DNA from: Escherichia coli | GTDB lineage: Bacteria > Pseudomonadota > Gammaproteobacteria > Enterobacterales > Enterobacteriaceae | Reading direction: 5' to 3' (one strand) | Length of the DNA stretch: 64,000 nt | NCBI RefSeq assembly: GCF_030384885.1 | Contig: NZ_CP128613.1 | In this document: positions 1 through 64,000 of the stretch, piece after piece | How positions within the stretch are numbered: position 1 is the stretch's first letter | How the letters are laid out: the number at the start of each line of letters is the position of its first letter | Notes under the pieces: generated by a model | Told to the model about the DNA's origin: nothing | What the model saw: only the letters and a program-made list of their open reading frames with translations | Database searches by the model: none | Program-made: the position numbers and the translations under genes

Positions 1-232
1 TTTCGAGCATATCGTCGAGCCGCGCAGGTGCATAATATTCCACCGTCATTTTACGCACCACAAAGGCAACGCGTTCAGCCATCAGCGCCTGCTGACTGAA
101 GTGATGATGACGCAGCATCTCTGTGCGTGCTCTTTCATAAAAAGCGACGTAACTGGCGTGGTACACCACACCACCGGCATCGGTATCTTCATAGTAGACG
201 CGAACCGGCCATCGAAACAGCGTTGTATTCAC
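1..232 (-). CDS. ybgC: Acyl-CoA thioesterase YbgC of the tol-pal cluster, partial (C-terminus lies beyond the window start)
   Basis: Hand translation of the minus strand from a GTG at 230-232 gives [40 protein letters not shown]..., matching the YbgC N-terminus as I recall it; position downstream of ybgE agrees with K-12 synteny. Confidence 0.8.
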
Positions 233-337
233 TTTACATCCCGGTAATGCAACAAAAGTTAGAGCTTTTAAACGCTGCTACTATACGCGCGCGATTGAGG
301 TTTGGGAATGAGGGCAAGTTAAGGGAGCGTAAAAATT

Positions 338-370
338 TATGGGCCTGAAGCGGCCCATAAATTTTTAAAG
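338..370. terminator. Hairpin (ttatgggcc...ggcccataa) flanked by A/T runs; likely bidirectional rho-independent terminator after ybgE
   Basis: Inverted repeat aaaaatttatgggcctgaagcggcccataaattttt read directly in the sequence, immediately downstream of the ybgE stop. Confidence 0.5.
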
Positions 371-381
371 AGAATTCTGAT

Positions 382-675
382 TTAAAAGAAGAAGAAAATC
401 AGCCCGACAATGAGAACAATATCGGCAAGCAAAGGGCAAAAAATCCCTTGCCAGAGAACCTTCTGCGGACGAAAGCCCACGCCGTGAATAACACCAGCAC
501 AGACGGCCCACATCAGCAATAAACCATGCCAGATTTCCAGTTCACTGGTCTTCGCGGCGAAACGTGACGGGTCCCAAAACATACATCCTGCTAACAGAAG
601 CGCCATCACGAAGGAAAGCGCCCGCAGGGGGCGCTTGTCCATTACCGCATACAAGGTTGCGATAATCTTACTCAT
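382..675 (-). CDS. ybgE: Cyd operon protein YbgE (small membrane protein)
   Basis: 97-aa ORF from the track; hydrophobic; its start overlaps the cydX stop (ATGA); position after cydABX as in K-12. Confidence 0.85.
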   Translation of the reverse strand: MSKIIATLYAVMDKRPLRALSFVMALLLAGCMFWDPSRFAAKTSELEIWHGLLLMWAVCAGVIHGVGFRPQKVLWQGIFCPLLADIVLIVGLIFFFF

Positions 676-788
676 CAGATGTCTTCTTGACCGGCTTTGC
701 CTGATTCGACGTGCTCAAGCGCCAGCGCGGTGATTACCCCAAACGAACAGGCAAGAAGCGTTCCCAGAATCCATGCGAAATACCACAT
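675..788 (-). CDS. cydX: Cytochrome bd-I accessory subunit CydX (37 aa)
   Basis: Hand translation of the minus strand gives MWYFAWILGTLLACSFGVITALALEHVESGKAGQEDI; below the 60-aa cutoff of the ORF track; lies between cydB and ybgE. Confidence 0.9.
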   Translation of the reverse strand: MWYFAWILGTLLACSFGVITALALEHVESGKAGQEDI

Positions 789-802
789 TTTTAGCTCCTT
801 AC

Positions 803-1942
803 TTAGTACAGAGAGTGGGTGTTACGTTCAATATCTTCTTTGGTGATACGACCGAACATTTTCCAGTAGCACCAGGCGGTGTAGAGCAGAATGATCGGTA
901 CCAGAACCACCGCAACCCAGGTCATGACGTTAAGCGTCAGCTGGCTGGAAGTTGCATCCCACATTGTCAGACTTGCGTTCATCATGGTGCTGGACGGCAT
1001 CACAAACGGGAACATTGCAATACCGGCAGTCAGGATGATGCAGGCCAGCGTCAGGGAGGAGAACACAAACGCCCACGCCGCTTTATCCATACGTGCAGTC
1101 AGAATGGTCAGCAGAGGCAGAACCACACCCAGTACCGGAATAGCCCACAGAATCGGCGTGTTGTTGAAGTTCACCAACCATGCGCCAGCTTCACGAACCA
1201 CTTCTTTATTCAGTGGGTTAGATGCCGCGTAATGGTCCATTGTTGATTTCACAACATAACCATCGATACCGTACATCACCCATACGCCAGCCAGTGCGAA
1301 GCAGACTAGTGTCACCAGTGCCGCCACCTGAGCCGTTGCACGGGTACGCAGGTGCAGTTCGCCCACGGTACGCATCTGCAGATAGGTTGCGCCCTGAGTA
1401 ATGATCATCCCTACGCTCACCACGCCAGCCAGCAGGCCGAACGGGTTAAGCAGCTGGAAGAAGTTACCGGTGTAGTACAGACGCAGGTATTCATCAACGT
1501 TAAACGGTACGCCCTGCAACAGGTTACCGAACGCCACACCAATCACCAGCGGCGGAACGAAGCTACCAATGAAGATGCCCCAGTCCCACATGTTACGCCA
1601 GCGGGTTTCTTCAATCTTGGAGCGGTAGTCAAAACCGACCGGACGGAAGAACAGAGACGCCAGCACGAGGATCATCGCGACATAGAAGCCGGAGAACGCA
1701 GCGGCATAGACCATCGGCCAGGCAGCAAACAGAGCGCCACCCGCAGTGATCAGCCATACCTGGTTACCGTCCCAGTGTGGTGCGATGGAGTTAATCATAA
1801 TTCGACGCTCGGTGTCGTTACGACCGAGGAAACGGGTGAGCATGCCCACCCCCATGTCGAAACCGTCAGTGACTGCAAAACCAATCAGCAGAACGCCAAC
1901 CAGCAGCCACCAGATAAAACGCAATACTTCATAATCGATCAT
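803..1942 (-). CDS. cydB: Cytochrome bd-I ubiquinol oxidase subunit II
   Basis: 379-aa multi-pass membrane ORF (MIDYEVLRFIWWLLVGVLLIGFAV...) directly downstream of cydA; length and sequence match CydB. Confidence 0.97.
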   Translation of the reverse strand: MIDYEVLRFIWWLLVGVLLIGFAVTDGFDMGVGMLTRFLGRNDTERRIMINSIAPHWDGNQVWLITAGGALFAAWPMVYAAAFSGFYVAMILVLASLFFRPVGFDYRSKIEETRWRNMWDWGIFIGSFVPPLVIGVAFGNLLQGVPFNVDEYLRLYYTGNFFQLLNPFGLLAGVVSVGMIITQGATYLQMRTVGELHLRTRATAQVAALVTLVCFALAGVWVMYGIDGYVVKSTMDHYAASNPLNKEVVREAGAWLVNFNNTPILWAIPVLGVVLPLLTILTARMDKAAWAFVFSSLTLACIILTAGIAMFPFVMPSSTMMNASLTMWDATSSQLTLNVMTWVAVVLVPIILLYTAWCYWKMFGRITKEDIERNTHSLY

Positions 1943-1957
1943 TTGACGACTCCTGTC

Positions 1958-3526
1958 TTAGCGTGCCGGCTGAGTAGTCGTGGAAGACTGCTCAAAGTGA
2001 TAGCGACCGGTTTTCAGGCTGCTTGGGCCGAGGCGTGCAAACTTGAACATTAAGAACAATTCTGCCACCAGGAACAGGGTATACAGGCCACAAATCAGCA
2101 CCATCGAGAAGATGAGGTCGCCTGCGGTCAGTGACGAGTTCGCTACAGCTGTCGGCAGCACTTCACCGATAGCCCAAGGTTGGCGACCATATTCAGCCAC
2201 GAACCAGCCCGCTTCTACAGCAATCCACGGCAGCGGAATACCGTACAGTGCGGCGCGCAGCAGCCATTTTTTCTCGCCAATACGGTTGCGGATGACACTC
2301 CAGAAAGAGAGCGCGATGATTGCCAGCAGCAGGAAGCCACACGCCACCATGATACGGAACGCGAAGTACAGCGGCGCTACACGTGGAATGGAGTCTTTGG
2401 TTGCCTGTTGAATCTGCGCTTCAGTCGCATCCGCCACGTTTGGCGTGTAGCGTTTCAGCAACAGACCGTAACCGAGGTCTTTCTTCATGCTATTGAACTG
2501 GTCACGAACCGCCTGGTCAGTAGAACCAGAACGCAGTTGCTCGAGCAGAGAGTACGCCTTCATCCCGTTACGGATGCGTTCTTCATGCTGCACCATCAGC
2601 TCTTTCAGGCCGATAACCGGGGTATCCACGGAACGCGTTGCAATGATGCCCAGCGCGTAAGGGATCTGGATCGCAAATTTGTTCGTCTCCTCTTCCTGAT
2701 CAGGAATGCCGAACAGAGTAAAGGCAGCAGGTGCAGGTTGCGTTTCCCACTCGGCTTCAATAGCAGCCAGTTTGGTTTTCTGCACGTCGCCCATTTCATA
2801 ACCAGATTCATCACCCAGAACAATAACAGACAGAACGGCAGCCATACCGAAGCTGGCAGCGATAGCAAAGGAGCGTTTAGCGAAGGCGAAGTCACGACCT
2901 TTCAGCATATACCATGCGCTGATACCGAGGATGAACATCGCGCCAGTCACATAACCAGACGCTACAGTGTGAACGAATTTCACCTGAGCAACCGGGTTAA
3001 GCACCAGCTCGGAGAAGCTCACCATCTCCATACGCATAGTTTCAAAGTTGAAATCGGATGCGATTGGGTTTTGCATCCAGCCGTTCGCAACCAGAATCCA
3101 CAGTGCGGACAGGTTTGAACCAAGCGCCACCAGCCAGGTGACACACATATGCTGAACTTTACCCAGACGATCCCAACCGAAGAAGAACAGACCTACAAAG
3201 GTGGATTCGAGGAAGAAGGCCATCAGACCTTCGATTGCCAGCGGCGCACCGAAGATATCCCCTACATAGTGGGAATAGTAAGACCAGTTAGTCCCGAACT
3301 GGAACTCCATGGTCAGACCGGTTGCCACCCCCAGAGCGAAGTTGATACCAAACAACTTGCCCCAGAACTTGGTCATATCTTTATAAATCTGTTTGCCGGA
3401 AAGGACGTAGACCGTTTCCATAATGGCCAGCAGGAACGCCATACCGAGCGTCAGTGGCACAAAAAGGAAGTGGTACATCGCGGTCAAGGCAAACTGTAAG
3501 CGCGACAGTTCGACTATATCTAACAT
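1958..3526 (-). CDS. cydA: Cytochrome bd-I ubiquinol oxidase subunit I
   Basis: ORF translation [31 protein letters not shown]... with the GWxxxEYGRQPW Q-loop region; the track ORF begins MM, so the second Met (3526) is taken as the start. Confidence 0.97.
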
Positions 3527-3529
3527 CAT

Positions 3530-3830
3530 GACTCCTTGCTCATCGCATGAAGACTCCGAGAGTGAACCCCGTTAGAAAGGGTCACACGCATGCCCCAATA
3601 CAAAATTATTTGCTCGCCTCTATCGCTGCCTTTTCCTCAAAAGTGGAAAAGACAATGATAAAAAAGTTACAAATATGTTAATGAATAAACCAAATTGATC
3701 CCGTAATTATATTACGCCGCAAAATCCTTACAATAAACAGGTTTTTATTGAGCAAATTTGCATTTTTCGACAGTGATCAATTTATAGCGAAATTGTCACG
3801 ACCTCACCAATTTGATCTACGACAATTTAT
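3530..3830 (-). promoter_or_regulatory. cydAB upstream control region (long AT-rich leader/promoters; ArcA/FNR-regulated in K-12)
   Basis: Position immediately 5-prime of cydA; AT-rich with several TTGAT/ATCAA-like half-sites; individual sites not resolved by eye. Confidence 0.4.
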
Positions 3831-4330
3831 CGTGTTTTGCAGATTTTTTTCAAGAATTAAAAATTGATTTATATCAAAACCAGTCAAATATGTTAATTAT
3901 GTATAAACCATAGACCATTGGTAATTTTATTGTTAATTTATTGTGAAATATTTATGTAACACAATTATTACAATAAAAAGACATAGATAAAAAACCAGTG
4001 TTTTATTTAACAGAATCGCCTTATCAACTTTTTATAATACCAATTGATTAGAGTAGCCAATTTGTTGCTATTTTACATAACATATTTTTATCAAAGTTAA
4101 TTGATTGTTGCCTTTATGAGCATCGCCGTAAGACCGCCATGTTATTGTTTCATTTGTAATAATCACCAATAAGTATCGATGAGAGAGATATCGCTTAACA
4201 GAGGCGACTGTGTCTGCATGAACACAGGCAACTTTCGCCTGATAAACGAAAAATGAGCGATTTTTGCAAGTTAGTTTTTCTATAGCCGGGTACGCTGAGC
4301 GCCTCGCTTGATTACAATGAGGTTGCTGCC

Positions 4331-5275
4331 ATGGGTCTTGATAATATAGGTTCTGTTGTCAATCGCTTCTCTGGTTGGCCATCAAATGATCCTCTAAAAA
4401 CAGATAACGAATCAATGACATCACCCGTGACTGTGCAGGTAATAAAGTTGATTGCCGCCATCCTTGACCCACATCGGATAGTCGTTGGTATCGATACACT
4501 TTATACAACGCAGCGCAAAACATTTACCTCAGAGGGTCAACAACTCATTGAATCAGCATTGAAAACACTTAATGTGATGAATTTAAATAGCCTGGAAACA
4601 GATCGCGATGAGGAGGGTAACTATCTGGCTTTTGGATATAACGTTGACACTCCTGACAGAATAACCGTTTCTGCTTATAATGAAAAAAAACCTTTCTGTT
4701 ATGGCCAATGTCTTTTAATACAGGATGAAGAACCAGATTTATTTAACCTGGTAAAAATTAAAACCTTTGAAGCCAGGCATAATTATGTTTCTAAATTGAT
4801 GAGCGATCCGGAATTTATGTTTAAATTCAGTTATAGCGCCCAACAAAATAGATTAGAACCTCATCTTCTGGTTCCCACTTATTTCCCTCTGAAAACAAAC
4901 CAACCGGTTACGCTAGAGGATGTACTGATACTTTATCGTTTCTTTAAAATGAATGGCGATTTTAATATATTAACATCAGATGAATACATGAGTATCATGA
5001 CACCTCTGATGAAGTGTGAGCGTAGTGTCCACGACCATAACAGGTATGTGACGGGCAAAGATGCTCTTCTTCTGGACAATCCTCCGTCTGGTAACCAGAT
5101 ATATTTCCATATTTCCCCTGACGAATCAGCAACACTTGTCCTTTATTTTTCAGACAATAACCTTGAATCCTTCGTCTTTGAAAATGATATTCCGAGCCAG
5201 TATCGACATTTCAAAATGTTTACCAATTTAGCACTAGTTATTGATCAGTTAACCGACGCCAATCAAATACTTTAA
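4331..5275 (+). CDS. Hypothetical protein (314 aa), no recognisable family; low-GC accessory gene
   Basis: ORF preceded by a GAGG Shine-Dalgarno about 9 nt upstream; AT-rich codon usage unlike the flanking core genes; no transmembrane segments or known motifs seen. Confidence 0.55.
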   Translation: MGLDNIGSVVNRFSGWPSNDPLKTDNESMTSPVTVQVIKLIAAILDPHRIVVGIDTLYTTQRKTFTSEGQQLIESALKTLNVMNLNSLETDRDEEGNYLAFGYNVDTPDRITVSAYNEKKPFCYGQCLLIQDEEPDLFNLVKIKTFEARHNYVSKLMSDPEFMFKFSYSAQQNRLEPHLLVPTYFPLKTNQPVTLEDVLILYRFFKMNGDFNILTSDEYMSIMTPLMKCERSVHDHNRYVTGKDALLLDNPPSGNQIYFHISPDESATLVLYFSDNNLESFVFENDIPSQYRHFKMFTNLALVIDQLTDANQIL

Positions 5276-5354
5276 TTTTCTATACAGCCCTGTGTAAAAT
5301 ATTGCTAAACAGTGCCCGGGGTTGATTTTTATTCCTCACGGTGATATTTAAATC

Positions 5355-5777
5355 ATGACCCCATCTCAGCTCTCTTTTAATACTCTTCCTGTCAATGCAA
5401 CATGCACTTCAGAGATAACAGTAAACACACAAAAATTCTCTGACATCCTCTACTCAGTGGGGTATTCCCTAAAGGATCTGGCTTATCTGAGCAGATGTCT
5501 GGCATCATTACACCCGACACTCGCCAAAAACATTTATGAAACGGAAAATCTCAGCGATCAAAAATTACTGCATATTGATTGCCGTAGTACAAATGAAATC
5601 AAGATAAATATCTTTTTTGGTCAGCAACGAGAAGGATTAATTGAAATTAGTTCTGACACAGTCATTTTTTCGATACTGTCTTCATTGATTGACTCAGCTA
5701 TTTCTGAACATCGACATCAAATCACCGTTAATGATTCAAATAATTCTGAACTATTTTATGAGGATTATACTGATTAA
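5355..5777 (+). CDS. Hypothetical acidic protein (140 aa), co-oriented partner of the upstream 314-aa gene
   Basis: ORF 79 nt downstream of the 314-aa gene on the same strand with the same AT-rich composition; D/E-rich C-terminus. Confidence 0.5.
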   Translation: MTPSQLSFNTLPVNATCTSEITVNTQKFSDILYSVGYSLKDLAYLSRCLASLHPTLAKNIYETENLSDQKLLHIDCRSTNEIKINIFFGQQREGLIEISSDTVIFSILSSLIDSAISEHRHQITVNDSNNSELFYEDYTD

Positions 5778-6320
5778 ATCCACTCTGTGCGAACCTGTCC
5801 TGCATTTATGCCAGAAGTATTAGAATCTTTGATTAACGTTACTCGTACTGGTAGCACCTTCATGTGCCCCTCTTTTTTACGAACAATCAAAAGAACTAAC
5901 AAAGGGCATAATTCGTATAAATCATTAACCATTTGTTATATTCAACATTTTTTTTACATTAAGCAGAGATGAATTGCAGTGAAATTCAAGTTAAATTTTA
6001 CAAAATGTATTACTCATGGCTAAAAAATCTCCCCAAAATGCAAATTAGAAGTTGATCACAATTATCTCAATACATCAAATAAAGTTAATTTTAAAAATTT
6101 AACATTCATGACATTAGTTGACATAACACGCTGAATTAAAATGAGAATTTAAAAACACACTTTAAACAATCATTTCCCGAAAGACATTTTGAAAATAGAT
6201 CAATTGCAACATTACGGTCAGATAAAGACACTCCTCTGATATTAAACCTGTGCCGTTATGAACGGCCATAAATACGACGTGTGTAACTTAATTTACTCTC
6301 TGTCTTACAAAGGATTACCC

Positions 6321-6770
6321 ATGAAGAAAGCAACACTTGTGATTGGCGTTATTGGCGCGGACTGCCATGCAGTAGGCAATAAAGTTCTGGACCGCGTTTT
6401 TAGCAACCATGACTTCAGAGTCATTAATCTGGGCGTAATGGTCAGCCAGGACGAATATATTGATGCTGCCATTGAAACTGGCGCTGACGCAATTGTCGTC
6501 TCCTCTATCTATGGGCATGGCGATATCGACTGTCTGGGCATGCGCGAACGCTGCATTGAGCGTGGCTTGGGGGACATCCTGCTCTATGTGGGCGGCAACC
6601 TGCTGGTCGGAAAACATGACTTCGCTGACGTGGAAACCAAGTTCAAAGAGATGGGATTTGATCGCGTCTTTTCCCCAAGTCATGACTTAGAAGATGTTTG
6701 TCAGCTGATGGCCCACGATATCAACCAACGTCATGACGTTGATACTCGCATTCTTGAAGAGGCAATCTGA
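6321..6770 (+). CDS. Glutamate mutase sigma (S) subunit, B12-binding (GlmS/MutS-type methylaspartate mutase small subunit)
   Basis: Translation [24 protein letters not shown]... contains the DxHxxG cobalamin-binding motif; AAGGA Shine-Dalgarno before the ATG at 6321 (the track ORF starts further upstream); followed by L and E subunits in the clostridial S-L-E order. Confidence 0.85.
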
Positions 6771-8158
6771 TGCAAATCGTCTCTGTCGATATTGGATCGA
6801 CGTGGACCAAAGCAGCCCTCTTCACCCGGGAGGGGGACGCGTTAACGTTGGTTAACCACGTTCTGACCCCAACCACCATCCATCATCTGGCAGAGGGATT
6901 TTTCTCCAGCCTTAACCAGGTGTTAAACGTAGATAATGCCCTCCCCCTGTTAAACCGTGGTGAGGTTGCATTGAAGTATTCCTCCTCTGCCAAAGGTGGG
7001 CTGGCGGTTGCCGCAATGGGATTGGTGCCTTCTATCACCCTGGAAACCGCGAAAGTAACCGCTCACTCTGCGGGTGCTAAAATTGCGCAATATTACGCCT
7101 ACAAGCTGAACCGCCGTGATATCCAGGCACTGGAAGAAACGCAGCCCGATATTCTCTTGTTCACCGGCGGCACCGACGGCGGAGAAGAAAGCTACGGACT
7201 GAATAACGCCCGTGTGCTGGCAGAATCCAAACTCGACTGCGCCATTATTTATGCCGGAAACCGGGATATTCAGGACAAGGTGCAGGAGATCCTCGGGCAT
7301 AAAGACCTGACCATCGTCGACAACGTTCTGCCCGATCTTGACCATCCGAACCCTTTAGCTGCACGCCAGGCTATCTGCGACATATTCCTTAAACGCATCG
7401 TTAAAGGGAAAGGGCTGGATGTCATTGTTGATAAAACAGGCGAAGAACCAATGCCGACACCATGGACGGTCTTTGAACTGGTGAAGGCAATCAGTAACGT
7501 CGATCACAGCTGGAAAGAGTTCATGCTGATCGACATGGGCGGCGCAACCACCGATGTCTATTCCGCCTGTGCCAACACGCTCTCGCCCGACACTGTTTTA
7601 CATGGCGTACCGGAACCCTTCGTAAAACGGACGGTGGAAGGCGATCTGGGAATGCGCGTCTCGGCAATGGTGGTTGGTGAAAGTGCGAAAGAGTTAGTCA
7701 GTGTGAATTTTGCTCAGCAACCCGCACAGTTGGACGCTTTTTATCATTACCTCCGTCATCTAGTCGCTCATCCCGACTACTTACCCGCGAATGCAGATGA
7801 AAAATATTTCGATACCGTCCTGGCCGGACTGTGTGTGGGTTATGCCACCGAAAGACATGCGGGCACCAAAAAAGAGGTCTGCACCTGCGTCGGCAATGTC
7901 GATTTACAGATGGGACGTGACCTGACAACCGTGCGTAAAGTCGTGGGTTCCGGCGGATGGCTCTCGCGTGCCAGTCAGTTCGATATGCATCACTGGTTGA
8001 AATACCGCGAGTTAAACGACGACGGTAAACGCATTCTCTTACCGACCGAATTTGAATATTACCGCGATTCCTGGGGGCTATTACCACTGCTGGCAAACGT
8101 CGCCAGAGTCGATCCGCTGGCCGCCGCGCGCACCAGTATTCAATGCTTAACCCTATAA
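6770..8158 (+). CDS. Glutamate mutase-associated MutL/GlmL protein (putative mutase chaperone/reactivase)
   Basis: 462-aa ORF whose start overlaps the S-subunit stop (TGATG); sits between the S and E subunits as in clostridial glm/mut operons. Confidence 0.75.
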   Translation: MQIVSVDIGSTWTKAALFTREGDALTLVNHVLTPTTIHHLAEGFFSSLNQVLNVDNALPLLNRGEVALKYSSSAKGGLAVAAMGLVPSITLETAKVTAHSAGAKIAQYYAYKLNRRDIQALEETQPDILLFTGGTDGGEESYGLNNARVLAESKLDCAIIYAGNRDIQDKVQEILGHKDLTIVDNVLPDLDHPNPLAARQAICDIFLKRIVKGKGLDVIVDKTGEEPMPTPWTVFELVKAISNVDHSWKEFMLIDMGGATTDVYSACANTLSPDTVLHGVPEPFVKRTVEGDLGMRVSAMVVGESAKELVSVNFAQQPAQLDAFYHYLRHLVAHPDYLPANADEKYFDTVLAGLCVGYATERHAGTKKEVCTCVGNVDLQMGRDLTTVRKVVGSGGWLSRASQFDMHHWLKYRELNDDGKRILLPTEFEYYRDSWGLLPLLANVARVDPLAAARTSIQCLTL

Positions 8159-8176
8159 CAATTAAGGCTGCAATCA

Positions 8177-9622
8177 ATGGAACTTCGAAATAAGAAATTA
8201 ACCCATGACGAATTCATGACCGAGCGGCAACAGGTATTGAAAACCTGGGAAACCGGCAAGGATGTTGAAAACTTTGAAGATGGCGTTAAATACCAACAAA
8301 CCATTCCTGAGCATAAACGCTTCTCTCTTGCCCTGCTGAAAGCAGACAAGGAAGGTAAAACCCTTAGCCAACCGCGCGCAGGCGTGGCGCTGATGGACGA
8401 ACACATCGAACTACTGAAAACACTACAAGAAGAGTGCGATCTGCTGCCGAGCACTATCGATGCATATACCCGTCTGAATCGGTACGAAGAAGCGGCTGTA
8501 GGGATTAAAAAATCCATCGAAGCCGGAACCTCTAAACTGAACGGTTTACCGGTAGTTAACCACGGCGTCGCAGCTTGCCGTCGCCTCACCGAAACTCTGC
8601 AAAAACCGCTACAGATTCGCCACGGCACGCCAGATGCGCGTTTGCTGGCTGAAATCTCGATGGCCAGCGGCTTTACCAGTTATGAAGGCGGCGGCATTTC
8701 CTACAATATTCCGTATGCCAAGCGCGTAACGCTGGAAAAATCGATCCGCGACTGGCAGTACTGCGATCGTTTAATGGGGATGTATGAAGAACACGGGATC
8801 CGCATCAACCGCGAACCGTTTGGCCCACTAACGGGTACGCTAATCCCGCCGTTTATCTCGCACTCTATCGCAATAATCGAAGGCTTGCTGGCACTGGAAC
8901 AGGGTGTGAAGTCTATCACCGTTGGTTATGGTCAGGTCGGCAGCCTGACGCAGGATGTCGCGGCGATCCAGTCTCTGCGTAAACTTGCACACGAATACTT
9001 TCAGAACTATGGCTATACCGACTATGAATTAAGTACCGTGTTTCACCAGTGGATGGGCGGCTTTCCGGAAGACGAATCGAAAGCGTTCGCCATTATCTCC
9101 TGGGGTGCAGCCGTCGCGGGGATGTCTGGTGCCACCAAAGTCATCACCAAAAGTCCGCACGAAGCCTGGGGCATCCCGACTGCTGCTGCCAACATTCAGG
9201 GGCTAAAAGCCTCCCGCCAGATGCTCAACATGGTCAACGAGCAGAAATTCCCGCCGTGCCCGGCGGTTGAACTAGAAATTGAACTGATTAAGAGCGAGGT
9301 TCGCGCGGTACTGAACAAAGTGTTCGAACTGGGTAATGGTGATATTGCGCGCGGTACGGTGCTGGCATTTGAAGCGGGCGTACTGGATGTGCCGTTTGCG
9401 CCAGCCGCCTGCAACGCAGGCAAAATTCTTCCGGTCCGTGACAACACTGGCGCGATTCGCGTACTGGAGGCCGGAGCCGTTCCATTGCCAAAAGATATTC
9501 TCGACCTCCACCACGATTACGTTGCTGAACGCGCGCGCTTTGAAGGACGCCAACCGACATTCCAGATGGTTGTAGATGACATCAATGCTGTATCCCACAG
9601 TAAATTAATAGGAAGACCATAA
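8177..9622 (+). CDS. Glutamate mutase epsilon (E) subunit (methylaspartate mutase large subunit)
   Basis: 481-aa ORF of typical E-subunit length, positioned between the L gene and the methylaspartate ammonia-lyase gene. Confidence 0.85.
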   Translation: MELRNKKLTHDEFMTERQQVLKTWETGKDVENFEDGVKYQQTIPEHKRFSLALLKADKEGKTLSQPRAGVALMDEHIELLKTLQEECDLLPSTIDAYTRLNRYEEAAVGIKKSIEAGTSKLNGLPVVNHGVAACRRLTETLQKPLQIRHGTPDARLLAEISMASGFTSYEGGGISYNIPYAKRVTLEKSIRDWQYCDRLMGMYEEHGIRINREPFGPLTGTLIPPFISHSIAIIEGLLALEQGVKSITVGYGQVGSLTQDVAAIQSLRKLAHEYFQNYGYTDYELSTVFHQWMGGFPEDESKAFAIISWGAAVAGMSGATKVITKSPHEAWGIPTAAANIQGLKASRQMLNMVNEQKFPPCPAVELEIELIKSEVRAVLNKVFELGNGDIARGTVLAFEAGVLDVPFAPAACNAGKILPVRDNTGAIRVLEAGAVPLPKDILDLHHDYVAERARFEGRQPTFQMVVDDINAVSHSKLIGRP

Positions 9623-10863
9623 TGAAAATAAAACAGGCCCTTTTCACCGCTGGCTACTCTTCATTCTATTTCGATGACCAGCAGGCGATAAAAAACGGAG
9701 CGGGTCACGACGGCTTTTTTTATACCGGAGAGCCGGTAACACAGGGGTTTAACGCCGTACGTCAGGCCGGGGAGTGCGTTTCGGTTCAGTTGATTCTGGA
9801 AAACGGTGCGGTCGCCGTAGGCGACTGTGCTGCCGTACAGTATTCCGGGGCAGGCGGTCGCGATCCACTGTTCCTCGCAGAGCACTTTATTCCGTTCCTC
9901 AACGACCATATCAAGCCATTACTGGTAGGCCGCGATGTGGATGCTTTCCTGCCGAATGCCCGTTTCTTCGACAAATTGCGTATTGACGGCAACTTGCTGC
10001 ATACCGCCGTACGTTACGGATTATCACAGGCGCTGCTTGATGCTACCGCGCTGGCAACCGGCCGTCTAAAAACTGAAGTGGTCTGTGATGAATGGCAGTT
10101 GCCACGCGTAGCGGAATCCATTCCATTATTTGGTCAGAGCGGCGACGATCGATATATCGCCGTCGATAAGATGATCCTTAAGGGCATCGACGTGCTGCCC
10201 CATGCGCTGATTAATAACGTCGAAGAGAAGCTGGGCTTTAAAGGTGAAAAACTGCGCGAATATGTCCGCTGGTTGTCGGATCGCATTCTGAGCAAGCGCA
10301 CCAGCGCACGCTACTACCCAACCCTGCACATCGATGTATACGGCACTATCGGTCTGATCTTCGATATGGATCCGCTTCGCTGTGCGCAATACATCGCCAG
10401 CCTGGAAAAAGAAGCGCAAGGCCTGCCGCTCTACATTGAAGGGCCGGTCGATGCCGGTAACAAGCCCGATCAAATTCGCCTGCTGACCGCGATTACCAAA
10501 GAGCTGACGCGCCTCGGTTCCGGCGTGAAAATTGTGGCCGATGAATGGTGTAACACCTACCAGGATATTGTTGATTTCACTGATGCCGCCAGTTGCCACA
10601 TGGTGCAAATCAAAACCCCGGATCTGGGCAGTATTCACAACATCGTCGATGCAGTTCTTTATTGCAACAGCCACAGCATGGAAGCGTACCAGGGCGGCAC
10701 CTGCAATGAAACTGATGTCAGTGCCCGCACCTGTGTCCACGTCGCCCTTGCTGCTCGCCCCATGCGTATGCTGGTAAAACCAGGGATGGGCTTTGACGAA
10801 GGCCTCGATATCGTCTTCAACGAAATGAATCGTACTATCGCGCTGTTGCAGGCTAAGGATTAA
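9622..10863 (+). CDS. 3-Methylaspartate ammonia-lyase (enolase superfamily)
   Basis: 413-aa ORF, start overlapping the E-subunit stop (TAATG); sequence MKIKQALFTAGYSSFYFDDQQAI... and length match MAL; operon context with glutamate mutase. Confidence 0.85.
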   Translation: MKIKQALFTAGYSSFYFDDQQAIKNGAGHDGFFYTGEPVTQGFNAVRQAGECVSVQLILENGAVAVGDCAAVQYSGAGGRDPLFLAEHFIPFLNDHIKPLLVGRDVDAFLPNARFFDKLRIDGNLLHTAVRYGLSQALLDATALATGRLKTEVVCDEWQLPRVAESIPLFGQSGDDRYIAVDKMILKGIDVLPHALINNVEEKLGFKGEKLREYVRWLSDRILSKRTSARYYPTLHIDVYGTIGLIFDMDPLRCAQYIASLEKEAQGLPLYIEGPVDAGNKPDQIRLLTAITKELTRLGSGVKIVADEWCNTYQDIVDFTDAASCHMVQIKTPDLGSIHNIVDAVLYCNSHSMEAYQGGTCNETDVSARTCVHVALAARPMRMLVKPGMGFDEGLDIVFNEMNRTIALLQAKD

Positions 10864-10866
10864 CAA

Positions 10867-12237
10867 ATGGCTCGTTCTTTTAAAGTCTTAGCGCCAACGG
10901 CAATCCTCGGGTATGGATTCCCGGAAGAGAGCTTCCGCAAAGCGATGGCAGAATCGCCCGATCTGATCGCCGTTGATGCAGGATCTTCCGATCCAGGTCC
11001 CCACTACCTCGGGGCAGGCAAACCGTTTACCGATCGCGCAGGAGTCAAGCGCGATCTGCGCTATATGATCACCGCAGGCGTGCAAAATAATATACCGGTG
11101 GTGATCGGAACGGCCGGCGGTTCTGGTGCCGCTCCACACCTGGAGTGGTGCCGAGAAATAATTCATGAGATTGCCCGGGAAGAGCGCCTCTCGTTCTCGA
11201 TGGCGCTGATCCCGGCAGACGTTGACAAAGCCATCGTCCACCAGGCGCTGGATAACGGCAAAATCACGGCGCTGGATTTTGTCCCGCCGTTAACCCACGA
11301 CGCGATTGACGAAAGTACGTATATCGTCGCGCAAATGGGCATCGAACCCTTCCAGCAGGCGCTGAAAGAAGGCGCGCAAGTGGTGCTGGGCGGGCGCGCT
11401 TACGACCCGGCCTGCTTTGCTGCGCTACCGATCATGCAAGGCTTTGATGAAGGTCTGGCGCTGCATTGTGGGAAAATCCTTGAATGCGCGGCAATCGCCG
11501 CAACGCCCGGCTCAGGCTCTGACTGTGCGATGGGCATCATTGATGACAACGGCTTTACGCTGAAGACATTTAATCCGAAGCGTAAATTTACCGAAACGTC
11601 AGCGGCTGCACACACACTGTATGAGAAATCCGATCCCTACTTCCTGCCTGGACCTGGCGGCGTGTTGAACCTGAAAGGCTGCACATTTAAAGCGGTCAAT
11701 GACGGCGAAGTGTACGTCAGCGGTTCTAAGCATGAAGAAACGCCGTATGCCCTGAAACTGGAAGGTGCGCGACGGGTGGGCTTCCGCTGTCTGACCATCG
11801 CAGGAACGCGCGACCCGATCATGATCGCCGGGATCGATAAAATCATCGATGAAGTCAAAACCAGCGTTTCGCGTAACCTGTCGCTCGACGATGACAGCAT
11901 TCGCATCAATTTCCACCTGTACGGCAAAAACGGGGTGATGGGCGACCATGAACCGATGCAAACTGCCGGGCATGAGCTGGGGATTGTCCTTGATGTAGTT
12001 GCACCGACCCAGGATATTGCCAATAGCGTTTGCTCGCTAGTGCGCTCTACCATGCTGCACTACGGCTATGAAAACCGCATCGCTACCGCAGGCAACCTGG
12101 CGTTCCCGTTCTCCCCTTCTGATATCCAGGGCGGGCCGGTATACGAATTTTCCATATATCACCTGATTGAAGCCAACGACGCTCTGCGTTTTGATTTCCA
12201 TATTGAACAGGTGACGCCAGAAGGAGTTCAGGCATGA
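10867..12237 (+). CDS. DUF1446/AtuA-like family protein of unknown function
   Basis: 456-aa ORF 4 nt after MAL in the same operon; family assignment is from memory of AtuA-like proteins and is not verified. Confidence 0.55.
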   Translation: MARSFKVLAPTAILGYGFPEESFRKAMAESPDLIAVDAGSSDPGPHYLGAGKPFTDRAGVKRDLRYMITAGVQNNIPVVIGTAGGSGAAPHLEWCREIIHEIAREERLSFSMALIPADVDKAIVHQALDNGKITALDFVPPLTHDAIDESTYIVAQMGIEPFQQALKEGAQVVLGGRAYDPACFAALPIMQGFDEGLALHCGKILECAAIAATPGSGSDCAMGIIDDNGFTLKTFNPKRKFTETSAAAHTLYEKSDPYFLPGPGGVLNLKGCTFKAVNDGEVYVSGSKHEETPYALKLEGARRVGFRCLTIAGTRDPIMIAGIDKIIDEVKTSVSRNLSLDDDSIRINFHLYGKNGVMGDHEPMQTAGHELGIVLDVVAPTQDIANSVCSLVRSTMLHYGYENRIATAGNLAFPFSPSDIQGGPVYEFSIYHLIEANDALRFDFHIEQVTPEGVQA

Positions 12238-12551
12238 AACAGTCAATTGTCTCACTGGCGCAAGTCATTCGTTCGAAAAATGCCGGACCTTACGAACTGG
12301 TTTTAGATATTTTATTTAAAACGAAAGAAAACTATGAGCGAGTAAAATCATCAGGGCAATTAACCCCAGAACTGATTGCGCGCTTATATCATGTTGAACC
12401 TGACTTTATTCATCGTATTGTCTGGTTTGATCCTTCTAACGCAGTAAAAATTGTCATGCCACGAGATATTATCTCCGGGAATGTAGGTGACAATGATGTC
12501 TATGGCGCACAGCAACATGCACCTTTATTAAATATGAGTTTCGATTTGTAA
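12234..12551 (+). CDS. Small conserved partner protein (105 aa), translationally coupled to the DUF1446-like gene
   Basis: ATGA start/stop overlap with the upstream gene; soluble; DUF1446 proteins commonly pair with a small DUF4387-type protein (recalled, not verified). Confidence 0.5.
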   Translation: MKQSIVSLAQVIRSKNAGPYELVLDILFKTKENYERVKSSGQLTPELIARLYHVEPDFIHRIVWFDPSNAVKIVMPRDIISGNVGDNDVYGAQQHAPLLNMSFDL

Positions 12552-12711
12552 AAATCCGAACACTTTTAGCCAACTGACATCCCGTCACTTATTGCAGCTC
12601 AACACTTCAGCTATTTGTAAGGTTGTTATAGCAGGTAGATGCCTGAATCTCTATTCAGGCATCCACTTCTCCTGATTCTGATTTATCGCCGTGCACCTGA
12701 TGGAGGAAAAA

Positions 12712-13992
12712 ATGAAGAAAATAAGTTTAACCATGATGATTCTTTTGGCGCTGGTACTTGGAATGATTATCGGCGTAGTGCTCAATAACACTGCTTCACC
12801 GGAAACAGCAAAACTCTATGCGCAAGAAATATCGATATTCACGACGATTTTCTTACGACTAATAAAAATGATTATCGCTCCGTTAGTGGTCTCTACCCTG
12901 GTGGTAGGTATTGCTAAAATGGGCGATGCCAAAGCCCTTGGTCGTATTTTTTCTAAAACACTCTTTTTATTTATTTGCGCCTCATTGCTGTCAATTGCCT
13001 TAGGCTTGATAACGGTAAATTTCTTCATGCCAGGCACAGGAATTAATTTTGTTGCACACGGTGCCGAAACCACCGGAGTGGTCGCGTCAGAACCCTTTAC
13101 ACTAAAAGTATTTATTTCGCATGCTTTCCCCACCAGCATTGTCGATGCCATGGCGCACAATGAAATTTTGCAAATCGTGGTGTTCTCAATTTTCCTCGGC
13201 TGTAGCCTGACGGCGATTGGTGAGAAAGGCAGCGCCATCGTTCACGCCTTAGATTCGCTGGCACATGCCATGTTAAAGCTCACTGGCTACGTCATGCTCT
13301 TCGCTCCCCTGACCGTATTCGCCGCTATTTCAGCATTGATTGCTGAACGAGGACTGGCAGTTATGGTGAGCGCCGGGATCTTTATGGGTGAATTTTATTT
13401 CACCATGTTATTACTTTGGGTGCTGCTTATCGGTCTGGCCATCGTTTATGTCGGCCCCTGCATCAGACGCCTGACCCGCGCCCTTTCAGAACCCGCCCTG
13501 CTGGCATTTACCACATCCAGTTCTGAAGCTGCTTTTCCGGGAACGCTTGAAAAACTGGAGCAATTTGGCGTTTCCCCCAAAATTGCCAGCTTTGTCTTAC
13601 CCATTGGCTACTCATTTAATCTCGTTGGATCAATGGCCTACTGCTCCTTCGCCACAGTTTTCATCGCCCAGGCCTGCAATATCCATTTATCCATCGGTGA
13701 GCAAATCACCATGCTGTTGATCCTGATGTTGACCTCGAAAGGAATGGCTGGCGTACCACGCGCCTCAATGGTGGTTATCGCCGCCACGCTCAACCAGTTC
13801 AATATTCCGGAAGCGGGGCTGATCTTGCTGATGGGCGTTGATCCGTTCCTTGATATGGGGCGTTCCGCGACAAACGTCATGAGCAACGCAATGGGCGCTG
13901 CGATGGTGAGTCGGTGGGAAGGCGAACATTTCGGCGAGGGTTGTCGGGGTAAAGCATTAAAACCCAACGAATCGAACGTTGCTCTGCCCTGA
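12712..13992 (+). CDS. Dicarboxylate/amino acid:cation symporter (DAACS family, GltP/DctA-like); probable glutamate or methylaspartate/mesaconate transporter
   Basis: About 426-aa polytopic membrane protein; GGAGG Shine-Dalgarno 6 nt before the ATG at 12712; resemblance to GltP/DctA-type symporters. Confidence 0.8.
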   Translation: MKKISLTMMILLALVLGMIIGVVLNNTASPETAKLYAQEISIFTTIFLRLIKMIIAPLVVSTLVVGIAKMGDAKALGRIFSKTLFLFICASLLSIALGLITVNFFMPGTGINFVAHGAETTGVVASEPFTLKVFISHAFPTSIVDAMAHNEILQIVVFSIFLGCSLTAIGEKGSAIVHALDSLAHAMLKLTGYVMLFAPLTVFAAISALIAERGLAVMVSAGIFMGEFYFTMLLLWVLLIGLAIVYVGPCIRRLTRALSEPALLAFTTSSSEAAFPGTLEKLEQFGVSPKIASFVLPIGYSFNLVGSMAYCSFATVFIAQACNIHLSIGEQITMLLILMLTSKGMAGVPRASMVVIAATLNQFNIPEAGLILLMGVDPFLDMGRSATNVMSNAMGAAMVSRWEGEHFGEGCRGKALKPNESNVALP

Positions 13993-14099
13993 GGGGGATC
14001 TTAAGCAATCAGAAGCCAATGACTACGCATTTTTATAAGCCGGATCATGAAGTTAGACGGCAATTAAGTAACACTAACGTTTAAGGTGAAAAGTGAAAT

Positions 14100-15752
14100 A
14101 TGTCCAAACCATTTATCTGGCAAGAACCGTTTCTACAAAATAAAGACGGTACAGAATATACATTAATTAGCGATCAACATATTACAGTAACGGAATTAGA
14201 CGGCGAAGAAGTGATAAAAATCGCTCCTGAAGCATTAACGCTGCTTGCCCGGCAGGCATTTTATGAAGCCTCTTTTTTCTTACGTTCCGCTCATTTGCAA
14301 CAGGTCGCCAGCATTCTTAACGATCCGCAGGCCAGTAGTAATGATAAATACGTTGCGTTGCAGTTATTACGTAATGCTGAAGTCTCAGCAAAAGGGGTAT
14401 TACCCAACTGTCAGGATACCGGCACCGCAACTATTGTTGCCAGTAAAGGGCAACAGATATGGACGGGAGGTAACGACGCTGAAGCCTTAAGCAAAGGCAT
14501 TTACAGTACTTTCCAGGAAAATAATCTGCGCTTTTCACAAAATGCGCCGCTGGATATGTATACCGAAGTCAATACGCAAACCAATCTCCCGGCGCAGATT
14601 GATATCAGCGCTGTCGCTGGTAATGAGTACCATTTTCTCTGTGTTAATAAAGGGGGCGGCTCCGCCAATAAAGCCGCGCTTTATCAGGAAACCAAATCCT
14701 TATTGCAACCAGAAAAACTGACCGCGTTTTTAATCGACAAAATGAAATCGTTGGGCACGGCCGCCTGCCCGCCCTACCACATCGCCTTTGTCGTCGGAGG
14801 GCTTTCAGCCGATCAAACCTTAAAAGTTGCCAAGCTGGCCTCAACGAAATATTACGACAATTTGCCCACCAGCGGAAATGAGCAAGGACAAGCATTCCGT
14901 GATATTGAGCTGGAAAAAGTATTGCTCGAGGCCAGTCAGCAATTTGGTATTGGTGCGCAATTTGGGGGTAAATATTTCGCTCATGATATTCGCGTCATTC
15001 GTCTGCCGCGTCACGGTGGCTCCTGCCCGATAGCTATGGCGCTCTCCTGTTCTGCCGATCGCAATATCAAAGCCAAAATTAACAAGCACGGTATCTGGCT
15101 GGAAAAACTCGAACACAATCCGGGGCAATATATTCCAGCCTCATTGCGGGAAGAAAATCACGCGCAACATGTACACCTGGATCTAAACCGTCCGTTGCGT
15201 GACGTGATGCAGGATCTCGCCAGATTACCGGTAGGTACCCGCGTGTCGTTAAGTGGTCCCATCGTAGTGGCGCGCGATATCGCCCACGCAAAAATAAAAG
15301 CGCGGCTGGATAGCGGCGAATCGATGCCGGATTACCTGAAGCATCATATTGTCTATTACGCTGGCCCGGCGAAAACACCGGAGAACATGGCCTGCGGTTC
15401 ACTGGGTCCAACCACGGGCGGTCGAATGGACGGTTATGTCGAAACCTTCCAGGCGGCTGGCGGCAGTCTGGTAATGTTATCGAAAGGTAACCGCAGCCAG
15501 CAGGTCACCGATGCCTGTCACAAACATGGCGGCTTCAATCTGGGAAGTATTGGCGGTGCAGCTGCGTTACTGGCGCAAGAATATGTCAAAAGTCTGCGTT
15601 GCCTGGAATACCCGGAGCTGGGTATGGAAGCGGTGTGGATGATGGAAGTGGAAAATCTGCCCGTATTCATCCTGGTCGATGATAAAGGCAATAATTTCTT
15701 TAGTCAGTTTGAGCAGCAACACCGCTGCGCCAGTTGCCCTGCGGGACATTAA
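14100..15752 (+). CDS. fumD: Class I (Fe-S) fumarate hydratase family enzyme; probable mesaconase (mesaconate hydratase) of the methylaspartate pathway
   Basis: 550-aa ORF with class I fumarase character and C-terminal Cys-rich region; genomic association with glutamate mutase and MAL; a mesaconase/fumarase FumD has been described in E. coli O157:H7 (recalled). Confidence 0.75.
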
Positions 15753-15761
15753 GGAAAATGA

Positions 15762-16364
15762 ATGGAAGCGCGAATTTCAACTGAACGGCATGTGCAGCGC
15801 CAGCAGAAATTGAAGGAACAGGTCGATACGCGCGTCGCGGCGGCGATAGAGAAAAAAGGGATCTTGATTGTTTTCACCGGCAACGGCAAAGGGAAATCCA
15901 CTGCCGCGTTTGGTACTGTAACGCGCGCGGTGGGCCATGGCAAAACGGTGGGGGTTGCGCAGTACATCAAGGGGCAATGGGACAACGGCGAATACAACCT
16001 TCTCCAGCCGCTGGGGGTTGAGTTTCATATTATGGGAACCGGTTTTACCTGGGAGACTCAGAACCGGCAAGCGGATATCGACGCGGCGAAAGAGGTCTGG
16101 TCGGAAAGCAAACGGATGCTGGCTGACAAGCGTTACGACTTAGTGGTGCTTGATGAGCTGACCTATATGCTGGCTTACCATTATCTGGACACCGAAGAAG
16201 TGATCACTTCTCTGCAAAACCGCCCGGCACAACAAAGTGTCATTGTCACCGGACGCAGTTGCCACAGTCAGATATTAAAAATGGCGGATACGGTCAGCGA
16301 AATCCGCCCCGTCAAACATGCTTTTGATAACGGCATTCAGGCGCAGCCGGGTATCGACTGGTAA
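15762..16364 (+). CDS. Cob(I)alamin adenosyltransferase (BtuR/CobA family), island-encoded copy
   Basis: 200-aa ORF with P-loop GNGKGKST and overall resemblance to BtuR; functionally coherent with a B12-dependent mutase. Confidence 0.8.
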   Translation: MEARISTERHVQRQQKLKEQVDTRVAAAIEKKGILIVFTGNGKGKSTAAFGTVTRAVGHGKTVGVAQYIKGQWDNGEYNLLQPLGVEFHIMGTGFTWETQNRQADIDAAKEVWSESKRMLADKRYDLVVLDELTYMLAYHYLDTEEVITSLQNRPAQQSVIVTGRSCHSQILKMADTVSEIRPVKHAFDNGIQAQPGIDW

Positions 16365-16397
16365 TAACTGCGCCTGGCATCCCGCCAGGCGCAGGTT

Positions 16398-17303
16398 TTA
16401 CATCTCCTGCGGTACGACCGATTTCGCCAGCAACCATTCACGAAATTGCTGCAAGTGCGGCGAGTCAGACTTCTCTTCCTGCCACGTCATAATAAAACGA
16501 TTACCGGTACGAATAGGCACATCACAGGGAATCACCATATCGCCACTATCCAAATCATGTTGAATAGCGAACCGTGGTAACAGCGCCACGCCGAGATTAG
16601 AGCGCACGGCGGCAATCAGCATTGAAAGCAAATCGAAACGTGGTCCGTTATTGACCAGCGGACTGCTAACGCCAGATAAAGCAAACCACTCTTCCCAGCC
16701 AGTAATACGGGTGCTTTGATGCAGAAGTGGTAACTCAGTAAGCAGTTCTGCCACTGACAGTTTTTGATCGGACATTGCAAGCAAACTGCCGCTGCATACC
16801 GGCAAAATCTCCTCTTCAAAGAGATATTCGACCTCCGCCCAGGGCGCGCAAAAATTTTCGCGCATAATGACAGCATCGTACTCCCGATTAAGAAAATCGC
16901 CGTTATTAGCTAAAGAATGAATATTAACAATAATATCGGGATGTAACTTTGTGAATTCATGTAAATTTGGGATTAACCAGTGGGTACTAAACGTAGGATT
17001 AACGGCAAGTTCAATAACCTGAACCGTAGGCTGCCAGGTCATAATCGTATTGGTATCGCGTTCCAGCTTATTTAATGTTTCTTTTACTATCCCCAGGTAA
17101 TACTTCCCTGCATCATTAAGAAAAATGCGTTTTTTAGAGTGTGAAAATAACGGAGTATGTAAAAATTCCTCCAGCGCACTTACTTGTCTGAATACAGCAC
17201 TTTGGGTTAACGCTAACTCCTCTGCCGCTCTGGTATAGCTTTCATGACGTGCGACGACCTCAAAAGTCACCAGCAGCTCCGTTTTAGGTATTTTTCCTCG
17301 CAT
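16398..17303 (-). CDS. LysR-family transcriptional regulator
   Basis: N-terminal helix-turn-helix TFEVVARHESYTRAAEELALTQSAVFRQVSALE followed by a LysR substrate-binding region; the track ORF uses a TTG upstream, ATG at 17303 preferred. Confidence 0.8.
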   Translation of the reverse strand: MRGKIPKTELLVTFEVVARHESYTRAAEELALTQSAVFRQVSALEEFLHTPLFSHSKKRIFLNDAGKYYLGIVKETLNKLERDTNTIMTWQPTVQVIELAVNPTFSTHWLIPNLHEFTKLHPDIIVNIHSLANNGDFLNREYDAVIMRENFCAPWAEVEYLFEEEILPVCSGSLLAMSDQKLSVAELLTELPLLHQSTRITGWEEWFALSGVSSPLVNNGPRFDLLSMLIAAVRSNLGVALLPRFAIQHDLDSGDMVIPCDVPIRTGNRFIMTWQEEKSDSPHLQQFREWLLAKSVVPQEM

Positions 17304-17892
17304 AATGCCGTCCGTGAAAAAATAACAATTCAAAAATTATTTTATAAAAAACAGTAGCACTAATGAATATCATAATTCAAATAAACAAACCAGTCAGCTA
17401 TATGTCTAACCAGGAAAATAAAGTGACAATAATCCTAAAACAGGAATTTCACCTCAGTTATCCGCATGCAATACTTTAAAGCTATTATTGCAAGAATATT
17501 ATTCATATACATGAATATACTCTAAATAAGTCAAGTTGCAGGAAGGGAACAAATAATGAATATCCAGAAGCTTACATAAGTAAGTGACCTGGGTGAGCGA
17601 ACATCGATGCAGCACATGCAACTTGAATTATGACAAGTATACAATGATAAATTTATATACCCTATGTTATATATTATCTATGTCCGGTTAAATTGAATGA
17701 GTCATAGCCTTAAAAGACTTCACAAAAGATAATTCCTCTTTAACAATAAGCCAGATTTACCACTTGTAAAACTTGCTATCGCCACATACACTACGCGCGT
17801 TTTCTTTCCCTTTTGCTGGCTGCTGACCGGAAAGACAAAATTACCCTCGCAATACAGGGGGTTGATTAACGTCTATATTTCAGGACAGCGTT

Positions 17893-19290
17893 ATGCATCA
17901 TCTTTCAAGGCTTGATAAAGCCTTTCTGCGCAAAGGGATCCAACTTTCCCGCGCCAACAATATTGTTTCATTATGTCGTCCATCAGGAGCCAGTGCCCGC
18001 GTACTGCTGCCGGACGAACTGCTGCTGGAAGAAAAAGCAGTGACACAACTGCTTGATTTTGCAGAAGTGAAGATACCAGGCCATCCAGGTTACGTACGCC
18101 AGACCTGTGCGACGCCAGATTTTCATCCCGGCAATGGCGTCCCCGTTGGCGCGGTGGTGGCCTCTACGCCGGATTTAGTCATTCCTGCGGCCATCGGCAC
18201 CGATATTTCTTGTGGCATGCGGCTGCTGACGACCGGATTAACACTTGAGCAAGCCGAAGCGCATAAAGACATCATCACTCAGCGGTTAACGCAAGTGCTA
18301 CTGCAAAATGAGCGCGATGTTCCGTTATCCGCACAGGCGTTCACCGCGCTTTTTGATGGCGGACCGGCAGAGTGCATGTCAGCCTTGCCATCAGCAGGTC
18401 TCTGGACACGCACGAATATCCCCCGAATGGTACAAGAGATTGACCGCTGCATTGGGCTTAACGAGCATAACAGTCATTCGCGTTATGCCCCACCCGCCCT
18501 GCTGGCAACGGACCGCGCATTACTCCGCGATCCTTGTCTGGGTACGCTGGGTTCAGGTAATCATTTTATTGAACTTCAGGTCGTTGATAGCGTGGTTGAT
18601 CGCCATGTAGCCTGGCAACAAGGGCTGAAAACAGGCGATATTGTGGTGATGATCCACAGTGGATCGCGAGATGTTGGCTTTTACGTCGGAAGACGCTGGA
18701 TGGATCGCGCCCGTGCTGAATGGCCCACCGGACATAAACATCCACAAAGCGGGTTATATGGTCTGGCAGGCGGACTGGCGGAGGAATATCTACAAGCGAT
18801 AGGAATGGCGGCGCGTTACGCGTGGTTAAATCGCGTGACAATTGCCGAAATGGTGCGCGTATGTCTTGCCAATCTCTTTCATCAGGACAATTCGCATCTG
18901 GTGGTGGATGTGCCACATAACATCATCCTTCGCGAGCATGAAATGAATATTCATCGCAAAGGCGCAACACCGGCACGAGTGGGCAATCTGGCGTTAATCC
19001 CCGGTTCAATGGGCGATTATTCCTGGCTTGCGGTAGGTTGCGGCAACCCGGAGTGGCTGTGGTCATGCAGTCACGGAGCAGGACGCAGCCAGCGTCGGCA
19101 GGCCATGCGCTCACGCGCGACTGAAGAGTCAACGTTGCCGTGGCAATGCGTCACATTGCGCGAAGAACGACGTCTTGAAGAAGCGCCAGCGGCTTATAAA
19201 GATATTGGTCCGGTTATCGAAGCTCAACAAGAAGCCGGATTAATTCAGCCAGCGGTCAGATTTCGACCGTGGTTAACGTTTAAAGCATAA
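17893..19290 (+). CDS. RtcB-family RNA ligase-like protein (orphan paralog, 465 aa)
   Basis: Motifs IPAAIGTDISCGM and C-terminal CSHGAGRSQ resemble RtcB metal-binding and active-site regions; no rtcA, rtcR or prfH-like gene nearby. Confidence 0.75.
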   Translation: MHHLSRLDKAFLRKGIQLSRANNIVSLCRPSGASARVLLPDELLLEEKAVTQLLDFAEVKIPGHPGYVRQTCATPDFHPGNGVPVGAVVASTPDLVIPAAIGTDISCGMRLLTTGLTLEQAEAHKDIITQRLTQVLLQNERDVPLSAQAFTALFDGGPAECMSALPSAGLWTRTNIPRMVQEIDRCIGLNEHNSHSRYAPPALLATDRALLRDPCLGTLGSGNHFIELQVVDSVVDRHVAWQQGLKTGDIVVMIHSGSRDVGFYVGRRWMDRARAEWPTGHKHPQSGLYGLAGGLAEEYLQAIGMAARYAWLNRVTIAEMVRVCLANLFHQDNSHLVVDVPHNIILREHEMNIHRKGATPARVGNLALIPGSMGDYSWLAVGCGNPEWLWSCSHGAGRSQRRQAMRSRATEESTLPWQCVTLREERRLEEAPAAYKDIGPVIEAQQEAGLIQPAVRFRPWLTFKA

Positions 19291-19291
19291 A

Positions 19292-19316
19292 AAAGGCCAT
19301 CATATGATGGCCAACC
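19292..19316. terminator. Bidirectional rho-independent terminator shared by the RtcB-like gene (+) and the sucD 3-prime UTR (-)
   Basis: Perfect hairpin aaaaaggccatcatatgatggcc flanked by A-run and T-run equivalents on both strands. Confidence 0.65.
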
Positions 19317-19387
19317 ATGTCGAAACCGACAGCCCTTCGCCATTCCTGTAAAGGGAAGCGGCGAGGGCTATTTCTTATTACAGATAT
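19294..19387 (-). ncRNA. sdhX: Probable SdhX (RybD) sRNA derived from the sucD 3-prime UTR
   Basis: Positional inference: the interval between the sucD stop and the terminator hairpin corresponds to where SdhX is processed from the sdh-suc transcript in K-12; sRNA sequence not independently verified. Confidence 0.4.
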
Positions 19388-20257
19388 TTATTTCAGAACA
19401 GTTTTCAGTGCTTCACCGATATCCGCCAGGCTGCGAACGGTTTTCACGCCTGCGGCTTCCAGAGCAGCGAATTTCTCATCCGCAGTCCCTTTCCCACCGG
19501 CAATGATGGCACCCGCGTGGCCCATACGTTTGCCTTTCGGCGCAGTTACACCAGCGATGTAACCTACAACTGGCTTGGTAACGTGCTCTTTGATGTACGC
19601 AGCCGCTTCTTCTTCAGCGCTACCGCCGATCTCACCGATCATCACGATCGCTTCGGTCTGCGGATCTTTTTCGAACATTTCGAGGATGTCGATAAAGTTA
19701 GAGCCAGGGATCGGGTCGCCGCCGATACCAACACAGGTCGACTGACCGAAACCGTAATCCGTGGTCTGTTTAACCGCTTCATAGGTCAGTGTACCGGAAC
19801 GGGAAACGATACCCACTTTACCCGGTTTGTGAATGTGACCAGGCTGGATGCCGATTTTACATTCACCCGGAGTGATAACGCCCGGGCAGTTCGGGCCGAT
19901 CATGCGTACGCCAGCTTCGTCCAGTTTCACTTTCACGGTCAGCATATCCAGCGTCGGGATGCCTTCAGTGATGGTGATAATCAGTTTGATACCTGCGTCG
20001 ATGGCTTCCAGAATGGAGTCTTTGCAGAACGGAGCCGGTACGTAGATAACAGAAGCGGTAGCGCCAGTGGCAGCAACGGCTTCACGCACGGTGTTGAACA
20101 CCGGCAGACCAAGGTGGGTAGTACCGCCTTTACCAGGGGTTACGCCGCCAACCATTTTAGTGCCGTATGCAATGGCCTGTTCAGAGTGGAAAGTCCCCTG
20201 GCTACCAGTAAAGCCCTGGCAGATAACCTTGGTGTTTTTATCAATTAAAATGGACAT
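19388..20257 (-). CDS. sucD: Succinyl-CoA synthetase alpha subunit
   Basis: 289-aa [48 protein letters not shown]...; 1-nt overlap with sucC. Confidence 0.97.
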
Positions 20258-21423
20258 TATTTCCCCTCCACTGCGGCAACAACCTGCTGAGCTGCATCCG
20301 TCAGACCTTTTGCTGCAATAATATTCAGGCCGCTGTCAGCCAGTTTCTTCGCGCCGAGTTCGGCGTTGTTACCTTCCAGACGTACCACGACCGGTACGTT
20401 AACACCCACTTCCGCTACCGCGCCGATGATACCGTCAGCGATCAGGTCGCAACGAACGATACCACCGAAGATGTTAACCAGAACGGCTTTCACTTTGTCG
20501 TCAGAGAGGATGATTTTGAACGCTTCGGTTACACGTTCTTTGGTTGCGCCACCGCCAACGTCCAGGAAGTTAGCTGGTTCGCCACCGTGCAGTTTAACGA
20601 TGTCCATGGTACCCATCGCCAGACCTGCGCCGTTAACCATACAACCGATGTTACCGTCCAGCGCAACGTAGTTCAGTTCCCACTGTGCAGCCTGTGCTTC
20701 ACGTGGATCTTCCTGCGACTGGTCGCGCATTTCGCGCAGATCCGGCTGGCGGAACAGTGCGTTGCCATCAGCACCCAGTTTACCGTCGAGGCAGATCAGA
20801 TCGCCCTGTTTGGTAATAACCAGCGGGTTAATTTCGATAAGAGCAAGGTCGCGCTCAAGGAAAATGGTCGCCAGACCCATGAAAATTTTGGTGAACTGTT
20901 GAACCAGTTTACCTTCCAGGCCCAGTTTGAACGCCAGCTCACGCCCCTGATACGGCATCGGGCCAGTCAGCGGATCAAGCGCAACTTTGTGGATCAGGTG
21001 CGGAGTTTCTTCCGCCACTTTTTCGATTTCCACGCCGCCTTCAGTGGAGGCCATAAAGACCACGCGACGGGAACTACGGTCTACAACGGCACCAAGATAC
21101 AGCTCTTTAGCGATATCGGTCGCTGCTTCAACCAGAATCTGGTTAACCGGTTGGCCATTAGCATCTGTTTGATACGTTACCAGACGCTTGCCCAGCCAGT
21201 TTTCTGCAAAAGCACGGATGTCTTCTTTGCTGTTTACAACTTTCACACCGCCCGCTTTACCGCGGCCACCAGCGTGAACCTGACATTTCACTACCCACGG
21301 ACCGGCACCGATTTTTGAAGCGGCTTCTTCTGCTTCGCGCGGAGTAGTACAGGCATAACCCACCGGTGCTGGTAAGCCATAGCGGGCAAACAGTTGTTTT
21401 GCCTGATATTCATGTAAGTTCAT
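20257..21423 (-). CDS. sucC: Succinyl-CoA synthetase beta subunit
   Basis: 388-aa [64 protein letters not shown]... Confidence 0.97.
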
Positions 21424-21516
21424 GTGTTCTGTCCATCCTTCAGTAATCGTTATCTTTTAAACCGTAGACCGACACCCTATCCACGTCGGTCTACAGTGCA
21501 GGTGAAACTTAAACTA

Positions 21517-22734
21517 CTACACGTCCAGCAGCAGACGCGTCGGATCTTCCAGCAACTCTTTGATCGTTACCAGGAAGCCCACGGACTCGCGACCATCGAT
21601 CAGACGGTGATCGTAGGACAGCGCCAGGTACATCATCGGCAGGATCTCAACCTTACCATTCACTGCCATCGGACGATCTTTGATAGCGTGCATACCCAGA
21701 ATTGCGCTCTGCGGCGGGTTGATGATAGGCGTAGACATCAGGGAACCGAACACACCACCGTTGGTGATGGTGAAGTTACCACCGGTCAGATCTTCAACCG
21801 TCAGCTTGCCGTCACGGCCTTTAACTGCCAGCTCTTTAATTTTCTTCTCGATATCTGCCATGCCGAGGGTATCCACATCACGCAGAACCGGCGTCACCAG
21901 GCCGCGCGGCGTAGATACCGCCATGCTGACGTCAAAATAGTTGTGGTAAACCACATCATCGCCGTCGATAGAAGCATTCACTTCCGGGTAACGTTTCAGG
22001 GCTTCAACCACCGCTTTCACGTAGAAGGACATAAAGCCCAGACGGATGCCGTGGCGTTTTTCAAACGCTTCACCGTACTGCTTACGCAGATCCATAATCG
22101 GCTTCATGTTGACTTCGTTGAACGTGGTCAGCATGGCGGTGGAGTTTTTCGCTTCCAGCAGACGCTCTGCCACACGCTTACGCAGGCGAGTCATCGGAAC
22201 ACGTTTTTCGCTACGTGCAGCCAGAGCCGGTTGCGCCGCCGTAGCAGCTGCTGCCGGTGCAGACTCTTTCGCCGGGGCTTTCGCCAGATGTTTTTCCACA
22301 TCTTCACGGGTCAGACGACCACCTACACCGGTGCCTTTAATGGCGCTGGCATCAAGATTGTGTTCAGCCAAAAGGCGACGGATCGCCGGGCTTAAGGCAT
22401 CGTTGTTTTGCTCTTCCAGAGACGCCTGTTGGCGTTGTGCCGGAGTTGACGCTTTCTCTTCAGCTTTAGCGCTGGTTTCTTTACCGGCGCTGTTGCCTTC
22501 ACGCAGGCGACCAAGGATCTGACGAGACGTTACGGTTGTACCTTCATCTTCCAGAACCGCATCCAGAATGCCGTCTGCTGATGCCGGTACTTCCAGTACC
22601 ACTTTGTCAGTTTCGATTTCTACCAGCACTTCATCACGTACGACTGCGTCGCCGGGTTTTTTATGCCAGGTTGCGACGGTGGCATCGGCTACGGATTCAG
22701 GCAGGTCAGGGACCAGAATATCTACGCTACTCAT
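21517..22734 (-). CDS. sucB: 2-Oxoglutarate dehydrogenase E2 (dihydrolipoyllysine succinyltransferase)
   Basis: 405-aa ORF with N-terminal lipoyl domain ([13 protein letters not shown]) and Ala/Pro-rich linker. Confidence 0.97.
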
Positions 22735-22748
22735 TGTGTATCCTTTAT

Positions 22749-25550
22749 TTATTCGACGTTCAGCGCGTCATTAACCAGATCTTGTTGCTGTTTCTGGTGA
22801 ACGGACATATACCCTACCGCCGGAGAGGCGGAGGCCGGGCGGCCTGCATAACGCAGAGAAGCCCCAAACGGAATCACTTCACGGAAATGATGCTGGCTGC
22901 AGTACCATGCGCCCTGGTTGAGCGGCTCTTCCTGGCACCAGACAAAATCCTTGACGTGAGCAAACTGCTGCAACACTTCCTGCATCGCTTTATGCGGGAA
23001 CGGGTAGAGTTGCTCGATACGCACAATGGCGACATCGTGTTGATTGTTCTTACGGCGTTGTTCCAACAGGTCGTAATAAACCTTACCAGAACACATCACT
23101 ACGCGCTTCACACCCTTAGGATCAAGCTCGTCGATTTCACCAATGGCAGGCAGGAAGGTGCCGTTCGCCAGTTCTTCGAGGCTGGAAACCGCCAGCGGAT
23201 GACGCAGCAGGGATTTCGGCGACATCACCACCAGCGGACGACGCATCCCGCGCAGCGCCTGACGACGCAGCATGTGGTAAACCTGTGCCGGTGTAGACGG
23301 TACGCACACCTGCATGTTTTGTTCAGCACAAAGTTGCAGATAACGTTCCAGACGCGCGGAGGAGTGCTCCGGCCCCTGCCCTTCATACCCGTGCGGCAGC
23401 AGCATTACCAGACCACACATCCGGCCCCATTTTTGTTCGCCAGAGGAGATGAACTGGTCGATAACCACCTGCGCACCGTTGGCAAAGTCACCAAACTGCG
23501 CTTCCCAGATGGTCAGCGTGCGCGGCTCTGCGGTGGCATAACCGTATTCAAACGCCAGCACTGCTTCTTCAGACAGTACGGAGTCCCAGACGCGGAACGC
23601 GCCCTGACCATTATGGATATGTTGCAGCGGCGTGTAAGTGGAACCGTTGGACTGGTTGTGGATCACCGCATGACGATGGAAGAAGGTACCGCGACCGGAG
23701 TCTTCACCCGACAGGCGGACCGGAATGCCTTCATCAACCAGCGTGGCGTAAGCGAGGTTTTCCGCGCCGCCCCAGTCGAACAGTTTCTCACCGGCAGCCA
23801 TTGCCTGGCGATCGCCATAAATCTTGGCAACGCGAGACTGCATTTCAACCGCTTCCGGCACCGTACTGATACGTTTCGCCAATTCCTGCAGGCGCTTCAT
23901 CTCAACTTTGTTCGGGTACTCTTCGTCCCATTCGTGGTTGAGGTACGGCGACCATGTGAAAGAGTGCATGTTCATCGGACGCCACTCTGCTACCACGCAA
24001 TCGCCAGCATCCAGTGCATCGCGGTACAGGTTAACCATCTCAGTGGCATCTTCCAGCGTCGCGACTTTTTCCTGCTCCAGCTTGTCAGCGTAGATTTTGC
24101 GCGGCGTCGGATGTTTTTTGATTTTCTGATACATCAGCGGCTGAGTTGCACTCGGCTCGTCGGCTTCGTTGTGGCCGTGACGGCGGTAGCACACCAGGTC
24201 GATGAAGACATCACGTTTAAAGGTATTACGGAAATCGAGCGCCAGACGGGTCACAAAGGCAACGGCTTCCGGATCATCCGCATTAACGTGGAAAATCGGT
24301 GCCTGTACCATCTTGCCGATATCAGTACAGTACGGCGTAGAACGGGCATCCAGCGGGTTAGAGGTAGTGAAACCGACCTGGTTGTTGATAACGATACGTA
24401 CCGTACCGCCAACTTCATAACCACGCGCTTTCGACATGTTCAGGGTTTCCTGAACCACGCCCTGCCCGGTCACTGCGGCATCACCGTGGATGGTGATTGG
24501 CAGCACTTTGTTGCTGCTCGGCTCATCGAGTCTGTCCAGACGGGCGCGAACAGAACCGATAACTACCGGGCTTACAATCTCAAGGTGAGACGGGTTAAAC
24601 GCCAGCGCCAGGTGAACCAGGCCGCCATCGGTCTGGAAGTCAGACGAGAAGCCCATGTGGTATTTCACGTCGCCCGTGCCGAGGTGTTCTTTATGTTTAC
24701 CGGCAAATTCGTCGAACAAATCTTGCGGTTTTTTACCCAGTACGTTAACCAGCACGTTCAGACGACCACGGTGCGCCATCCCAAGAACCACTTCACGGGT
24801 GCCGCTGTTGCCAGCATGGCGGATCATCTCTTTAAGCATCGGGATTAACGCGTCACCGCCTTCCAGCGAGAAGCGTTTTGCGCCTGGGAATTTTGCGCCG
24901 AGGTAACGTTCAAGACCTTCAGCGGCGGTCAGTTCGCTTAAGAAGCGTTTTTTCTCTTCGCTATTGAAAGTCGCGCGACCAGACTCGATACGCTGTTGGA
25001 TCCAGCGTTTTTCTTCGGTGCTGGTAATGTGCATGTACTCGGCACCAATCGGGCCGCAGTAGGTTTGCTTGAGGGCTTCCAGCAGCTCGCCGAGTTTCAT
25101 GGTTTCTTTGCCGCTGGCAAATGAACCGACGTTGAAGGTCTCCTGGAAGTCTGCTTCGGTCAGATCGTGGAAAGACGGATCCAGATCGGCCACTTTATCT
25201 TGCTGCCACAGTCCCAGCGGATCGAGATTCGCATGCTGGTGACCGCGGAAGCGGTATGCGTTAATGAGCTGCAGGACTTTAACCTGCTTCACATTGGTGT
25301 CAGGGTCGGAGATCGTTGAAGAGTAACGTGAAGCGTCTTTCGCCAGGCGGCGGAAATATTCACGCGTTTGAGAGTGGAATTGATCCGGTTTGACTCCCGT
25401 ACCAGGTAACTGCTGGAACGTCGAACGCCAGTTAGCGTCAACCGAGTCAGGATCGGTTAAGAAGTCTTCATAGAGCTGTTCTATCCAGCTCTGGTTTGCG
25501 CCAGAGAGGTAAGAAGAGTCCAACCAGGCTTTCAAAGCGCTGTTCTGCAT
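22749..25550 (-). CDS. sucA: 2-Oxoglutarate dehydrogenase E1 component
   Basis: 933-aa [51 protein letters not shown]... Confidence 0.97.
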
Positions 25551-25726
25551 CGTGATCCCTTAAGCATCTTTTTTATGCTTACTTCGCCGTGGATACTACC
25601 ACGCACAGTGATGTGCGTGCCGGGGTTCACTTGCGAGCTCTTGTCTACGTAGTGGCTCGCGAAGGAACCTTTAAAAACTGTCTTAGTGTCAGGGGCAGTT
25701 TTTAAAGATTTCCTGCATTTCTTTTG

Positions 25727-25802
25727 TAGGCCGGATAAGGCATTCACGCCGCATCCGGCCCTGGTTGCCTGATGCGACGCTTGCGCGTCTTATCAGGCCT
25801 GG
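25727..25802. repeat. REP/BIME palindromic repeat unit in the sdhB-sucA intergenic region
   Basis: Sequence gtaggccggataaggc...gcatccggcc and gcctgatgcgacgcttgcgcgtcttatcaggcc are typical REP palindromes. Confidence 0.8.
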
Positions 25803-25805
25803 AAT

Positions 25806-26522
25806 TTATGCATTACGTTGCAACAACATCGACTTGATATGGCCGATAGCGCGCGTCGGGTTCAGCCCTTTCGGACATACACTGACGCAGTTCATGATGC
25901 TGTGACAGCGGAATACACTGAATGCATCGCTCAAACCGTCGAGGCGGCTGTCAGTCTCGGTATCACGGCTATCGATCAGGAAACGATATGCCGCTAACAA
26001 GCCTGCCGGGCCGATAAACTTATCGGGATTCCACCAGAAAGACGGACAAGAGGTTGAACAACATGCGCAGAGAATACATTCATACAGCCCGTCGAGTTTT
26101 TCGCGCTGCTCTGGCATCTGTAAATGCTCACGAGCTGGCGGATTTTGTCCATTATTCAACAGGTAAGGCTTAATTTTCTCATATTGCGCATAGAATTGTC
26201 CCATGTCTACCACCAAATCGCGGATCACCGGTAAACCTGGCAGCGGGCGAATCACAATCTTCTTGCCCGGCTGGTTGAGTGCCGAAATCGGGGTAATACA
26301 GGCCAGACCATTCTTACCGTTCATGTTCAGACCGTCGGAACCGCACACACCTTCACGGCAGGAGCGGCGGAACGACAGGCTGGGATCTTTCTCTTTCAAC
26401 TGGATAAGCGCATCCAGCAGCATCATGTCGCGACCTTCTTCCGCTTCCAGGGTGTAATCCTGCATACGCGGAGCATCATCAACATCCGGGTTATAGCGAT
26501 AAATTGAAAACTCGAGTCTCAT
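25806..26522 (-). CDS. sdhB: Succinate dehydrogenase iron-sulfur subunit
   Basis: 238-aa ORF with Cys clusters (CREGVCGSDG, CILCACCSTSCP, CHSIMNCVSVCPKG). Confidence 0.97.
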   Translation of the reverse strand: MRLEFSIYRYNPDVDDAPRMQDYTLEAEEGRDMMLLDALIQLKEKDPSLSFRRSCREGVCGSDGLNMNGKNGLACITPISALNQPGKKIVIRPLPGLPVIRDLVVDMGQFYAQYEKIKPYLLNNGQNPPAREHLQMPEQREKLDGLYECILCACCSTSCPSFWWNPDKFIGPAGLLAAYRFLIDSRDTETDSRLDGLSDAFSVFRCHSIMNCVSVCPKGLNPTRAIGHIKSMLLQRNA

Positions 26523-26537
26523 TTTCCTGTCTCCGCA

Positions 26538-28304
26538 TTAGTAAGTACGAATCTTCGGCGGGAATGCCGGGCGCAGTTTCGGTTCCATGTTGACGCTTCG
26601 GCGCGTCATGGATTCCGACTCTGGCAGATACAGGGAGTGGCACAGCCAGTTTTCATCATCACGATCCGGGAAGTCGAAGCGGCTATGCGCGCCACGGCTT
26701 TCGGTACGGAAGTTGGCAGAAACAGCCGTTGCATACGCCGTTTCCATCAGGTTATCCAGTTCCAGGCATTCAACGCGCTGGGTGTTGAACTCGCTGGAAG
26801 TGTCATCCAGACGGGCATTTTTCAAACGCTCGCGGATCACTTTCAACTGCTCAAGCCCTTTTGCCATCGCGTCACCTTCACGGAAGACCGAGAAGTTATG
26901 CTGCATACATTCTTGCAGTGCTTTACGAATCGCCACCGGATCTTCACCATTACGGTTGTTGTTCCAGCGATTCAGACGCTCCAGAGACGCTTCAACATCA
27001 GACTCGCTGGCATCGCGCAGTGCGCCCTGCTCGGCAATAGACTCTTGCAGATGCAGGCCCGCTGCGCGACCAAAGACCACCAGGTCCAGCAGCGAGTTAC
27101 CGCCAAGACGGTTAGCGCCGTGTACCGATACACAAGCGATTTCACCTACCGCGAACAGCCCCGGAACAACCACATCTTCGCCTTTCTCGTTCACCGTCAG
27201 CGCCTGACCGGTCACTTTGGTCGGAATACCGCCCATCATGTAGTGACAGGTTGGGATAACCGGAATCGGCTCTTTCACCGGATCGACGTGTGCGAAGGTA
27301 CGGGAGAGTTCAAGGATACCCGGCAGACGGGATTCCAGAACTTCTTTACCCAGGTGGTCGAGTTTCAGTTTTGCATGTGGCCCCCACGGACCATCACAGC
27401 CACGACCTTCACGAATTTCGATCATGATGGAACGCGCCACCACGTCACGGCCCGCCAGGTCTTTGGCGTTCGGCGCATAACGCTCCATAAAGCGTTCGCC
27501 ATGTTTGTTCAGCAGATAACCGCCTTCACCACGGCAACCTTCGGTGACCAGTACGCCCGCACCTGCTATACCGGTCGGGTGGAACTGCCACATTTCCATA
27601 TCCTGCACAGGTACACCTGCACGGATAGCCATACCGACGCCGTCGCCGGTGTTAATGTGCGCGTTGGTGGTGGACTGATAAATACGCCCTGCCCCGCCGG
27701 TTGCCAGCACAGTCGCACGGGCTTTGAAGTAAACCACTTCACCGGTTTCGATGCACAGTGCGGTACAACCAACTACCGCGCCATCCTGGTTCTTCACCAG
27801 ATCCAGCGCATACCACTCGGAGAAAATGGTGGTGTGGTTTTTCAGGTTCTGCTGATAAAGCGTGTGCAACAGTGCGTGACCGGTACGGTCAGCTGCCGCC
27901 GCAGTACGTGCCGCTTGCTCGCCACCGAAGTTTTTCGACTGGCCGCCAAACGGACGTTGATAGATACGACCATCATCAAGACGCGAGAACGGTAGCCCCA
28001 TGTGTTCCAGTTCCAGAATCGCTTCCGGCCCGGTTTTACACATATATTCAATCGCGTCCTGGTCACCGATATAGTCCGACCCTTTTACGGTGTCGTACAT
28101 ATGCCATTCCCAGTTATCTTCATGGGTATTACCCAGCGCAACGGTAATGCCGCCTTGCGCAGAAACGGTATGGGAACGGGTCGGGAAGACTTTGGAGAGC
28201 AGCGCACAGGTTTGGCCGCTCTGGGAAATTTGCAGCGCCGCGCGCATACCTGCGCCACCGGCACCAATCACAACTGCATCAAATTCTCTGACTGGCAATT
28301 TCAT
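26538..28304 (-). CDS. sdhA: Succinate dehydrogenase flavoprotein subunit
   Basis: [24 protein letters not shown]... FAD-binding N-terminus; start taken at the MKLPV Met, 4 codons inside the track ORF. Confidence 0.97.
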
Positions 28305-28651
28305 CACACACCCCACACCACAACGAATCCATAAATCACGTAAACCACCAGTGCAACAACAATCACCAGTTGCAGCATCAGGCGCAAAGCCAGTGGTTTA
28401 ACGTAGTCGGTCAACACCTGCCACATGCCGATCCAGGCATGGATCAAGATAGAAAACAGCGCCAGCAGGGTGAACACTTTGGTGAACGCAGAGGCGAAGA
28501 AACCAATCCAGACTTCATATGTCAGCTCGCCAGTGGTAGCGAAAAAACCGACCATATAAATGATGTAAAGCGTCAGGACGATAGCGGTAGCGCGAACGAG
28601 GATGAAATCATGTACGCCATTGCGTCCTAATGCGGAGGCGTTGCTTACCAT
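28304..28651 (-). CDS. sdhD: Succinate dehydrogenase membrane anchor subunit
   Basis: 115-aa hydrophobic ORF between sdhC and sdhA. Confidence 0.95.
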
Positions 28652-29034
28652 ACGAGGACTCCTGCGAGAAGTGAAAGCACGACAGTAATAACAAAGGAGA
28701 TTTTGGCGGAGCGTTTACCCGCTTCGAATGTTTCTTCCAGATAGCCAAAATCCATCATCATGTGGCGAATACCTACGACGACGTGATACGCCAGAGCGGT
28801 AAGGATGCCCCACATGATAAATTTGACGAAGAAGCTGCCCATAATCGCGGAAGCTTGCTCGAAACCTTCAGGGGAAGAGAGGCTGGTACCCAGAAGCCAC
28901 AGCAGGATGCCCACTGCAACAAAGGTGATCACACCGGAAACGCGATGGAGAATGGACGCTATCGCCGTGACGGGGAACCGGATGGTCTGTAGGTCCAGAT
29001 TAACAGGTCTTTGTTTTTTCACATTTCTTATCAT
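28645..29034 (-). CDS. sdhC: Succinate dehydrogenase cytochrome b556 subunit
   Basis: [21 protein letters not shown]... ; start taken at the MIRNV Met inside the track ORF. Confidence 0.95.
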
Positions 29035-29742
29035 GAATAACGCCCACATGCTGTTCTTATTATTCCCTGGGGACTACGGGCACAGAGGTTAACTTTCTGT
29101 TACCTGGAGACGTCGGGATTTCCTTCCTCCGGTCTGCTTGCGGGTCAGACAGCGTCCTTTCTATAACTGCGCGTCATGCAAAACACTGCTTCCAGATGCG
29201 AAAACGACACGTTACAACGCTGGGTGGCTCGGGATTGCAGGGTGTTCCGGAGACCTGGCGGCAGTATAGGCCGTTCACAAAATCATTACAATTAACCTAC
29301 ATATAGTTTGTCGGGTTTTATCCCGAACAGTGATCTGGGTCACGATAACAACATTTATTTAATTTTTAATCATCTAATTTGACAATCATTCAACAAAGTT
29401 GTTACAAACATCACTAGGAAAAGCATATAATGCGTAAAAGTTATGAAGTCAGTATTTCACCTAAGATTAACTTATGTAACAGTGTGGAAGTATTGACCAA
29501 TTCATTCGGGACAGTTATTAGTGGTAGACAAGTTTAATAATTCGGATTGCTAAGTACTTGATTCGCCATTTATTCGTCATCAATGGATCCTTTACCTGCA
29601 AGCGCCCAGAGCTCTGTACCCAGGTTTTCCCCTCTTCCGCAGAGCGGCGAGCCAAATAACAAACGGGTAAAGCCAGGTTGATGTGCGAAGGCAAATTTAA
29701 GTTCCGGCAGTCTTACGCAATAAGGCGCTAAGGAGACCTTAA
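29035..29742. promoter_or_regulatory. Divergent sdhC / gltA promoter-regulatory intergenic region
   Basis: About 700 bp between divergently transcribed sdhC and gltA; AT-rich segments; known as a regulated region in K-12 (recalled). Confidence 0.6.
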
Positions 29743-31026
29743 ATGGCTGATACAAAAGCAAAACTCACCCTCAACGGGGACACAGCTGTTGAACTGGATG
29801 TGCTGAAAGGCACGCTGGGTCAAGATGTTATTGATATCCGTACTCTCGGTTCAAAAGGTGTGTTCACCTTTGACCCAGGCTTCACCTCAACCGCATCCTG
29901 CGAATCTAAAATTACTTTTATTGATGGTGATGAAGGTATTTTGCTGCACCGCGGTTTCCCGATCGATCAGCTGGCGACCGATTCTAACTACCTGGAAGTT
30001 TGTTACATCCTGCTGAATGGTGAAAAACCAACTCAGGAACAATATGACGAATTTAAAACGACGGTTACCCGCCATACCATGATCCATGAGCAGATTACTC
30101 GTCTGTTCCATGCTTTCCGTCGTGACTCGCACCCTATGGCAGTTATGTGCGGTATTACCGGTGCACTGGCGGCGTTCTATCACGACTCTCTGGATGTTAA
30201 CAATCCTCGTCATCGTGAAATTGCCGCGTTCCGCCTGCTGTCAAAAATGCCGACCATGGCCGCGATGTGTTACAAATACTCTATCGGCCAGCCGTTTGTT
30301 TACCCACGCAACGATCTCTCCTACGCCGGTAATTTCTTGAATATGATGTTCTCCACGCCGTGCGAACCGTATGAAGTCAACCCGATTCTGGAACGCGCGA
30401 TGGACCGTATTCTGATCCTGCACGCTGACCATGAACAGAACGCCTCTACCTCCACCGTGCGTACCGCTGGCTCTTCGGGGGCGAACCCGTTTGCCTGTAT
30501 CGCCGCAGGTATTGCTTCGTTGTGGGGACCAGCGCACGGTGGTGCTAACGAAGCGGCGCTGAAAATGCTGGAAGAAATCAGCTCCGTTAAACACATTCCG
30601 GAATTTGTTCGTCGTGCGAAAGACAAGAATGACTCTTTCCGCCTGATGGGCTTCGGTCACCGCGTGTACAAAAACTACGACCCGCGCGCCACCGTCATGC
30701 GTGAAACCTGCCACGAAGTCCTGAAAGAGCTGGGCACGAAGGATGACCTGCTGGAAGTAGCTATGGAGCTGGAAAATATCGCGCTGAACGACCCGTACTT
30801 TATTGAGAAAAAACTGTACCCTAACGTCGATTTCTACTCTGGTATCATCCTGAAAGCGATGGGTATTCCGTCTTCCATGTTCACCGTCATATTCGCTATG
30901 GCACGTACAGTTGGCTGGATCGCCCACTGGAGCGAAATGCACAGTGATGGCATGAAGATTGCCCGTCCACGTCAGCTGTATACCGGCTATGAAAAACGCG
31001 ATTTTAAAAGCGACATCAAACGTTAA
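29743..31026 (+). CDS. gltA: Citrate synthase
   Basis: 427-aa [75 protein letters not shown]... Confidence 0.98.
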
Positions 31027-31057
31027 CTGCTGATTCCTAAGCTGTAAATTCTGTTAA

Positions 31058-31092
31058 CCCGCCTTTAAAAGGCGGGTTAATTTTTATCTACC
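31058..31092 (+). terminator. Rho-independent terminator downstream of gltA
   Basis: Hairpin aacccgcctttaaaaggcgggtt followed by aatttttat. Confidence 0.7.
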
Positions 31093-31418
31093 TGAACACA
31101 AAAAAATGTAAAAATAAAATTAATTAACCGGCTGACATTAATATTGCAAAATAATAGAATTGTTCATTTTATCGGCAAAATAATAAATTTTAATTAAGGT
31201 ATCTGCTTTTAGTTACTTTTATAACCTCATGAAAATGAGGTATATCTCTCTCATTCCCCCGATAACATTCATTAAATTATTAATTCATCACATCAATTAG
31301 TTAACCTTGCATTTAATATAATTAATAATATTTTTAAGTAAAACTAAAAACATTCGACAATCAAATAAGATATTCTGATATCGCTATACTTTTTTCTATT
31401 TCTGTAAAGGACTCAGTT

Positions 31419-31985
31419 ATGTTTAAAGGACAAAAAACATTGGCCGCATTGGCCGTATCTCTGTTATTCACTGCACCGGTTTATGCAGCTGATGAAGGTT
31501 CTGGTGAAATTCACTTTAAAGGTGAGGTTATAGAAGCACCATGTGAAATACATCATGATGATATTGATAAAGAAATTGAGCTAGGTCAGGTGACCACCAG
31601 CCACATTAATCAGTCTCATCACAGCGATGCGGTTGCTGTCGACCTGCGTTTAATCAACTGCGACCTGGAAAACTCTAATAACGGTTCCGGTGGTAAGATT
31701 TCTAAAGTCGCGGTCACCTTCGATAGCTCAGCGAAAACCACTGGCGCAGATCCGATACTTAACAATACCAGCACTGGCGAAGCCACCGGTGTCGGCGTGC
31801 GTTTAATGAATAAGGATCAAAGCAATATCATTTTAGGCACTGCTTCTCCGGATATCGACCTCGCACCAACGTCCAGTGAACAAACACTGAACTTCTTTGC
31901 CTGGATGGAACAAATTGATCAAGCGACACCAGTAACGGCAGGGGCTGTTACAGCGAATGCAACCTACGTACTGGATTATAAATAA
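31419..31985 (+). CDS. ybgD: Fimbrial major subunit-like protein (chaperone-usher fimbriae)
   Basis: 188-aa ORF with signal peptide MFKGQKTLAALAVSLLFTAPVYA; heads an operon with usher and chaperone genes. Confidence 0.85.
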   Translation: MFKGQKTLAALAVSLLFTAPVYAADEGSGEIHFKGEVIEAPCEIHHDDIDKEIELGQVTTSHINQSHHSDAVAVDLRLINCDLENSNNGSGGKISKVAVTFDSSAKTTGADPILNNTSTGEATGVGVRLMNKDQSNIILGTASPDIDLAPTSSEQTLNFFAWMEQIDQATPVTAGAVTANATYVLDYK

Positions 31986-32034
31986 GCGTTATTGGGCGGC
32001 ATCACTGCCGCCTTTCTTAAAATATTTATCTGGT

Positions 32035-34494
32035 ATGGACACCGTGAATATTTATCGACTCTCTTTTGTATCCTGCCTGGTCATGGCGATGCCTTCCGCC
32101 ATGGCGGTTGAATTCAACCTGAATGTCCTCGACAAATCGATGCGTGAGCGCATTGATATTTCATTATTAAAGGAAAAAGGTGTCATTGCTCCCGGTGAAT
32201 ATTTTGTCAGCGTTGCGGTAAATAATAACCAAATTAGTAATGGGCAAAAAATTAACTGGCAAAAAAAGGGTGACACTACCATTCCGTGCATCAATGATTT
32301 ATTGGTCGATAAGTTTGGCTTAAAACCCGAAGTCCGTCAGTCGTTACCTCTGATTAATCAGTGCGTCGATTTTAGCTCCCGACCAGAAATGCTCTTCAAT
32401 TTTGATCAGGCCAGTCAGCAACTGAATATCACCATCCCACAGGCCTGGCTGGCGTGGCAGTCAGATAACTGGACTCCACCCTCCACATGGAAAGAAGGTG
32501 TCCCCGGTGTCCTGATGGATTACAACTTGTTTGCCAGCAGCTACCGCCCACAGGATGGTAGCAACAGCACTAACCTGAACGCCTATGGAACAGCCGGAAT
32601 TAACGCGGGAGCATGGCGTTTACGCAGTGATTACCAATTGAATCAGACCGATAGCGATGATAACCATGAACAGTCAGGCGAAATATCACGCACCTATCTT
32701 TTTCGTCCATTACCGCAATTAGGTTCAAAATTAACCCTTGGTGAAACGGATTTCAGTTCCAATATTTTCGACGGCTTTTCTTATACCGGCGCGGCACTGG
32801 CGAGTGACGACCGGATGTTACCGTGGGAACTGCGCGGCTACGCTCCACAAATTAGCGGTATTGCACAAACCAATGCCACGGTGACGATCAGTCAATCAGG
32901 CCGCGTCATCTACCAGAAAAAAGTCCCGCCAGGCCCGTTTATCATTGATGACCTTAATCAGTCCGTCCAGGGTACGTTGGATGTCAAAGTGACGGAAGAA
33001 GATGGTCGGGTGAACAATTTCCAGGTTTCGGCAGCATCGACGCCTTTCCTTACGCGCCAGGGGCAGGTTCGCTATAAACTTGCTGCCGGTCAGCCGCGAA
33101 CATCTATGTCTCATCAAACTGAAAATGAAACCTTTTTTAGCAATGAAGTTTCCTGGGGGATGCTGTCAAATACCTCGCTGTACGGCGGCCTGCTGATTTC
33201 GGGTGATGACTACCATTCTGCCGCAATGGGTATCGGGCAAAATATGCTCTGGCTTGGTGCATTGTCGTTTGATGTCACCTGGGCCAGTAGTCAGTTTGAT
33301 ACTCAGCAGGACGAGCGGGGCTTAAGTTACCGCTTTAATTACAGCAAACAAGTGGATGCCACTAACAGCACGATTTCGCTCGCCGCTTATCGCTTCTCAG
33401 ATCGTCATTTTCACAGCTACGCCAACTATCTGGATCACAAATACAACGACAACGATGCGCAGGACGAAAAACAGACGATCAGCTTATCCGTGGGGCAACC
33501 GATTACCCCACTGAACCTCAATCTGTACGCCAACCTGCTGCATCAAACCTGGTGGAATGCAGACGCCTCCACGACCGCCAACATCACGGCGGGTTTTAAT
33601 GTTGATATTGGTAACTGGAGAGATATCTCGATCTCGACGTCATTCAATACAACCCATTACGAAGATAAAGATCGCGACAACCAGATTTACCTGTCGATTT
33701 CGCTTCCCTTCGGTAACGGTGGTCGGGTCGGTTATGACATGCAAAACAGTAGCCACAGCACCACACACCGCATGTCGTGGAACGATACGCTGGATGAACG
33801 AAATAGCTGGGGGATGTCTGCTGGACTACAATCCGACCGTCCGGACAATGGAGCCCAGGTGAGCGGTAACTATCAGCACCTGAGTTCAGCGGGTGAGTGG
33901 GATCTTTCTGGTACTTATGCTGCCAATGACTACAGTTCTGTTAGCAGCAGCTGGAGTGGTTCTTTCACGGCGACGCAATATGGTGCAGCCTTCCATCGCC
34001 GCAGCTCCACCAATGAACCACGCCTGATGGTCAGCACCGATGGCGTGGCAGATATTCCGGTTCAGGGCAATCTCGACTACACCAACCATTTTGGCATTGC
34101 AGTGGTACCGCTGGTTTCCAGTTATCAACCTTCCACCGTGGCCGTGAACATGAACGACTTACCCGACGGCGTGACGGTGACAGAAAACGTCATCAAAGAA
34201 ACGTGGATTGAAGGCGCAATAGGTTACAAATCACTGGCATCCCGTTCCGGTAAAGACATTAACGTTATCATTCGCAACGCCAGCGGTCAGTTCCCTCCCC
34301 TCGGTGCGGATATCCGTCAGGATGGCAGCAGCATTAGCGTGGGGATGGTTGGCGAGGAAGGACACGCCTGGTTAAGCGGAGTCGCTGAAAATCAAAAGTT
34401 TACCGTGGTCTGGGGTGATAGTCAGCGTTGCTCGATCCATCTTCCTGAACATATGGAAGACACCGCAAATCGCCTGATTTTACCTTGTCATTAA
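32035..34494 (+). CDS. ybgQ: Fimbrial outer-membrane usher protein
   Basis: About 819-aa ORF with signal sequence and usher-like beta-barrel composition; start taken at MDTVNIYRLSF. Confidence 0.85.
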   Translation: MDTVNIYRLSFVSCLVMAMPSAMAVEFNLNVLDKSMRERIDISLLKEKGVIAPGEYFVSVAVNNNQISNGQKINWQKKGDTTIPCINDLLVDKFGLKPEVRQSLPLINQCVDFSSRPEMLFNFDQASQQLNITIPQAWLAWQSDNWTPPSTWKEGVPGVLMDYNLFASSYRPQDGSNSTNLNAYGTAGINAGAWRLRSDYQLNQTDSDDNHEQSGEISRTYLFRPLPQLGSKLTLGETDFSSNIFDGFSYTGAALASDDRMLPWELRGYAPQISGIAQTNATVTISQSGRVIYQKKVPPGPFIIDDLNQSVQGTLDVKVTEEDGRVNNFQVSAASTPFLTRQGQVRYKLAAGQPRTSMSHQTENETFFSNEVSWGMLSNTSLYGGLLISGDDYHSAAMGIGQNMLWLGALSFDVTWASSQFDTQQDERGLSYRFNYSKQVDATNSTISLAAYRFSDRHFHSYANYLDHKYNDNDAQDEKQTISLSVGQPITPLNLNLYANLLHQTWWNADASTTANITAGFNVDIGNWRDISISTSFNTTHYEDKDRDNQIYLSISLPFGNGGRVGYDMQNSSHSTTHRMSWNDTLDERNSWGMSAGLQSDRPDNGAQVSGNYQHLSSAGEWDLSGTYAANDYSSVSSSWSGSFTATQYGAAFHRRSSTNEPRLMVSTDGVADIPVQGNLDYTNHFGIAVVPLVSSYQPSTVAVNMNDLPDGVTVTENVIKETWIEGAIGYKSLASRSGKDINVIIRNASGQFPPLGADIRQDGSSISVGMVGEEGHAWLSGVAENQKFTVVWGDSQRCSIHLPEHMEDTANRLILPCH

Positions 34495-34508
34495 TTAAGG
34501 AAATGAAA

Positions 34509-35240
34509 ATGACATTTATGAAAGGACTTCCCCTTTTGTTGTTGGTTACCAGTCTGTGTAGCCACGCTGCACTACAACCCGACCGCACTCGCATTGTGTT
34601 TAACGCTAATGATAAAGCTACCAGTCTGCGAGTAGATAATCGTAGCGATAAACTCCCCTACCTCGCTTATTCCTGGCTCGAAAATGAAAAAGGGGAGAAA
34701 AGCGACGATCTTCTGGTCGCCCTGCCACCGATACAACGTCTGGAACCGAAAGCAACAACGCAGGTGCGGATAGTCAAGCAAGCCTCGACCGCGAAATTAC
34801 CGGGCGATCGCGAAACGCTATTTTTCTACAATATGCGTGAAATTCCTCCCGCCCCGGAAAAAAACAGCGACCATGCCGTTCTGCAAGTCGCCATCCAGAG
34901 CCGTATCAAGGTGTTCTGGCGACCGTCTGCATTACGCAAGAAAGCAGGAGAAAAGGTCGAACTGCAGTTACAGGTCAGCCAGCAGGGCAATCAGCTTAGC
35001 TTAAAAAACCCTACTGGCTATTATCTGACCATCGCGTATCTTGGGCGAAATGAGCAAAGCGTTCTCCCGGGCTTCAAAACTGTGATGATTGCGCCTTTTA
35101 GTACAGTAAGCACAACCACTGGAAATTATAGTGGCAGCCAGTTTTATCTCGGTTATATGGATGATTATGGCGCATTACGCATGACAACGCTCAACTGTAA
35201 CGGGCAATGCCGTTTACAGGCTGTGGAGGCGAAGAAATGA
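34509..35240 (+). CDS. ybgP: Fimbrial periplasmic chaperone (PapD-like)
   Basis: About 243-aa ORF with signal peptide and chaperone-like N-terminal region [17 protein letters not shown]; AAGGA Shine-Dalgarno before the ATG at 34509. Confidence 0.85.
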
Positions 35241-36298
35241 GTGCTGGCAAGGGATTGTTGCTCATCATCTGTCTGTTATTTCTACCGTTAAAATCTGCGC
35301 TTGCCCTGAACTGTTACTTTGGTTCATCCGGTGGTTCGGTAGAAAAATCGGAATCTATTCAACCATTTGCTGTACCAGGGAATGCCAAACCCGGCGATAA
35401 GATCTGGGAGTCTGACGATATTAAAATTTCCGTCTATTGTGACAACAATACCAACGGCAACTTTGAGAGCGAGCATGTCTACGCCTGGGTAAACCCGTAC
35501 CCGGGAATTCAGGATCGCTATTATCAACTCGGCGTAACTTACAATGGTGTTGATTATGATGCTAACCAGGGAAAAAGCCGCATCGACACTAACCAGTGCA
35601 TCGACAGCAAAAACATTAATATTTATACCCCTGAGCAGATCATCGCGATGGGATGGCAGAACAAAATTTGCTCTGGTGATCCCAATAATATTCATATGTC
35701 GCGTACGTTTCTCGCTCGCATACGGTTATACGTCAAGATACGAGAGATACCGCCGCATGATTATCAAAGCACGCTCAGCGATTACATTGTGGTGCAATTT
35801 GATGGCGAAGGAAGCGTTAATGAGGACCCTACCGCCCAAAACCTGAAATATCATATTACCGGTCTGGAAAACATTCGGGTATTGGATTGCAGCGTCAATT
35901 TTTCTATTACCCCAGCCAACCAGGTCATTGATTTTGGTAAATTTAATGTACTGGATATCCGGCGACACAACATGACAAAAACATTCGGTATTAAAACGAC
36001 AAAATCACAAAACGATCAATGTACCGACGGATTCAAAGTCAGCTCTTCGTTTTATACCGAAGAAACGCTGGTTGAAGAAGATAAAGCATTGCTGATTGGC
36101 AATGGTCTGAAGCTACGTTTACTGGATGAAAACGCCTCGCCCTATACCTTCAACAAATACAGCGAATATGCCGACTTCACCAGTGACATGCTGATCTACG
36201 AAAAAACCTATACGGCTGAACTTTCGTCTATTCCCGGCACTCCCATTGAGGCTGGCTCCTTCGATACCGTGGTGCTTTTTAAGATTAACTATAACTAA
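35237..36298 (+). CDS. ybgO: Fimbrial adhesin-like protein
   Basis: 353-aa ORF with signal peptide [23 protein letters not shown]; GGAGG Shine-Dalgarno upstream; ATGA overlap with the chaperone stop. Confidence 0.8.
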
Positions 36299-36448
36299 TT
36301 TCCCATGATGCCCTTTGCAACCGAAAGGGCATCTCTTTCAGAAAATTGCTGATTTTCCCCTTTTCCTTGATTGCTGTTATTTTTTCCTGGCCCGGCTTTC
36401 TTTATGCTGTATCGATACACCAAAGAGAAAATAATGAGGAAGCGAAGG

Positions 36449-37495
36449 ATGCCAGTTTTGCAGTGGGGAATGTTATGTGTGCTTTCACTTCTCCTTTCTA
36501 TTGGCTTCCTCGCGGTACATCTTCCGGCGGCACTATTACTTGGGCCAATGATCGCCGGAATCATCTTTAGTATGCGCGGAATTACTCTGCAACTTCCCCG
36601 ATCCGCTTTTCTCGCCGCCCAAGCCATTCTTGGCTGCATGATTGCGCAAAACCTCACTGGTTCGATTCTCACCACGCTAGCCGTTAACTGGCCGATTGTG
36701 CTAGCCATTTTACTCGTGACGTTACTTTCCAGCGCCATCGTGGGTTGGTTATTGGTGCGCTATAGCTCACTGCCTGGAAATACCGGTGCCTGGGGTTCTT
36801 CTCCTGGCGGCGCGGCGGCAATGGTCGCTATGGCGCAAGATTACGGCGCAGATATTCGCCTGGTGGCATTTATGCAATATCTGCGAGTGCTGTTCGTCGC
36901 GGGGGCCGCTGTTCTGGTCACCCGCATGATGCTGGGCGATAACGCTGAAGCGGTTAACCAGCAGATCGTCTGGTTCCCGCCAGTGAGCATTAATCTCCTG
37001 CTTACGATTTTGCTCGCGGTCGTTGCCGGTACGGCGGGATGCTTGCTACGTCTTCCTTCCGGCACGATGCTCATCCCGATGCTGGCGGGCGCAGTGCTCC
37101 AGTCTGGTCAGCTCATCACCATCGAACTACCAGAATGGCTGCTGGCGATGGCGTATATGGCAATTGGCTGGCGGATTGGTCTTGGTTTCGATAAGCAAAT
37201 CTTACTGCGGGCATTGCGCCCGCTGCCACAAATCTTGCTGTCGATTTTTGCTCTGCTGGCTATTTGTGCAGGTATGGCGTGGGGACTGACCCGGTTTATG
37301 CATATTGATTTTATGACTGCCTACCTCGCCACCAGTCCCGGCGGGCTTGATACCGTGGCGGTCATCGCCGCAGGGAGCAATGCCGATATGGCGCTTATTA
37401 TGGCGATGCAAACCCTACGCCTGTTCAGTATTTTGCTGACGGGGCCAGCCATTGCGCGGTTTATTTCAACCTATGCGCCGAAGCGGTCGGCCTAG
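36449..37495 (+). CDS. abrB: AbrB/YbgN family membrane protein (putative regulator of aidB expression)
   Basis: [37 protein letters not shown]... polytopic membrane protein; start chosen at MPVLQ. Confidence 0.85.
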
Positions 37496-38283
37496 TGCTG
37501 GCAGCCTGGACACCAGTAAAACGGGCGCGAGGACAACGTGGTTTTCTCAATGATGCTGCCACAACGTTCGCACGGTTCGCCATCACGATGAAAAACCTTA
37601 AAGCGAAACAGCGCCCCATGATGTTTATTCTCATCCACCTGCCCCCGCGTAGCGTAAGAAAGTCGAGGAATCTCCAGTAACGCGTGTGCGAGTGCATCCA
37701 GTTGCGCCGCATTGAGATCTTTCGCTTTATGATTGCCGGTTAACCCCACCTGCCAGAGGATCTCCACCCGCAAATAATTGCCAAGCCCAGCCAGAAACGC
37801 CTGATCGAGTAGTAATCCAGCAAACTGACGGTTACGAAAGCGCGGCGACAATAACCGTTCTTTCGCCACCTCCGGCGTCAGTTTCGGATCCAGCACATCG
37901 GGGCCAACGCGTTGTAAAAACGGATGCGTGGTCAGTTGTTCCGGGGTCAACATCTCAATATCCGAGGCGCTATAAAGCAGAATGGTTTTGTCAGCCGTTT
38001 GCAGTTTTACCCGCAATACTCGCGTGGTCTGCGGCTCTTCGCCGGTATCAACCACGCGCCAGACGCCGTAAAGCTGATTATGGCTGTAGAGCGTTAACCC
38101 GTTGGAAAAATGAGTTAACAACGCCTTACCTCGCGTTTCCACATGGGTAACGTGTTGACCGATAAGTTGTGATTGATAAGGTTTTAACTGCGGGAAGGCA
38201 AACCAGACATCAGTTAGAGGTTTGCCTTTGATCGCCGCCTCCAGGTTATCCGCTGCGCGGCGGATTTCCGGGCCTTCAGGCAT
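37492..38283 (-). CDS. nei: Endonuclease VIII (DNA glycosylase/AP lyase)
   Basis: [23 protein letters not shown]... with C-terminal zinc finger [26 protein letters not shown]; true start 76 codons inside the track ORF. Confidence 0.95.
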
Positions 38284-38317
38284 GGTGATATCCTTTTTTT
38301 GTTCTTTTTTTGCGGGA

Positions 38318-39052
38318 TTATGCTGCGACAACAATCCCCTTTTTGGTAAATGTAGAGCGTAGTCGGCGGGCGAACGCCAGTGCGTGCTCGCCGTCGCCAT
38401 GCAGACAGACAGTCTGCACCGTGACCGTCGCCCATTCGCCGGTGATACTTTTGACTCTGCCGTGTTGCACCATCTCCAGCGTCTGCGCCAGCGCCTGTTC
38501 TTCGTTTTCAATCAACGCGCCAGGCTGACTTCGCGGTACCAGTGAGCCGTCAGCCTGATATCCGCGATCGGCAAATACTTCCTCGCGCGTTGTCAGGCCA
38601 TATTGCTTGCCTGCACGAATCAGCTCGCTTCCCGCCAGCCCGACGAGAATCAATGCCGGATCGCAAGCGTAAACTGCTCTGGCAATGGCGTCTGCCAGTT
38701 GTGCGTCTTTCGCCGCCTGGTTGTATAACATGCCGTGCGGTTTGACATGACGCATCACGCCGCCTTGCGCGCGAGCAATAGCGGCCAGCGCACCAATTTG
38801 ATACAGCGTTTGGGCGTAAACGGTTTCCGGCGGCAATTGCATGGCGCTACGGCCAAAATGTTCCCTGTCCGGAAAGCTCGGGTGAGCGCCAATGGCGACA
38901 CCATTTTGTATGGCATCACGCACGCAAGCCTGCATGGTTTGTGCATCGCCTGCATGAAATCCACAGGCAATATTGGCTGAGGAAACCAGCGTTAATAGCT
39001 CTGCGTCGCTGACACAGCCTTCGCCCAGATCGGCGTTCAGGTCAATTTTCAT
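38318..39052 (-). CDS. pxpA: 5-Oxoprolinase subunit A (LamB/YcsF family)
   Basis: 244-aa [39 protein letters not shown]... Confidence 0.93.
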
Positions 39053-39974
39053 TGTGCAGCCGCCACGCTAATTGTTCGAAATAACGTTGCTGATCTTGCC
39101 GTGCTTTCAGTGCCTCTTCCAGTGAACACTGGACAAAATGAATCGGCTGACCGAGCGGAATTTGCGCCAGATGGTACATATCAGCCTCAATGATACAGGC
39201 AATACGCGGATAACCACCGGTGGTCTGTGCGTCGTTCATCAATACAATCGGCTGCCCGTTATGCGGCACCTGCACCACGCCCGGCAACAAACCATGAGAT
39301 AACAGTTCGCGATCGGTGGTGCGTTTTAAGATTTGCCCCTGTAGGCGATAGCCCATCCGGTTACTTTGCGGGCTAAGCTGCCAGGGCGAACGCCAGAATG
39401 CATCCTGCGAGGCGCGATCGAACTCATGATATTCCGGCCCCGGCAAGGCGCGAATGCGGTTGCCCCACAGCAGCTGTTTAACGCCCTGCGCTTCCATAAA
39501 ATCACGCTTCGATTTACCCATCGGGAGTCGGTCACCATCCTTCAGTAAACGGCCTTCCAGCCCACCAATCCCCACTTTGAGATCGGTACTGCATGACCCC
39601 ATTACCGGCGGAACATCAATACCACCCGCGACCGCCAGATAACTGCGCATCCCGTGCTGCGGGCGTTTAAGCGTTAAACGCTGGCCTGCTTTCATCGGCA
39701 ATCGCCAGCCAGTCCAGACGGCATTATCATCCAGCCGCGCTTCGCAACCTGCCCCCGTCAGGGCAAACCAACCATCAGTTTCGAACTCTACCGTTAACTG
39801 ACCGAGCGTTATCTCCAGCGCGGGGGCATTGGCGTCATTACCCACCAGCAGGTTAGCAATGCGTAACGCAGGCATATCCAGTGCGCCGCAGTGGCTGATA
39901 CCCGACTGGCGAAAACCGTGACGACCGCCATCCTGCACAGTAGTATACATGCCCGCACGAATAATCTTCAGCAT
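39042..39974 (-). CDS. pxpC: 5-Oxoprolinase subunit C (allophanate hydrolase subunit 2-like)
   Basis: 310-aa ORF overlapping pxpA and pxpB in the ybgIJKL operon order. Confidence 0.9.
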
Positions 39975-40624
39975 ACTCCCTCCTTCTGCGGTACAAAGCG
40001 CACGCTGTCTCCCGGACGTAATAAGATGGGTTCGTCACGCGCCGGATCAAACAGGCTGAGTGAGGTATGACCAATCAACTGCCAGCCGCCCGGCGTTGCC
40101 AGCGGATAAACACCGGTCTGCGGCCCGCCGATCCCGACAGAACCTGCCGGAACGAGCAAGCGCGGTTCAGCGCGCCGTGGCGTGTGTAGTTGTTCCGGCA
40201 AACTCCCGAGATACGGGAAGCCCGGTTGAAAACCTAAAAACCAGACCACGTATTCCACAGAGGAGTGCAATTCAACAACCTGTTTTTCGCTCAATCCACA
40301 ATGCGCCGCGACCACCGCCAAATCCGGTCCGCCTGCGCCACCGTAAACCACCGGAATTTCAATAAAACGAGACTCCGGCTCCAGCGCCTCACTCTCCTCC
40401 CACCAGCGTTGCAAACGCTCTATGGCATCCAGCGCCAGCGACTCAGGATTACGTAAAATCACCGTGATATTGTTCATGCCGGGAATGGCTTCAACCACAT
40501 TCGGCATATCCACCAGACGCTGCGCCAGTCGCCGGATACGTTTCTGGCTAGCCAGCGTCACCGGCGGTTCCAGCTCCAGCACTACCGCCGTTTCACCTAT
40601 CAGATAACAACGCGCTCGTTGCAC
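39968..40624 (-). CDS. pxpB: 5-Oxoprolinase subunit B (allophanate hydrolase subunit 1-like)
   Basis: 218-aa ORF; operon position. Confidence 0.9.
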
Positions 40625-40646
40625 TTTCGATCCCTCTGATTATTCG

Positions 40647-41390
40647 TTATGCAGGATTAGGAATATCAATAAAGGTCACATCAAGATCGGTATTTTCATT
40701 CAGCCACTCGCTCAATGCGCGAATACCACCGCGTTCAGTGGCATGGTGACCCGCAGCATAAAAATGCAATCCCTGCTCGCGGGCTGAATGAATGGTCTGT
40801 TCAGAAACTTCGCCAGTAATAAAAGCATCCACGCCAAAACGCGCGGCGCTATCGATAAAACTCTGCCCGCCGCCCGTGCACCAGGCGACGCGCTGAACCA
40901 CCTCAGGTCCGGTATCGCCACACCATAACGGCTTACGTCCCAGACGCGCTTCAATCCAGGAAGCCAGCTCCAGTCCCGGCACAGGCATGGTCAGTTCGCC
41001 CCACGGCACCAACGGCTCAATTTCGCCCATGACCGTGATCCCCAGTATCGCCGCCAGCTGTGCGTTATTGCCCAGCTCTGGATGTGCGTCAAGCGGCAAA
41101 TGCCAGCCATACAGGTTGATATCATTCACCAGCAACGTTTTTAAACGGTTACGCTTCATGCCGCGAATTACCGGGGATTCGCCTTTCCAGAAGTAGCCAT
41201 GATGCACAATGACCGCATCCGCGCCCAGACGCACCGCTTCATCGAGCAGCGCCTGGCTGGCGGTGACACCGGTAACAATTTTTTGCACCGTCTCTTTGCC
41301 TTCTACCTGCAAACCATTCGGCGCGTAATCACTTATGGCCGCGCTGTTCAGTTTCTCGTTAATCAGTTGTTCCAGTTCGGTGTTTTTCAT
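40647..41390 (-). CDS. ybgI: GTP cyclohydrolase 1 type 2 / NIF3-family metal-binding protein
   Basis: 247-aa ORF MKNTELEQLINEKLNSAAISDYAPNGLQVEG... Confidence 0.92.
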   Translation of the reverse strand: MKNTELEQLINEKLNSAAISDYAPNGLQVEGKETVQKIVTGVTASQALLDEAVRLGADAVIVHHGYFWKGESPVIRGMKRNRLKTLLVNDINLYGWHLPLDAHPELGNNAQLAAILGITVMGEIEPLVPWGELTMPVPGLELASWIEARLGRKPLWCGDTGPEVVQRVAWCTGGGQSFIDSAARFGVDAFITGEVSEQTIHSAREQGLHFYAAGHHATERGGIRALSEWLNENTDLDVTFIDIPNPA

Positions 41391-41477
41391 CTTCGCGCCT
41401 TCCGTATTCTGATAGCTATACCGTTAACATAGCGTTACCTCGCCTGTTCGTCGATAGCCAATCTTTTGACATATTAA

Positions 41478-43142
<1,665 letters not shown>

Positions 43143-43157
43143 CAGGCCAGCACCGAT

Positions 43158-43290
43158 GCCTGATAAGACGCTTAATGCGTCTTATCAGGCCTGGATGTCC
43201 CTGCAATATATTGAATTTGCACTATTTGCCAGGCCGGAGAAGGTGTTCACGCAGTATCCGGCATCCGGGCAAGATTGCCTGACGCGTCTG
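43158..43290. repeat. REP/BIME cluster between dtpD and phr
   Basis: Palindromes gcctgataagacgcttaatgcgtcttatcaggcc and ccggcatccgggc / gcctgacgcgtc. Confidence 0.8.
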
Positions 43291-44709
43291 TTATTTCCCC
43301 TTCCTCGCCGCCTCATACGCTGCCAACGTTCGTACTCTCGCTTCTTTGTGATCGACTATCGGTTGCGGATAATCCAGCGTCACACCTGATTTATCTGCCC
43401 ACTTCCACGGTTCATGCACCGCTTTCCCTGGTACATCGCGCAGCTCCGGTAACCATCGGCGGATAAACTCACCTTCGCGATCAAATTTCTCGCCCTGGGT
43501 TGTCGGGTTAAAAATACGAAAATACGGCGCAGCATCGGTTCCGGTGGAGGCCGCCCATTGCCAGCCACCGTTATTGGCTGCCAAATCACCATCAATCAGC
43601 TGCGACATGAAATATCGCTCGCCTTCGCGCCAGTCGATCAATAAATCTTTCACCAGAAAACTGGCTGTAATCATCCGTAGCCGGTTATGCATCCAGCCAC
43701 TGCTATTAAGCTGACGCATGGCGGCATCAACAATTGGGTATCCCGTTTTGCCTTCCTGCCAGGCCTTTAAATGGGCGGGATTGCTTTGCCACTGTACGCG
43801 ATCGGTCCAGGCAATAAAGGGGCGATGCTTACACAGTGACGGGTGATACGTCATCAAATGACGGTAGAACTCGCGCCAGATCAGCTCATTAAGCCAGACG
43901 CTACCAGCCCCGCCATCCAGCGCTTGCGGCTGTTCCGCCAACAGGCGATGCAGACACTGGCGAGGCGATAACCCGCCCGTTGCCAGGCTGGCGGACAAAC
44001 GACTGGTGCCTTCCACTGCCGGAAAATCTCGTTGTTGCTCATACTCTCCGGCACCGTTCTGGCAAAACTGGCGTAATTGCGCAATCGCCGCTTTTTCTTC
44101 CACCGGGAAATGCGCAGTATCGAAAGACTGACGAGGATAATTCAGCGTAATGGATGGCGCGGGCTCTATCGATCCGCTACTACGAACTTTTGGTGCAGCG
44201 ACGCACTCCGGCCCCCCTTCTCGCAGCCGTTTCAGCCAGGCGTTTTTAAATGGCGTAAAGACTTTGTACATCTCATGATTGCCAGTCATCACCGCCCCCG
44301 GCGGCAGGATCACGCTGTCATCAAATCCTTCACACACCACGTTACGCAGCGTTCTCTCAACCTGCACATCCCGAGCCCGCTCATTCACCTCATACTGATA
44401 GTTATAAAACAGATGGGTAACACGATTTTCCGCGCACACCTGTTTAACTATTTCGACGCTGGCGGCAAAGTCATCCACTTCATGAAACAGCAAAGGAATG
44501 CCTTTTTCCGCCAGCGCGATTTGTAGCCCGTTCAGTTGTGCATTGATAAATTCAGCCTGACGCGGCGACATATTATGCGCCGCCCACTGGCGTGGTGTAG
44601 CGATATACAACGCCAGCACGCGTGCAGACGAATAGCGGCAAGCGGCCGCCAGCGCGAGATTATCATGCAGACGTAAATCCTGGCGAAACCAGACCAGATG
44701 GGTAGTCAT
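43291..44709 (-). CDS. phr: Deoxyribodipyrimidine photolyase
   Basis: 472-aa ORF MTTHLVWFRQDLRLHDNLALAAACR... Confidence 0.97.
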   Translation of the reverse strand: MTTHLVWFRQDLRLHDNLALAAACRYSSARVLALYIATPRQWAAHNMSPRQAEFINAQLNGLQIALAEKGIPLLFHEVDDFAASVEIVKQVCAENRVTHLFYNYQYEVNERARDVQVERTLRNVVCEGFDDSVILPPGAVMTGNHEMYKVFTPFKNAWLKRLREGGPECVAAPKVRSSGSIEPAPSITLNYPRQSFDTAHFPVEEKAAIAQLRQFCQNGAGEYEQQRDFPAVEGTSRLSASLATGGLSPRQCLHRLLAEQPQALDGGAGSVWLNELIWREFYRHLMTYHPSLCKHRPFIAWTDRVQWQSNPAHLKAWQEGKTGYPIVDAAMRQLNSSGWMHNRLRMITASFLVKDLLIDWREGERYFMSQLIDGDLAANNGGWQWAASTGTDAAPYFRIFNPTTQGEKFDREGEFIRRWLPELRDVPGKAVHEPWKWADKSGVTLDYPQPIVDHKEARVRTLAAYEAARKGK

Positions 44710-45215
44710 AAAACTCCTGCATGGCGCAAGTTAATCACCCGCGGCCAAAGTTCGAAATAACGCTGCTCTGAAAGCCAGGCGTCAGGATAAAGCGCCATAT
44801 AGTGTTTGATACGCATCAGCGGCGCAAGAAGCGGTTGCTCGCCACGGCGATAACTGTCGATAAGCGCCGCCAGCTGCTGGCGTTCTGTGGAATCAATATG
44901 TGGGCGAAAATATCCCTGAACGTGCATCAAAACATTGGTGTGGTCACGTCGGTTGGCGGGGTGAGAAAGCAAAACAATTACGCGTTGGCGGTACTGGTTG
45001 TAATAGTCATCCAGATTTTGCCACTGGTGAATATCAGCCACAAACGGGCCAAGTTTGCGGTATTCCGGCTGGGAATGAGCCAGAAAGACGAGTTTATAGC
45101 GGCTGTGATAATCGTTGAGCGCCCCGCGCGTTAAGCCTCGCTCTTTAAGACGGTGTAACTCATGCAAAGCAAAAATGCGGATAAGGGTGCTGTCATCAAA
45201 AAGTTGTTGATTCAT
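44706..45215 (-). CDS. ybgA: DUF1722-family protein YbgA
   Basis: 169-aa ORF overlapping the phr start (ATGA), as in the K-12 ybgA-phr operon. Confidence 0.9.
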   Translation of the reverse strand: MNQQLFDDSTLIRIFALHELHRLKERGLTRGALNDYHSRYKLVFLAHSQPEYRKLGPFVADIHQWQNLDDYYNQYRQRVIVLLSHPANRRDHTNVLMHVQGYFRPHIDSTERQQLAALIDSYRRGEQPLLAPLMRIKHYMALYPDAWLSEQRYFELWPRVINLRHAGVL

Positions 45216-45412
45216 TACTACTCCTGGGCGGTTTACAGGAGTAAGTGTAGACGGCGGTACTGAAAAAACGAAACGAATAAATGATAACAGTAAAAAAATT
45301 CAATTATTCATAATAAATTTCATGGTGGCAAGAAATAGTTTCTTTTCTTCATCGCTCATGGCAGCAACGTTTAACATGTTGTCATCAAAATTATTGATGA
45401 TATTTTTTAATT

Positions 45413-45748
45413 TCAGTAACTGCAAAGGAGAAAAATAGTCACTCCGATGAGATTACTCAATACCAGCAATAGCTCCCCATCATATAAATAGCCCACCATA
45501 AGATTAATCTCTATCATCTCAATTGCTTTTTGTACAGCAAGCGCCGGTAAGATATTCTGACGAAGCATTTTGGCAATATCATTTTCATCCAGTTCATCGG
45601 GTGTTTTATCTAATAAAGAATTATACCAGTTTATTAAACCACTTTTGAAAGCGAACGAATCATATTGCAGGTGATAAATCTGTTTTAGGGTTTCTTTATT
45701 TTTCAATTTATAGTGCCTTTGTTTGCTATAATTTTTCTGAAATAACAT
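45413..45748 (-). CDS. Hypothetical small protein (111 aa); possible immunity-type partner of the upstream gene
   Basis: AT-rich ORF whose start overlaps the stop of the upstream 155/186-aa ORF by 1 nt (translational coupling). Confidence 0.45.
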   Translation of the reverse strand: MLFQKNYSKQRHYKLKNKETLKQIYHLQYDSFAFKSGLINWYNSLLDKTPDELDENDIAKMLRQNILPALAVQKAIEMIEINLMVGYLYDGELLLVLSNLIGVTIFLLCSY

Positions 45749-46215
45749 CAGCGAGTTTGCTCAGGTGCAGGGATGACCGAAATTGTCATGTATTTTTTCA
45801 GTCTGGCTTCTCGTTTCACACCTTTCGGATCTGAACCAAAAGGAAGCGTCAAGCATGGTGAGTCAACGGTTTGGATTGTCCAGAGAGAATCACCAATGAA
45901 TCTGAAATTGATGCTATCCGCTGTAACGGATAATCCCTCAAAACTTCCCGTCGCATACTCATTACCCAAACGTACGGTCTCTTTAACTCCATCGTTAACA
46001 TCGATAAGGACAATTGTCAGTGATTCCTCAAAAATAACGTCATCCGTCAGAAAAAGGATATAACGCTGGTCATTAACCTGAATTGCCGCTTCCAGTATTT
46101 GCCCTGGTACAATAATACCTGTGTTATTGCCATTAAGCACAACGTCAGACTGAGCCTGAGATAAATCAGTCGCTTTGTGAACCTTGACCAACGATATCGA
46201 ATTAACCTGTTGCAT
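45748..46215 (-). CDS. Hypothetical protein (about 155 aa from the ATG at 46215; the track ORF extends to a GTG at 46308)
   Basis: ORF from the track; start ambiguous among GTG 46308, ATG 46245 and ATG 46215, the last lying 2 nt after the stop of the small glycine-zipper ORF. Confidence 0.45.
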   Translation of the reverse strand: MQQVNSISLVKVHKATDLSQAQSDVVLNGNNTGIIVPGQILEAAIQVNDQRYILFLTDDVIFEESLTIVLIDVNDGVKETVRLGNEYATGSFEGLSVTADSINFRFIGDSLWTIQTVDSPCLTLPFGSDPKGVKREARLKKYMTISVIPAPEQTR

Positions 46216-46217
46216 AA

Positions 46218-46358
46218 TCAATTCCACAAGCGCCCCATTTCCCATGCGGCAAGTGCACCGCCGACAAAGCCGCCAATAAGTACGCAAACAGGTGCTCCTG
46301 GACCACACATCAATCCGGTCAACGCACCGCCTGCGACAGCACCGGCAATAATATTCAT
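46218..46358 (-). CDS. Small glycine-zipper hydrophobic peptide (46 aa), candidate small membrane protein or toxin-like peptide
   Basis: Hand translation gives MNIIAGAVAGGALTGLMCGPGAPVCVLIGGFVGGALAAWEMGRLWN with repeated GxxxG spacing; below the track length cutoff; no strong Shine-Dalgarno seen. Confidence 0.35.
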   Translation of the reverse strand: MNIIAGAVAGGALTGLMCGPGAPVCVLIGGFVGGALAAWEMGRLWN

Positions 46359-46541
46359 CCGGGTACGACTGCCAGTGGTTTTAACAGATTTACGCTCACC
46401 GTTACGTATCCTGCCACCACTCAGGTTGCAGACGCGGCAGTCACAGCCTTGACGGTGTTGAAACTAAAGTTCAGGTGATAGTCTGATGTTCATAGTTTGA
46501 GCATTATCCCCTGACAGAATCAAATCAAGCAGTGTCAATGA

Positions 46542-46799
46542 TCACGTGTATATATCATTTAAAGCATTATCAAGCCAATCTTCCATGTTTTTAATTTTAG
46601 CCCGCGCATATAAATCATTCATAACATCCTCATAACTCTGTCCATCATTGACCATACAATTAGCTGTATGAGGCAGAACATGTATAAAATCAGACAATAT
46701 AAAACAAGCCTTTGAATTTCCAGAGTTAGCTGCAATTCTGATATCAATCAATCCTCTGGCAATCAATTTAAGAATAACATCTTGCATTTTAATTTCCAT
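46542..46799 (-). CDS. Hypothetical small protein (85 aa)
   Basis: AT-rich ORF in the same orientation as its neighbours; no recognisable motif. Confidence 0.4.
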   Translation of the reverse strand: MEIKMQDVILKLIARGLIDIRIAANSGNSKACFILSDFIHVLPHTANCMVNDGQSYEDVMNDLYARAKIKNMEDWLDNALNDIYT

Positions 46800-46881
46800 A
46801 TCATCCAGTTAAATTTCAGTAGTAAATCGTCTATCAAAAAAAGATGAAATTAACATTCATAAATTTATTACAATATGAAAA

Positions 46882-47235
46882 TCAAAAATATACATCATCA
46901 GCTTCTACCGAAAACTCCATGGCTCCTAAGGCACCTAAATCAATACTAAATATAGTATCACTTTCCTTAGCACTCCCAACATAGATAAAATAGCCTAAAT
47001 CTCCGTCTTGACCTATCAAAAAATAGTCAGGTTCCACTTGTTGAATATCATATGTTTCATTTCTTTCAATAAGATCAGAATAGTTATATAAATATAATGT
47101 TTCGTGCTTCTTATTAGTTATTTCATAGGTCTCACTATCTTTAATTTCTTCTATCAAAAAACGTTTATACACTGGAGGAAACTTGATTGACATGTCAAAT
47201 TCAATTTTATTTATATATTCTATAATTTTATTCAT
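46882..47235 (-). CDS. SUKH/SMI1-KNR4-like putative immunity protein (117 aa)
   Basis: Motif LIGQDGDLGYFIYV resembles the conserved G-x-D-G-x-G-x-Y core of SUKH immunity proteins; short, acidic, AT-rich; sits where K-12 has rhs-associated genes. Confidence 0.5.
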   Translation of the reverse strand: MNKIIEYINKIEFDMSIKFPPVYKRFLIEEIKDSETYEITNKKHETLYLYNYSDLIERNETYDIQQVEPDYFLIGQDGDLGYFIYVGSAKESDTIFSIDLGALGAMEFSVEADDVYF

Positions 47236-47464
47236 GTTAAGAATACCTGAAAGATTATTTATTGATTATCTTGATGAATATATCTTCACTTTTTATTTTC
47301 ATTTACTCATCGCGGAAATACACATTGCCTTGTAGACAAGCGCTAATAATACGTTATGAACCTGACTTCCGCCAGACAATCAATCTATGAATTCATTACG
47401 CCGTAGTGTTTTAGAAAGACACTTTCTGACCAGATGGTGAACCATATACTACATCGCGCATTAT

Positions 47465-47500
47465 AAAAAAACCGCCAGCGTTTCCACTAGCGGTTTTCAA
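47465..47500. terminator. Hairpin flanked by A-run and T-run; probable bidirectional terminator after ybfA
   Basis: Sequence aaaaaaaccgccagcgtttccactagcggttttcaa. Confidence 0.5.
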
Positions 47501-47519
47501 TGTTTTCAAAACTCAGCAA

Positions 47520-47726
47520 TCAGTAAAAATCACCGGTTGCCTTTTCGGCCTGATCCATCCACACCGGCTTATCGCTGGTTTTCGACCAGACGCGATGCAG
47601 GTAGCTGTAAAAGCGGGCGCGGTCTTTCCAGAAAAGCATGAAAGGCAGCGCCAAAACGCCCGCTGCAACCGCATAAGTACGGCGTAAAAAGATAAGCCAT
47701 GCAGGATATTCTCTGTAGAGTTCCAT
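47520..47726 (-). CDS. ybfA: Small membrane protein YbfA (DUF2517)
   Basis: 68-aa [71 protein letters not shown]. Confidence 0.9.
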
Positions 47727-47935
47727 ACTTTTCTCCCCCTTTTGTATCTACCCGGTGAATGGCACCGGAAAAATGAATTTGTTTATCTGATGAAAATAGT
47801 ACCGCCTTTTGTGTAATTTTACTACTCATCCGACCACTTATTTTTGCTTATTGATGGTTTATTTACATTCATCGTGTAATTAAGTTACATGAAAGTTAAA
47901 TTAATACTAAACATTAGTTAAATCATGGCTTTTGC

Positions 47936-47964
47936 CATTTTTATACTTTTTTTACACCCCACCC
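47936..47964 (+). promoter_or_regulatory. KdpE response-regulator binding site in the kdpFABC promoter
   Basis: Sequence tttttatactttttttacaccccacccg contains the TTTATA...TTTACA direct half-sites that I recall from the KdpE-DNA literature; located about 75 bp upstream of kdpF. Confidence 0.6.
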
Positions 47965-48038
47965 GCAGATTTTTGCGAAATCTTTGCAGCCAGAATTCTA
48001 CCCTTCCGGTATCACTTTTAGGCCACTGGAGGTGCACT

Positions 48039-48128
48039 GTGAGTGCAGGCGTGATAGCCGGCGTGTTGCTGGTGTTTTTATTACTGGGTTATCTGGTTTA
48101 TGCCCTGATCAATGCGGAGGCGTTCTGA
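48039..48128 (+). CDS. kdpF: K+-transporting ATPase small subunit KdpF (29 aa)
   Basis: GTG start after a GGAGG Shine-Dalgarno; translation [29 protein letters not shown]; stop overlaps the kdpA start (TGATG). Confidence 0.9.
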
Positions 48129-49801
48129 TGGCTGCGCAAGGGTTCTTACTGATTGCCACGTTTTTACTGGTGTTAATGGTGCTGGCGCGCCCTTTGGGCA
48201 GTGGGCTGGCGCGGCTGATTAATGATATTCCTCTTCCTGGTACGACGGGCGTTGAGCGCGTACTTTTTCGCGCACTTGGCGTGTCTGACCGTGAGATGAA
48301 CTGGAAGCAGTATCTCTGTGCCATTCTCGGCCTGAACATGCTGGGGCTGGCAGTGCTGTTTTTTATGTTGCTCGGTCAGCACTATCTGCCGCTTAATCCA
48401 CAGCAGTTGCCAGGGCTGTCGTGGGATCTGGCGCTGAATACCGCCGTCAGCTTTGGCACGAATACCAACTGGCAATCTTACAGCGGTGAAACCACGTTGA
48501 GCTATTTCAGCCAGATGGCGGGCTTAACGGTGCAAAACTTTCTTTCTGCCGCCAGCGGGATTGCGGTGATTTTTGCCCTCATTCGTGCATTTACCCGCCA
48601 GAGCATGAGCACACTCGGGAATGCCTGGGTCGATCTGCTACGCATCACGTTATGGGTGCTAGTCCCTGTGGCGTTGTTGATCGCACTGTTTTTTATTCAA
48701 CAAGGTGCGCTGCAAAACTTTCTGCCCTATCAGGCGGTGAATACCGTTGAAGGAGCGCAACAGCTGTTACCCATGGGGCCTGTAGCTTCTCAGGAAGCGA
48801 TCAAGATGCTCGGTACTAACGGCGGTGGCTTCTTTAATGCCAACTCGTCGCATCCGTTTGAAAACCCAACCGCACTGACCAACTTCGTGCAGATGCTGGC
48901 GATTTTCTTGATCCCAACAGCGCTGTGCTTTGCCTTTGGTGAAGTGGCAGGCGATCGCCGCCAGGGGCGCATGTTGCTGTGGGCGATGTCAGTGATTTTT
49001 GTCATCTGCGTAGGCGTGGTGATGTGGGCAGAAGTTCAGGGTAATCCTCATCTGCTGGCGCTGGGTGCGGACAGCAGCATCAATATGGAAGGTAAAGAGA
49101 GCCGTTTCGGCGTGCTGGTCAGTAGCCTGTTTGCGGTCGTGACTACAGCGGCTTCCTGTGGCGCGGTGATTGCGATGCATGATTCGTTTACCGCTCTCGG
49201 CGGCATGGTGCCGATGTGGCTGATGCAAATTGGTGAAGTGGTGTTCGGCGGTGTCGGTTCTGGTCTTTACGGCATGATGCTGTTTGTCCTGCTGGCGGTG
49301 TTTATTGCTGGGCTGATGATTGGTCGTACGCCGGAATATCTGGGTAAAAAAATCGACGTACGCGAGATGAAACTGACCGCACTGGCGATTCTGGTCACTC
49401 CAACGCTGGTACTGATGGGCGCAGCACTGGCGATGATGACCGACGCCGGACGTAGCGCCATGCTCAACCCTGGCCCGCATGGTTTTAGCGAAGTGCTGTA
49501 CGCCGTGTCATCCGCCGCTAACAACAACGGCAGCGCCTTTGCCGGATTAAGCGCCAACTCTCCGTTCTGGAACTGTTTACTGGCGTTCTGCATGTTTGTT
49601 GGTCGCTTCGGGGTGATTATCCCGGTAATGGCAATTGCCGGTTCGCTGGTGAGTAAAAAGAGCCAACCCGCCAGCTCCGGCACGCTGCCAACGCACGGCC
49701 CGCTGTTTGTTGGCCTGTTAATCGGCACCGTGTTGCTGGTTGGCGCACTGACCTTTATCCCTGCCCTGGCGCTTGGTCCGGTGGCGGAATATCTCTCCTG
49801 A
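48127..49801 (+). CDS. kdpA: K+-transporting ATPase subunit A
   Basis: 557-aa ORF from [30 protein letters not shown]... Confidence 0.97.
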
Positions 49802-49823
49802 TGATATTGAGTGAGCACTGAAT

Positions 49824-51872
49824 ATGAGTCGTAAACAACTGGCGCTATTCGAACCAACACTTGTCGTTCAGGCGCTGAAAGAAGCGGTGAAAAAATTAAA
49901 CCCGCAGGCGCAATGGCGCAATCCGGTGATGTTTATCGTCTGGATCGGCAGTCTGCTGACCACCTGTATTAGCATCGCGATGGCAAGCGGTGCGATGCCT
50001 GGCAATGCGCTGTTTAGCGCGGCCATTAGCGGCTGGCTGTGGGTCACCGTACTGTTCGCTAATTTCGCCGAGGCGCTGGCAGAAGGCCGCAGTAAAGCGC
50101 AGGCCAACAGTCTGAAAGGGGTGAAAAAAACTGCCTTTGCCCGCAAGCTGCGTGAGCCGAAATATGGCGCTGCGGCGGACAAAGTTCCTGCCGATCAACT
50201 GCGTAAAGGCGATATCGTGCTGGTAGAAGCTGGCGATATTATCCCCTGCGATGGTGAAGTCATTGAAGGGGGCGCATCGGTCGATGAAAGCGCCATCACC
50301 GGGGAATCGGCACCGGTGATCCGTGAATCCGGCGGCGATTTTGCCTCCGTCACCGGCGGCACGCGTATTCTTTCTGACTGGCTGGTGATTGAGTGCAGCG
50401 TTAACCCCGGTGAGACATTTCTGGATCGGATGATCGCGATGGTGGAAGGCGCGCAGCGACGTAAAACGCCGAACGAGATTGCCCTGACCATTCTGCTGAT
50501 TGCCCTGACTATCGTCTTTTTACTGGCAACCGCCACGCTGTGGCCGTTTTCCGCGTGGGGCGGTAATGCAGTCAGTGTAACGGTACTGGTGGCGCTGCTG
50601 GTCTGTCTGATTCCAACCACCATCGGTGGCCTGTTGTCAGCGATCGGCGTCGCCGGGATGAGTCGGATGCTGGGCGCGAATGTGATTGCCACCAGCGGGC
50701 GTGCAGTTGAAGCGGCGGGCGACGTGGACGTCCTGCTGCTGGATAAAACCGGTACCATCACCCTCGGTAACCGTCAGGCATCAGAGTTTATCCCTGCGCA
50801 GGGCGTAGAGGAAAAAACGCTGGCCGACGCAGCGCAACTGGCTTCGCTGGCCGACGAAACGCCGGAAGGCCGCAGTATTGTGATCCTCGCCAAGCAGCGT
50901 TTTAACCTGCGCGAGCGCGATGTGCAGTCGCTTCACGCCACTTTTGTACCGTTTACTGCGCAAAGTCGAATGAGCGGGATCAATATCGATAACCGTATGA
51001 TCCGTAAAGGTTCTGTCGATGCCATTCGCCGCCATGTTGAGGCTAACGGTGGTCACTTCCCTGCCGATATCGATCAAAAAGTCGATCAGGTTGCGCGTCA
51101 GGGAGCCACGCCGCTGGTGGTGGTGGAAGGTTCTCGTGTGCTGGGCGTTATTGCGCTGAAAGATATCGTCAAAGGCGGTATTAAAGAGCGCTTCGCCCAA
51201 CTGCGCAAAATGGGCATTAAAACGGTGATGATTACTGGCGATAACCGTCTGACTGCCGCCGCCATTGCCGCGGAAGCGGGCGTCGATGATTTCCTCGCCG
51301 AAGCGACACCGGAGGCCAAGCTGGCGTTAATTCGTCAGTATCAGGCGGAAGGCCGTTTGGTGGCGATGACCGGCGACGGCACCAACGATGCTCCGGCGCT
51401 GGCGCAGGCAGATGTCGCGGTGGCGATGAACTCTGGTACTCAGGCGGCGAAAGAAGCGGGCAATATGGTGGATCTCGACTCTAACCCGACCAAGTTGATC
51501 GAGGTGGTGCATATTGGCAAACAGATGCTGATGACCCGTGGCTCGCTGACCACCTTCAGCATTGCCAACGATGTGGCGAAATACTTCGCCATTATTCCGG
51601 CGGCGTTCGCGGCAACATATCCGCAGTTAAATGCGCTGAACATCATGCGCCTGCATTCACCCGACTCCGCCATCCTCAGTGCGGTGATTTTCAACGCCTT
51701 GATTATCGTCTTTTTAATTCCCCTGGCGTTAAAAGGCGTGAGTTATAAACCGCTTACCGCTTCTGCCATGTTGCGCCGTAACTTATGGATTTACGGTCTG
51801 GGTGGGCTGCTGGTGCCGTTTATTGGTATCAAAGTCATTGATTTACTGCTGACCGTTTGCGGTCTGGTGTGA
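49824..51872 (+). CDS. kdpB: K+-transporting P-type ATPase subunit B
   Basis: 682-aa ORF with P-type ATPase motifs DKTGTIT and [12 protein letters not shown]. Confidence 0.98.
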
Positions 51873-51880
51873 GGTTTACC

Positions 51881-52453
51881 ATGCGTGGATTACGTCCGGC
51901 ATTATCAACATTTCTCTTTTTGTTACTGATTACTGGCGGTGTTTACCCGCTGCTGACCACCGCGCTGGGGCAATGGTGGTTTCCCTGGCAGGCCAATGGT
52001 TCGTTGATTCGCGAAGGTGATACGGTGCGCGGCTCGGCATTAATCGGGCAGAATTTTACCGGCAACGGCTATTTTCATGGTCGCCCGTCGGCAACGGCAG
52101 AAATGCCCTATAATCCACAGGCTTCTGGCGGGAGCAATCTGGCGATCAGTAACCCTGAGCTGGATAAACTAATAGCCGCACGCGTTGCTGCATTACGGGC
52201 CGCTAACCCGGATGCCAGCGCGAACGTTCCGGTTGAACTGGTGACGGCGTCGGCAAGCGGGCTGGACAATAACATCACCCCGCAAGCGGCGGCCTGGCAG
52301 ATCCCACGCGTGGCGAAAGCGCGTAATCTCAGCGTTGAACAGCTCACGCAGCTGATCGCAAAATATAGCCAACAACCGCTGGTGAAATATATCGGCCAGC
52401 CGGTCGTCAACATTGTCGAACTCAATCTGGCGCTGGATAAGCTTGATGAATAA
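51881..52453 (+). CDS. kdpC: K+-transporting ATPase subunit C
   Basis: [42 protein letters not shown]...; start at the ATG preceded by GAGG. Confidence 0.95.
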
Positions 52454-55130
52454 CGAACCCTTACGTCCCGACCCCGATCGTCTGCTGGAACAAACTGCCG
52501 CGCCGCATCGGGGGAAGCTGAAAGTATTTTTCGGTGCCTGTGCAGGCGTCGGGAAGACCTGGGCGATGCTGGCAGAAGCCCAGCGACTGCGGGCGCAAGG
52601 GCTGGATATTGTGGTTGGCGTGGTTGAAACTCACGGACGGAAAGATACCGCCGCAATGCTGGAAGGGCTGGCTGTTCTGCCGCTAAAACGCCAGGCGTAC
52701 CGTGGGCGGCACATCAGCGAGTTTGATCTCGATGCCGCCCTCGCCCGCCGTCCGGCGCTGATCTTAATGGACGAACTGGCGCACAGTAATGCGCCAGGCT
52801 CTCGTCATCCTAAACGCTGGCAGGACATTGAAGAGCTGCTGGAAGCGGGCATTGATGTTTTCACTACCGTCAACGTTCAGCATCTGGAAAGCCTGAACGA
52901 TGTGGTCAGCGGCGTCACCGGAATTCAGGTGCGGGAAACCGTGCCCGATCCCTTTTTTGATGCTGCCGACGACGTAGTGCTGGTGGACTTGCCCCCAGAC
53001 GATCTGCGTCAACGGCTGAAAGAAGGCAAAGTCTATATTGCCGGGCAGGCGGAGCGCGCCATTGAACATTTTTTCCGCAAAGGCAATCTGATCGCCCTGC
53101 GCGAACTGGCACTGCGCCGTACTGCCGATCGCGTAGATGAGCAAATGCGCGCCTGGCGGGGGCATCCTGGCGAAGAGAAAGTCTGGCACACGCGCGACGC
53201 GATTCTTTTATGTATTGGGCATAACACCGGCAGCGAAAAACTGGTCCGCGCGGCGGCACGGTTGGCATCGCGCCTTGGGAGCGTCTGGCACGCGGTGTAT
53301 GTTGAAACCCCTGCCCTGCATCGCTTACCGGAGAAAAAACGTCGGGCAATTCTCAGCGCCTTACGTCTGGCGCAGGAGCTGGGCGCGGAGACAGCAACAC
53401 TTTCTGATCCGGCGGAAGAAAAAGCCGTAGTGCATTATGCCCGTGAACATAATCTCGGCAAGATTATTCTCGGTCGCCCGGCCTCGCGCCGCTGGTGGCG
53501 TCGGGAAACGTTTGCTGACCGACTGGCGCGCATCGCCCCCGATCTCGATCAGGTGCTGGTCGCGCTTGATGAACCACCCGCCCGCCCGCTTAATAACGCG
53601 CCGGATAGCCGCTCTTTTAAAGACAAGTGGCGGGTACAGATTCAGGGGTGCGTGGTTGCCGCCGCGTTATGTGCCGTTATCACCTTAATTGCCATGCAGT
53701 GGCTGATGGCGTTTGATGCCGCCAACCTGGTGATGCTGTATCTGCTTGGCGTGGTGGTGGTGGCGCTATTTTATGGACGCTGGCCTTCGGTGCTTGCTAC
53801 CGTCATTAATGTGGTGAGTTTCGATCTCTTTTTTATCGCCCCACGCGGCACGCTCGCCGTCTCTGATGTGCAATATCTGCTGACCTTCGCGGTGATGTTA
53901 ACCGTCGGGCTGGTGATCGGGAACCTTACTGCTGGCGTGCGTTATCAGGCGCGGGTAGCCCGTTACCGCGAACAACGCACACGGCACTTATATGAAATGT
54001 CGAAAGCTCTGGCTGTGGGCCGCAGTCCGCAGGACATCGCCGCCACCAGCGAACAATTTATTGCTTCTACGTTTCATGCCCGCAGCCAGGTATTGTTACC
54101 CGATGACAACGGTAAATTGCAGCCGTTAACACATCCGCAAGGAATGACGCCGTGGGACGATGCCATCGCGCAGTGGAGTTTTGATAAAGGCCTGCCTGCG
54201 GGCGCGGGCACCGATACGTTACCCGGTGTGCCATACCAGATTTTGCCGTTAAAAAGCGGTGAGAAAACCTACGGGCTGGTGGTGGTGGAACCGGGGAATC
54301 TGCGCCAGTTGATGATCCCGGAACAGCAACGCCTGCTGGAGACGTTCACGCTGTTAGTTGCCAATGCCCTGGAACGCCTGGCGCTGACCGCCAGCGAAGA
54401 ACAGGCGCGGATGGCAAGCGAACGAGAACAGATCCGCAACGCCCTGCTGGCGGCGCTTTCGCATGATTTACGCACGCCGCTTACGGTGCTGTTCGGTCAG
54501 GCAGAAATCTTAACGCTCGATCTGGCAAGCGAAGGATCGCCTCACGCCCGCCAGGCCAGCGAGATTCGTCAGCATGTGCTGAACACGACCCGACTGGTGA
54601 ATAATCTACTGGATATGGCGCGAATTCAGTCCGGCGGCTTTAATTTGAAGAAAGAGTGGTTAACGCTGGAAGAAGTGGTCGGTAGCGCGCTACAAATGCT
54701 GGAACCGGGATTATCATCGCCCATCAACCTGTCTTTGCCAGAACCGCTGACCTTAATCCACGTTGATGGGCCACTCTTTGAACGGGTGCTGATTAATCTG
54801 CTGGAGAACGCGGTGAAATATGCGGGTGCGCAGGCCGAAATTGGTATCGATGCCCACGTTGAGGGCGAAAATCTACAACTGGATGTCTGGGATAACGGCC
54901 CCGGTCTTCCGCCAGGTCAGGAGCAGACGATATTCGATAAGTTTGCTCGTGGAAATAAAGAGTCGGCGGTGCCGGGCGTTGGGCTTGGGCTGGCAATTTG
55001 TCGGGCGATTGTGGATGTACACGACGGCACCATTACCGCCTTCAACCGACCGCAAGGTGGTGCCTGTTTTCGTGTTACACTTCCCCAGCAAACTGCCCCT
55101 GAACTTGAAGAATTTCATGAGGATATGTGA
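52446..55130 (+). CDS. kdpD: Sensor histidine kinase KdpD
   Basis: 894-aa protein from [42 protein letters not shown]; H-box [13 protein letters not shown]; overlaps the kdpC end. Confidence 0.97.
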
Positions 55131-55804
55131 CAAACGTTCTGATTGTTGAAGATGAACAGGCTATTCGTCGCTTTCTGCGCACGGCGCTGGAGGGCGATGG
55201 GATGCGCGTCTTTGAGGCCGAAACGCTGCAACGCGGCTTGCTGGAAGCGGCAACCCGTAAGCCCGATTTGATTATTCTCGATCTCGGCCTGCCAGACGGT
55301 GATGGGATTGAGTTTATCCGCGACCTGCGCCAGTGGAGCGCGGTGCCAGTAATTGTGCTTTCCGCCCGCAGCGAAGAGAGCGACAAAATCGCCGCGCTGG
55401 ATGCTGGAGCGGATGATTATCTGAGTAAGCCATTTGGTATTGGCGAATTACAGGCCCGTCTGCGCGTTGCTTTACGTCGCCACTCCGCCACCGCCGCTCC
55501 CGATCCGCTGGTGAAATTTTCTGATGTTACCGTCGATTTAGCCGCCCGCGTAATCCACCGCGGCGAGGAAGAGGTGCATCTCACCCCGATTGAATTCCGC
55601 CTGCTGGCGGTGCTGCTCAACAATGCCGGAAAAGTGCTCACCCAGCGCCAGCTTCTCAACCAGGTGTGGGGACCAAACGCGGTCGAACACAGCCACTATT
55701 TGCGTATATATATGGGGCATCTGCGACAAAAACTGGAGCAAGATCCCGCCCGCCCTCGCCATTTTATTACTGAAACCGGTATTGGGTATCGGTTTATGCC
55801 ATGA
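55127..55804 (+). CDS. kdpE: Response regulator KdpE (OmpR family)
   Basis: GTG start overlapping the kdpD stop; [37 protein letters not shown]... Confidence 0.97.
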   Translation: MTNVLIVEDEQAIRRFLRTALEGDGMRVFEAETLQRGLLEAATRKPDLIILDLGLPDGDGIEFIRDLRQWSAVPVIVLSARSEESDKIAALDAGADDYLSKPFGIGELQARLRVALRRHSATAAPDPLVKFSDVTVDLAARVIHRGEEEVHLTPIEFRLLAVLLNNAGKVLTQRQLLNQVWGPNAVEHSHYLRIYMGHLRQKLEQDPARPRHFITETGIGYRFMP

Positions 55805-56078
55805 ATTATTATTCAATAAATACGCTTAACTAATTATTAATTTATTATTAAACCTGCCCCGAAAATTATTATTTGGCAGGTTTAATTTCTTAATGAAAAT
55901 ATAACCTACGAAATTGCAACATTTAAACAACAAAACAGCATCTAATATGGCGCTATTCATAATTAACGATTTATTATTTGGGGTGTGATCGTTTTTTGTT
56001 GATCTTCTTCACAGTTTATAGCCTTTTCATGGATAGAATAACTCTACCTTCAACTGACACAGCAAAAGGTAAAGGTAA

Positions 56079-56183
56079 ATGGAAAATAATAACCGCTTAA
56101 TGCCTCATATAAGGCGGACAACCCATATCATGAAGTTTGCCCATCGTAATAGTTTTGACTTTCATTTCTTTAATGCCCGTTAG
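56079..56183 (+). CDS. speFL: speF leader arrest peptide SpeFL (34 aa; ornithine-sensing nascent peptide)
   Basis: Hand translation gives MENNNRLMPHIRRTTHIMKFAHRNSFDFHFFNAR; the C-terminal HIRRTTHIMKFAHRNSFDFHFFNAR matches my recollection of SpeFL; about 300 nt upstream of speF. Confidence 0.8.
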   Translation: MENNNRLMPHIRRTTHIMKFAHRNSFDFHFFNAR

Positions 56184-56493
56184 TCTTCTGACTAAAGGGC
56201 ACCCCAGCGTACAGGTCTCCCTGACTTTAAGCATTACAGGTTAATACCTGTATCCCTCGGTGCTCATATACTGCTAACCCTTTTAAACTCTAAATAATTC
56301 AAGTCGCAGCACTAGCAACTTGAAGTATGACGAGTATAGCCAGTTACCGGGCTGGTCTGGGTTATTGCATCTGCAAAAAGCAAACTACTGATTTATTTAT
56401 CAGCGGTGGAGTTTTGCTTTTTTTCCGGCGTGATCGATTTCTCCTTTGAGAAATTGAGGACCTGCTATTACCTGAAATAAAGAGATGAACAAA
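56184..56493 (+). promoter_or_regulatory. speF leader/attenuator region between speFL and speF
   Basis: Positional; about 310-nt untranslated interval between the leader ORF and speF. Confidence 0.5.
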
Positions 56494-58692
56494 ATGTCAG
56501 AATTAAAAATTGCCGTTAGTCGTTCTTGCCCGGATTGTTTTTCCACTCATCGTGCATGCGTGAATATTGACGAAAGTAATTATATTGACGTTGCCGCCAT
56601 TATTTTATCAGTCAATGATGTTGAACGTGGAAAACTCGATGAAATAGACGCTACTGGCTATGGCATTCCTGTTTTTATTGCAACGGAAAATGAAGAACGT
56701 GTACCAGCAGAATATCTGCCACGTATTACTGGTGTCTTCGAGCATTGCGAATCACGGAAAGAATTTTATGGACGTCAGTTAGAAACCGCTGCCAGCCATT
56801 ATGAAACGCAGCTGCGCCCGCCCTTCTTCCGCGCACTGGTCGATTATGTCAATCAGGGCAATAGCGCTTTTGACTGCCCGGGTCATCAGGGGGGTGAGTT
56901 TTTCCGTCGCCATCCGGCAGGCAATCAGTTCGTGGAATATTTTGGCGAAATGCTCTTCCGCTCCGACTTGTGTAATGCCGACGTAGCAATGGGCGATCTA
57001 CTGATTCATGAAGGTGCGCCATGCATTGCACAGCAACATGCGGCTAAAGTGTTTAATGCCGATAAAACGTACTTTATTTTAAACGGCACCTCCTCTTCCA
57101 ACAAAGTGGTTTTAAACGCCCTGCTAACACCGGGTGATCTGGTGCTGTTTGACCGCAATAACCATAAGTCTAACCACCACGGGGCCTTGCTACAGGCTGG
57201 TGCAACACCGGTTTATCTGGAAACAGCACGTAACCCGTATGGTTTTATCGGTGGGATTGATGCGCACTGCTTCGAAGAAAGTTATCTGCGTGAACTGATT
57301 AGAGAAGTTGCACCGCAACGGGCAAAAGAGGCGCGTCCGTTCCGCCTCGCTGTGATTCAGTTAGGCACCTACGACGGTACTATTTATAACGCCCGCCAGG
57401 TGGTGGATAAAATCGGTCATCTGTGTGACTACATCCTGTTTGACTCAGCATGGGTCGGCTATGAACAGTTTATTCCGATGATGGCGGACTGTTCGCCGCT
57501 GCTACTGGAGCTTAATGAGAACGATCCGGGTATTCTGGTTACGCAATCTGTACATAAGCAGCAGGCTGGTTTTTCTCAGACTTCACAAATTCATAAAAAA
57601 GACAGCCATATCAAAGGGCAACAGCGTTATGTACCGCACAAACGCATGAACAACGCCTTTATGATGCACGCCTCCACCAGCCCGTTCTATCCGCTGTTTG
57701 CCGCACTGGATATCAACGCCAAAATGCATGAAGGTGTCAGCGGTCGTAATATGTGGATGGATTGTGTGGTTAACGGTATTAATGCCCGCAAATTGATCCT
57801 CGATAACTGTCAGCACATTCGTCCGTTCGTTCCTGAACTGGTGGATGGTAAACCCTGGCAATCGTATGAAACAGCGCAAATTGCGGTTGATCTGCGCTTC
57901 TTTAAATTTGTACCCGGTGAGCACTGGCATTCTTTTGAAGGTTACGCAGAGAACCAATACTTTGTCGATCCGTGCAAACTGTTGCTGACAACTCCTGGCA
58001 TTGATGCACGTAACGGCGAATATGAAGCATTCGGTGTACCCGCGACGATTCTTGCTAACTTCCTGCGCGAAAATGGCGTAGTGCCGGAAAAATGCGATCT
58101 TAACTCCATCCTCTTCCTGCTGACTCCGGCAGAAGATATGGCCAAACTGCAGCAACTTGTTGCCCTGCTGGTACGCTTCGAAAAACTACTGGAAGCTGAT
58201 GCGCCTCTGGCGGAAGTATTGCCTTCCATCTACAAACAGCATGAAGAGCGCTACGCCGGTTATACCCTGCGTCAGTTGTGCCAGGAAATGCATGATTTGT
58301 ATGCCCGTCACAACGTGAAACAACTGCAAAAAGAGATGTTCCGTAAGGAGCACTTCCCACGCGTCAGCATGAATCCACAAGAAGCCAACTACGCCTATTT
58401 ACGCGGTGAAGTGGAGCTGGTTCGTCTGCCGGATGCAGAAGGCCGTATCGCAGCCGAAGGTGCGCTTCCTTATCCTCCGGGTGTGCTGTGTGTTGTTCCG
58501 GGTGAAATCTGGGGTGGTGCTGTTCTGCGTTACTTCAGCGCTCTGGAAGAAGGGATCAACCTGCTACCAGGTTTTGCACCGGAGCTGCAGGGTGTCTATA
58601 TCGAAGAACATGATGGTCGTAAGCAAGTTTGGTGCTATGTCATCAAGCCTCGTGATGCGCAAAGCACCCTGTTGAAAGGGGAAAAATTATGA
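56494..58692 (+). CDS. speF: Inducible ornithine decarboxylase
   Basis: 732-aa protein MSELKIAVSRSCPDCF... with PLP-dependent decarboxylase regions; followed by potE with a 4-nt overlap. Confidence 0.97.
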   Translation: MSELKIAVSRSCPDCFSTHRACVNIDESNYIDVAAIILSVNDVERGKLDEIDATGYGIPVFIATENEERVPAEYLPRITGVFEHCESRKEFYGRQLETAASHYETQLRPPFFRALVDYVNQGNSAFDCPGHQGGEFFRRHPAGNQFVEYFGEMLFRSDLCNADVAMGDLLIHEGAPCIAQQHAAKVFNADKTYFILNGTSSSNKVVLNALLTPGDLVLFDRNNHKSNHHGALLQAGATPVYLETARNPYGFIGGIDAHCFEESYLRELIREVAPQRAKEARPFRLAVIQLGTYDGTIYNARQVVDKIGHLCDYILFDSAWVGYEQFIPMMADCSPLLLELNENDPGILVTQSVHKQQAGFSQTSQIHKKDSHIKGQQRYVPHKRMNNAFMMHASTSPFYPLFAALDINAKMHEGVSGRNMWMDCVVNGINARKLILDNCQHIRPFVPELVDGKPWQSYETAQIAVDLRFFKFVPGEHWHSFEGYAENQYFVDPCKLLLTTPGIDARNGEYEAFGVPATILANFLRENGVVPEKCDLNSILFLLTPAEDMAKLQQLVALLVRFEKLLEADAPLAEVLPSIYKQHEERYAGYTLRQLCQEMHDLYARHNVKQLQKEMFRKEHFPRVSMNPQEANYAYLRGEVELVRLPDAEGRIAAEGALPYPPGVLCVVPGEIWGGAVLRYFSALEEGINLLPGFAPELQGVYIEEHDGRKQVWCYVIKPRDAQSTLLKGEKL

Positions 58693-60008
58693 GTCAGGCT
58701 AAATCGAACAAAATGGGCGTCGTTCAGTTAACCATACTGACGATGGTCAACATGATGGGCTCCGGCATCATCATGCTGCCGACAAAGCTTGCCGAAGTTG
58801 GGACGATCTCAATAATCTCCTGGTTGGTGACAGCCGTAGGCTCAATGGCGCTGGCATGGGCATTCGCAAAATGCGGTATGTTCAGCCGTAAATCAGGCGG
58901 TATGGGCGGTTATGCCGAGTATGCTTTCGGTAAATCCGGTAACTTTATGGCGAACTATACCTACGGCGTCTCGCTGCTGATTGCTAACGTGGCGATTGCT
59001 ATTTCGGCAGTTGGTTACGGCACCGAACTGCTCGGCGCGAGTTTGTCACCAGTGCAGATTGGTCTGGCAACCATCGGAGTGCTGTGGATTTGTACCGTGG
59101 CTAACTTTGGTGGTGCGCGCATTACCGGGCAAATCAGTAGCATTACCGTGTGGGGGGTCATTATTCCGGTGGTAGGCCTGTGCGTTATCGGCTGGTTCTG
59201 GTTTAGCCCGACACTTTACGTTGATTCCTGGAATCCGCATCATGCACCGTTCTTCAGTGCGGTAGGTTCTTCCATCGCCATGACGCTGTGGGCTTTTCTT
59301 GGTCTGGAGTCTGCGTGTGCGAATACTGATGTAGTGGAAAACCCGGAACGTAATGTGCCAATCGCGGTACTCGGCGGTACGTTAGGTGCGGCGGTGATTT
59401 ATATCGTCTCCACCAACGTGATTGCCGGGATTGTGCCCAATATGGAGCTGGCAAATTCAACGGCACCATTTGGTCTGGCCTTCGCGCAAATGTTCACACC
59501 GGAAGTGGGTAAAGTCATTATGGCGCTGATGGTGATGTCCTGCTGCGGTTCACTGCTTGGCTGGCAGTTCACCATTGCCCAGGTGTTTAAATCTTCATCT
59601 GATGAAGGCTACTTCCCTAAAATTTTCTCCCGTGTAACCAAAGTGGATGCACCGGTTCAGGGGATGTTGACCATTGTGATTATTCAGAGTGGATTGGCAC
59701 TGATGACCATTAGCCCGTCACTGAACAGCCAGTTCAACGTGCTGGTTAACCTGGCCGTGGTGACCAATATCATTCCGTATATCCTGTCGATGGCGGCATT
59801 AGTCATTATTCAGAAGGTCGCCAATGTGCCACCATCAAAAGCGAAAGTAGCAAACTTTGTTGCCTTTGTTGGTGCGATGTACAGTTTCTATGCGCTGTAC
59901 TCATCCGGGGAAGAAGCCATGCTGTACGGTTCCATCGTGACTTTCCTTGGTTGGACACTGTATGGTCTGGTATCACCACGCTTTGAACTGAAAAACAAAC
60001 ACGGTTAA
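58689..60008 (+). CDS. potE: Putrescine-ornithine antiporter
   Basis: 439-aa APC-family transporter MSQAKSNKMGVVQLTILTMVNMMGSGIIMLPTKLAEVG... Confidence 0.97.
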   Translation: MSQAKSNKMGVVQLTILTMVNMMGSGIIMLPTKLAEVGTISIISWLVTAVGSMALAWAFAKCGMFSRKSGGMGGYAEYAFGKSGNFMANYTYGVSLLIANVAIAISAVGYGTELLGASLSPVQIGLATIGVLWICTVANFGGARITGQISSITVWGVIIPVVGLCVIGWFWFSPTLYVDSWNPHHAPFFSAVGSSIAMTLWAFLGLESACANTDVVENPERNVPIAVLGGTLGAAVIYIVSTNVIAGIVPNMELANSTAPFGLAFAQMFTPEVGKVIMALMVMSCCGSLLGWQFTIAQVFKSSSDEGYFPKIFSRVTKVDAPVQGMLTIVIIQSGLALMTISPSLNSQFNVLVNLAVVTNIIPYILSMAALVIIQKVANVPPSKAKVANFVAFVGAMYSFYALYSSGEEAMLYGSIVTFLGWTLYGLVSPRFELKNKHG

Positions 60009-60017
60009 AAAAGCGAA

Positions 60018-60052
60018 ATAAAAAAGGGCGATTGAATGATCGCCCTTTCTGT
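60018..60052 (+). terminator. Rho-independent terminator downstream of potE
   Basis: Hairpin aaaaagggcgattgaatgatcgccctttctgttt. Confidence 0.75.
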
Positions 60053-60089
60053 TTGTTGACAAAGAGTTCGTTATTTATGCCGCATCCGG

Positions 60090-60227
60090 CAGGTGTAGGG
60101 TCCAAACGCGGTCGAACACAGCAACTATTTGCGTAATTATATGAGGCATTTGCGACAAAAACTGGAACAGGATCTCGTCCGCCCCGCCATTTCATTACTG
60201 AAACCGGTATTGGGTATCGGTTTATGC
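60090..60227 (+). repeat. About 138-bp degenerate direct repeat of the kdpE 3-prime coding end (kdpE-tail remnant)
   Basis: By-eye alignment of 60090-60227 with 55663-55800 shows about 89 percent identity in the same orientation (caggtgt.gggtccaaacgcggtcgaacacagc...actgaaaccggtattgggtatcggtttatgc). Confidence 0.85.
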
Positions 60228-60355
60228 TTTGAAAAAAGTGGCAATGTATGGATAAAGTCATTTTTTATTCAAATATAAGGAACTTAATATTTAAAAAATG
60301 TCCCATACAATGCCTCATCATAAATGACACCGTAGCACACAAGGAGCAAGTAGCG

Positions 60356-61006
60356 ATGCGTGAAGTGAGTCAGTTAGTAAATACGGAAGATTCAGCCTGG
60401 CCAATAATCCAGAATTGGTTAAAAGAAGCCACAAACCATGCCGAACTCTTACCGGTTAATAAAGATTTAGCCGAAACCGCACTTTATCAATTACAGGTTA
60501 CAACAAAATCACCGATGGGTGCGCTTGTCTATGGCTCCGGAGGTCTGCTGATTGATAACGGTTGGTTACGCATAGCAGGCTCTGGTCACCCCCGGTTACC
60601 ACGAGATCCAGCAAGTTGGACACAACGCCCTGAATTCGCAAGCGTGCGGGCTTTACCCATCGCCGATGATGTCGCAGGGGGAATTTTTGCTCTTAATGGT
60701 GGCGATCTTGGGGAAGATACTGGCTGCGTTTATTATTTTGCGCCAGATACGCTGAATTGGGAAAGTCTGGAGGTTGGATATTCTGAGTTTCTTCAGTGGG
60801 CATTATCCGGTGATTTAGATACCTTCTATGAAAATGTACGCTGGCCGCAATGGCAAGAAGACGTAATAAAATTATCGGCAACGGAAGCCTTCACTTTCTA
60901 CCCTTTCTTATGGGTACAAAGTGAAGAAGCAAGAACAAGAAAAGTTATTTCGCTTACTGAACTCTGGGAAATGCAGTATCAAATGAAAGAAACAATCACG
61001 CAATAA
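60356..61006 (+). CDS. DUF2625-like hypothetical protein (216 aa), apparently intact
   Basis: ORF with AAGGAG Shine-Dalgarno 9 nt upstream of the ATG at 60356 (the track ORF starts further upstream); position matches the K-12 ybfG region (recalled). Confidence 0.55.
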   Translation: MREVSQLVNTEDSAWPIIQNWLKEATNHAELLPVNKDLAETALYQLQVTTKSPMGALVYGSGGLLIDNGWLRIAGSGHPRLPRDPASWTQRPEFASVRALPIADDVAGGIFALNGGDLGEDTGCVYYFAPDTLNWESLEVGYSEFLQWALSGDLDTFYENVRWPQWQEDVIKLSATEAFTFYPFLWVQSEEARTRKVISLTELWEMQYQMKETITQ

Positions 61007-61046
61007 GACATGTTCAGGTCCGGGTTTCATTCCCGGACTCGCTATT

Positions 61047-61541
61047 TTAATGTGTGTTTATCGCTTTCAATTCTTGCTGGCAATTTTCTGACTGACAGCG
61101 TCGCAACTCAATAATCCCGACATGCATCATCGAGCCAAAAAATCCGCTTTCGCTGACATAATCCTCATTAACTATCGGTCGAGTGCCGGGCTTACCCTGG
61201 CAAATCCTCATAAAAAATGAGGTGTAGCATTGCCATTCAGGATTTAAACCGGTCTTTTCTTGTGCTGACATATCATGAAGATAAGTAAGTTCTTTTTCGT
61301 TCCCGCCTGACAACTGCCAGCGGCGGGTATTATCAGGTAAGTTATCGCCACGGCAATTTGTCTTACACCGGGAAGGCGCAATATTTACCGCAATGCTACC
61401 CGTTAATCCTCTGGTTTTATCTTTAGGGGTCAGTAACCAGTCACCAGCTAATGATGATTGTTCAGGTTGGGCGCATGCTGTCAGTAGTAGTGTGGCGGTA
61501 ATTAATGCCACTCTGACGACCAGACTCCTTTTGGTCTTCAT
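61047..61541 (-). CDS. ybfP: Lipoprotein YbfP
   Basis: MKTKRSLVVRVALITATLLLTAC lipoprotein signal with lipobox LTAC; start taken at MKTKR inside the track ORF. Confidence 0.8.
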   Translation of the reverse strand: MKTKRSLVVRVALITATLLLTACAQPEQSSLAGDWLLTPKDKTRGLTGSIAVNIAPSRCKTNCRGDNLPDNTRRWQLSGGNEKELTYLHDMSAQEKTGLNPEWQCYTSFFMRICQGKPGTRPIVNEDYVSESGFFGSMMHVGIIELRRCQSENCQQELKAINTH

Positions 61542-61592
61542 TTTGAATTCCCTTGAGCTATTCAGTTTGTTGGCAAAGTGCTCGTTGTTCAT

Positions 61593-61694
61593 GCCGGATG
61601 CGGCGTGAACGCCTTATCCGGCCTACAAAATAGGGCAAATTCAATATATTGCACCATCTTCCCAAGCCTGATAAGCGTAGCGCATCAGGCAGTC
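61593..61694. repeat. REP/BIME palindromic elements between ybfP and pgm
   Basis: Sequences gccggatgcggcgtgaacgccttatccggcc and gcctgataagcgtagcgcatcaggc. Confidence 0.8.
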
Positions 61695-61699
61695 ATAAG

Positions 61700-61738
61700 T
61701 AAAAAAGGGCGATCTTCTGACCGCCCTTTTTCTTATTA
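61700..61738 (-). terminator. Rho-independent terminator downstream of pgm
   Basis: Hairpin aaaaagggcgatcttctgaccgccctttttc immediately 3-prime of the pgm stop. Confidence 0.7.
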
Positions 61739-61745
61739 AATGTGT

Positions 61746-63386
61746 TTACGCGTTTTTCAGAACTTCGCTAACAATCTCAACCGCTTCTTTCTCGATCTGC
61801 TTGCGATGTTCTTCACCGAGGAAGCTTTCGCAGTAGATTTTGTATGCGTCTTCCGTGCCTGACGGACGCGCGGCGAACCAGCCGTTGTCAGTCATCACTT
61901 TCAGACCGCCAATAGAAGCACCGTTGCCCGGTGCCGCCGTCAGGCGCGCGGTGATCGGGTCACCTGCCAGGGTGCTGGCGCTCACCATTTCCGGAGACAG
62001 CTTAGACAGCGCCGCTTTTTGTGCGGAAGTCGCAGCTGCCTGCAAACGGTTATAGCTCGGCGCACCAAAGCGTTTTGCCAGTTCGTTGTAGTGTTCCTGC
62101 GGGTTCTTACCGGTGACCGCGGTGATTTCTGCCGCCAGCAGACACATAATGATACCGTCTTTATCGGTGGACCACGGCGTGCCGTCGAAACGCAGGAAGG
62201 AAGCCCCTGCGCTCTCTTCGCCGCCAAAGCCGAAGCTGCCGTCGAACAGACCATCAACAAACCATTTGAAGCCTACCGGGACTTCTACCAGCTTACGGCC
62301 CAAATCATTGACCACACGGTCGATCATCGCAGATGAAACCAGCGTTTTACCGACAGCAACATCTTTGCCCCACTGCGGACGATGCTGGAACAGGTAGTTG
62401 ATCGCCACCGCCAGGTAGTGGTTCGGATTCATCAAACCTGCCGGAGTGACGATACCGTGACGGTCATAATCCGGGTCGTTAGCAAACGCCAGATCGAACT
62501 TATCACGCAGTGCCAGCAGACCCGCCATCGCACACTCGGAGGAGCAGTCCATACGGATCGCGCCGTCTTTATCGAGGTGCATAAAGCGGAAGGTTTGATC
62601 GACCTGATCGTTAACGATGGTCAGGTTGAGGTTGTAATACTCGCCAATGCGCTTCCAGTATTCAATACCGGAACCGCCCAGCGGATCAACGCCCAGCGTC
62701 AGGCCCGCTTTCTGAATCGCCGCCATATCAACGATATCGGCCAGACCTTCCACAAACGGCTGCACCAGATCCTGCTCTTTCACATGACCGGATGCCATCG
62801 CTTCGTCGAGGGAGATACGCTTCACACCTTTCAGGCCATCGGCCATCAGTGCGTTGGCCCTGTCTTCCACCACTTTGGTGACGTTGGTATCAGCCGGGCC
62901 ACCATTTGGCGGATTGTACTTGATACCACCATCTTCTGGCGGGTTATGGGACGGTGTAATCACGATACCGTCTGCCAGCGGGCCACCTTTTTTATTGTGA
63001 ACCAGGATGGCATTGGAAACGGCAGGCGTCGGAGTGAAGCCATTGTTTTCCTGCACAATAACATCTACGCCGTTCGCTGCCAGCACTTCCAGTACGGAAA
63101 TGAACGCAGGCTCGGACAGGGCGTGAGTATCTTTACCCACATAGCAAGGGCCAGTGATGCCGTTTTTCGCACGTTCTTCAGCAATTGCCTGAGCGATCGC
63201 CAGAATATGCGGCTCGTTAAAGCTGCGGCGCGCTGCACTGCCACGGTGACCGGAAGTACCGAATTTCACCGCGTGCTCCGCATTCCCTGCTTCTGGTTTC
63301 AGTACATAATATTGCGCCGTCAGTTGGGCGACGTTAATCAAATCACTCTGTTGTGCAGGTTGGCCTGCACGATTGTGGATTGCCAT
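61746..63386 (-). CDS. pgm: Phosphoglucomutase
   Basis: 546-aa protein from [51 protein letters not shown]; the track ORF has a 17-codon upstream extension. Confidence 0.97.
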
Positions 63387-63411
63387 TGCTTTGTCCTTTG
63401 TCTGCAACGTT

Positions 63412-63957
63412 TTAGATAGTTCCGCAAACCTTCTCAATCAATTCCGCCGGGAATTGCATCGACTGCATGATGTGTTCGATCATGCTGCATTTACGGCCGG
63501 TGTTGGTGTTGGTGATCACCCAATACGGCGTGCCTGGCACATGTTTCGGCTTGGTCTGATTACCATTTTTCAGCAGCGTTTGTTCATCTGCTGCAAAGTA
63601 AACGCGTGTACGACCGTGCAACGATTCCGTGGCCTCGGCAAACGCCTGGGCGTCAAGAGAATATAGTGTAGACAACAGCAGCATGAAGCGATTGACCGCT
63701 CGCTTTTGCTCTGCGTATTCGTCTGAAAGCAAAAGTTCACGCATTGCGCGAACCTTGTCTTTAATCGTTTTGACCGGCTTCGCTTCGACGATAGCAGGTG
63801 ACGCAACGCGAACCTCTTTCGTCACCGGAGCAGCAGGCTGTGATGCGGCGGAAAATTTCAACATACGCCGTAAAATGTCGGATGCGCTCTCGCCGATATG
63901 CTTAGTGTGGCTGGCAATATAGCTGTAGAGTTCATCATCAACTTCAATCGTTTTCAT
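63412..63957 (-). CDS. seqA: Negative modulator of replication initiation SeqA
   Basis: 181-aa protein [36 protein letters not shown]...; start at MKTIE inside the track ORF. Confidence 0.97.
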
Positions 63958-64000
63958 CTTAATCCAGTGCAGTGTCTTAGCTGAATACAAGTCGCCAGGA

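Follow-up and report, generated by a model that had tools for sequence, protein, structure and literature searches.

Organization of the ybfA–ybgA interval

We analysed a 64,000-nucleotide stretch of Escherichia coli DNA (contig NZ_CP128613.1), hereafter the window, in which the interval between ybfA and ybgA carries five same-strand (minus) ORFs of 117, 85, 46, 155 and 111 aa, here named A to E in that order; all five had been listed at these sizes in a preliminary description of the region. Nucleotide comparison of the window with K-12 revealed that homology ends at position 45253 and restarts at 47463, the ybfA terminator hairpin (about 47463–47500) being the last stretch common to both. 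The islet delimited in this way is about 2.2 kb long, as against 9.6 kb for the K-12 element, where rhsC-ybfB-ybfO-ybfC-ybfQ-ybfL-ybfD lies between ybfA and ybgA. Beyond the two flanking genes lie phrB/dtpD in one direction and kdpFAB in the other. The features of the locus are as follows:

44706–45215, minus strand: ybgA, conserved flank
45254–47462, no strand: variable islet, in the place of K-12's 9.56-kb RhsC element
45300–45425, minus strand: F, 41-aa ORF, out-of-frame C-terminal third of a CdiI_3 gene (translation alignment)
45413–45748, minus strand: E, CdiI_3-family immunity gene by profile match, 111 aa, truncated by a 1-bp deletion
45748–46215, minus strand: D, 155-aa protein (186 aa from an upstream GTG), predicted soluble and all-beta, putative immunity protein, intact
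46218–46358, minus strand: C, 46-aa chimeric ORF, an IS630 fragment fused in frame to a toxin tail
46351–46552, minus strand: IS630-family remnant (blastn against plasmid IS630 elements)
46542–46799, minus strand: B, 85-aa ORF of unassigned family, 3' end altered by IS630
46882–47235, minus strand: A, 117-aa SUKH-1/SMI1-KNR4 protein by Pfam, PDB and PGAP, putative orphan immunity protein, intact
47520–47726, minus strand: ybfA, conserved flank

The stop codon of D overlaps the start of E in the sequence TGATG at 45748, and 2 nt separate the stop of C from the start of D, in keeping with the earlier claim that two of the ORFs are translationally coupled. Low GC content, at first ascribed to the cluster as a whole, holds for A, B and E (0.25–0.34) and not for the C–D block (0.43–0.50). 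The longest ORF in the islet is D read from its upstream GTG, with none above 186 aa. Terminal repeats of a mobile island were looked for at the islet and none were found; a promoter scan of it scored no better than shuffled sequence. Lack of conservation even among close relatives had been named as grounds for doubting the cluster; conserved copies of the islet occur in E. fergusonii as well as in 13 E. coli genomes, and D has homologues in more than 120 clusters, and the ORFs are thus more than chance occurrences. The list of ORFs itself calls for three corrections: E is frameshifted, C is chimeric and B is without its natural 3' end.

SUKH-1 and CdiI_3 members in the islet

HMM searches returned known families for A and E. 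The 117-aa protein A contains the GQDGDLGYF motif, which had been read as SUKH/SMI1-KNR4-like, and this reading is borne out by a weak match to Pfam SMI1_KNR4 (PF09346; i-E 1.6e-4, 22.7 bits, residues 6–95 of 117) and by a match to PDB 3D5P of the Smi1/Knr4 family (E 1.6e-5). The Pfam profiles SUKH_6 (0.0087) and SUKH_5 (0.015) score more weakly than PF09346, and PGAP labels allelic copies of A as 'SMI1/KNR4 family protein'. These matches, weak but consistent, identify A as a SUKH-1 member. No TM segment is predicted in A. Its neighbourhood is an array with the CdiI_3 gene and the toxin stump and partner described below, with no full toxin adjacent, and the intergenic stretches hold no toxin remnant upstream of A, B or E. 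The ST69-type islet has a further 240 bp there, which resemble an ERIC/IRU repeat rather than coding DNA.

E matches the Pfam CdiI_3 profile (PF18616) with an i-E of 1.4e-17 over model positions 2–79 of 95, which identifies it by profile as a member of that family. Alignment with the intact allele shows GG in place of GGG at 45444–45445, leaving 111 aa as against 135 aa in the intact protein, the C-terminus of which is matched by the translation of F (...LKNIINNFDDNMLNVAAMSDEEKKLFLATMKFIMNN). PGAP places the start of E at a TTG at 45706. The intact 135-aa allele in turn matches CdiI of UPEC536 (PDB 5J5V, chain C) with an E value of 1.7e-5. The gene is intact in two other E. coli carriers checked and in three of four E. 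fergusonii loci; its upstream neighbour is D in the window and B in a shorter form of the islet. Neither cdiA nor cdiB is present in the islet locus.

Remodelling of B and C by an IS630-family element

PGAP annotates 46305–46424 as a partial IS630 transposase, a label that proved correct as judged by homology. The remnant reads, in order, as a left terminus, transposase codons 1–8, an internal deletion and transposase residues of about 178–205, and it matches an IS630 copy of Pantoea dispersa (L028) at 87% (84 nt) and 83% (77 nt). Some 200 bp of the roughly 1,100-bp element are left, and the transposase is not intact. The terminus of the element, TATAC(A/C)CGTGATCATTG, adjoins a TA within B. 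Comparison of alleles shows that intact B is a protein of 90–94 aa with the C-terminus ...NDIELNQKNHSK; in the window its natural last 9 codons are gone and 2 codons from the IS630 end stand in their place; an IS630-family insertion has removed the 3' end of the gene.

B itself returned zero matches in Pfam, NCBIfam, PADLOC and PDB. Within Escherichia it has homologues in E. coli and E. fergusonii; the only one elsewhere is a metagenomic ORF of equal length and 50% identity in another neighbourhood. The idea that B is the toxin to which E is matched was rejected, since B resembles no PDB chain, that of the toxin in 5J5V included, and since its sole distant homologue is not trailed by a CdiI_3 gene. 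Its position in the array suggests that B is possibly an immunity gene.

The junction at the other side of the IS630 remnant accounts for C. The ATG of this ORF and its 'MNII' are IS630 transposase sequence, and its positions 46350–46218 are the last ~42 codons, a glycine-zipper hairpin, of a toxin domain of about 225 residues; DNA homology to the toxin gene begins at 46350, one base past the end of the IS630 homology at 46351. C is hydrophobic, with five GxxxG motifs, and retains less than one-fifth of that domain: among the three hydrophobic helices of the latter it keeps the last whole and about half of the preceding one. As the ATG and first four codons come from the transposase fragment, C is an accident of deletion, an in-frame junction of IS630 and toxin tail and not an independent gene.

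A widespread predicted toxin domain and its partner D

A full-length counterpart of the parent of C is a 240-aa protein in Cronobacter dublinensis (L013, 8276–8998). An exhaustive search with the C-terminal domain recovered a family of 538 representatives or clusters; in nearly all of the 150 matches listed the domain is C-terminal, in host proteins of 230–530 aa, and a single 1,360-aa protein among the matches listed bears it at the N-terminus. Pfam searches of 35 long members revealed N-terminal domains including PAAR (E 1.7e-17), Phage_Mu_F, LysM and PG_binding_1, with no RHS-repeat match among those listed for these members. The combination of one C-terminal domain with varied N-terminal domains indicates the modular architecture of polymorphic toxins. 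One member adjoins another toxin/immunity pair (Tox-HNH-EHHH). The family has zero matches in Pfam, NCBIfam, PADLOC and PDB.

In every locus inspected the next gene after the toxin gene or its stump is a homologue of D (loci L005, L007–L009, L013–L015, L022, L025, L029 and L031). This linkage extends over 7 distinct contexts and down to 35–45% identity, and includes a PAAR-fused (T6SS-type) toxin. A D profile recovered the partner in two loci outside the profile-building set (E 7e-24 and 2.4e-44) and gave no score with an unrelated immunity gene on the same contig as a test locus. The more than 120 homologue clusters of D are all nameless and without a Pfam family, D itself has zero matches in Pfam, NCBIfam, PADLOC and PDB, and at least 142 AFDB50 clusters are D-like, almost all labelled 'uncharacterized'. 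An AF2 model of D is all-beta (pLDDT 85, pTM 0.83), and both solubility and a cytoplasmic location are predicted for the protein. Literature searches with accessions or motifs found nothing. Clusters of the toxin family and of D-like proteins are spread across Proteobacteria.

Several other affinities were considered and rejected. For C, a class II microcin or double-glycine bacteriocin is contradicted by homologues without a leader peptide and by a sole Bacteriocin_IIc match with an E value of 7.8; the tip of a giant Rhs or CdiA protein, by the lengths of the matches (all at most 141 aa in a word-indexed search, 230–530 aa in the exhaustive one). The toxin has neither a Pfam nor a fold match to the colicin pore domain (PF01024), its consensus is incompatible with the RxxR and Wx[ST]IP motifs of Tox-WTIP (Zhang et al. 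2012), and the toxin/D pair differs from Ssp6/Sip6 in the type of immunity protein. A phage origin is likewise not favoured, PHROGs giving just a weak tail-lysin match in the glycine-rich part (E 1.4e-5).

The linkage points to D as the putative immunity protein of the glycine-zipper domain; alternatively, it could be a chaperone or regulator. Sip6 and other characterised immunity proteins to membrane-targeting T6SS toxins are membrane proteins (Mariano et al., bioRxiv 10.1101/676247). With D predicted to be soluble and Sip6-type proteins being membrane-embedded, D as immunity to a pore-former would be an unusual pairing. We tentatively propose, at somewhat less than even odds, that D and the ~225-residue domain constitute an undescribed polymorphic toxin/immunity family in which soluble D neutralises a membrane-inserting toxin, with D functional in this strain. 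If so, its soluble all-beta immunity would contrast with the membrane-embedded immunity of known T6SS pore-formers, and D here would be a functioning orphan immunity protein against Cronobacter/Enterobacter-type attackers.

Distribution and history of the islet

Among 5,426 complete E. coli genomes, an rhs element lies beside ybfA in 3,682 (68%), a shorter islet with only A, B and E occurs in about 150, at 91–94% identity, and the whole islet is found in 13. The islet is 99.5% identical to that of E. fergusonii, with 99.0–99.75% in the core as against 90–97% in the flanks. Carriers share intact copies of A and D that differ little or not at all in sequence, with WP_001188052 in all carriers checked. 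We infer that the A-B-E islet is the older form, to which the block of IS630, toxin tail and D was later joined, and that a few E. coli lineages acquired the islet from E. fergusonii via recombination in the flanks.

A probable polyimmunity islet and competing explanations

Together, these observations are best explained by a small islet of the heterogeneous polyimmunity type that has partly decayed and has no working toxin, in the ybfA–ybgA hotspot, a reading to which we give a probability of roughly 0.8. The use of such an islet would likely be defensive: intact A and D, and possibly B, would bind and neutralise matching toxins injected by competitors, and we infer protection by these three. 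The toxin matching D would be helical, with a glycine-zipper hairpin at its C-terminus, probably membrane-inserting and presumably pore-forming, and in some bacteria it would be delivered as a fusion to PAAR (T6SS). An IS630 insertion followed by deletion would have produced the arrangement of an orphan immunity gene with a toxin stump.

With two of its five genes damaged in this strain, the islet may in large part be a relic. The stronger version of this idea, that it is acquired AT-rich DNA in decay with genes useless now, is unlikely, though it is the most serious competitor. It accommodates the frameshift in E, the truncation of B and the stump of C in this strain, the rarity of the islet in E. 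coli (13 of 5,426) and a promoter signal not above chance. Against it stand the intact and near-identical A and D across carriers and the intact E of the other carriers checked and of most E. fergusonii loci; further, the A-B-E form kept at 91–94% identity in a larger set of E. coli indicates long retention of open frames.

We regard it as improbable that the toxin-like protein and D form an intracellular module, either a toxin-antitoxin pair or an abortive-infection pair for phage defence, and not a weapon between bacteria. This would fit the predicted cytoplasmic location of D, the integrase-linked islands of Enterobacter in which the stump and D lie beside DarT/DarG, Cap4-nuclease and McrBC genes, and the full-length pair of Cronobacter, which is solitary, no secretion gene lying within 9 kb of it. 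However, PADLOC anti-phage models matched neither protein, the 240-aa toxin as well as A, B, D and E returning zero families at E values up to 1; the PAAR, MuF, LysM and PG-binding fusions are hallmarks of exported polymorphic toxins, and one member adjoins the Tox-HNH-EHHH pair.

Still less probable is an active miniature toxin/antidote pair, in which C would act on membranes as a toxin, or as an addiction peptide, and be neutralised by D made just downstream, which is one form of the small undescribed toxin/immunity set that the preliminary description envisaged. C has an ATG, is hydrophobic with its five GxxxG motifs and ends 2 nt before D; its tail shows a pN/pS of about 0.12 against independently truncated Enterobacter copies, and toxin tails of 46–90 residues are kept together with D in many genomes. 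But the low pN/pS may predate truncation, the truncation points differ from lineage to lineage as in random 5' decay, of the three hydrophobic helices just the final one is complete, with about half of its predecessor, and the start codon and first four codons of C belong to the transposase fragment, which makes activity of such a set here unlikely.

The remaining idea, that the islet is what was left of an RhsC element after loss of the rhs core and toxin tips, can be set aside as very improbable: the chromosomal site is identical to that of rhsC and rhs loci are known to carry orphan toxin-tip/immunity modules, but neither nucleotide nor protein comparison shows any resemblance of the islet to its K-12 counterpart, its intergenic stretches are without toxin-tip remnants, its sole toxin remnant comes from a family with PAAR, MuF and LysM N-termini, and E is of a CDI-type immunity family. 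The preliminary description was right that no Rhs core gene lies between ybgA and ybfA, comparison with the RhsC element of K-12 by blastn and tblastn being null and segment 45254–47462 being unlike the rhsC block of K-12. We likewise found no YD repeat, rhs-CT remnant or DPxGL-type junction remnant in the islet, and annotated records of it carry no RHS feature. Its suggestion of a stripped-down rhs-associated island falls with this, as the families point to CDI (CdiI_3) and to PAAR/MuF/LysM toxins and not to Rhs; its notion of orphan immunity retained after toxin loss stands for C–D, a toxin stump with its partner, without the Rhs link.

Returning to the polyimmunity islet, this locus indicates that a toxin-free immunity array can occupy the rhsC hotspot where an Rhs weapon would otherwise lie; it likewise indicates that arrays of this kind pass from one Escherichia species to another and undergo remodelling by insertion sequences. 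The locus offers a worked example of how orphan immunity with a toxin stump could originate, through an IS630 hit and then a deletion, and flags a widespread unnamed toxin/partner family that is easily testable in E. coli. For annotation, three "hypothetical proteins" and an odd "partial IS630 transposase" can now be described. Current understanding is not overturned by these findings.

Comparison with known systems

The islet is an ordinary kind of locus; the toxin/immunity family of its C–D pair is named in no database. Heterogeneous polyimmunity loci have been described by Zhang et al. 2012 (PMC3482391), and the islet likewise consists of tandem, same-strand genes of unrelated immunity families (SUKH-1, CdiI_3 and the putative D family), with strain-variable content (rhs in 3,682 genomes, A-B-E in about 150, the whole islet in 13). 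It is likewise without a complete toxin gene, holding a 42-codon toxin tail alone. It differs in being very small, with 3–4 candidate immunity genes of which two are damaged, in having two members, B and D, whose families neither Pfam nor that catalogue includes, and in the lack of an adjacent recombinase.

The C–D pair resembles the orphan cdiA-CT/cdiI and rhs-CT/rhsI modules of Poole et al. 2011 in combining a 5'-truncated toxin fragment with an intact partner directly behind it. Unlike these, it is not downstream of cdiA or rhs, was truncated by an IS630 element and is without the VENN or Rhs-core homology that would permit recombination into a full gene. Compared with the RhsC element of K-12 (rhsC-ybfB-ybfO-ybfC plus H-repeat genes), the islet occupies the identical chromosomal position and is alike in being competition-related accessory DNA, but it has no shared sequence, Rhs core, toxin or H-repeat transposase, and measures 2.2 kb as against 9.6 kb.

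With respect to CdiI of UPEC536, which confers immunity to the CysK-activated tRNase CdiA-CT, intact E is a family member by profile and by sequence match, though a distant one, whereas the copy in the window is frameshifted and without adjacent cdiBAI genes. Finally, the parent protein of C resembles the membrane-depolarising T6SS effectors Ssp6 (with Sip6), Tse4 and VasX in being small and helical with hydrophobic C-terminal helices, in being fused to PAAR in some cases and in having behind it a partner gene that overlaps it or lies adjacent.

The islet between ybfA and ybgA

The window has the opposite orientation to K-12, with the order dtpD, phrB, ybgA, islet, ybfA, kdpFAB. K-12 homology ends at 45253 and restarts at 47463; the 2,209-bp islet thus delimited lies where K-12 carries rhsC, ybfB, ybfO, ybfC, ybfQ, ybfL and ybfD. 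All five small ORFs of the preliminary description were recovered on the minus strand at the sizes it gave, and are lettered here from ybfA towards ybgA:

Features of the islet and its flanks
47520-47726, minus: ybfA, flank of the islet
46882-47235, minus: A, 117 aa, Pfam SMI1_KNR4 (SUKH-1), structure 3D5P
46542-46799, minus: B, 85 aa
46218-46358, minus: C, 46 aa
45748-46215, minus: D, 155 aa
45413-45748, minus: E, 111 aa, Pfam CdiI_3
45300-45425: 41-aa ORF, displaced C-terminal third of E
44706-45215, minus: ybgA, flank of the islet

The low GC content first ascribed to the whole cluster holds for A, B and E (0.25-0.34) and not for the C-D part (0.43-0.50); the islet is therefore compositionally mosaic. 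Its edges show no terminal repeats, integrase or att-like sequence.

Immunity-type genes A and E

The SUKH/SMI1-KNR4 affinity proposed from a motif is borne out for A by Pfam SMI1_KNR4 (SUKH-1; E 1.6e-4, with SUKH_6 and SUKH_5 weaker) and by the Smi1/Knr4-family structure 3D5P (E 1.6e-5). The SUKH superfamily was defined as polymorphic-toxin immunity proteins (Zhang et al. 2011, PMC3113570). In E. coli WP7-S17-ESBL-01, an A-B-E-type strain (L002:4223-5203), an IS5 lies inside the SUKH gene, of which the annotated remnant is just 98 aa; this is a further case of IS traffic in the islet.

E matches Pfam CdiI_3 (E 1.4e-17). In alignment with the ST69-type allele, the window has GG at 45444-45445 for the GGG of the intact gene, so that its reading frame diverges from that of the 135-aa protein beyond residue ~87 of the latter. 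That allele matches 5J5V chain C, 'Immunity protein CdiI' (E 1.7e-5), an entry we take to be the CdiA-CT/CdiI/CysK complex of uropathogenic E. coli 536. The frameshift is common to the window and the 100%-identical strain 2013C-4282; E is intact in both other E. coli islet carriers checked (135 aa; n=2) and in three of the four E. fergusonii loci shown (135-149 aa), and the frameshift is thus a recent lesion. The ATG of the intact CdiI_3 allele is TTG in the window (45706), and an alternative upstream ATG (45748) overlaps the D stop; the extra N-terminal residues that it supplies, FQKNYSKQ, share homology with LNQKNHSK, the C-terminal tail that B originally had.

An IS630 remnant and the origin of C

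The approximately 200 bp between B and C match plasmid IS630-family elements. Relative to a Pantoea dispersa copy, window 46552-46469 aligns with the IS630 left end and transposase codons 1-8 (MNIRLSPE), and window 46427-46351 with transposase residues ~178-205 (KLSGGWIRRGERKPVKTIGSRTRMNII), beyond an internal deletion. DNA homology to toxin genes of Enterobacter and Cronobacter starts at 46350, the base adjoining the IS630 end at 46351, and C is therefore an in-frame chimera: the ATG and 'MNII' derive from the transposase, and the other ~42 codons are the toxin's terminal hairpin. The PGAP label 'IS630 family transposase, partial' in an identical public genome is correct. The outer IS end (TATACACGTGATCATTG; compared with those of the Pantoea copy) adjoins a TA within B's 3' end, and the junction swaps the last nine codons of B, ELNQKNHSK, for two, YT. 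The block's other edge, directly after the D stop, is not an IS end, and ~8 bp of ST69-type sequence are missing there. The shorter A-B-E islet is probably the ancestral form, and the toxin-D module would have been either introduced or truncated by an IS630-mediated event.

The putative toxin family and its partner D

A word-indexed search with the extended C frame matched only small proteins (46-141 aa) from Enterobacter, Cronobacter, Pantoea, Kosakonia and E. fergusonii, each with a D homologue directly downstream. Cronobacter dublinensis has a complete 240-aa toxin-like gene, with a ribosome-binding site before its start and a D homologue after it. When a 241-aa reconstruction from Kosakonia was used as query, exhaustive HMMER searching recovered 538 cluster representatives at E up to 0.001; most are proteins of 230-530 aa, and the ~225-residue domain forms their C-terminus. 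Pfam identifies PAAR (E 1.7e-17), Phage_Mu_F, LysM, PG_binding_1 and DUF6861 in 35 long members; a constant C-terminal domain with varied PAAR, Phage_Mu_F, LysM or PG_binding_1 N-termini corresponds to the polymorphic-toxin architecture, in which one conserved C-terminal domain is joined to interchangeable trafficking domains (PMC3482391). The AlphaFold model of the 240-aa protein is all-helical (pLDDT 84.5) with three long helices at the end, and its last segment is hydrophobic (Kyte-Doolittle at least 1.6 for windows starting at residues 206-218) and holds four GxxxG motifs.

The PAAR-fused member is followed by a gene with 39% identity to D, and a profile of D homologues also picks out the downstream genes of two other, more distant toxins (E 7e-24 and 2.4e-44), both left out of that profile; it did not detect the immunity gene that belongs to an adjacent HNH toxin. 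D is modelled as all-beta (pLDDT 85, pTM 0.83), with no convincing TM segment (one borderline hydrophobic window lies inside a modelled beta-strand) and no N-terminal signal peptide on inspection by eye. The toxin and D families have no sequence match in Pfam, NCBIfam, PADLOC or PDB; NCBI names the toxin 'hypothetical protein' throughout, and nearly all D relatives in UniProt are 'Uncharacterized protein'. A limited search of libraries and papers found no description of the family, which is not proof of novelty.

Related loci vary in completeness. In Kosakonia sacchari (L005:7541-8426) the toxin-domain gene is a frameshifted pseudogene, split over two overlapping frames of 162 and 149 aa, yet an intact D homologue and an integrase come after it. 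Three Enterobacter loci (L007-L009) hold toxin-stump-plus-D modules in integrase-linked islands near tmRNA/SmpB, with DarT/DarG, Cap4 nuclease plus AAA_23, and McrBC genes as neighbours; in L007 the stump has an IS3-family transposase immediately before it. Insertion sequences appear to have truncated such genes on more than one occasion. In Cronobacter malonaticus (L010-L012, 9001-9471) a D homologue stands by itself among housekeeping genes, and neither a toxin gene nor a stump is called upstream of it; this copy may have been orphaned completely. At a further locus (L029:775-6884) a 407-aa family member adjoins a divergent cluster whose products are an AAA ATPase and two proteins of 1,087 and 486 aa. 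This cluster may encode a delivery system, perhaps of the contractile-injection (eCIS/PVC-like) type. The D homologue at this locus has a reverse transcriptase gene after it.

ORF B

Searches of Pfam, NCBIfam, PADLOC, PHROGs and PDB gave no match for B, and its detectable homologues are from E. coli and E. fergusonii, with one metagenomic exception. This homologue (50% identical, same length, on a short contig) shares 4 nt with an overlapping cysteine-rich ORF, whose CPCCGYPTL motif is presumably of the CPCC type, and no CdiI_3 gene follows the homologue there. B therefore behaves like a separate small cassette and not like a toxin partner of E. Going by position alone, one might guess at an immunity gene.

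Distribution and probable exchange with E. fergusonii

Occupancy of the site in 5,426 complete E. coli genomes
K-12-type ybfA-rhs junction: 3,682
Shorter A-B-E islet, 91-94% identical, without window 45741-46550: ~150
Whole islet as in the window: 13

The same five-ORF islet occupies the same site in E. fergusonii genomes. Identity between the window and E. fergusonii is 99.0-99.75% over ~45400-48200 against 90-97% on either side, which argues for recent exchange between the two species by recombination in the flanks. Compared with one E. fergusonii locus (L017), window 43300-55800 (phrB-ybgA-islet-ybfA-kdp) is 96.8% identical over 12.5 kb, and 38357-43190, dtpD included, averages just 85%; such a mosaic suggests inter-species recombination in the surroundings of the islet. 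Because of the islet frequencies, transfer from E. fergusonii to E. coli is the more likely direction. In ST69-type strains (L003:2941-3181, equivalent to window ~47465) a further 240 bp separate ybfA from the SUKH gene; this stretch, absent from the window and without coding potential, contains CACCCCAGTCACTTACTTATGTAAGCTCCTGGGGATT, presumably an ERIC/IRU intergenic repeat.

Interpretation

The islet is best read as a small heterogeneous polyimmunity islet sensu Zhang et al. 2012, presumably retained for protection against neighbours' toxins; C is a by-product left by truncation through the IS. A and D are intact in this strain, whereas the tail of B is swapped and E is broken. That the whole is a decaying relic of little current use is rather unlikely, though less so than the rivals that follow. 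For an active C/D mini-toxin pair, which we consider improbable, speaks the low pN/pS of the toxin tail (~0.12) between independently truncated copies; its simplest account, however, is a legacy of selection before truncation. There is little reason to see a degraded Rhs element, as the preliminary description had entertained, since blastn and tblastn find no similarity between the islet and the 9.56-kb K-12 RhsC element. Nor is the toxin-D module likely to serve in phage defence or as a toxin-antitoxin system.

Within the polyimmunity reading, D would bind an incoming glycine-zipper toxin, which at least in some donors would arrive as a PAAR-T6SS spike fusion, and would thereby block its insertion into the inner membrane. 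Known immunity proteins against T6SS toxins that target membranes, Sip6 among them, are membrane proteins too (bioRxiv 10.1101/676247), whereas D is predicted to be soluble, an awkward fit for an immunity role; either its target is the toxin's soluble N-terminal helices, or its function lies elsewhere, for instance as a chaperone or regulator.

Orphan immunity arrays and toxin stumps are already well known (PMC3150448, PMC3482391, PMC12247911); the point of interest is the unnamed toxin/D family, large, with links to several delivery modes and an atypical soluble partner. The islet itself resembles the polyimmunity loci of Zhang et al. 2012 (PMC3482391) in its co-oriented, unrelated immunity-type genes, its lack of a toxin and its variability between strains.

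Follow-up and report, generated by a model that had tools for sequence, protein, structure and literature searches.

The DNA stretch analysed here, hereafter the window, comprises 64,000 nucleotides of an Escherichia coli contig (NZ_CP128613.1), and all coordinates refer to it. Its sequence agrees with that of E. coli 2013C-4282 at 100% identity. The ORF under study is located between ybfA (47726..47520) and ybgA (45215..44706), a locus flanked by kdpFA and phrB; between ybfA and ybgA, E. coli K-12 carries rhsC. The interval encodes, all on the minus strand, a SUKH-1 protein, an 85-aa protein, the 46-aa ORF, a 155-aa gene and a CdiI_3 gene; no rhs or cdiA ORF was found between ybfA and ybgA. 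The first gene (46882..47235) encodes a 117-aa protein of the SMI1/KNR4 (SUKH-1) family (Pfam PF09346, E = 1.6e-4), a polymorphic-toxin immunity family, while the 85-aa gene (46542..46799) was not assigned to any family. The last one (45300..45706) is a frameshifted CDI immunity gene of the CdiI_3 family (PF18616, E = 2e-17). A 1-nt deletion near position 45446 reduces it to 97 aa (from the PGAP start) or 111 aa (mechanical ORF), followed by a 41-aa ORF; in strains EC42405 and Ecol_316 the gene is intact and encodes 135 aa. Its PGAP start, at 45706, is a TTG in the window, and the TGATG stop/start overlap of the 155-aa gene with the CdiI_3 frame at 45748 is an accident of a cassette junction. 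A promoter and terminator scan gave no enrichment over shuffled sequence.

The 46-aa ORF extends on the minus strand from an ATG at 46358 to a TGA at 46220-46218 and is translated as MNIIAGAVAGGALTGLMCGPGAPVCVLIGGFVGGALAAWEMGRLWN. Start, stop and translation are as given in the initial annotation, which had described a glycine-zipper membrane peptide coupled to the following gene. The peptide contains 11 Gly and 8 Ala residues, has a mean hydropathy of +1.13, and ten [GAS]xxx[GAS] spacings were counted in it. Its frame is open upstream as far as a TAG at 46466-46464, and no ATG, GTG or TTG precedes 46358 in this open, 81-residue stop-to-stop frame. The Shine-Dalgarno pairing calculated for the ORF amounts to only -2.1 kcal/mol, a very weak one. 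NCBIfam, PADLOC and PHROGs contained no match to the peptide. The TGA is followed by TT and then by the ATG (46215) of the 155-aa gene, and the 2-nt spacing between both genes previously pointed out is therefore real. The following gene is nevertheless of 155 aa and not of 186: the mechanical 186-aa ORF begins at a GTG inside the peptide ORF, and the gene called by PGAP is the shorter one.

The 155-aa gene (45748..46215, minus strand; WP_001188052.1 in the PGAP annotation) encodes a soluble protein, putatively an immunity protein that is an orphan here. Neither a signal peptide nor a transmembrane segment was detected in it, and searches against Pfam, NCBIfam, PADLOC and PHROG did not retrieve any family match. 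An AlphaFold2 (AF2) model predicts an all-beta protein. Shine-Dalgarno pairing at its start is also weak (-3.3 kcal/mol).

Residues 4-45 of the 46-aa ORF match positions 197-238 of the 245-position profile of a putative toxin family (E = 1.6e-17, hmmsearch), and Enterobacter and Citrobacter members of that family share its last 31 aa at 100% identity. The glycine-zipper spacing is thus not a product of chance. The toxin-derived DNA (46218..46350, minus strand) is the 3′ end of a toxin gene and encodes a C-terminal Gly-zipper helical hairpin. When compared with the Enterobacter locus L007, nucleotide homology (78.6%) extends from 46350 to 45779 and covers the ORF from codons 3-4 onward as well as the 155-aa gene. 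Codons 4-46 differ from L007 by 14 synonymous and three nonsynonymous codon changes, a pattern compatible with constraint, possibly exerted while the tail still belonged to a full gene. Among the several origins proposed in the initial annotation, that of the tail of a contact-dependent toxin was therefore essentially right: residues 4-45 correspond to the last 42 matched profile positions of a toxin.

The approximately 200 nt upstream of the toxin tail are two pieces of one IS630-family element (76 and 83% nucleotide identity). The first (46425..46552, minus strand) is the left end of the element with the first ~27 transposase codons, and is 76% identical to nucleotides 899-1038 of locus L016. 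The second (46348..46427, minus strand) is an internal transposase fragment, approximately codons 178-204, 83% identical to nucleotides 1489-1568 of the same locus; in a Pantoea element, transposase codons ~178-204 read KLSGGWIRRGERKPVKTIGSRTRMNIIGAL. Between both pieces, the relic has lost about 450 nt of the transposase gene that the intact element possesses. IS630 transposases encoded on plasmids also match this upstream region (tblastn and blastn). The transposase start of the relic is the ATG at 46493 (MNIRLSPEL*), its frame being broken by a 12-nt deletion and a stop. The ATG at 46358 aligns with an internal methionine of the transposase (...SRTRMNIIGAL), and LSGG, upstream of this ATG, aligns with transposase KLSGG. 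As the DNA upstream aligns with the IS630 element, the start of the ORF is a borrowed one, namely an internal transposase Met codon. Upstream MNIRLSPEL and NLSGG were also considered as a degraded double-glycine leader, a reading that was rejected because both align to the IS630 transposase. The insertion also affected the upstream neighbour: the last codons and the stop of the 85-aa gene (46542..46552) are IS630-derived, which indicates that the IS630 element re-tailed that gene, 94 aa long in Ecol_316.

IS630 homology stops at about 46348-46338, and the junction lies within a short sequence, I-(I/G)-A-G-A, that is common to both parents. The alignments show the ORF (46218..46358) to be a chimera in which four IS630 codons are joined in frame to 42 toxin codons: codons 1-4 (MNII) are IS630 relic, and codons 4-46 plus the stop are toxin 3′ end. 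An independent small membrane toxin gene, another of the origins initially proposed, or a Hok-like toxin does not agree with this structure, as only 42 of the 46 codons are toxin-derived and the start was supplied by an IS630 transposase. PGAP annotates the ORF as a hypothetical protein (WP_157943798.1) in strains EC42405 and 2020CK-00188. In 11 other E. coli genomes, it annotates instead a pseudogene fragment of an IS630 family transposase (46424..46305) in the same frame, of which the portion ~46347..46305 matches the toxin family. Judged from the alignments, the two conflicting annotations of the same 141 nt each cover one half of the chimera. The expectation that the ORF would be missed by standard annotation is hence only partly right.

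Comparison with Ecol_316 delimits an 810-bp cassette (45741..46550, minus strand) that contains the IS630 relic, the toxin stump and the putative immunity gene; in the common E. coli arrangement, represented by Ecol_316, 8 bp are found in its place. The cassette is present in 13 out of 5,426 complete E. coli genomes, always with the same junction, and no other copy of the toxin sequence was detected in these 5,426 genomes at about 65-70% identity or above. The ORF frame is unbroken in the five E. coli copies read (5/5). Conservation of the reading frame, suggested earlier as a check of the peptide, is thereby found but is uninformative among E. coli strains, because all E. coli copies derive from one junction event. 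Two E. coli lineages can be distinguished: the stump differs at 7 out of 132 nt and the immunity gene at only 2 out of 468 nt, the 155-aa protein being identical in all E. coli copies read. The seven stump substitutions that separate the window type from EC42405 and 2020CK-00188 are packed in 46 nt (46296..46341), and it is the EC42405 allele that agrees with intact toxins. A short recombination patch, rather than point mutation, appears as the likeliest origin of this cluster. Ecol_316 also carries about 240 bp between ybfA and the SUKH-1 gene (L006 1587..1825) that the window lacks (~47465), a further indel in an island of immunity genes that is variable.

With respect to the parent toxin family, the 81-residue stop-to-stop frame matched 40 proteins of 46-141 aa from Enterobacter, Cronobacter, Pantoea, Kosakonia and more distant Proteobacteria, which have the C-terminal 30-45 residues in common, some of them at 100% identity. 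When a 141-aa Kosakonia protein was used as the query of a HMMER scan, 370 clusters at 50% identity were obtained (E <= 1e-3), most of them of 230-330 aa and with the matched domain at the C-terminus. The domain, of about 230 aa, occurs in hundreds of Proteobacteria, and some UniProt members are titled 'Glycine zipper family protein'. Its consensus architecture consists of a helical N-terminal region of ~150 residues, a hydrophobic helix (TM1, GRGLIVLSIAISVY) and the Gly-zipper hairpin, with consensus AGGAxAGLxCGPGAPVCVxxGxFVGGALAA. AF2 models a 235-aa member as an entirely helical protein (mean pLDDT 86), in which the hairpin corresponds to the last two, low-confidence helices. Full-length relatives possess about 190 more N-terminal residues than the toxin part of the ORF. 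As the ORF retains only the last 42 of the ~230 residues, and hence lacks the complete domain (helical bundle, TM1 and hairpin), it is a fragment of a family member and not a member itself.

One protein of the family, P0042 (414 aa), carries an N-terminal T6SS PAAR domain (NCBIfam NF033420, 143 bits with a cut-off of 124, and Pfam PF05488), and other members bear varied long N-terminal extensions. In the loci examined, the toxin is either fused to PAAR or stands alone, and is never fused to Rhs or CdiA. No NCBIfam, PADLOC or Pfam model matched the toxin domain. Residues 90-231 of the intact toxin of locus L017 (3712..4431) weakly match positions 771-900 of the 1,251-position profile phrog_1047, 'tail associated lysin' (E = 3.7e-7), which hints at a related membrane-active module inside large phage tail proteins. 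Neither a single member nor the family profile retrieved any relative in sequence searches of the PDB. Mentions of the RefSeq accessions were not found in the literature, nor was a glycine-zipper family in the supplements of the T6SS effector catalogue (PMC11148199). The toxin/partner family has no Pfam or NCBIfam model, and no description of it was found in the literature searched.

A homolog of the 155-aa protein, of 151-159 aa, is encoded directly downstream of the toxin gene in the eight related loci read by hand (8/8), and the stop-NN-ATG junction between both genes is identical in the Kosakonia, Enterobacter and Pantoea loci. The coupled partner postulated in the initial annotation is thus a regular feature of the family, and the comparison of junctions identifies the 2-nt stop/ATG spacing as the ancestral toxin-immunity junction, preserved in the window. 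The survey was extended to 59 species-level loci encoding the partner, which were scanned with toxin and partner profiles. The partner follows every intact toxin in this set, the loci having been chosen for encoding it. An intact toxin ORF lies directly upstream of the partner in about 22 of the 59 loci; in about eight others the toxin is truncated or frameshifted, and recognised by the profile nonetheless. About 29 loci contain no profile-detectable toxin; at least four of these hold a tail stump of 13-19 aa, and in about 25 of the 59 a stump could not be recognised.

The sequence just upstream of the partner was read in the orphan loci, and the stumps turned out to be independent, each with its own breakpoint. 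They retain 157 toxin residues in L018, 57 in the Enterobacter loci L007 and L008, 42 in the E. coli window, 19 in L023, about 18 in L025, 15 in L041 and 13 in L021. Such graded stumps are the pattern expected for a toxin gene that would be decaying beside a selected immunity gene. Since stump length varies elsewhere, the window ORF can be considered one member of a decay series and not a conserved small gene. Otherwise full-length toxins with a mid-gene frameshift or stop (profile positions ~100-135) and an intact partner were also observed (L003 7541..8426; L005 6150..7038; L009 6539..7252; L051; L065). Inactivation of the toxin with retention of immunity seems to be common in this toxin family.

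The genomic settings of the intact and partial pairs include a P4-type primase gene, P2-like tail genes, a Mu-like prophage, McrBC, AbiE, SIR2/DUF87 and type I R-M genes; immediate neighbours of intact pairs include DUF3289/DUF943, a Tlde1 domain and a CdiA-CT RNase A domain. DUF3289 is a T6SS colicin-M-like effector and DUF943 its immunity protein (PMC11148199). The stand-alone enterobacterial toxins, of about 240 aa, adjoin P4-like primase genes, prophage tail modules, defence islands and other effector-immunity pairs. In several small islands, the pair comes just after the P4-type primase gene (L017 1431..6630; L032 1433..7474; L030; L020). P4-type islands also hold DUF3289/DUF943 pairs (three tandem copies in Tatumella) and proteins with Tlde1 and CdiA-CT RNase A domains, and satellites appear to carry arrays of interbacterial effector-immunity pairs. 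In Mangrovibacter (L038, L039 and L040, ~6260..7955), two paralogous partner genes in tandem come after the toxin gene. The inserted group has the tape-measure gene of a Mu-like contractile-tail prophage on one side and the baseplate-hub gene on the other, which is an unusual site for a toxin/immunity moron; of the three loci, L038 and L040 have an intact toxin and L039 a frameshifted one.

Taken together, the gene content points to the 155-aa protein being the cognate immunity protein of the toxin, and we favour the interpretation that the pair is a toxin-immunity module for competition between bacteria. This interpretation is based on the PAAR fusion, on the effector neighbours and on the fact that the partner is often found alone and among SUKH-1/CdiI_3 genes. 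The intact toxin would be delivered between bacteria, by the T6SS at least in the case of the PAAR-fused P0042; it is from this member only that we infer T6SS delivery. Once delivered, it may damage the inner membrane by means of TM1 and the Gly-zipper hairpin, and the soluble partner may neutralise it; sequestration of the hydrophobic tail, known from ExiAB and EsxX, is a possible mechanism. A paired AF2 model (toxin, linker and immunity protein, with a 19-pair alignment) reached a mean pLDDT of 58.6, with 27-41 at the tail and no confident interface; as such an alignment is too shallow, the model says nothing on tail sequestration. A Foldseek search of this model against the PDB gave no hit. 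A soluble, cytoplasmic, all-beta immunity protein for a membrane-inserting toxin is unusual, and this feature counts against the toxin-immunity interpretation.

For the ORF itself, we consider it very probable that it is a chimeric relic and not an ancestral gene, with a toxin tail that was cut off by IS630 and kept in front of an intact orphan immunity gene. Its chimeric origin, the toxin family membership of its tail, the conserved gene pair and the recurrence of independent stumps are all shown by the comparisons described above. According to the proposed course of events, an IS630-family element would have inserted into the gene for a glycine-zipper membrane toxin of about 240 aa. Later deletions would have removed most of the IS together with the first ~195 toxin codons, and would have brought a transposase segment (...SRTRMNII) and the final 42 toxin codons into one reading frame. 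The stump would have survived because it abuts the still-intact cognate immunity gene, and the 155-aa gene may have been kept as an orphan immunity gene within an immunity-gene island (SUKH-1, CdiI_3). Most likely, the stump as such is functionless.

At most, the stump might act as a translated leader that keeps ribosomes arriving at the immunity start, which is weakly equipped with a Shine-Dalgarno sequence: ribosomes entering at the ATG 46358 would stop 2 nt before that start and re-initiate there. The function would then reside in the act of translation and not in the peptide, and would be compatible with the relic interpretation. The stop-TT-ATG junction is conserved in the enterobacterial loci, Shine-Dalgarno pairing at the immunity start is weak, as indicated above, and several independent stumps retain at least 13 toxin codons before the immunity gene. 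However, a stump is not required, as the many orphan loci that hold the immunity gene without a recognisable one (about 25/59) indicate. The ribosome-binding site of the relic ORF is even weaker than that of the gene it would serve, and deletions that end short of the immunity gene would give the same pattern without any selection on the stump. We therefore regard a role as translated leader as doubtful.

The proximity of intact pairs to satellite, prophage and defence genes raises the possibility that the pair is a phage-defence (abortive-infection) or toxin-antitoxin module of mobile elements, the membrane protein being a suicide effector, the 155-aa protein its sensor or antitoxin, and the E. 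coli copy a dead system. Pairs do adjoin P4-like primase, prophage tail modules, McrBC, AbiE, SIR2/DUF87 and type I R-M genes. Nevertheless, no PADLOC match was obtained, one member is PAAR-fused and others have the long N-terminal extensions typical of polymorphic toxins, and the neighbours include the interbacterial effectors DUF3289/DUF943, Tlde1 and CdiA-CT RNase. In about half of the species-level loci, moreover, the 155-aa gene stands alone and intact, and the E. coli one lies within an immunity-gene island. A lone gene of this type is expected if it confers immunity to an incoming toxin, and would be pointless as an orphan antitoxin or sensor. A defence role is quite unlikely in the light of these data.

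A more far-reaching scenario must be considered improbable. The relic would be translated and its hairpin recognised by the 155-aa protein, the two forming a self-stabilising mini toxin-antitoxin pair, or the relic acting as a decoy that tunes the immunity protein. The parent family would consist of uncharacterised mobile membrane toxins, carried on satellites and prophages, sometimes fused to PAAR and neutralised in the cytoplasm by an all-beta protein.

It could also be argued that the 46-aa peptide is a functional small membrane protein, either a miniature toxin (pore-forming or depolarising) that the 155-aa protein keeps under control, the two being a de facto toxin-antitoxin pair, or a secreted microcin-like peptide, the latter having been among the options of the initial annotation. 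The complete Gly-zipper hairpin is retained, the frame is unbroken in all copies read, and EsxX provides a precedent for a toxic glycine-zipper C-terminal region sequestered by a soluble partner (PMC12744356). The peptide also gives a weak match to Pfam Bacteriocin_IIc (E = 5.8e-4). This latter match is compositional, as it lies on the Gly-rich tail plus transposase-derived residues, and it was rejected because the true relatives are of about 240 aa and the 'GG' comes from the transposase. The start codon of the ORF is an accidental one, an internal codon of a transposase, and it is preceded by a poor ribosome-binding site. The peptide lacks TM1 and the helical domain of ~190 aa that all intact members conserve. 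The ORF belongs to a single young lineage (13/5,426 genomes, one junction), and the differing stump lengths elsewhere form a decay series. With respect to class II bacteriocins and microcins with a double-glycine leader (PF10439), the likeness is restricted to a Gly/Ala-rich hydrophobic peptide of similar size: unlike them, the ORF has no leader peptide, neither a double-glycine leader within it nor any other, and no C39/ABC exporter or small membrane immunity gene nearby. No exporter or processing gene was found in the 43-50 kb region. These features, and relatives of about 240 aa, lead us to discard the microcin option, and a functional peptide of any kind appears very unlikely. Finally, the reading that PGAP gives in 11 of the 13 E. 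coli genomes, in which the stretch would be nothing but a fragment of an IS630 transposase pseudogene, is almost certainly wrong: IS630 homology is real across 46552..46348, but the remaining ~130 nt, where the entire Gly zipper is encoded, match the toxin family instead of the transposase, no Pfam DDE domain is found in the 81-aa stop-to-stop frame, and toxin nucleotide and profile homology refute this explanation for the 3′ three-quarters of the ORF.

As a chimeric relic, the ORF resembles the orphan Rhs/CDI toxin-fragment and immunity modules and the orphan T6SS immunity genes (PMC3967940, PMC10539506) in that the 5′-truncated end of a toxin gene precedes an intact immunity gene. As in the Rhs/CDI orphan modules, the window pair is located among other immunity genes, in a strain without the full toxin. 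It differs from them in that the interval contains no rhs/cdiA gene and no Rhs or CdiA core sequence precedes the stump, and in that truncation would have been caused by an IS630 element and not by displacement through recombination. The parent family shares a C-terminal glycine-zipper helical hairpin with EsxX and with Tse5-CT, Ssp6 and Tde1. All four are glycine-zipper toxins that depolarise the membrane, the latter three of the T6SS (cited in PMC11148199 and PMC10240207) and EsxX of the T7SS. In EsxX, the glycine-zipper C-terminal regions are toxic and the soluble, cytoplasmic ExiAB sequesters the zipper (PMC12744356). EsxX is hence a precedent for the neutralisation of a glycine-zipper toxin by a soluble partner such as the 155-aa protein. 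The CDI ionophore toxins (CdiA-CT EC93-like) are five-helix bundles attached to CdiA (PMC11630599). The family recalls them in the helical membrane-inserting domain, the competition between E. coli strains and the highly specific cognate immunity that characterise CDI toxins, but homology to them was not found.

Toxin stumps that precede an orphan immunity gene are nothing out of the ordinary, and the ORF itself is of little import; it shows that a neat small ORF with a motif and a coupled gene can be an accident. Its analysis uncovered a widespread toxin/partner family that lacks a Pfam or NCBIfam model and deserves a modest follow-up. The pair travels with P4-like satellites and prophage tail modules, beside known T6SS effectors, and the partner is often an orphan. 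If the soluble partner does neutralise a glycine-zipper toxin, the compartment-specific immunity described for EsxX in Staphylococcus would extend to Gram-negative bacteria.

Follow-up and report, generated by a model that had tools for sequence, protein, structure and literature searches.

The window analysed here is a stretch of 64,000 nt of Escherichia coli DNA, in which kdpE and pgm form the borders of a slot holding the features listed in table 1. Gene calls were taken from the PGAP annotation of the identical record NZ_CP027579.1 and from the list of open reading frames. The leader peptide gene speFL was found by tblastn in every locus that bears speF, and in 80 of 80 species loci where pgm was captured this gene is convergent with kdpE.

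Table 1. Features of the kdpE–pgm slot, with positions in the window.
Feature	Position	Strand	Basis
kdpE, functional response-regulator gene	55127..55804	+	225-aa ORF; PGAP
T1, repeat copy: kdpE codons 178–225, stop and 1 nt	55661..55805	+	repeat search, local alignment
speFL, leader peptide gene	56079..56183	+	PGAP; tblastn
speF, inducible ornithine decarboxylase	56494..58692	+	PGAP, ORF list
potE, putrescine–ornithine antiporter	58689..60008	+	PGAP, ORF list
termA, bidirectional terminator hairpin after potE, AAAGGGCGATTGAATGATCGCCCTTT	60023..60048	.	two-strand terminator scan; E. albertii comparison
s1, 34-nt copy of s element	60049..60082	+	blastn-short, alignments
Collapsed REP remnant GCCGCATCCGGC, ending at joint J2 (60089/60090)	60079..60090	.	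comparison with s2–REP(Y) context and kdpE
T2, repeat copy = ybfI, dead 3' kdpE fragment	60090..60233	+	PGAP pseudogene; K-12 b4636; translation, codon-position test
ybfG (DUF2625), intact in this strain, accessory, 44.9% GC	60356..61006	+	PGAP
ybfP, orphan lipoprotein gene	61047..61541	-	PGAP, K-12 annotation
s2, second s copy, just upstream of ybfP, abutting REP(Y)	61563..61596	+	blastn-short, alignments
BIME: presumed REP(Y), L motif with IHF-like site, REP(Z)	61593..61693	.	alignments with E. whittamii, SCPM strain, haplotype B
termB, pgm-proximal terminator hairpin AAAGGGCGATCTTCTGACCGCCCTTTTT, direct-repeat partner of termA	61704..61731	.	repeat search
pgm, right-hand conserved border of the slot	61746..63386	-	PGAP

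The left part of the slot holds speFL, speF and potE. The 81 nt between potE and T2 are made up of the terminator termA, of the same type as the potE/pgm terminator of E. albertii, the element s1 and a REP remnant. The usual place of the s element is before the REP(Y) of a BIME; in one E. coli layout, A* (see below), it adjoins termA. To the right of T2 lie ybfG, whose closest homologues outside E. coli are at most 57% identical, and ybfP, for which only 27 relatives, essentially all from E. coli, were found among 5.8 billion proteins. The BIME that follows, whose motifs are named here after the usual BIME structure, is homologous to the kdpE–pgm spacer of Escherichia species that lack speF-potE.

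A second kdpE tail and its decay

According to the first-pass annotation, a kdpE tail in the same orientation stands on either side of the 4.3-kb speFL-speF-potE unit. This is confirmed by repeat search and local alignment, and the repeat is slightly longer than was claimed. T1 takes in 47 codons at the end of kdpE, its stop codon and one further nucleotide. It aligns with T2, which lies 4,429 nt downstream, over a length of 145 nt that contains 14 mismatches and a single gap of 1 nt (~89.7% identity). The longest identical block, 34 nt, lies at the 3' end of the repeat. The repeat is not of low complexity. Two further direct repeats are interleaved with this one: s1/s2 (34 nt, 6 mismatches) and termA/termB. 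Neither pair was mentioned in the first-pass annotation.

Might the likeness of T1 and T2 be due to chance, to a fragment of a paralogous OmpR-family regulator or to an assembly artefact? We give this almost no credence. The alignment score of 213 compares with 17.6 ± 2.4 (maximum 26) in 500 shuffles, some 80 standard deviations above them, and chance similarity is rejected on that ground. A paralogous fragment is rejected by the 90–92% DNA identity of T2 to E. coli kdpE. An artefact is rejected because the same pair is present in 1,850 of 5,426 complete, independently assembled E. coli genomes.

T2 is already catalogued as the E. coli pseudogene ybfI (K-12 b4636), and PGAP calls it a pseudogene, ‘winged helix-turn-helix..., frameshifted, missing N-terminus’. 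The K-12 MG1655 copy occupies the orthologous position between potE and ybfG and is 93% identical to the window copy. Both alleles lack a start codon and share a premature TAG at codon 3; the window allele differs by about five private substitutions and by a 1-nt deletion that shifts the frame. By codon position (1/2/3), the substitutions number 3/4/3 in the window allele and 3/3/7 in that of K-12, against 56 of 60 at position 3 among functional Escherichia kdpE tails. Since its substitutions are spread across all codon positions, ybfI is a non-functional relic of the last 47 kdpE codons, decaying neutrally, and the earlier description of the downstream copy as non-coding holds. The further suggestion that it might retain kdpE-derived signals found no support: an Rfam scan of 55000–62000 returned no family at the gathering threshold, and a promoter and terminator scan gave nothing in ybfI above chance (six promoter-like sites versus 3.6 ± 2.3 in shuffles), the potE terminator being the only clear one.

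From what was ybfI derived? Over 145 nt it is 89.7% identical to the kdpE of the same strain and 91.7% to that of K-12. Identity is 87–92% to Escherichia kdpE tails versus 79–85% to those of Citrobacter, which points to an Escherichia kdpE as its source. Its divergence from the Escherichia kdpE consensus is ~6–7%, and it was found only in E. coli. A single origin is shown by four derived substitutions that the window and K-12 alleles have in common. The database entry for b4636 says only ‘pseudogene’, and no account of its origin was found in the literature searched, where matches were unrelated (ybfI of Bacillus subtilis, catalogue numbers). As a feature, ybfI is a catalogued pseudogene without sign of function and matters little.

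Occupancy of the slot across species and E. coli genomes

If two kdpE tails bracket speFL-speF-potE, do they mark its arrival? The first-pass annotation took them as the footprint of a cassette that entered at the 3' end of kdpE as a unit, with ~140 bp of target duplicated or repaired. To the bracketing itself may be added the patchy presence or absence of speF-potE, as a block between kdpE and pgm, across the Enterobacteriaceae, and two E. coli genomes in which a single kdpE is followed directly by ybfG. We nevertheless consider the repeat very improbable as the original mark of acquisition.

In a survey of 80 species loci, which left out E. fergusonii, E. marmotae, E. ruysiae, Shigella and Salmonella, the complete kdpE-speF-potE-pgm layout was present in 24. 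All 24 have a single kdpE tail, and in none of them was a second tail, ybfG or ybfP found. Species without speF-potE had been expected to show kdpE followed by a ybfG-like region; instead, kdpE is followed by pgm. The divergence of speF-potE between E. coli, E. albertii and Citrobacter is about that of the flanking kdpD and kdpE, which fits vertical inheritance.

Within E. coli the slot has five layouts, here called haplotypes A, A*, B, B' and C. Haplotype A (3,197 genomes) is the common one; it has speF-potE in the slot, potE directly beside pgm, and a single kdpE tail. Haplotype C, the layout of the window and of K-12, accounts for 1,850 of the 5,426 genomes. Haplotype B, without speF-potE, was found in 254 genomes, B' in two (plus two IS1 deletions) and A* in two. 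In haplotypes B and B' the occupant is ybfG, ybfP or both, with the same s-REP-BIME-terminator sequence behind it, and B has a different BIME between kdpE and ybfP. In A*, which has potE, terminator, s and REP alone, termA is followed directly by s-REP-BIME-termB. The second kdpE tail occurs at ~1,860 places in E. coli, roughly the number of haplotype C genomes, and only together with the E. coli-specific ybfG-ybfP segment.

The repeat thus tracks ybfG-ybfP instead of speF-potE, and 24 species together with 3,197 E. coli genomes hold the unit in the same slot with one tail. At an integrase att site, occupancy always goes with both copies and an empty site has one; these are occupied sites with one. 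Target-site duplications of transposable elements are typically 2–14 bp long, are identical at first and directly abut the element; the present repeat is 145 nt long and is kept apart from potE by terminator, s1 and REP remnant. The annotation between the copies holds nothing but speFL, speF and potE, with no transposase; the repeat search revealed no terminal inverted repeats at the ends of the unit, and no integrase is annotated in 55000–63400. By age, too, ybfI does not fit: it is much younger than the presence of speF-potE in the slot. A part of the earlier proposal that stands is that speF-potE behaves as a unit, a presence/absence block between kdpE and pgm; the repeat as its acquisition footprint, with target duplication, is largely refuted.

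What of the two genomes in which kdpE is followed directly by ybfG? In CUWW10 a full kdpE is joined to ybfG exactly at the repeat, with 100% identity to K-12 on both sides, and its KdpD and KdpE accessions are the same as those of type-C derivatives. The crossover must lie at the 3' end of the repeat, the home of the longest identical block. Both B' genomes thus have the look of type C after a recent deletion, in which speF-potE was lost exactly between the repeat copies.

A probable fusion of two haplotypes

We think it probable that ybfI is the scar of two alternative kdpE–pgm versions joined end to end. The slot is polymorphic: one occupant is speFL-speF-potE-terminator followed by s-REP, as in A*, and the other is ybfG and/or ybfP followed by s-REP-BIME-terminator, as in B and B'. 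Haplotype C would then consist of A* through its s-REP, continued by the other haplotype starting inside kdpE, at codon 178. Both flanks are accordingly duplicated, T1/T2 around speF-potE and s1/s2 around ybfI-ybfG-ybfP. One illegitimate joint at the 3' end of the REP hairpin, with at most 1–2 nt of microhomology, and one ordinary homologous crossover in a shared flank would suffice, and either haplotype may have been the recipient. The event would have taken place once, in the E. coli lineage after its split from E. albertii. Since then ybfI has decayed neutrally and the repeats have served as substrates for deletion: recombination of T1 with T2 removes speF-potE, and that of termA with termB probably gave rise to the common layout with potE directly beside pgm.

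At the joint J2 (ATCCGGC followed by AGGTGT, at most 1–2 nt shared), codon 178 of kdpE follows directly on sequence derived from REP. Rightwards beyond ybfP, collinearity with haplotype B extends into pgm, and over the ~169 nt of BIME-termB haplotype C shows seven differences from B versus 13–14 from A*. The s-BIME region of A* is 92–93% identical to the window while its flanks are 99–100% identical; its private substitutions mark A* as an old allele. Because A* already has termA next to s, this junction would not be novel, and the junction of REP with kdpE codon 178 appears to be the single novel joint in C. We infer how recombination formed C, in which direction it ran and what part REP played, as well as the original state of the joint REP, which is now collapsed to 12 nt.

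Are the parents of this fusion to be found? The left one is, as A*, and the right side is B-like. The order kdpE-ybfG-ybfP occurs only in two genomes that are probable secondary deletions, and no clearly ancient parent of that order was present among the genomes surveyed, which counts against the fusion. Haplotype B could not be identified as the source of ybfI: identity is 89.6% to haplotype-B kdpE tails versus 90–92% to the tails of A and C, and ybfI is not measurably closer to B, which also counts against the fusion. The context of the stop codon, TGAA versus TAGGG, was discarded as a parental marker, the haplotype-B genome L096 having an intermediate TGAGGG. An E. albertii-like donor of the speF-potE-termA block of C, considered for its albertii-type terminator, was likewise rejected: speF-potE alleles are common to A and C backgrounds, at 98–99% identity. 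Relatives of YbfG with 75–86% identity (P0005, P0006) were dismissed as loci of a sister lineage. Transitions are the sole differences between their contigs and E. coli, C>T changes alone in one set, and the contigs are probably damaged or converted reads. Two diverged relatives of YbfP were of no use for dating the event, P0133 sitting in an ordinary E. coli of haplotype-B layout and P0134 in a type-C assembly full of frameshifts.

Another route would give the same sole novel joint at REP and would likewise duplicate both the T and the s flanks. In a kdpE-ybfG-ybfP-s-REP chromosome, a tandem duplication from codon 178 to REP, joining REP to codon 178, could have been followed by replacement of the first ybfG-ybfP by speF-potE-termA through homologous recombination with A*, in kdpE on the left and in s-REP on the right. 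Shyamala and colleagues reportedly found in 1990 that REP sequences lie at the join points of tandem duplications in Salmonella, which favours this route. We hold it unlikely: it adds a second step to what a single one can explain, it presupposes the ancient kdpE-ybfG-ybfP parent that was not observed for the fusion either, and the haplotype count of the 5,426 genomes, which was no dedicated search, gave no hint of a doubled ybfG-ybfP.

Could C instead be the ancestral state of E. coli? It would have arisen by two independent illegitimate events (termA to s1, REP to the kdpE tail), and A, A* and B' would be deletion derivatives through the three repeat pairs. Haplotype A does carry a termB-type terminator with C-like flanks, as a deletion between termA and termB predicts; A* has the structure predicted for a deletion between s1 and s2, and the B' genomes are accounted for as deletions between T1 and T2. 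The s copies (s1, s2 and that of A*) differ in a star-like manner, with 5, about 0 and 4 private changes, so that s1 and the A* copy are only putative orthologues. This counts against the fusion, for A* could have arisen from C long ago by s1×s2 recombination, and the second illegitimate joint, termA to s1, would then be needed. We judge C as the ancestral state distinctly unlikely. It requires one more illegitimate event, the 7–8% divergence of the s-BIME of A* inside nearly identical flanks speaks against a recent derivative, and B, with its different BIME between kdpE and ybfP, is not derivable from C by deletion.

The fusion of haplotypes does leave some room for the idea of insertion. In one directional version, speF-potE DNA entered a kdpE-ybfG-ybfP chromosome and its far end was joined inside kdpE. 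Because that would be a secondary re-insertion with duplication of the tail, the insertion reading may be called partly supported.

What does the comparison teach? It corrects an easily drawn conclusion, namely that the repeat on both sides of a module is the scar of its insertion. In E. coli the kdpE–pgm interval proves to be a structural hotspot rich in REP, where no fewer than five layouts coexist, and ~250 complete E. coli genomes are without any inducible ornithine decarboxylase/antiporter. If the fusion is correct, the locus is a clean natural example of one illegitimate joint that duplicated both flanks of two alternative alleles, the resulting repeats having since mediated precise deletions. 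It might further be speculated that the three interleaved pairs (kdpE tail/ybfI, s1/s2, termA/termB) form a recombinational switchboard by which E. coli lineages can repeatedly and precisely shed the acid/ornithine-inducible speF-potE module or ybfG-ybfP, the five haplotypes being kept by niche selection on ornithine decarboxylase/antiporter function and not by drift; we rate this as decidedly improbable. The comparative picture is of modest value.

Likeness to known systems

Integrase islands, whose attL and attR lie at the 3' ends of tRNA, tmRNA or protein genes, resemble the slot in that a same-orientation duplicate of a gene's 3' end brackets accessory DNA while the gene itself stays whole through its upstream copy, as with kdpE here. 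In contrast to such islands, the slot has no integrase or excisionase, its 145-nt repeat is ~10% diverged, most genomes have speF-potE without that repeat, and a further pair of repeats encloses the adjoining block instead.

Homology-facilitated illegitimate recombination has been described for Acinetobacter, Pseudomonas stutzeri and Streptococcus pneumoniae. The anatomy proposed for the slot would match it, with extended homology at one end and 0–2 nt of microhomology at the other, the outcome being added DNA, foreign or allelic, and a partly duplicated anchor. Here, however, the partners would be alternative haplotypes of the same locus and not foreign DNA, the process being deduced from its products.

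REP sequences occur at the join points of tandem duplications, and gyrase and IHF bind BIMEs. The REP at the present joint is collapsed to 12 nt, which sets the slot apart from REP- and BIME-associated chromosomal rearrangements. In common with them, the sole novel joint is found where a REP remnant has its 3' end, and the slot is rich in REP and BIME copies that differ between haplotypes.

The kdpE-tail repeat and the pseudogene ybfI

Is the end of kdpE truly repeated beyond potE? The final 47 kdpE codons and the stop (T1) recur in direct orientation, starting 81 nt past the potE stop (T2). The copies align over 145 nt at 89.7% identity, differing by 14 mismatches and a single 1-nt gap, and their local alignment score is 213, against 17.6 ± 2.4 in shuffles. 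The repeat is real and statistically overwhelming. The first-pass annotation had located it correctly; the true ends lie a few bases past those it gave.

The downstream copy is already known. For annotation we used E. coli strain 2013C-4282, whose chromosome (NZ_CP027579.1) contains the window at 100% identity. There PGAP labels the copy a pseudogene, ‘winged helix-turn-helix domain-containing protein; frameshifted; incomplete; missing N-terminus’. The orthologous stretch of K-12 MG1655, between potE and ybfG, is the named pseudogene ybfI (b4636), on whose origin a full-text literature search found no publication.

Features of the kdpE-pgm slot in the window (termA and termB, terminator hairpins; s1 and s2, copies of a 34-nt sequence s)
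Feature	Position	Remark
kdpE tail (T1)	55661-55805	
ORF labelled ‘TonB-dependent receptor’	55969-56100	132 nt, overlaps speFL start
termA	60023-60048	after potE
s1	60049-60082	after termA
REP remnant		12 nt, between s1 and ybfI
ybfI (T2)	60090-60233	
ybfP	61047-61541	
s2	61563-61596	between ybfP and REP(Y)
termB	61704-61731	next to pgm

The start codon of ybfI is absent, its third codon is TAG in place of Trp in the window and K-12 alleles alike, and the window allele additionally carries a 1-nt deletion. Relative to an Escherichia kdpE consensus, functional kdpE tails carry 56 of their 60 substitutions at the third codon position; in ybfI the spread over positions 1/2/3 is 3/4/3 (window) and 3/3/7 (K-12). 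Within ybfI scans found no Rfam family, and promoter and terminator searches turned up nothing convincing. The two alleles are 93% identical and have four derived changes in common, with about five private to each, so the fragment has a single origin and has decayed from then on. ybfI is a dead relic, drifting neutrally. At 87–92% identity to Escherichia kdpE tails and 79–85% to those of Citrobacter, it is a fragment of an Escherichia kdpE, neither a paralogue nor an import from another genus. Its lineage-specific change is about 6–7%, roughly half of it common to both alleles. Together with its affinity to E. coli kdpE and its absence from E. albertii, E. whittamii and the other sampled genera, this roughly dates the event to within the E. 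coli lineage, well after the slot had been taken by speF-potE.

Occupants of the slot across species and within E. coli

If the repeat had been left by the acquisition of the ornithine decarboxylase/antiporter module, as first proposed, should it not accompany speF-potE elsewhere? We surveyed one genome per species, 80 kdpE loci being listed with 10-kb flanks; E. fergusonii, E. marmotae, E. ruysiae, Shigella and Salmonella lay outside this set. In the base layout of the Enterobacterales kdpD-kdpE and pgm are convergent, with a gap of at most 1.5 kb in 42 of the 80 listed loci. The arrangement kdpE-speFL-speF-potE-pgm is complete in 24 and partly captured in 5 more, and slots bearing speF-potE include those of Citrobacter, Enterobacter, Kluyvera, Lelliottia, Cedecea, Atlantibacter and E. 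albertii. None of the 80 listed loci has a second kdpE tail (tblastn, and blastn with 7-nt words), the 24 complete ones included, and none has ybfG or ybfP. The proposed footprint does not mark the module in the other species listed. Against the prediction, no ybfG-like region follows kdpE where speF-potE is absent: in the surveyed species that lack speF-potE, pgm comes next. Two of these are Escherichia, E. whittamii and the species of strain SCPM-O-B-8794, in which kdpE and pgm are 186 bp apart. In Pseudocitrobacter faecalis (locus L022, 3251-5476) speF adjoins kdpE, potE is absent and pgm lies 72 nt past speF; gain or loss of the unit is not always complete.

In E. coli at least five layouts were distinguished by queries that span the junctions, run against 5,426 complete genomes.

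Layouts of the kdpE-pgm slot in E. coli
Layout	Structure	Genomes
A	kdpE-speFL-speF-potE directly convergent with pgm	3,197, including O157:H7 and LF82
C	window and K-12: potE, then ybfI-ybfG-ybfP	1,850
B	full kdpE, REPs, ybfP, pgm; no speF-potE, ybfG or ybfI	254
B'	full kdpE, then directly ybfG-ybfP	2, plus 2 IS1-mediated deletions
A*	potE-termA-s-REP-BIME-termB-pgm; no ybfI, ybfG or ybfP	2

A second kdpE tail is placed in about 1,860 genomes, essentially the count of layout C. Its presence therefore follows ybfG-ybfP and not speF-potE, to whose insertion it had been tied. The polymorphism itself is tidy, unsurprising E. coli population genomics. The whole of speFL-speF-potE is missing from the haplotype B genomes (loci L083 and L084 are examples), and speF is among the most often pseudogenised metabolic genes in a 2026 pangenome paper (PMC13322260).

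Ancestry of the resident genes

Between E. coli and E. albertii, speF and potE are 87–89% identical, kdpD about 90%, kdpE 89–91% and pgm 92–94%. To C. sedlakii the figures are 75–84% for speF/potE and 77–79% for kdpD/kdpE. Alleles of speF-potE are common to different haplotypes: potE is 99.4% identical between K-12 (C) and O157 (A), and speF 98.5% between the window (C) and LF82 (A). By these identities speF-potE appears native to Escherichia.

YbfG, by contrast, has no relative above 57% identity outside E. coli, and the orphan YbfP has 27 among 5.8 billion proteins. The GC content of ybfG and ybfP is 45%, and that of kdpE and pgm 55–56%. Diverged homologues of YbfG and YbfP, followed as leads, came down to damaged-read contigs or ordinary E. 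coli. Three Logan contigs (SRR9087304, SRR27475578 and SRR27475714; L091-L093) carry ybfI'-ybfG-ybfP at 86–88% identity; they differ from E. coli exclusively by transitions, in two of them C>T only, and have the look of assemblies of chemically converted or damaged reads, from which proteins were then predicted; this inflates the apparent diversity of the protein family. In an otherwise ordinary E. coli of haplotype B, whose kdpD and pgm match K-12 at 98%, ybfP (L096, 9001-9474) is only 87% identical in nucleotides and 66% in protein. The gene evolves very fast, which suggests relaxed constraint or a decaying orphan.

Two further observations concern the left side of the slot. Over kdpD and the 5' part of kdpE (52413-55660) the window reaches only about 95–96% identity with any other E. 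coli in the comparison; among themselves the others are 97–100% (kdpD) and 95–100% (kdpE) identical, and the window's speF-potE is 98–100% identical to LF82 and R32_14_1F. The kdp regulatory genes of this strain show mosaicism and an unusually deep divergence of alleles. Secondly, 55805-57000 (the kdpE-speF intergenic region, speFL and the first ~500 nt of speF) exists in two very different E. coli alleles. In speFL and its leader the window, O157:H7 and LF82 agree at 98% and stand at about 87% identity to E. albertii. From these three K-12 departs, with only 73–83% identity, and within 56079-56493 it is 81% identical to Citrobacter sedlakii. The K-12-type leader and speF 5' end look like DNA from outside Escherichia that replaced the resident sequence between breakpoints near the stop of kdpE and some 500–600 nt into speF. 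Since 3,245 of 5,424 genomes fall in the 90–95% identity band relative to the window, the K-12-type allele is possibly the more common of the two. The ‘TonB-dependent receptor’ that PGAP calls in this AT-rich leader (L001, 4470-4601) is labelled ‘hypothetical protein’ in other strains and is almost certainly spurious.

Joints, deletions and the origin of haplotype C

Haplotype C reads kdpE (T1)-speFL-speF-potE-termA-s1-REP remnant-ybfI (T2)-ybfG-ybfP-s2-REP(Y)-L-REP(Z)-termB-pgm. Its two repeat pairs are interleaved, T1/T2 enclosing speF-potE and s1/s2 enclosing ybfI-ybfG-ybfP. Rightward of ybfP, C and B are collinear, and the BIME of C has 7 differences from B and 13–14 from A*. The sole adjacency of C without a counterpart elsewhere is that between the REP remnant and kdpE codon 178 (ATCCGGC/AGGTGT, 60089/60090), where microhomology amounts to at most 1–2 nt.

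The repeats also serve for deletion. In CUWW10 an intact kdpE is joined exactly at the repeat to the DNA downstream of ybfI, with 100% identity to K-12 on either side and KdpD and KdpE proteins the same as in type-C derivatives. It appears to be a recent, precise deletion of speF-potE. The crossover must have lain in the 3'-terminal part of the repeat, where T1 and T2 share their longest identical block (34 nt for the window strain). GF4-3 has the same structure with a different kdpE allele. In MB10 (L089) and KL53 (L090) independent IS1 insertions have deleted speF-potE-ybfI, MB10 keeping a truncated speFL beside IS1; this is another route of loss in K-12-like backgrounds. The terminator after potE is of termA type (loop TGAATGA) in C and in E. 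albertii. Haplotype A has instead a termB-type, pgm-proximal hairpin (loop CTTGCGA or CTTCCGA), flanked left and right by C-like sequence. This suggests that A, the majority layout, arose by termA×termB deletion of A* or C.

What, then, is A*? Here s-REP(Y)-BIME-termB directly follows termA, and carries private substitutions: it is 92–93% identical to the window, against 99–100% in the flanks around it. This argues that A* is an old allele and the termA/s adjacency native. Since the three s copies differ in star-like fashion, A* could also be an old offshoot of C; that derivation would need a second illegitimate joint.

The best explanation of C is that two occupants otherwise found as alternatives in the slot were fused in tandem. 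The left part would be an A* allele through its s-REP flank, and the right part a kdpE-(ybfG)-ybfP allele entered at kdpE codon 178. One illegitimate joint at the REP and one homologous crossover in the shared flank would suffice, in either direction: A* DNA into a ybfG-ybfP chromosome, or the reverse. A clearly ancient kdpE-ybfG-ybfP parent was not found among the genomes examined. The former direction would amount to a secondary insertion of speF-potE at the end of kdpE with duplication. To that extent the insertion reading of the first-pass annotation survives; as an account of the original acquisition it does not. We conclude that ybfI is probably the scar of a recombination that joined two alternative haplotypes of this REP-rich hotspot. 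The anatomy of the joint would match homology-facilitated illegitimate recombination.

Follow-up and report, generated by a model that had tools for sequence, protein, structure and literature searches.

The N5/L7 form of the SpeFL leader peptide is the majority Escherichia coli allele and belongs to a diverged speFL-speF haplotype

The leader ORF that precedes speF-potE in the DNA analysed here (a stretch of 64,000 nt from Escherichia coli, referred to as the window) carries asparagine at position 5 and leucine at position 7 of its peptide (N5/L7). This pair predominates in E. coli, the serine and threonine of K-12 (S5/T7) being the minority form. The substitutions S5N and T7L are thus real but ordinary, and the window peptide is a very common SpeFL allele that was already known and catalogued. 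The two amino acid changes are part of a diverged regulatory haplotype of ~1.4 kb that segregates in E. coli. We consider it very probable that speFL acts in the window as the leader of speF-potE in the way described for K-12, N5/L7 being a natural majority allele and not a mutant; ribosome arrest and attenuation would then operate with N5/L7, and would do so equivalently to K-12.

Direct translation of the intact 34-codon ORF at 56079-56183 (+ strand) gives MENNNRLMPHIRRTTHIMKFAHRNSFDFHFFNAR, and speFL of K-12 MG1655 (b4803, NC_000913.3 720718-720822) translates to MENNSRTMPHIRRTTHIMKFAHRNSFDFHFFNAR. An earlier note on this DNA had given S and T as the K-12 residues at positions 5 and 7, and alignment with K-12 speFL confirmed this: the two peptides differ at exactly S5N (AGC to AAC) and T7L (ACT to TTA), 32 of 34 residues being the same, and residues 8-34 are identical, as the note had stated for the C-terminal portion. 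Its reading of the intact ORF as SpeFL is likewise borne out by Pfam, by the PDB, and by the genomic context. The window peptide scores 27.9 bits against PF10940 (SpeFL), which is above the gathering cut-off of 25, whereas the experimentally characterised K-12 peptide reaches 23.8 bits and falls under it. It also matches the SpeFL chain of PDB entries 6TBV and 6TC3, which both hold the K-12 sequence (E = 1.7e-18, 32/34 residues identical), and the ORF lies 310 nt upstream of intact speF-potE and, as in K-12, on the same strand and downstream of kdpE. NCBIfam contains no SpeFL model and no model matching either peptide. In RefSeq, the window peptide is WP_001312672.1, annotated as "leader peptide SpeFL" in E. 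coli EC42405 (100% identical to the window over 701 nt) and in one O157:H7 and one ST131 genome. By every sequence criterion that could be tested, the ORF encodes SpeFL, a full member of the SpeFL/DUF2618 (PF10940) family: besides the Pfam score, we found a speF-adjacent ORF of ~34 codons, the HIRRXXH motif together with Pro9, the rare arginine codons, the phenylalanine core followed by the stop, and the pause hairpin.

Several other readings of the locus were set aside. A chance ORF is ruled out by the PF10940 score, the 6TBV/6TC3 match and the kdpE/speF-potE context, and a degenerate leader is contradicted by the same score and structural match and by the dN/dS ratio given below. An ORF of 45 aa on the minus strand (56097-56234) overlaps the conserved plus-strand speFL and has no conservation signal of its own; it was regarded as a chance ORF. 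An ORF of 43-44 codons at 55969-56100 (+), which overlaps the start of speFL, is annotated as "TonB-dependent receptor" or "hypothetical protein" in window-type RefSeq genomes and is almost certainly a spurious call in an AT-rich promoter region.

The functional organization of SpeFL has been described by cryo-EM, which distinguishes an N-terminal sensor domain (residues 1-13), folded as a hairpin, and a C-terminal effector domain (residues 14-34) responsible for arrest (Herrero del Valle et al., bioRxiv 10.1101/604074). The label "C-terminal arrest/ornithine-binding portion", which the earlier note gave to residues 10-34, is therefore imprecise: residues 14-34 are the arrest effector and not the ornithine-binding part, and the ornithine sensor is residues 1-13. 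In the model proposed for K-12 and Salmonella, a single L-ornithine is captured in the exit tunnel between the nascent N-terminal hairpin and 23S rRNA, in a pocket formed by Pro9, Arg12, Arg13, and 23S rRNA, and the recognition motif HIRRXXH spans residues 10-16; compaction of the Phe-rich C-terminal domain follows, by which RF1 is blocked at the TAG stop (bioRxiv 10.1101/604074). In the presence of ornithine, stalled and queued ribosomes cover the Rho-utilisation (rut) region, and transcription continues into speF-potE; when ornithine is lacking, translation terminates, rut is exposed, Rho loads, and transcription stops (bioRxiv 10.1101/604074; PMC6386406). The rare codons of Arg12-Arg13, AGG-CGG, help to keep rut exposed (bioRxiv 10.1101/604074; PMC6386406), and the published model also includes an RNA polymerase pause hairpin, the paused polymerase being freed by the translating ribosome (bioRxiv 10.1101/604074). 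Arrest has been published for the K-12 peptide only, in which it is ornithine dependent, puromycin resistant, and located at codons 33/34 (bioRxiv 10.1101/604074). It is lost or severely weakened when His10, Ile11, Arg12, Arg13, His16, or Phe26/28/30/31 is mutated, and deletion of residues 1-7 abolishes it in vitro (bioRxiv 10.1101/604074). The ribosome contacts named in that work are Glu2, Asn3, His10, His16, Arg23, Asn24, Phe28/30/31, Asn32, and Ala33; Ser5 and Thr7 are not mentioned there, and no contact is named for them. The same authors propose that ornithine sensing is kinetically controlled (bioRxiv 10.1101/604074). A literature search on SpeFL mutational scanning found nothing relevant.

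All the sequence elements of the published model are intact in the window (table 1). The peptide retains Pro9, Phe20/26/28/30/31, Asn32, and a TAG stop directly after residue 34, and the rare arginine codons AGG-CGG are kept at 56112-56117. The pause hairpin folds at −16.4 kcal/mol (z = −2.1), against −15.2 kcal/mol for its K-12 counterpart, and its pairing is maintained across 37 species, in which 75.7% of cells are paired versus at most 44% when the partners are slid. Composition computed for both haplotypes revealed in the K-12 leader an excess of C over G comparable to that of the window, and the skewed stretch may be regarded as a candidate Rho-utilisation region. The RBS-proximal hairpin (−15.9 kcal/mol and z = −2.3 for the fold of 56425-56500) may sequester the speF ribosome-binding site, as judged from work in Salmonella. 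On the promoter side, the block conserved between the two haplotypes may serve the speFL-speF-potE transcript as its core promoter or regulatory region; a consensus scan for promoters and terminators gave counts no higher than expected from shuffled sequence, and an Rfam scan of 55600-56700 returned nothing near any gathering score.

Table 1. Elements of the speFL-speF-potE locus, in window coordinates
Feature	Position	Strand	Description and basis
kdpE	55127..55804	+	Response regulator; ORF list and EC42405 annotation mapped to the window; 3' end is the left edge of the diverged block
Block upstream of speFL	55987..56060	+	TGATC.TTTTTT.TTGATC..CTTCACAG...TGGATAGAATA; conserved between both E. 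coli haplotypes (alignments)
Shine-Dalgarno-like sequence	56064..56075	+	AAAAGGTAAAGG, before the speFL start; K-12 equivalent GAAAGGTAAATT; read from the sequence
speFL	56079..56183	+	ATG...TAG, 34 codons and TAG stop, encoding MENNNRLMPHIRRTTHIMKFAHRNSFDFHFFNAR; sequence, Pfam, PDB match, RefSeq annotation
Codons 5-7	56091..56099	+	AAC CGC TTA (N R L); K-12 AGC CGC ACT (S R T); the sole two amino acid differences
HIRRTTH	56106..56126	+	HIRRXXH motif, residues 10-16; from the sequence, motif role from bioRxiv 10.1101/604074
C-over-G-skewed stretch	56119..56316	+	C/G 1.3-2.3 in 78-nt windows, from mid-speFL into the leader (about +40 to +240)
Pause hairpin	56174..56201	+	UGCCC-G-UUAGUC-UUCU-GACUAA-A-GGGCA; last speFL codons, TAG stop and downstream bases; pause role from bioRxiv 10.1101/604074
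51-54-nt insert	56283..56338	+	Absent from K-12; speFL-speF leader indel; hairpin; internally deleted ERIC/IRU, two termini joined
RBS-proximal hairpin	56434..56457	+	AUUUCUC-CUUU-GAGAAAU; directly precedes the speF ribosome-binding site; same stem sequence in both haplotypes
speF	56494..58692	+	Inducible ornithine decarboxylase, 732 aa, intact; the regulated gene; ORF and annotation
potE	58689..60008	+	Putrescine-ornithine antiporter, 439 aa, intact; second gene of the operon; ORF and annotation

We determined the frequency of the two alleles in 5426 complete E. coli genomes. The first 14 codons of the window ORF (42 nt) occur exactly in 3300 of them, and the corresponding K-12 segment is matched in 1700, with full identity in 1686. 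Over the whole 105-nt ORF, 3335 genomes are at least 95% identical to the window, and 1701 fall at 80-90%, which is the K-12 type. What the earlier note had described as a possibly variant N-terminal sensor segment stands in that residues 5 and 7 do differ from K-12 and are N-terminal; it does not stand as an unusual variant, since the window form is the majority allele. The same counts bear on the possibility that the differences are artefactual, that is, a sequencing or assembly error or a wrong K-12 reference: an identical 42-nt segment in 3300 independent complete genomes leads us to reject a sequencing error, and the K-12 sequence, read directly, differs at exactly codons 5 and 7, so that an artefact can for practical purposes be dismissed.

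An exact-sequence look-up in a large protein collection placed the window and K-12 peptides in a single 90% cluster, each on at least 1000 contigs, together with rarer variants that carry T14K on the K-12 background or L7K/T14V on the window background. The latter, MENNNRKMPHIRRVTHIMKFAHRNSFDFHFFNAR, is a third E. coli SpeFL allele found on 593 contigs, whose changes again affect position 7 and one of the X positions of HIRRXXH. The T14K peptide is itself common (at least 1000 contigs). In the locus extracted from E. coli AR_0011 (NZ_CP024855.1), at 701-805, this change (ACA to AAA, again at an X position of HIRRXXH) occurs in a K-12-type speFL annotated only as "hypothetical protein", and the downstream speF, from 1063, is a frameshifted pseudogene. 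The locus extracted from E. coli CFT073 (NC_004431.1) shows, at 1495-1536, an in-frame deletion of 63 nt inside speFL, which is unannotated there in the record; the deletion leaves MENSFDFHFFNAR and takes out the entire sensor domain and the HIRRXXH motif, so that loss of ornithine-dependent arrest is predicted. Nissle 1917 has a full speFL. Partial speFL matches were seen in at most 23 of 5043 matching genomes, which is an upper bound for deletions of the CFT073 type.

With each GTDB species represented by one genome, a profile scan yielded 80 speFL loci across the Enterobacterales, all of which were translated. Position 5 is occupied by N in 60 species and by S in 20. Variation in the tabulation is greatest at position 7, with L in 33 species, T in 14, M in 9, F in 7, A in 5, I in 4, S in 4, V in 3, and R in 1. 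The commonest pair is N5 with L7 (30 of 80 species), followed by S5 with T7 (12 of 80), the latter found in Citrobacter amalonaticus, C. braakii, Phytobacter, Pluralibacter, Pseudocitrobacter, and Intestinirhabdus. By these counts, N5/L7 is the consensus of the Enterobacteriaceae. PHIRR (residues 9-13) and His16 are invariant in all 80 peptides, the phenylalanine core is largely conserved, and the commonest codon pair for Arg12-Arg13 is AGG followed by a CGN arginine codon. A HMMER search of 1.84 billion representatives agrees with the picture drawn from the 80 loci. Two loci of the scan, a speFL identical to that of K-12 on a 2.2-kb contig of a MAG binned as "Collinsella sp." and an enterobacterial-type speFL locus in an assembly labelled "Chryseobacterium sp. 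18061", are likely to reflect contamination or mislabelled assemblies.

The divergence between the window and K-12 extends well beyond codons 5 and 7. Identity to K-12 starts dropping at about 55460-55660 and is only 54-87% over 55660-57050, versus 95-99% in the flanks (kdpD/kdpE and distal speF/potE). The diverged block, of ~1.4 kb, runs from the 3' end of kdpE across the entire intergenic stretch, speFL and the leader to ~550 nt into speF, and its promoter-side region is largely unalignable between the two sequences. A megablast search with the window intergenic region retrieved 3351 of the 5426 complete genomes, K-12-like genomes dropping out; two haplotypes segregate in E. coli, with roughly 61% of genomes of the window type and 31% of the K-12 type. 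Within speFL, 14 of 105 nt differ, corresponding to 10 synonymous codon changes and the replaced codons 5 and 7. This gives a dS of ~1.1, a rough estimate because it is based on only ~18 synonymous sites and is near saturation, and a dN/dS of ~0.04; the peptide has thus been under strong purifying selection across a deep split. SpeF is affected unevenly, with 706 of 732 residues identical and ~18 of the 26 differences falling in the first 90 residues (window 56494-56770, N-terminal domain).

Distances to other species indicate how deep this split may be. Between the two E. coli alleles, the distance in speFL is as large as that separating each of them from other genera: the window differs by 9 nt from C. 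sedlakii and by 10 nt from Salmonella arizonae, and K-12 by 12 nt from E. albertii and by 12 nt from C. amalonaticus. Over the first 300 nt of speF, the window is 19.7% different from K-12 and 9.7% and 11.3% different from Escherichia E69 and E. albertii, respectively, and K-12 is at least 22% from every sampled species except E. coli. Similarly, in the first 100 nt of the leader, the nearest sequence to K-12 is that of C. braakii (87.5%), and the nearest to the window that of E69 (90%). On the basis of these speF-start and leader distances, the window type, which groups with E. albertii and E69, looks like the native Escherichia form, and the K-12 type, the outlier, resembles an old mosaic or an import; the pattern is suggestive only. 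A broader scenario would hold that two ancient speFL-speF haplotypes differ jointly in promoter-side DNA, residues 5 and 7, the mini-ERIC described below, and the SpeF N-terminus, the K-12 type being the minority, phylogenetically anomalous, and maybe partly introgressed, the last point resting on its leader being closest to C. braakii and C. amalonaticus and on S5/T7 being common to those species. Taken as a whole, this scenario is a tentative one that we are disinclined to favor. A literature search on a phylogroup or recombination dimorphism of speF/potE found nothing relevant.

The speFL-speF leader also differs in length, with 310 nt in the window type versus 257 nt in K-12, owing to a mini-ERIC insert. 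The insert folds as a hairpin (−14.3 kcal/mol, z = −2.8), and a 65-nt query around it has matches in 5425 of the 5426 genomes, at a median of five places per genome, which identifies it as a dispersed repeat. Both of its termini match those of a full-length ERIC copy located at ~17520-17641 in the window. This copy carries the ERIC2-primer core, a primer sequence that 272 papers confirm as ERIC. The insert lacks the ERIC1R/ERIC2 primer core and the central ~70 nt; because the core is absent, it is an internally deleted ERIC and not a full one. It resembles ERIC/IRU elements in its termini, in being an imperfect palindrome, in its intergenic position within a transcribed region, and in being multi-copy. 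At the corresponding leader site, E. albertii and E69 carry an insert of diverged sequence; in some Citrobacter and Kluyvera species, a full ERIC is present elsewhere in the leader. A call of the isrH sRNA on the ERIC-derived insert was rejected as sub-threshold (18 bits versus 45).

What the two substitutions do to ornithine sensing can be weighed against these data. S5N/T7L is most probably neutral or only mildly modulatory, residues 5 and 7 being the two sites at which the sensor hairpin varies in nature. It may be argued instead that the substitutions tune the sensor, the altered hairpin arm folding at a different speed or with a different stability against the tunnel wall and so responding to another ornithine concentration than in K-12. 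The N-terminal hairpin is indeed required, given that removal of residues 1-7 abolishes arrest (bioRxiv 10.1101/604074); the hairpin bearing residues 5 and 7 thus matters, a quantitative effect of T7L, which replaces a polar by a hydrophobic residue, is possible, and if sensing is kinetic, small changes in folding could matter. The association between the two positions (S5 occurs with T7 in 12 of 20 species and N5 with L7 in 30 of 60) hints at non-independence, which shared ancestry explains equally well. On the other hand, nine different residues are found at position 7 and two at position 5 among the 80 species, all with speF downstream, neither residue has a reported contact with the ribosome or the ligand, and every residue shown to be important by mutagenesis is unchanged. 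Natural variation and the reported contacts thus count against a large effect of N5/L7 on ornithine sensing, and we regard such tuning as rather improbable. That N5/L7 is the most frequent natural pair speaks indirectly for its compatibility with the hairpin fold of residues 1-13 in the exit tunnel. Conservation across species, it should be noted, indicates tolerance and not an equal ornithine threshold.

Because the haplotype also differs on the promoter side, in the leader insert, and at the SpeF N-terminus, regulation could differ from that of K-12 even if the peptides were equivalent, and these linked promoter and leader differences are no less likely a source of any regulatory difference than the peptide is. 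According to such an explanation, the cause would lie in the promoter side, in the mini-ERIC hairpin between rut and speF, or in the SpeF N-terminus, with residues 5 and 7 as hitch-hiking markers of the haplotype. It is in agreement with the sharp fall in identity between the flanks and the diverged block, with the nature of the 51-nt insert as a hairpin from a dispersed repeat family, with the clustering of SpeF differences in its first 90 residues, and with the strong purifying selection on the peptide while the surrounding DNA diverged. However, the upstream core block, the pause hairpin, the C-rich stretch, and the RBS-proximal hairpin are kept in both haplotypes, and ERIC occurs at several places in the speF leaders of other genera with no obvious loss of the system. 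We see in this explanation a possibility worth retaining, although one that is unlikely on present evidence, and we continue to prefer the reading in which the window speFL works as the K-12 leader does.

The window shares with K-12 SpeFL (b4803; 6TBV/6TC3) its 34 codons, Pro9, HIRRTTH, AGG-CGG, Phe20/26/28/30/31, Asn32, and TAG, as well as the position between kdpE and speF-potE, the pause hairpin, and the C-rich leader; it differs in S5N, T7L, 10 synonymous codons, the 310-nt leader, the promoter side, and a higher Pfam score. Salmonella orf34 (Ben-Zvi et al. 2019, PLoS Genet, PMC6386406) also belongs to DUF2618/PF10940, lies upstream of speF, and has the rare AGG-CGG codons. Its translation relieves Rho-dependent attenuation, ornithine induces an orf34-speF fusion, and an arginine/RNase G layer has been described in addition (PMC6386406). 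The Salmonella loci that we sampled (subsp. arizonae and diarizonae) have N5/F7; they resemble the window in N5 and differ from it in F7, M19, and a leader of about 378 nt. The tryptophan-sensing TnaC of tnaCAB follows the same logic, a ligand-dependent block of release at the leader stop masking rut and preventing Rho termination (bioRxiv 10.1101/604074), but it is an unrelated peptide with another ligand and another tunnel site, and thus an analogy and not a family relationship.

As originally posed, the question of N5/L7 matters little: the allele is common, the functional elements are intact, and no special explanation is needed. Of modest practical relevance is that the structural and biochemical data on SpeFL all come from the K-12 sequence, which is the minority allele and scores just below the Pfam threshold here; N5/L7, within a distinct regulatory haplotype, is carried by ~61% of complete E. 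coli genomes, among them the sampled O157:H7 and ST131 genomes. K-12 represents the atypical haplotype, and extrapolating ornithine thresholds or speF regulation from it to pathogens calls for a check that both haplotypes behave in the same way. If the two haplotypes set different ornithine or pH thresholds for putrescine production, the K-12 model would not apply to most window-type pathogenic lineages (O157:H7, ST131, Nissle, and the CFT073 lineage).

Follow-up and report, generated by a model that had tools for sequence, protein, structure and literature searches.

An Intact ybfG Gene of Escherichia coli and the DUF2625 Family as Candidate Immunity Proteins against NucA/NucB-Type DNase Toxins

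Described immunity systems and the DUF2625 family

Tdi1 and Tdi2, members of the T6SS_Tdi1_C family (formerly DUF1851), are immunity proteins against Tde effectors, DNases of the Ntox15 type delivered by type VI secretion (Bosch et al. 2023, PMC10470768). They act by insertion into the nuclease core, which is split as a result (PMC10470768), and their reference structures are PDB 8g0k, 8fzz, and 6itw. Orphan Tdi genes are about ten-fold more common than the toxin genes, and orphan Tdi proteins bind non-cognate toxins in the nanomolar range and provide protection in co-culture (PMC10470768). Another described group is that of the SUKH-1 (SMI1_KNR4) immunity proteins, represented by YobK (2prv), Lin2918 (2icg), and RhsPI (8bd1) (Zhang et al. 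2011, PMC3113570). As for DUF2625, the family to which the E. coli protein YbfG belongs, no mention of it was found in the papers searched, and neither DUF2625 nor YbfG appears in the main text of two foundational papers on SUKH proteins and polymorphic toxins.

The gene encoding YbfG is located in a 64-kb stretch of Escherichia coli DNA, referred to here as the window. The following features define the gene:

60356–61006, plus strand: intact coding sequence of ybfG (open reading frame list, PF10946, NF008494, RefSeq coding sequence WP_001209504.1)
60341–60346, plus strand: Shine–Dalgarno sequence AAGGAG of ybfG, 9 nt upstream of the ATG, the same in K-12

The open reading frame (ORF) extends from the ATG at 60356 to the TAA at 61004–61006 and contains 216 codons and the stop codon, with zero internal stops. 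The first-pass annotation had described a continuous 216-aa ORF with an AAGGAG ribosome-binding site, located between a repeat of the kdpE tail and ybfP, and had assigned it to DUF2625. All of this was confirmed, including the flanking genes, a kdpE 3′ fragment on one side and, on the minus strand, ybfP on the other. In the Pfam search, PF10946 (DUF2625) was matched with an E-value of 3.1e-87 and 291.4 bits (cut-off 27) over profile positions 2–206 of 207; the NCBIfam model NF008494 (PRK11408) was matched with 509 bits (cut-off 278) over positions 1–216 of 216. Because of these two matches, a chance ORF is excluded. In the RefSeq genome of strain 2013C-4282, which is 100% identical to the window over positions 60000–61100, the annotation at these coordinates is WP_001209504.1, a “DUF2625 domain-containing protein” without interruption; it is flanked there by an incomplete pseudogene resembling kdpE and, on the opposite strand, by a ybfP homologue of 164 aa. 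A longer in-frame ORF starting from the ATG at 60248 (252 aa) was considered as the true ybfG and rejected, because homologues in 44 other taxa all start at M-R-x-L in the family alignment and because of where the ribosome-binding site lies. In the alignment of 45 DUF2625 sequences, in which YbfG from the window is itself one row, all 27 invariant family residues are kept in the window protein; in K-12, W70 and G109 are lost. Inspection of the sequence revealed neither a signal peptide nor a hydrophobic segment in YbfG.

The family comprises 1,148 clusters at 50% identity (E ≤ 1e-3) and is found in Bacteroidota, Proteobacteria, Firmicutes, and Actinobacteria. The level of identity to YbfG is 45–55% even across phyla, and the nearest enterobacterial relatives outside E. 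coli are about 53–57% identical. Four members (P0154, P0157, P0187, and P0239) have tandem DUF2625 repeats or extensions of 130–300 residues with no Pfam match. In Yersinia massiliensis (L008), the DUF2625 gene is located at the edge of a mobile element, an island with DUF932, antirestriction, RadC, and CbtA/CbeA genes, IS110, and nuclease-like defence genes; in Pedobacter frigoris (L009/L020), it stands at the edge of a conjugative transposon (RteC, DUF3945, topoisomerase). An anti-phage function or phage origin of ybfG was considered and rejected, since zero matches were obtained with PADLOC or PHROGs.

The AlphaFold2 model of YbfG, constructed from the 45-sequence input, is of high confidence, with a pLDDT of 89.8 and a pTM of 0.88. 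A Foldseek comparison matched it to Tdi2 (8fzz_B) with an E-value of 7e-4 and TM-scores of 0.58/0.63. YbfG is predicted to be a small cytoplasmic protein with a SUKH/Tdi-like fold, and the predicted structure has the alpha+beta architecture of SUKH proteins. Genuine immunity proteins rank highest among the structural matches, which also include Syd, Knr4, and FBXO3, proteins with the SUKH fold and roles other than immunity.

At the level of sequence, the named SUKH families (SMI1_KNR4, SUKH-3/4/5/6) were not reached by YbfG at the Pfam cut-off. The match to SMI1_KNR4 is sub-threshold (E 0.018, 16.1 bits with a cut-off of 25.4, residues 90–137), and such a match, even a weak one, is present in only four of the 45 family members; one protein (P0201) fuses DUF2625 to SMI1_KNR4. 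A search of YbfG against PF08906 (T6SS_Tdi1_C) gave no match at E ≤ 10, a search of PDB sequences with the DUF2625 family profile gave chance-level matches only, and the hhalign comparison of the DUF2625 profile with a SUKH-1 immunity protein of Rahnella was non-significant. YbfG is only 10–14% identical to Tdi1 and Tdi2, whose cognate toxins carry Ntox15, whereas the toxins linked to DUF2625 are of the NucA/NucB type (PF14040). Compared with the SUKH-1 proteins, DUF2625 proteins have about 80 more residues and additional elements at both termini, and their sequences are much more conserved than those of typical SUKH families. We propose that YbfG is a SUKH/Tdi-like immunity protein.

The ybfG gene in K-12 and in other E. 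coli strains

In K-12 MG1655, ybfG (b0691/b0690, NC_000913.3 715947–716597) is annotated as a pseudogene, as the first-pass annotation had stated; the old names ybfH and ybfG correspond to the two halves of the K-12 gene. The two loci are the same, with about 96% nucleotide identity; they share the ribosome-binding site, the terminator, and the −35 element, and the K-12 and window genes are equal in length (651 nt) and align without gaps. The translation of the K-12 gene contains one in-frame stop, at codon 70, and a second codon of importance is codon 109:

60563–60565, plus strand: codon 70, TGG (Trp) in the window and TAG (amber) in K-12
60680–60682, plus strand: codon 109, GGA (Gly) in the window and GTA (Val) in K-12

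It is the W70 TGG>TAG substitution that turns K-12 ybfG into a pseudogene. Since the alignment is gap-free within the ORF, this lesion is a single nonsense codon, and a frameshift in the K-12 gene, which had also been considered, was rejected. The K-12 gene differs from the intact allele of the B strain NEBExpress (WP_001208814.1) by two bases only, at nt 209 and nt 326, that is, by W70amber and G109V. G109 is an invariant column of the 45-sequence family alignment, and both K-12-private changes are damaging; owing to the second one, repair or suppression of the amber codon alone might not restore K-12 YbfG. YbfG of the window has nine other amino-acid differences from the K-12/B haplotype.

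The frequencies of the alleles were determined in 5,426 complete E. coli genomes using megablast with 55-mers centred on the codon-70 base, so that every 28-nt seed contains that base. The amber 55-mer was found in 365 of these genomes, and the 30 amber-allele genomes among the matches listed are laboratory strains of K-12 or genomes of K-12 size and appear to be K-12 derivatives. TGG on an otherwise K-12 haplotype is present in 1,284 genomes, and the haplotype of the window, also with TGG, in 131. Codon 70 is therefore intact in about 1,415 of the approximately 1,780 carriers of ybfG. An intact gene is the common state among carriers, which the first-pass annotation did not anticipate, and its suggestion that the window may retain the ancestral functional form gains support: the amber allele is rare, TGG on the same haplotype is common, and the K-12 changes are private. 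The difference between an intact gene and a pseudogene is an ordinary strain difference here, and intact ybfG is already annotated in RefSeq. It is well known that K-12 pseudogenes can be intact in other strains. A ybfG gene whose product is 96% identical to the window protein was also found on a 1.9-kb contig (L013, JAIJJM010000630.1) of a MAG assigned to “Collinsella sp.”; this contig is very likely contaminating E. coli DNA in that bin.

The order of genes in the window is speF, potE, kdpE′, ybfG, ybfP (minus strand), pgm (minus strand), seqA (minus strand); K-12 has the same order on the opposite strand. The surroundings of ybfG include the following features:

about 60090–60233, plus strand: kdpE 3′ fragment (K-12 pseudogene ybfI), upstream of ybfG, annotated as an incomplete winged-helix pseudogene
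61047–61541, minus strand: ybfP lipoprotein gene, convergent with ybfG and located 3′ of it (RefSeq and K-12 annotation)
61017–61039, no strand assigned: GC-rich hairpin GGTCCGGG-N7-CCCGGACT between ybfG and ybfP, terminator-like in the consensus scan
60020–60050, no strand assigned: potE-proximal terminator hairpin AAAAAAGGGCGAT...CGCCCTTT, the left edge of a 1.7-kb segment
61701–61731, no strand assigned: pgm-proximal copy of the same AAAAAAGGGCGAT...CGCCCTTT hairpin, abutting pgm, the right edge of the segment

The kdpE fragment shares about 90% identity with the true kdpE 3′ end in thousands of genomes. The true kdpE 3′ end is located on the far side of speFL–speF–potE relative to the ybfI fragment, and this arrangement hints that the speF–potE operon may have been inserted beside kdpE, duplicating its tail. 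The hairpin between ybfG and ybfP is the same in K-12 and is likely a terminator shared by the two convergent genes. The ybfP gene is annotated as 164 aa, while its ORF reaches 181 aa from an upstream ATG (61047–61592, minus strand); its product has no match in Pfam, NCBIfam, PADLOC, or PHROGs. It belongs to the same variable segment as ybfG and not evidently to the same function.

At least 80% of window positions 60000–61100 are matched in only 1,770 E. coli genomes, and the ybfI–ybfG–ybfP form of the interval (window 60009–61745) is present in about 1,770–1,780, so the segment is absent from approximately two thirds of E. coli genomes, another point that the first-pass annotation did not anticipate. 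In O157:H7 and APEC O1, pgm begins 56 bp after potE, and this potE–pgm junction was found in 3,163 genomes. A third form, kdpE–REP–ybfP–pgm (type C), which lacks speFL–speF–potE and ybfG and keeps ybfP, was found in 246 genomes; about 240 E. coli genomes match none of the three junction queries. Loci L010, L011, and L012 are among those in which this kdpE/potE–pgm interval was compared. In the window, palindromic units of the REP/BIME type (GCCGGATGCGGCGTGAACGCCTTATCCGGCCTAC and others) are located between ybfP and pgm (61590–61700), and in type C genomes similar units stand in place of ybfG. Genomes without the 1.7-kb segment have a single copy of the AAAAAAGGGCGAT...CGCCCTTT hairpin between potE and pgm, which suggests that the segment may have been lost or gained by recombination between the direct hairpin copies; either direction fits.

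This distribution bears on the possibility that ybfG of the window is intact and yet functionless, a decaying remnant of an imported segment in which a disabling mutation is still to come. The segment is missing from most E. coli, ybfG adjoins a kdpE pseudogene fragment, and, in addition to the K-12 amber codon, independent lesions occur elsewhere, namely frameshifts in P0030, P0044, P0051, and strain MS1679 and a 5′ deletion in P0003. Since about two thirds of E. coli lack the gene and several alleles are frameshifted, ybfG must be regarded as dispensable. However, codon 70 is intact in most carriers, and two diverged alleles are both intact. The window and B alleles differ by 20 bases, 11 of the differences being synonymous and nine non-synonymous (dN/dS about 0.22 by the Nei–Gojobori method, on small counts), and none of the nine affects an invariant family residue. 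This ratio and the retention of the invariant residues, ribosome-binding site, promoter motif, and terminator weaken the idea of a functionless remnant, which we regard as doubtful.

Genomic pairing of DUF2625 with NucA/NucB toxins

The neighbours of DUF2625 genes were surveyed in 77 species-level loci with a callable gene, mostly from Bacteroidota and Proteobacteria. They are heterogeneous, with 133 Pfam families in 142 adjoining genes, and no conserved operon partner was found across these loci. The NucA/NucB domain is located upstream of DUF2625 in only two of the 77. Large upstream genes of Bacteroidota were considered as toxins and rejected, as they encode housekeeping proteins (Na/H exchanger, GMC oxidoreductase, S1, DEAD helicase, RimO-like). 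Glyoxalase, GNAT, and methyltransferase genes are common neighbours in the Bacteroidota loci, and the family has many invariant polar residues (Q47, S52, D67, R72, S76, R83, D104, D105, and N114). Both facts would suit an enzyme or a small-molecule-binding protein unrelated to toxins, an idea to which we give very little credence.

Pairing with toxins was found in several well-defined loci. Clostridium homopropionicum encodes a 2,288-aa RHS-repeat protein with an Rhs core motif followed by a C-terminal DNase_NucA_NucB domain (PF14040); 30 bp after this gene, there is a DUF2625 gene whose product is 45% identical to YbfG. In a second Clostridium locus, the DUF2625 gene is intact and comes after a truncated remnant of an Rhs-NucA/B gene, and in megaplasmids of Clostridium butyricum, the NucA/NucB–DUF2625 pair lies within arrays of HNH and GH-E toxins. 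In cassette arrays from human oral metagenomes, a homologue of the C. homopropionicum toxin domain is located 18 bp upstream of DUF2625, and the same arrays hold Imm26, Tox-ART-HYD1, GH-E/Imm33, and PT-TG cassettes. Thus, both the membership in cassette arrays (oral metagenomes, C. butyricum) and the orphan copies (the gene after the Rhs remnant) that characterize immunity genes of polymorphic toxins are found in DUF2625.

A scan of metagenomes from the side of the toxin, performed with an alignment of the toxin domain, gave 80 loci, in 72 of which the downstream sequence is 500 nt or longer. In 27 of these 72 metagenomic loci, the NucA/NucB toxin is followed by a strong match to DUF2625 (E ≤ 1e-17), and three more have weak matches. 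All 27 strong DUF2625 genes share the strand of the toxin, and their reading frames open in the interval from 82 nt ahead of the toxin stop codon to 142 nt beyond it; downstream pairing on the same strand was also found in L060, L088, L093–95, and C. butyricum. When the protein of one further locus, truncated by the end of its contig (L175), is added, the strong DUF2625 proteins number 28 and form 18 clusters at 70% identity, and many independent toxin–DUF2625 pairs are therefore represented. They are 27–46% identical to YbfG, and those of L112, L101/L060, and L162 belong to the core clade of DUF2625 and are 42–46% identical to it. The toxins upstream of DUF2625 have RHS repeats, LXG domains, or PT-HINT domains; all of those scanned carry DNase_NucA_NucB, and Ntox15 was found in none of them.

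The toxin loci without a clear DUF2625 gene have other genes in the downstream position, namely ComJ (15), SMI1_KNR4-like (9), weak DUF2625 (6), and weak Tdi1_C (PF08906; 2). ComJ (PF11033) is Nin, the inhibitor of the DNA-entry nuclease NucA in Bacillus subtilis. The presence of a known nuclease inhibitor in the same downstream slot serves as a useful positive control, and, because of this shared position directly after NucA/NucB-type nuclease domains, ComJ/Nin can be considered a functional analogue of DUF2625 for the same toxin family. It is nevertheless an unrelated family of about 150 aa, with no detected sequence similarity to DUF2625. As a side observation, the NucA/NucB toxin domains (L101–L180, H162–H165, and L096) have at least three downstream partners, DUF2625, ComJ/Nin, and SUKH-1-like proteins, and a few weak Tdi1_C-like and DUF6707 matches also occur downstream of them. 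In a CDI array of Rahnella (Enterobacterales), a SUKH-1 protein comes after a PT-VENN/NucA/NucB toxin. No DUF2625 gene was found downstream of the NucA/NucB nucleases P0296 and P0313, both of which are on long contigs.

Linkage to toxins is a property of the DUF2625 family and not of the ybfG locus of E. coli. No toxin gene was found beside ybfG in the window or in any E. coli locus examined, and no Rhs or other toxin gene is present near ybfG within window positions 30000–56500. It is because of this lack of an adjacent toxin that YbfG is read as the product of an orphan immunity gene.

The sigma-E promoter and the proposed role of YbfG

A putative promoter was identified upstream of ybfG:

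60279–60305, plus strand: sigma-E-type motif GGAACTT-N15-TCCCA, 51–77 nt upstream of the ybfG ATG

The pattern GGAACTT-N14-17-TCNNA has this single match in the 64-kb window, with 0.22 expected by chance. In K-12, ybfG is among the 28 sigma-E promoters identified by 5′-RACE (Rhodius et al. 2006, PMC1312014). Induction by sigma-E in K-12 is 3.9-fold for ybfH and 25.2-fold for ybfG, the latter being second only to degP in the table of Bury-Moné et al. (2009, PMC2731931). We infer that the motif at 60279–60305 corresponds to the sigma-E promoter mapped in K-12. Base 60302, in the predicted −10 region, is C in the window and T in K-12, a change that may affect its activity. The window copy of ybfG is probably transcribed from a sigma-E promoter.

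Membership in the sigma-E regulon (PMC1312014, PMC2731931) is what one would expect if YbfG were an adaptor of the SUKH fold that binds other proteins and serves in housekeeping or in envelope stress, comparable to Syd with SecY, and its toxin-linked relatives were a specialised offshoot. The location of most DUF2625 genes away from toxins among mixed neighbours, the high conservation across phyla, and the presence of Syd, Knr4, and FBXO3 among the structural matches are in line with such an adaptor. On the other hand, the top structural matches are bona fide immunity proteins, DUF2625 proteins as close to YbfG as 42–46% identity (L112, L101/L060, and L162) are linked to toxins, and the 77 surveyed loci share no conserved partner gene. 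The patchy distribution, frequent loss, and variable or mobile locations do not fit a housekeeping role either. An adaptor tied to envelope stress appears unlikely, though it is the main competitor of the immunity function, followed by the functionless remnant and then by the enzyme.

Our preferred interpretation, which we consider rather probable, is that the ORF is intact ybfG, that DUF2625 is a family of immunity proteins against NucA/NucB toxins, and that the E. coli copy is an orphan with a protective role. DUF2625 proteins would act in the cytoplasm by binding to, and neutralising, the C-terminal NucA/NucB-type DNase domain (PF14040) of polymorphic toxins delivered by rival bacteria on Rhs, LXG/T7SS, PT-HINT, or CDI-type proteins. 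YbfG of E. coli, expressed from the sigma-E promoter, would shield its carrier from the DNase toxins of others, and in K-12 this function would have been lost through the W70 amber codon and then G109V. Binding and inhibition of the nuclease by YbfG, as well as protection by the orphan copy, are suggested by gene order in relatives and by the predicted fold. Several observations speak against the immunity function: the conservation of DUF2625 (45–55% identity across phyla) is unusually high for an immunity protein, most DUF2625 genes are orphans in heterogeneous contexts, and the promoter of the window differs from that of K-12 by one base of the −10 region.

A more speculative extension of the immunity function, to which we assign a low probability, is a stress-inducible defence against non-cognate toxins, in which envelope damage caused by an attacker would activate sigma-E and the YbfG produced in response would act on incoming NucA/NucB toxins. 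If this is true, a core envelope-stress regulon would be tied directly to interbacterial immunity in about one third of E. coli strains. K-12, on which the definition of the sigma-E regulon rests, would then naturally lack such a defence.

Unlike B strains and many wild isolates, K-12 is a natural ybfG null. This matters for the use of K-12 ybfG knock-outs as neutral pseudogene controls and of K-12 as prey in competition assays. The proposed function would supply a candidate role for an unexplained E. coli member of the sigma-E regulon and, for the uncharacterised DUF2625 family with its more than 1,100 clusters at 50% identity, a specific and testable one, that of an inhibitor of NucA/NucB-type DNase toxins.
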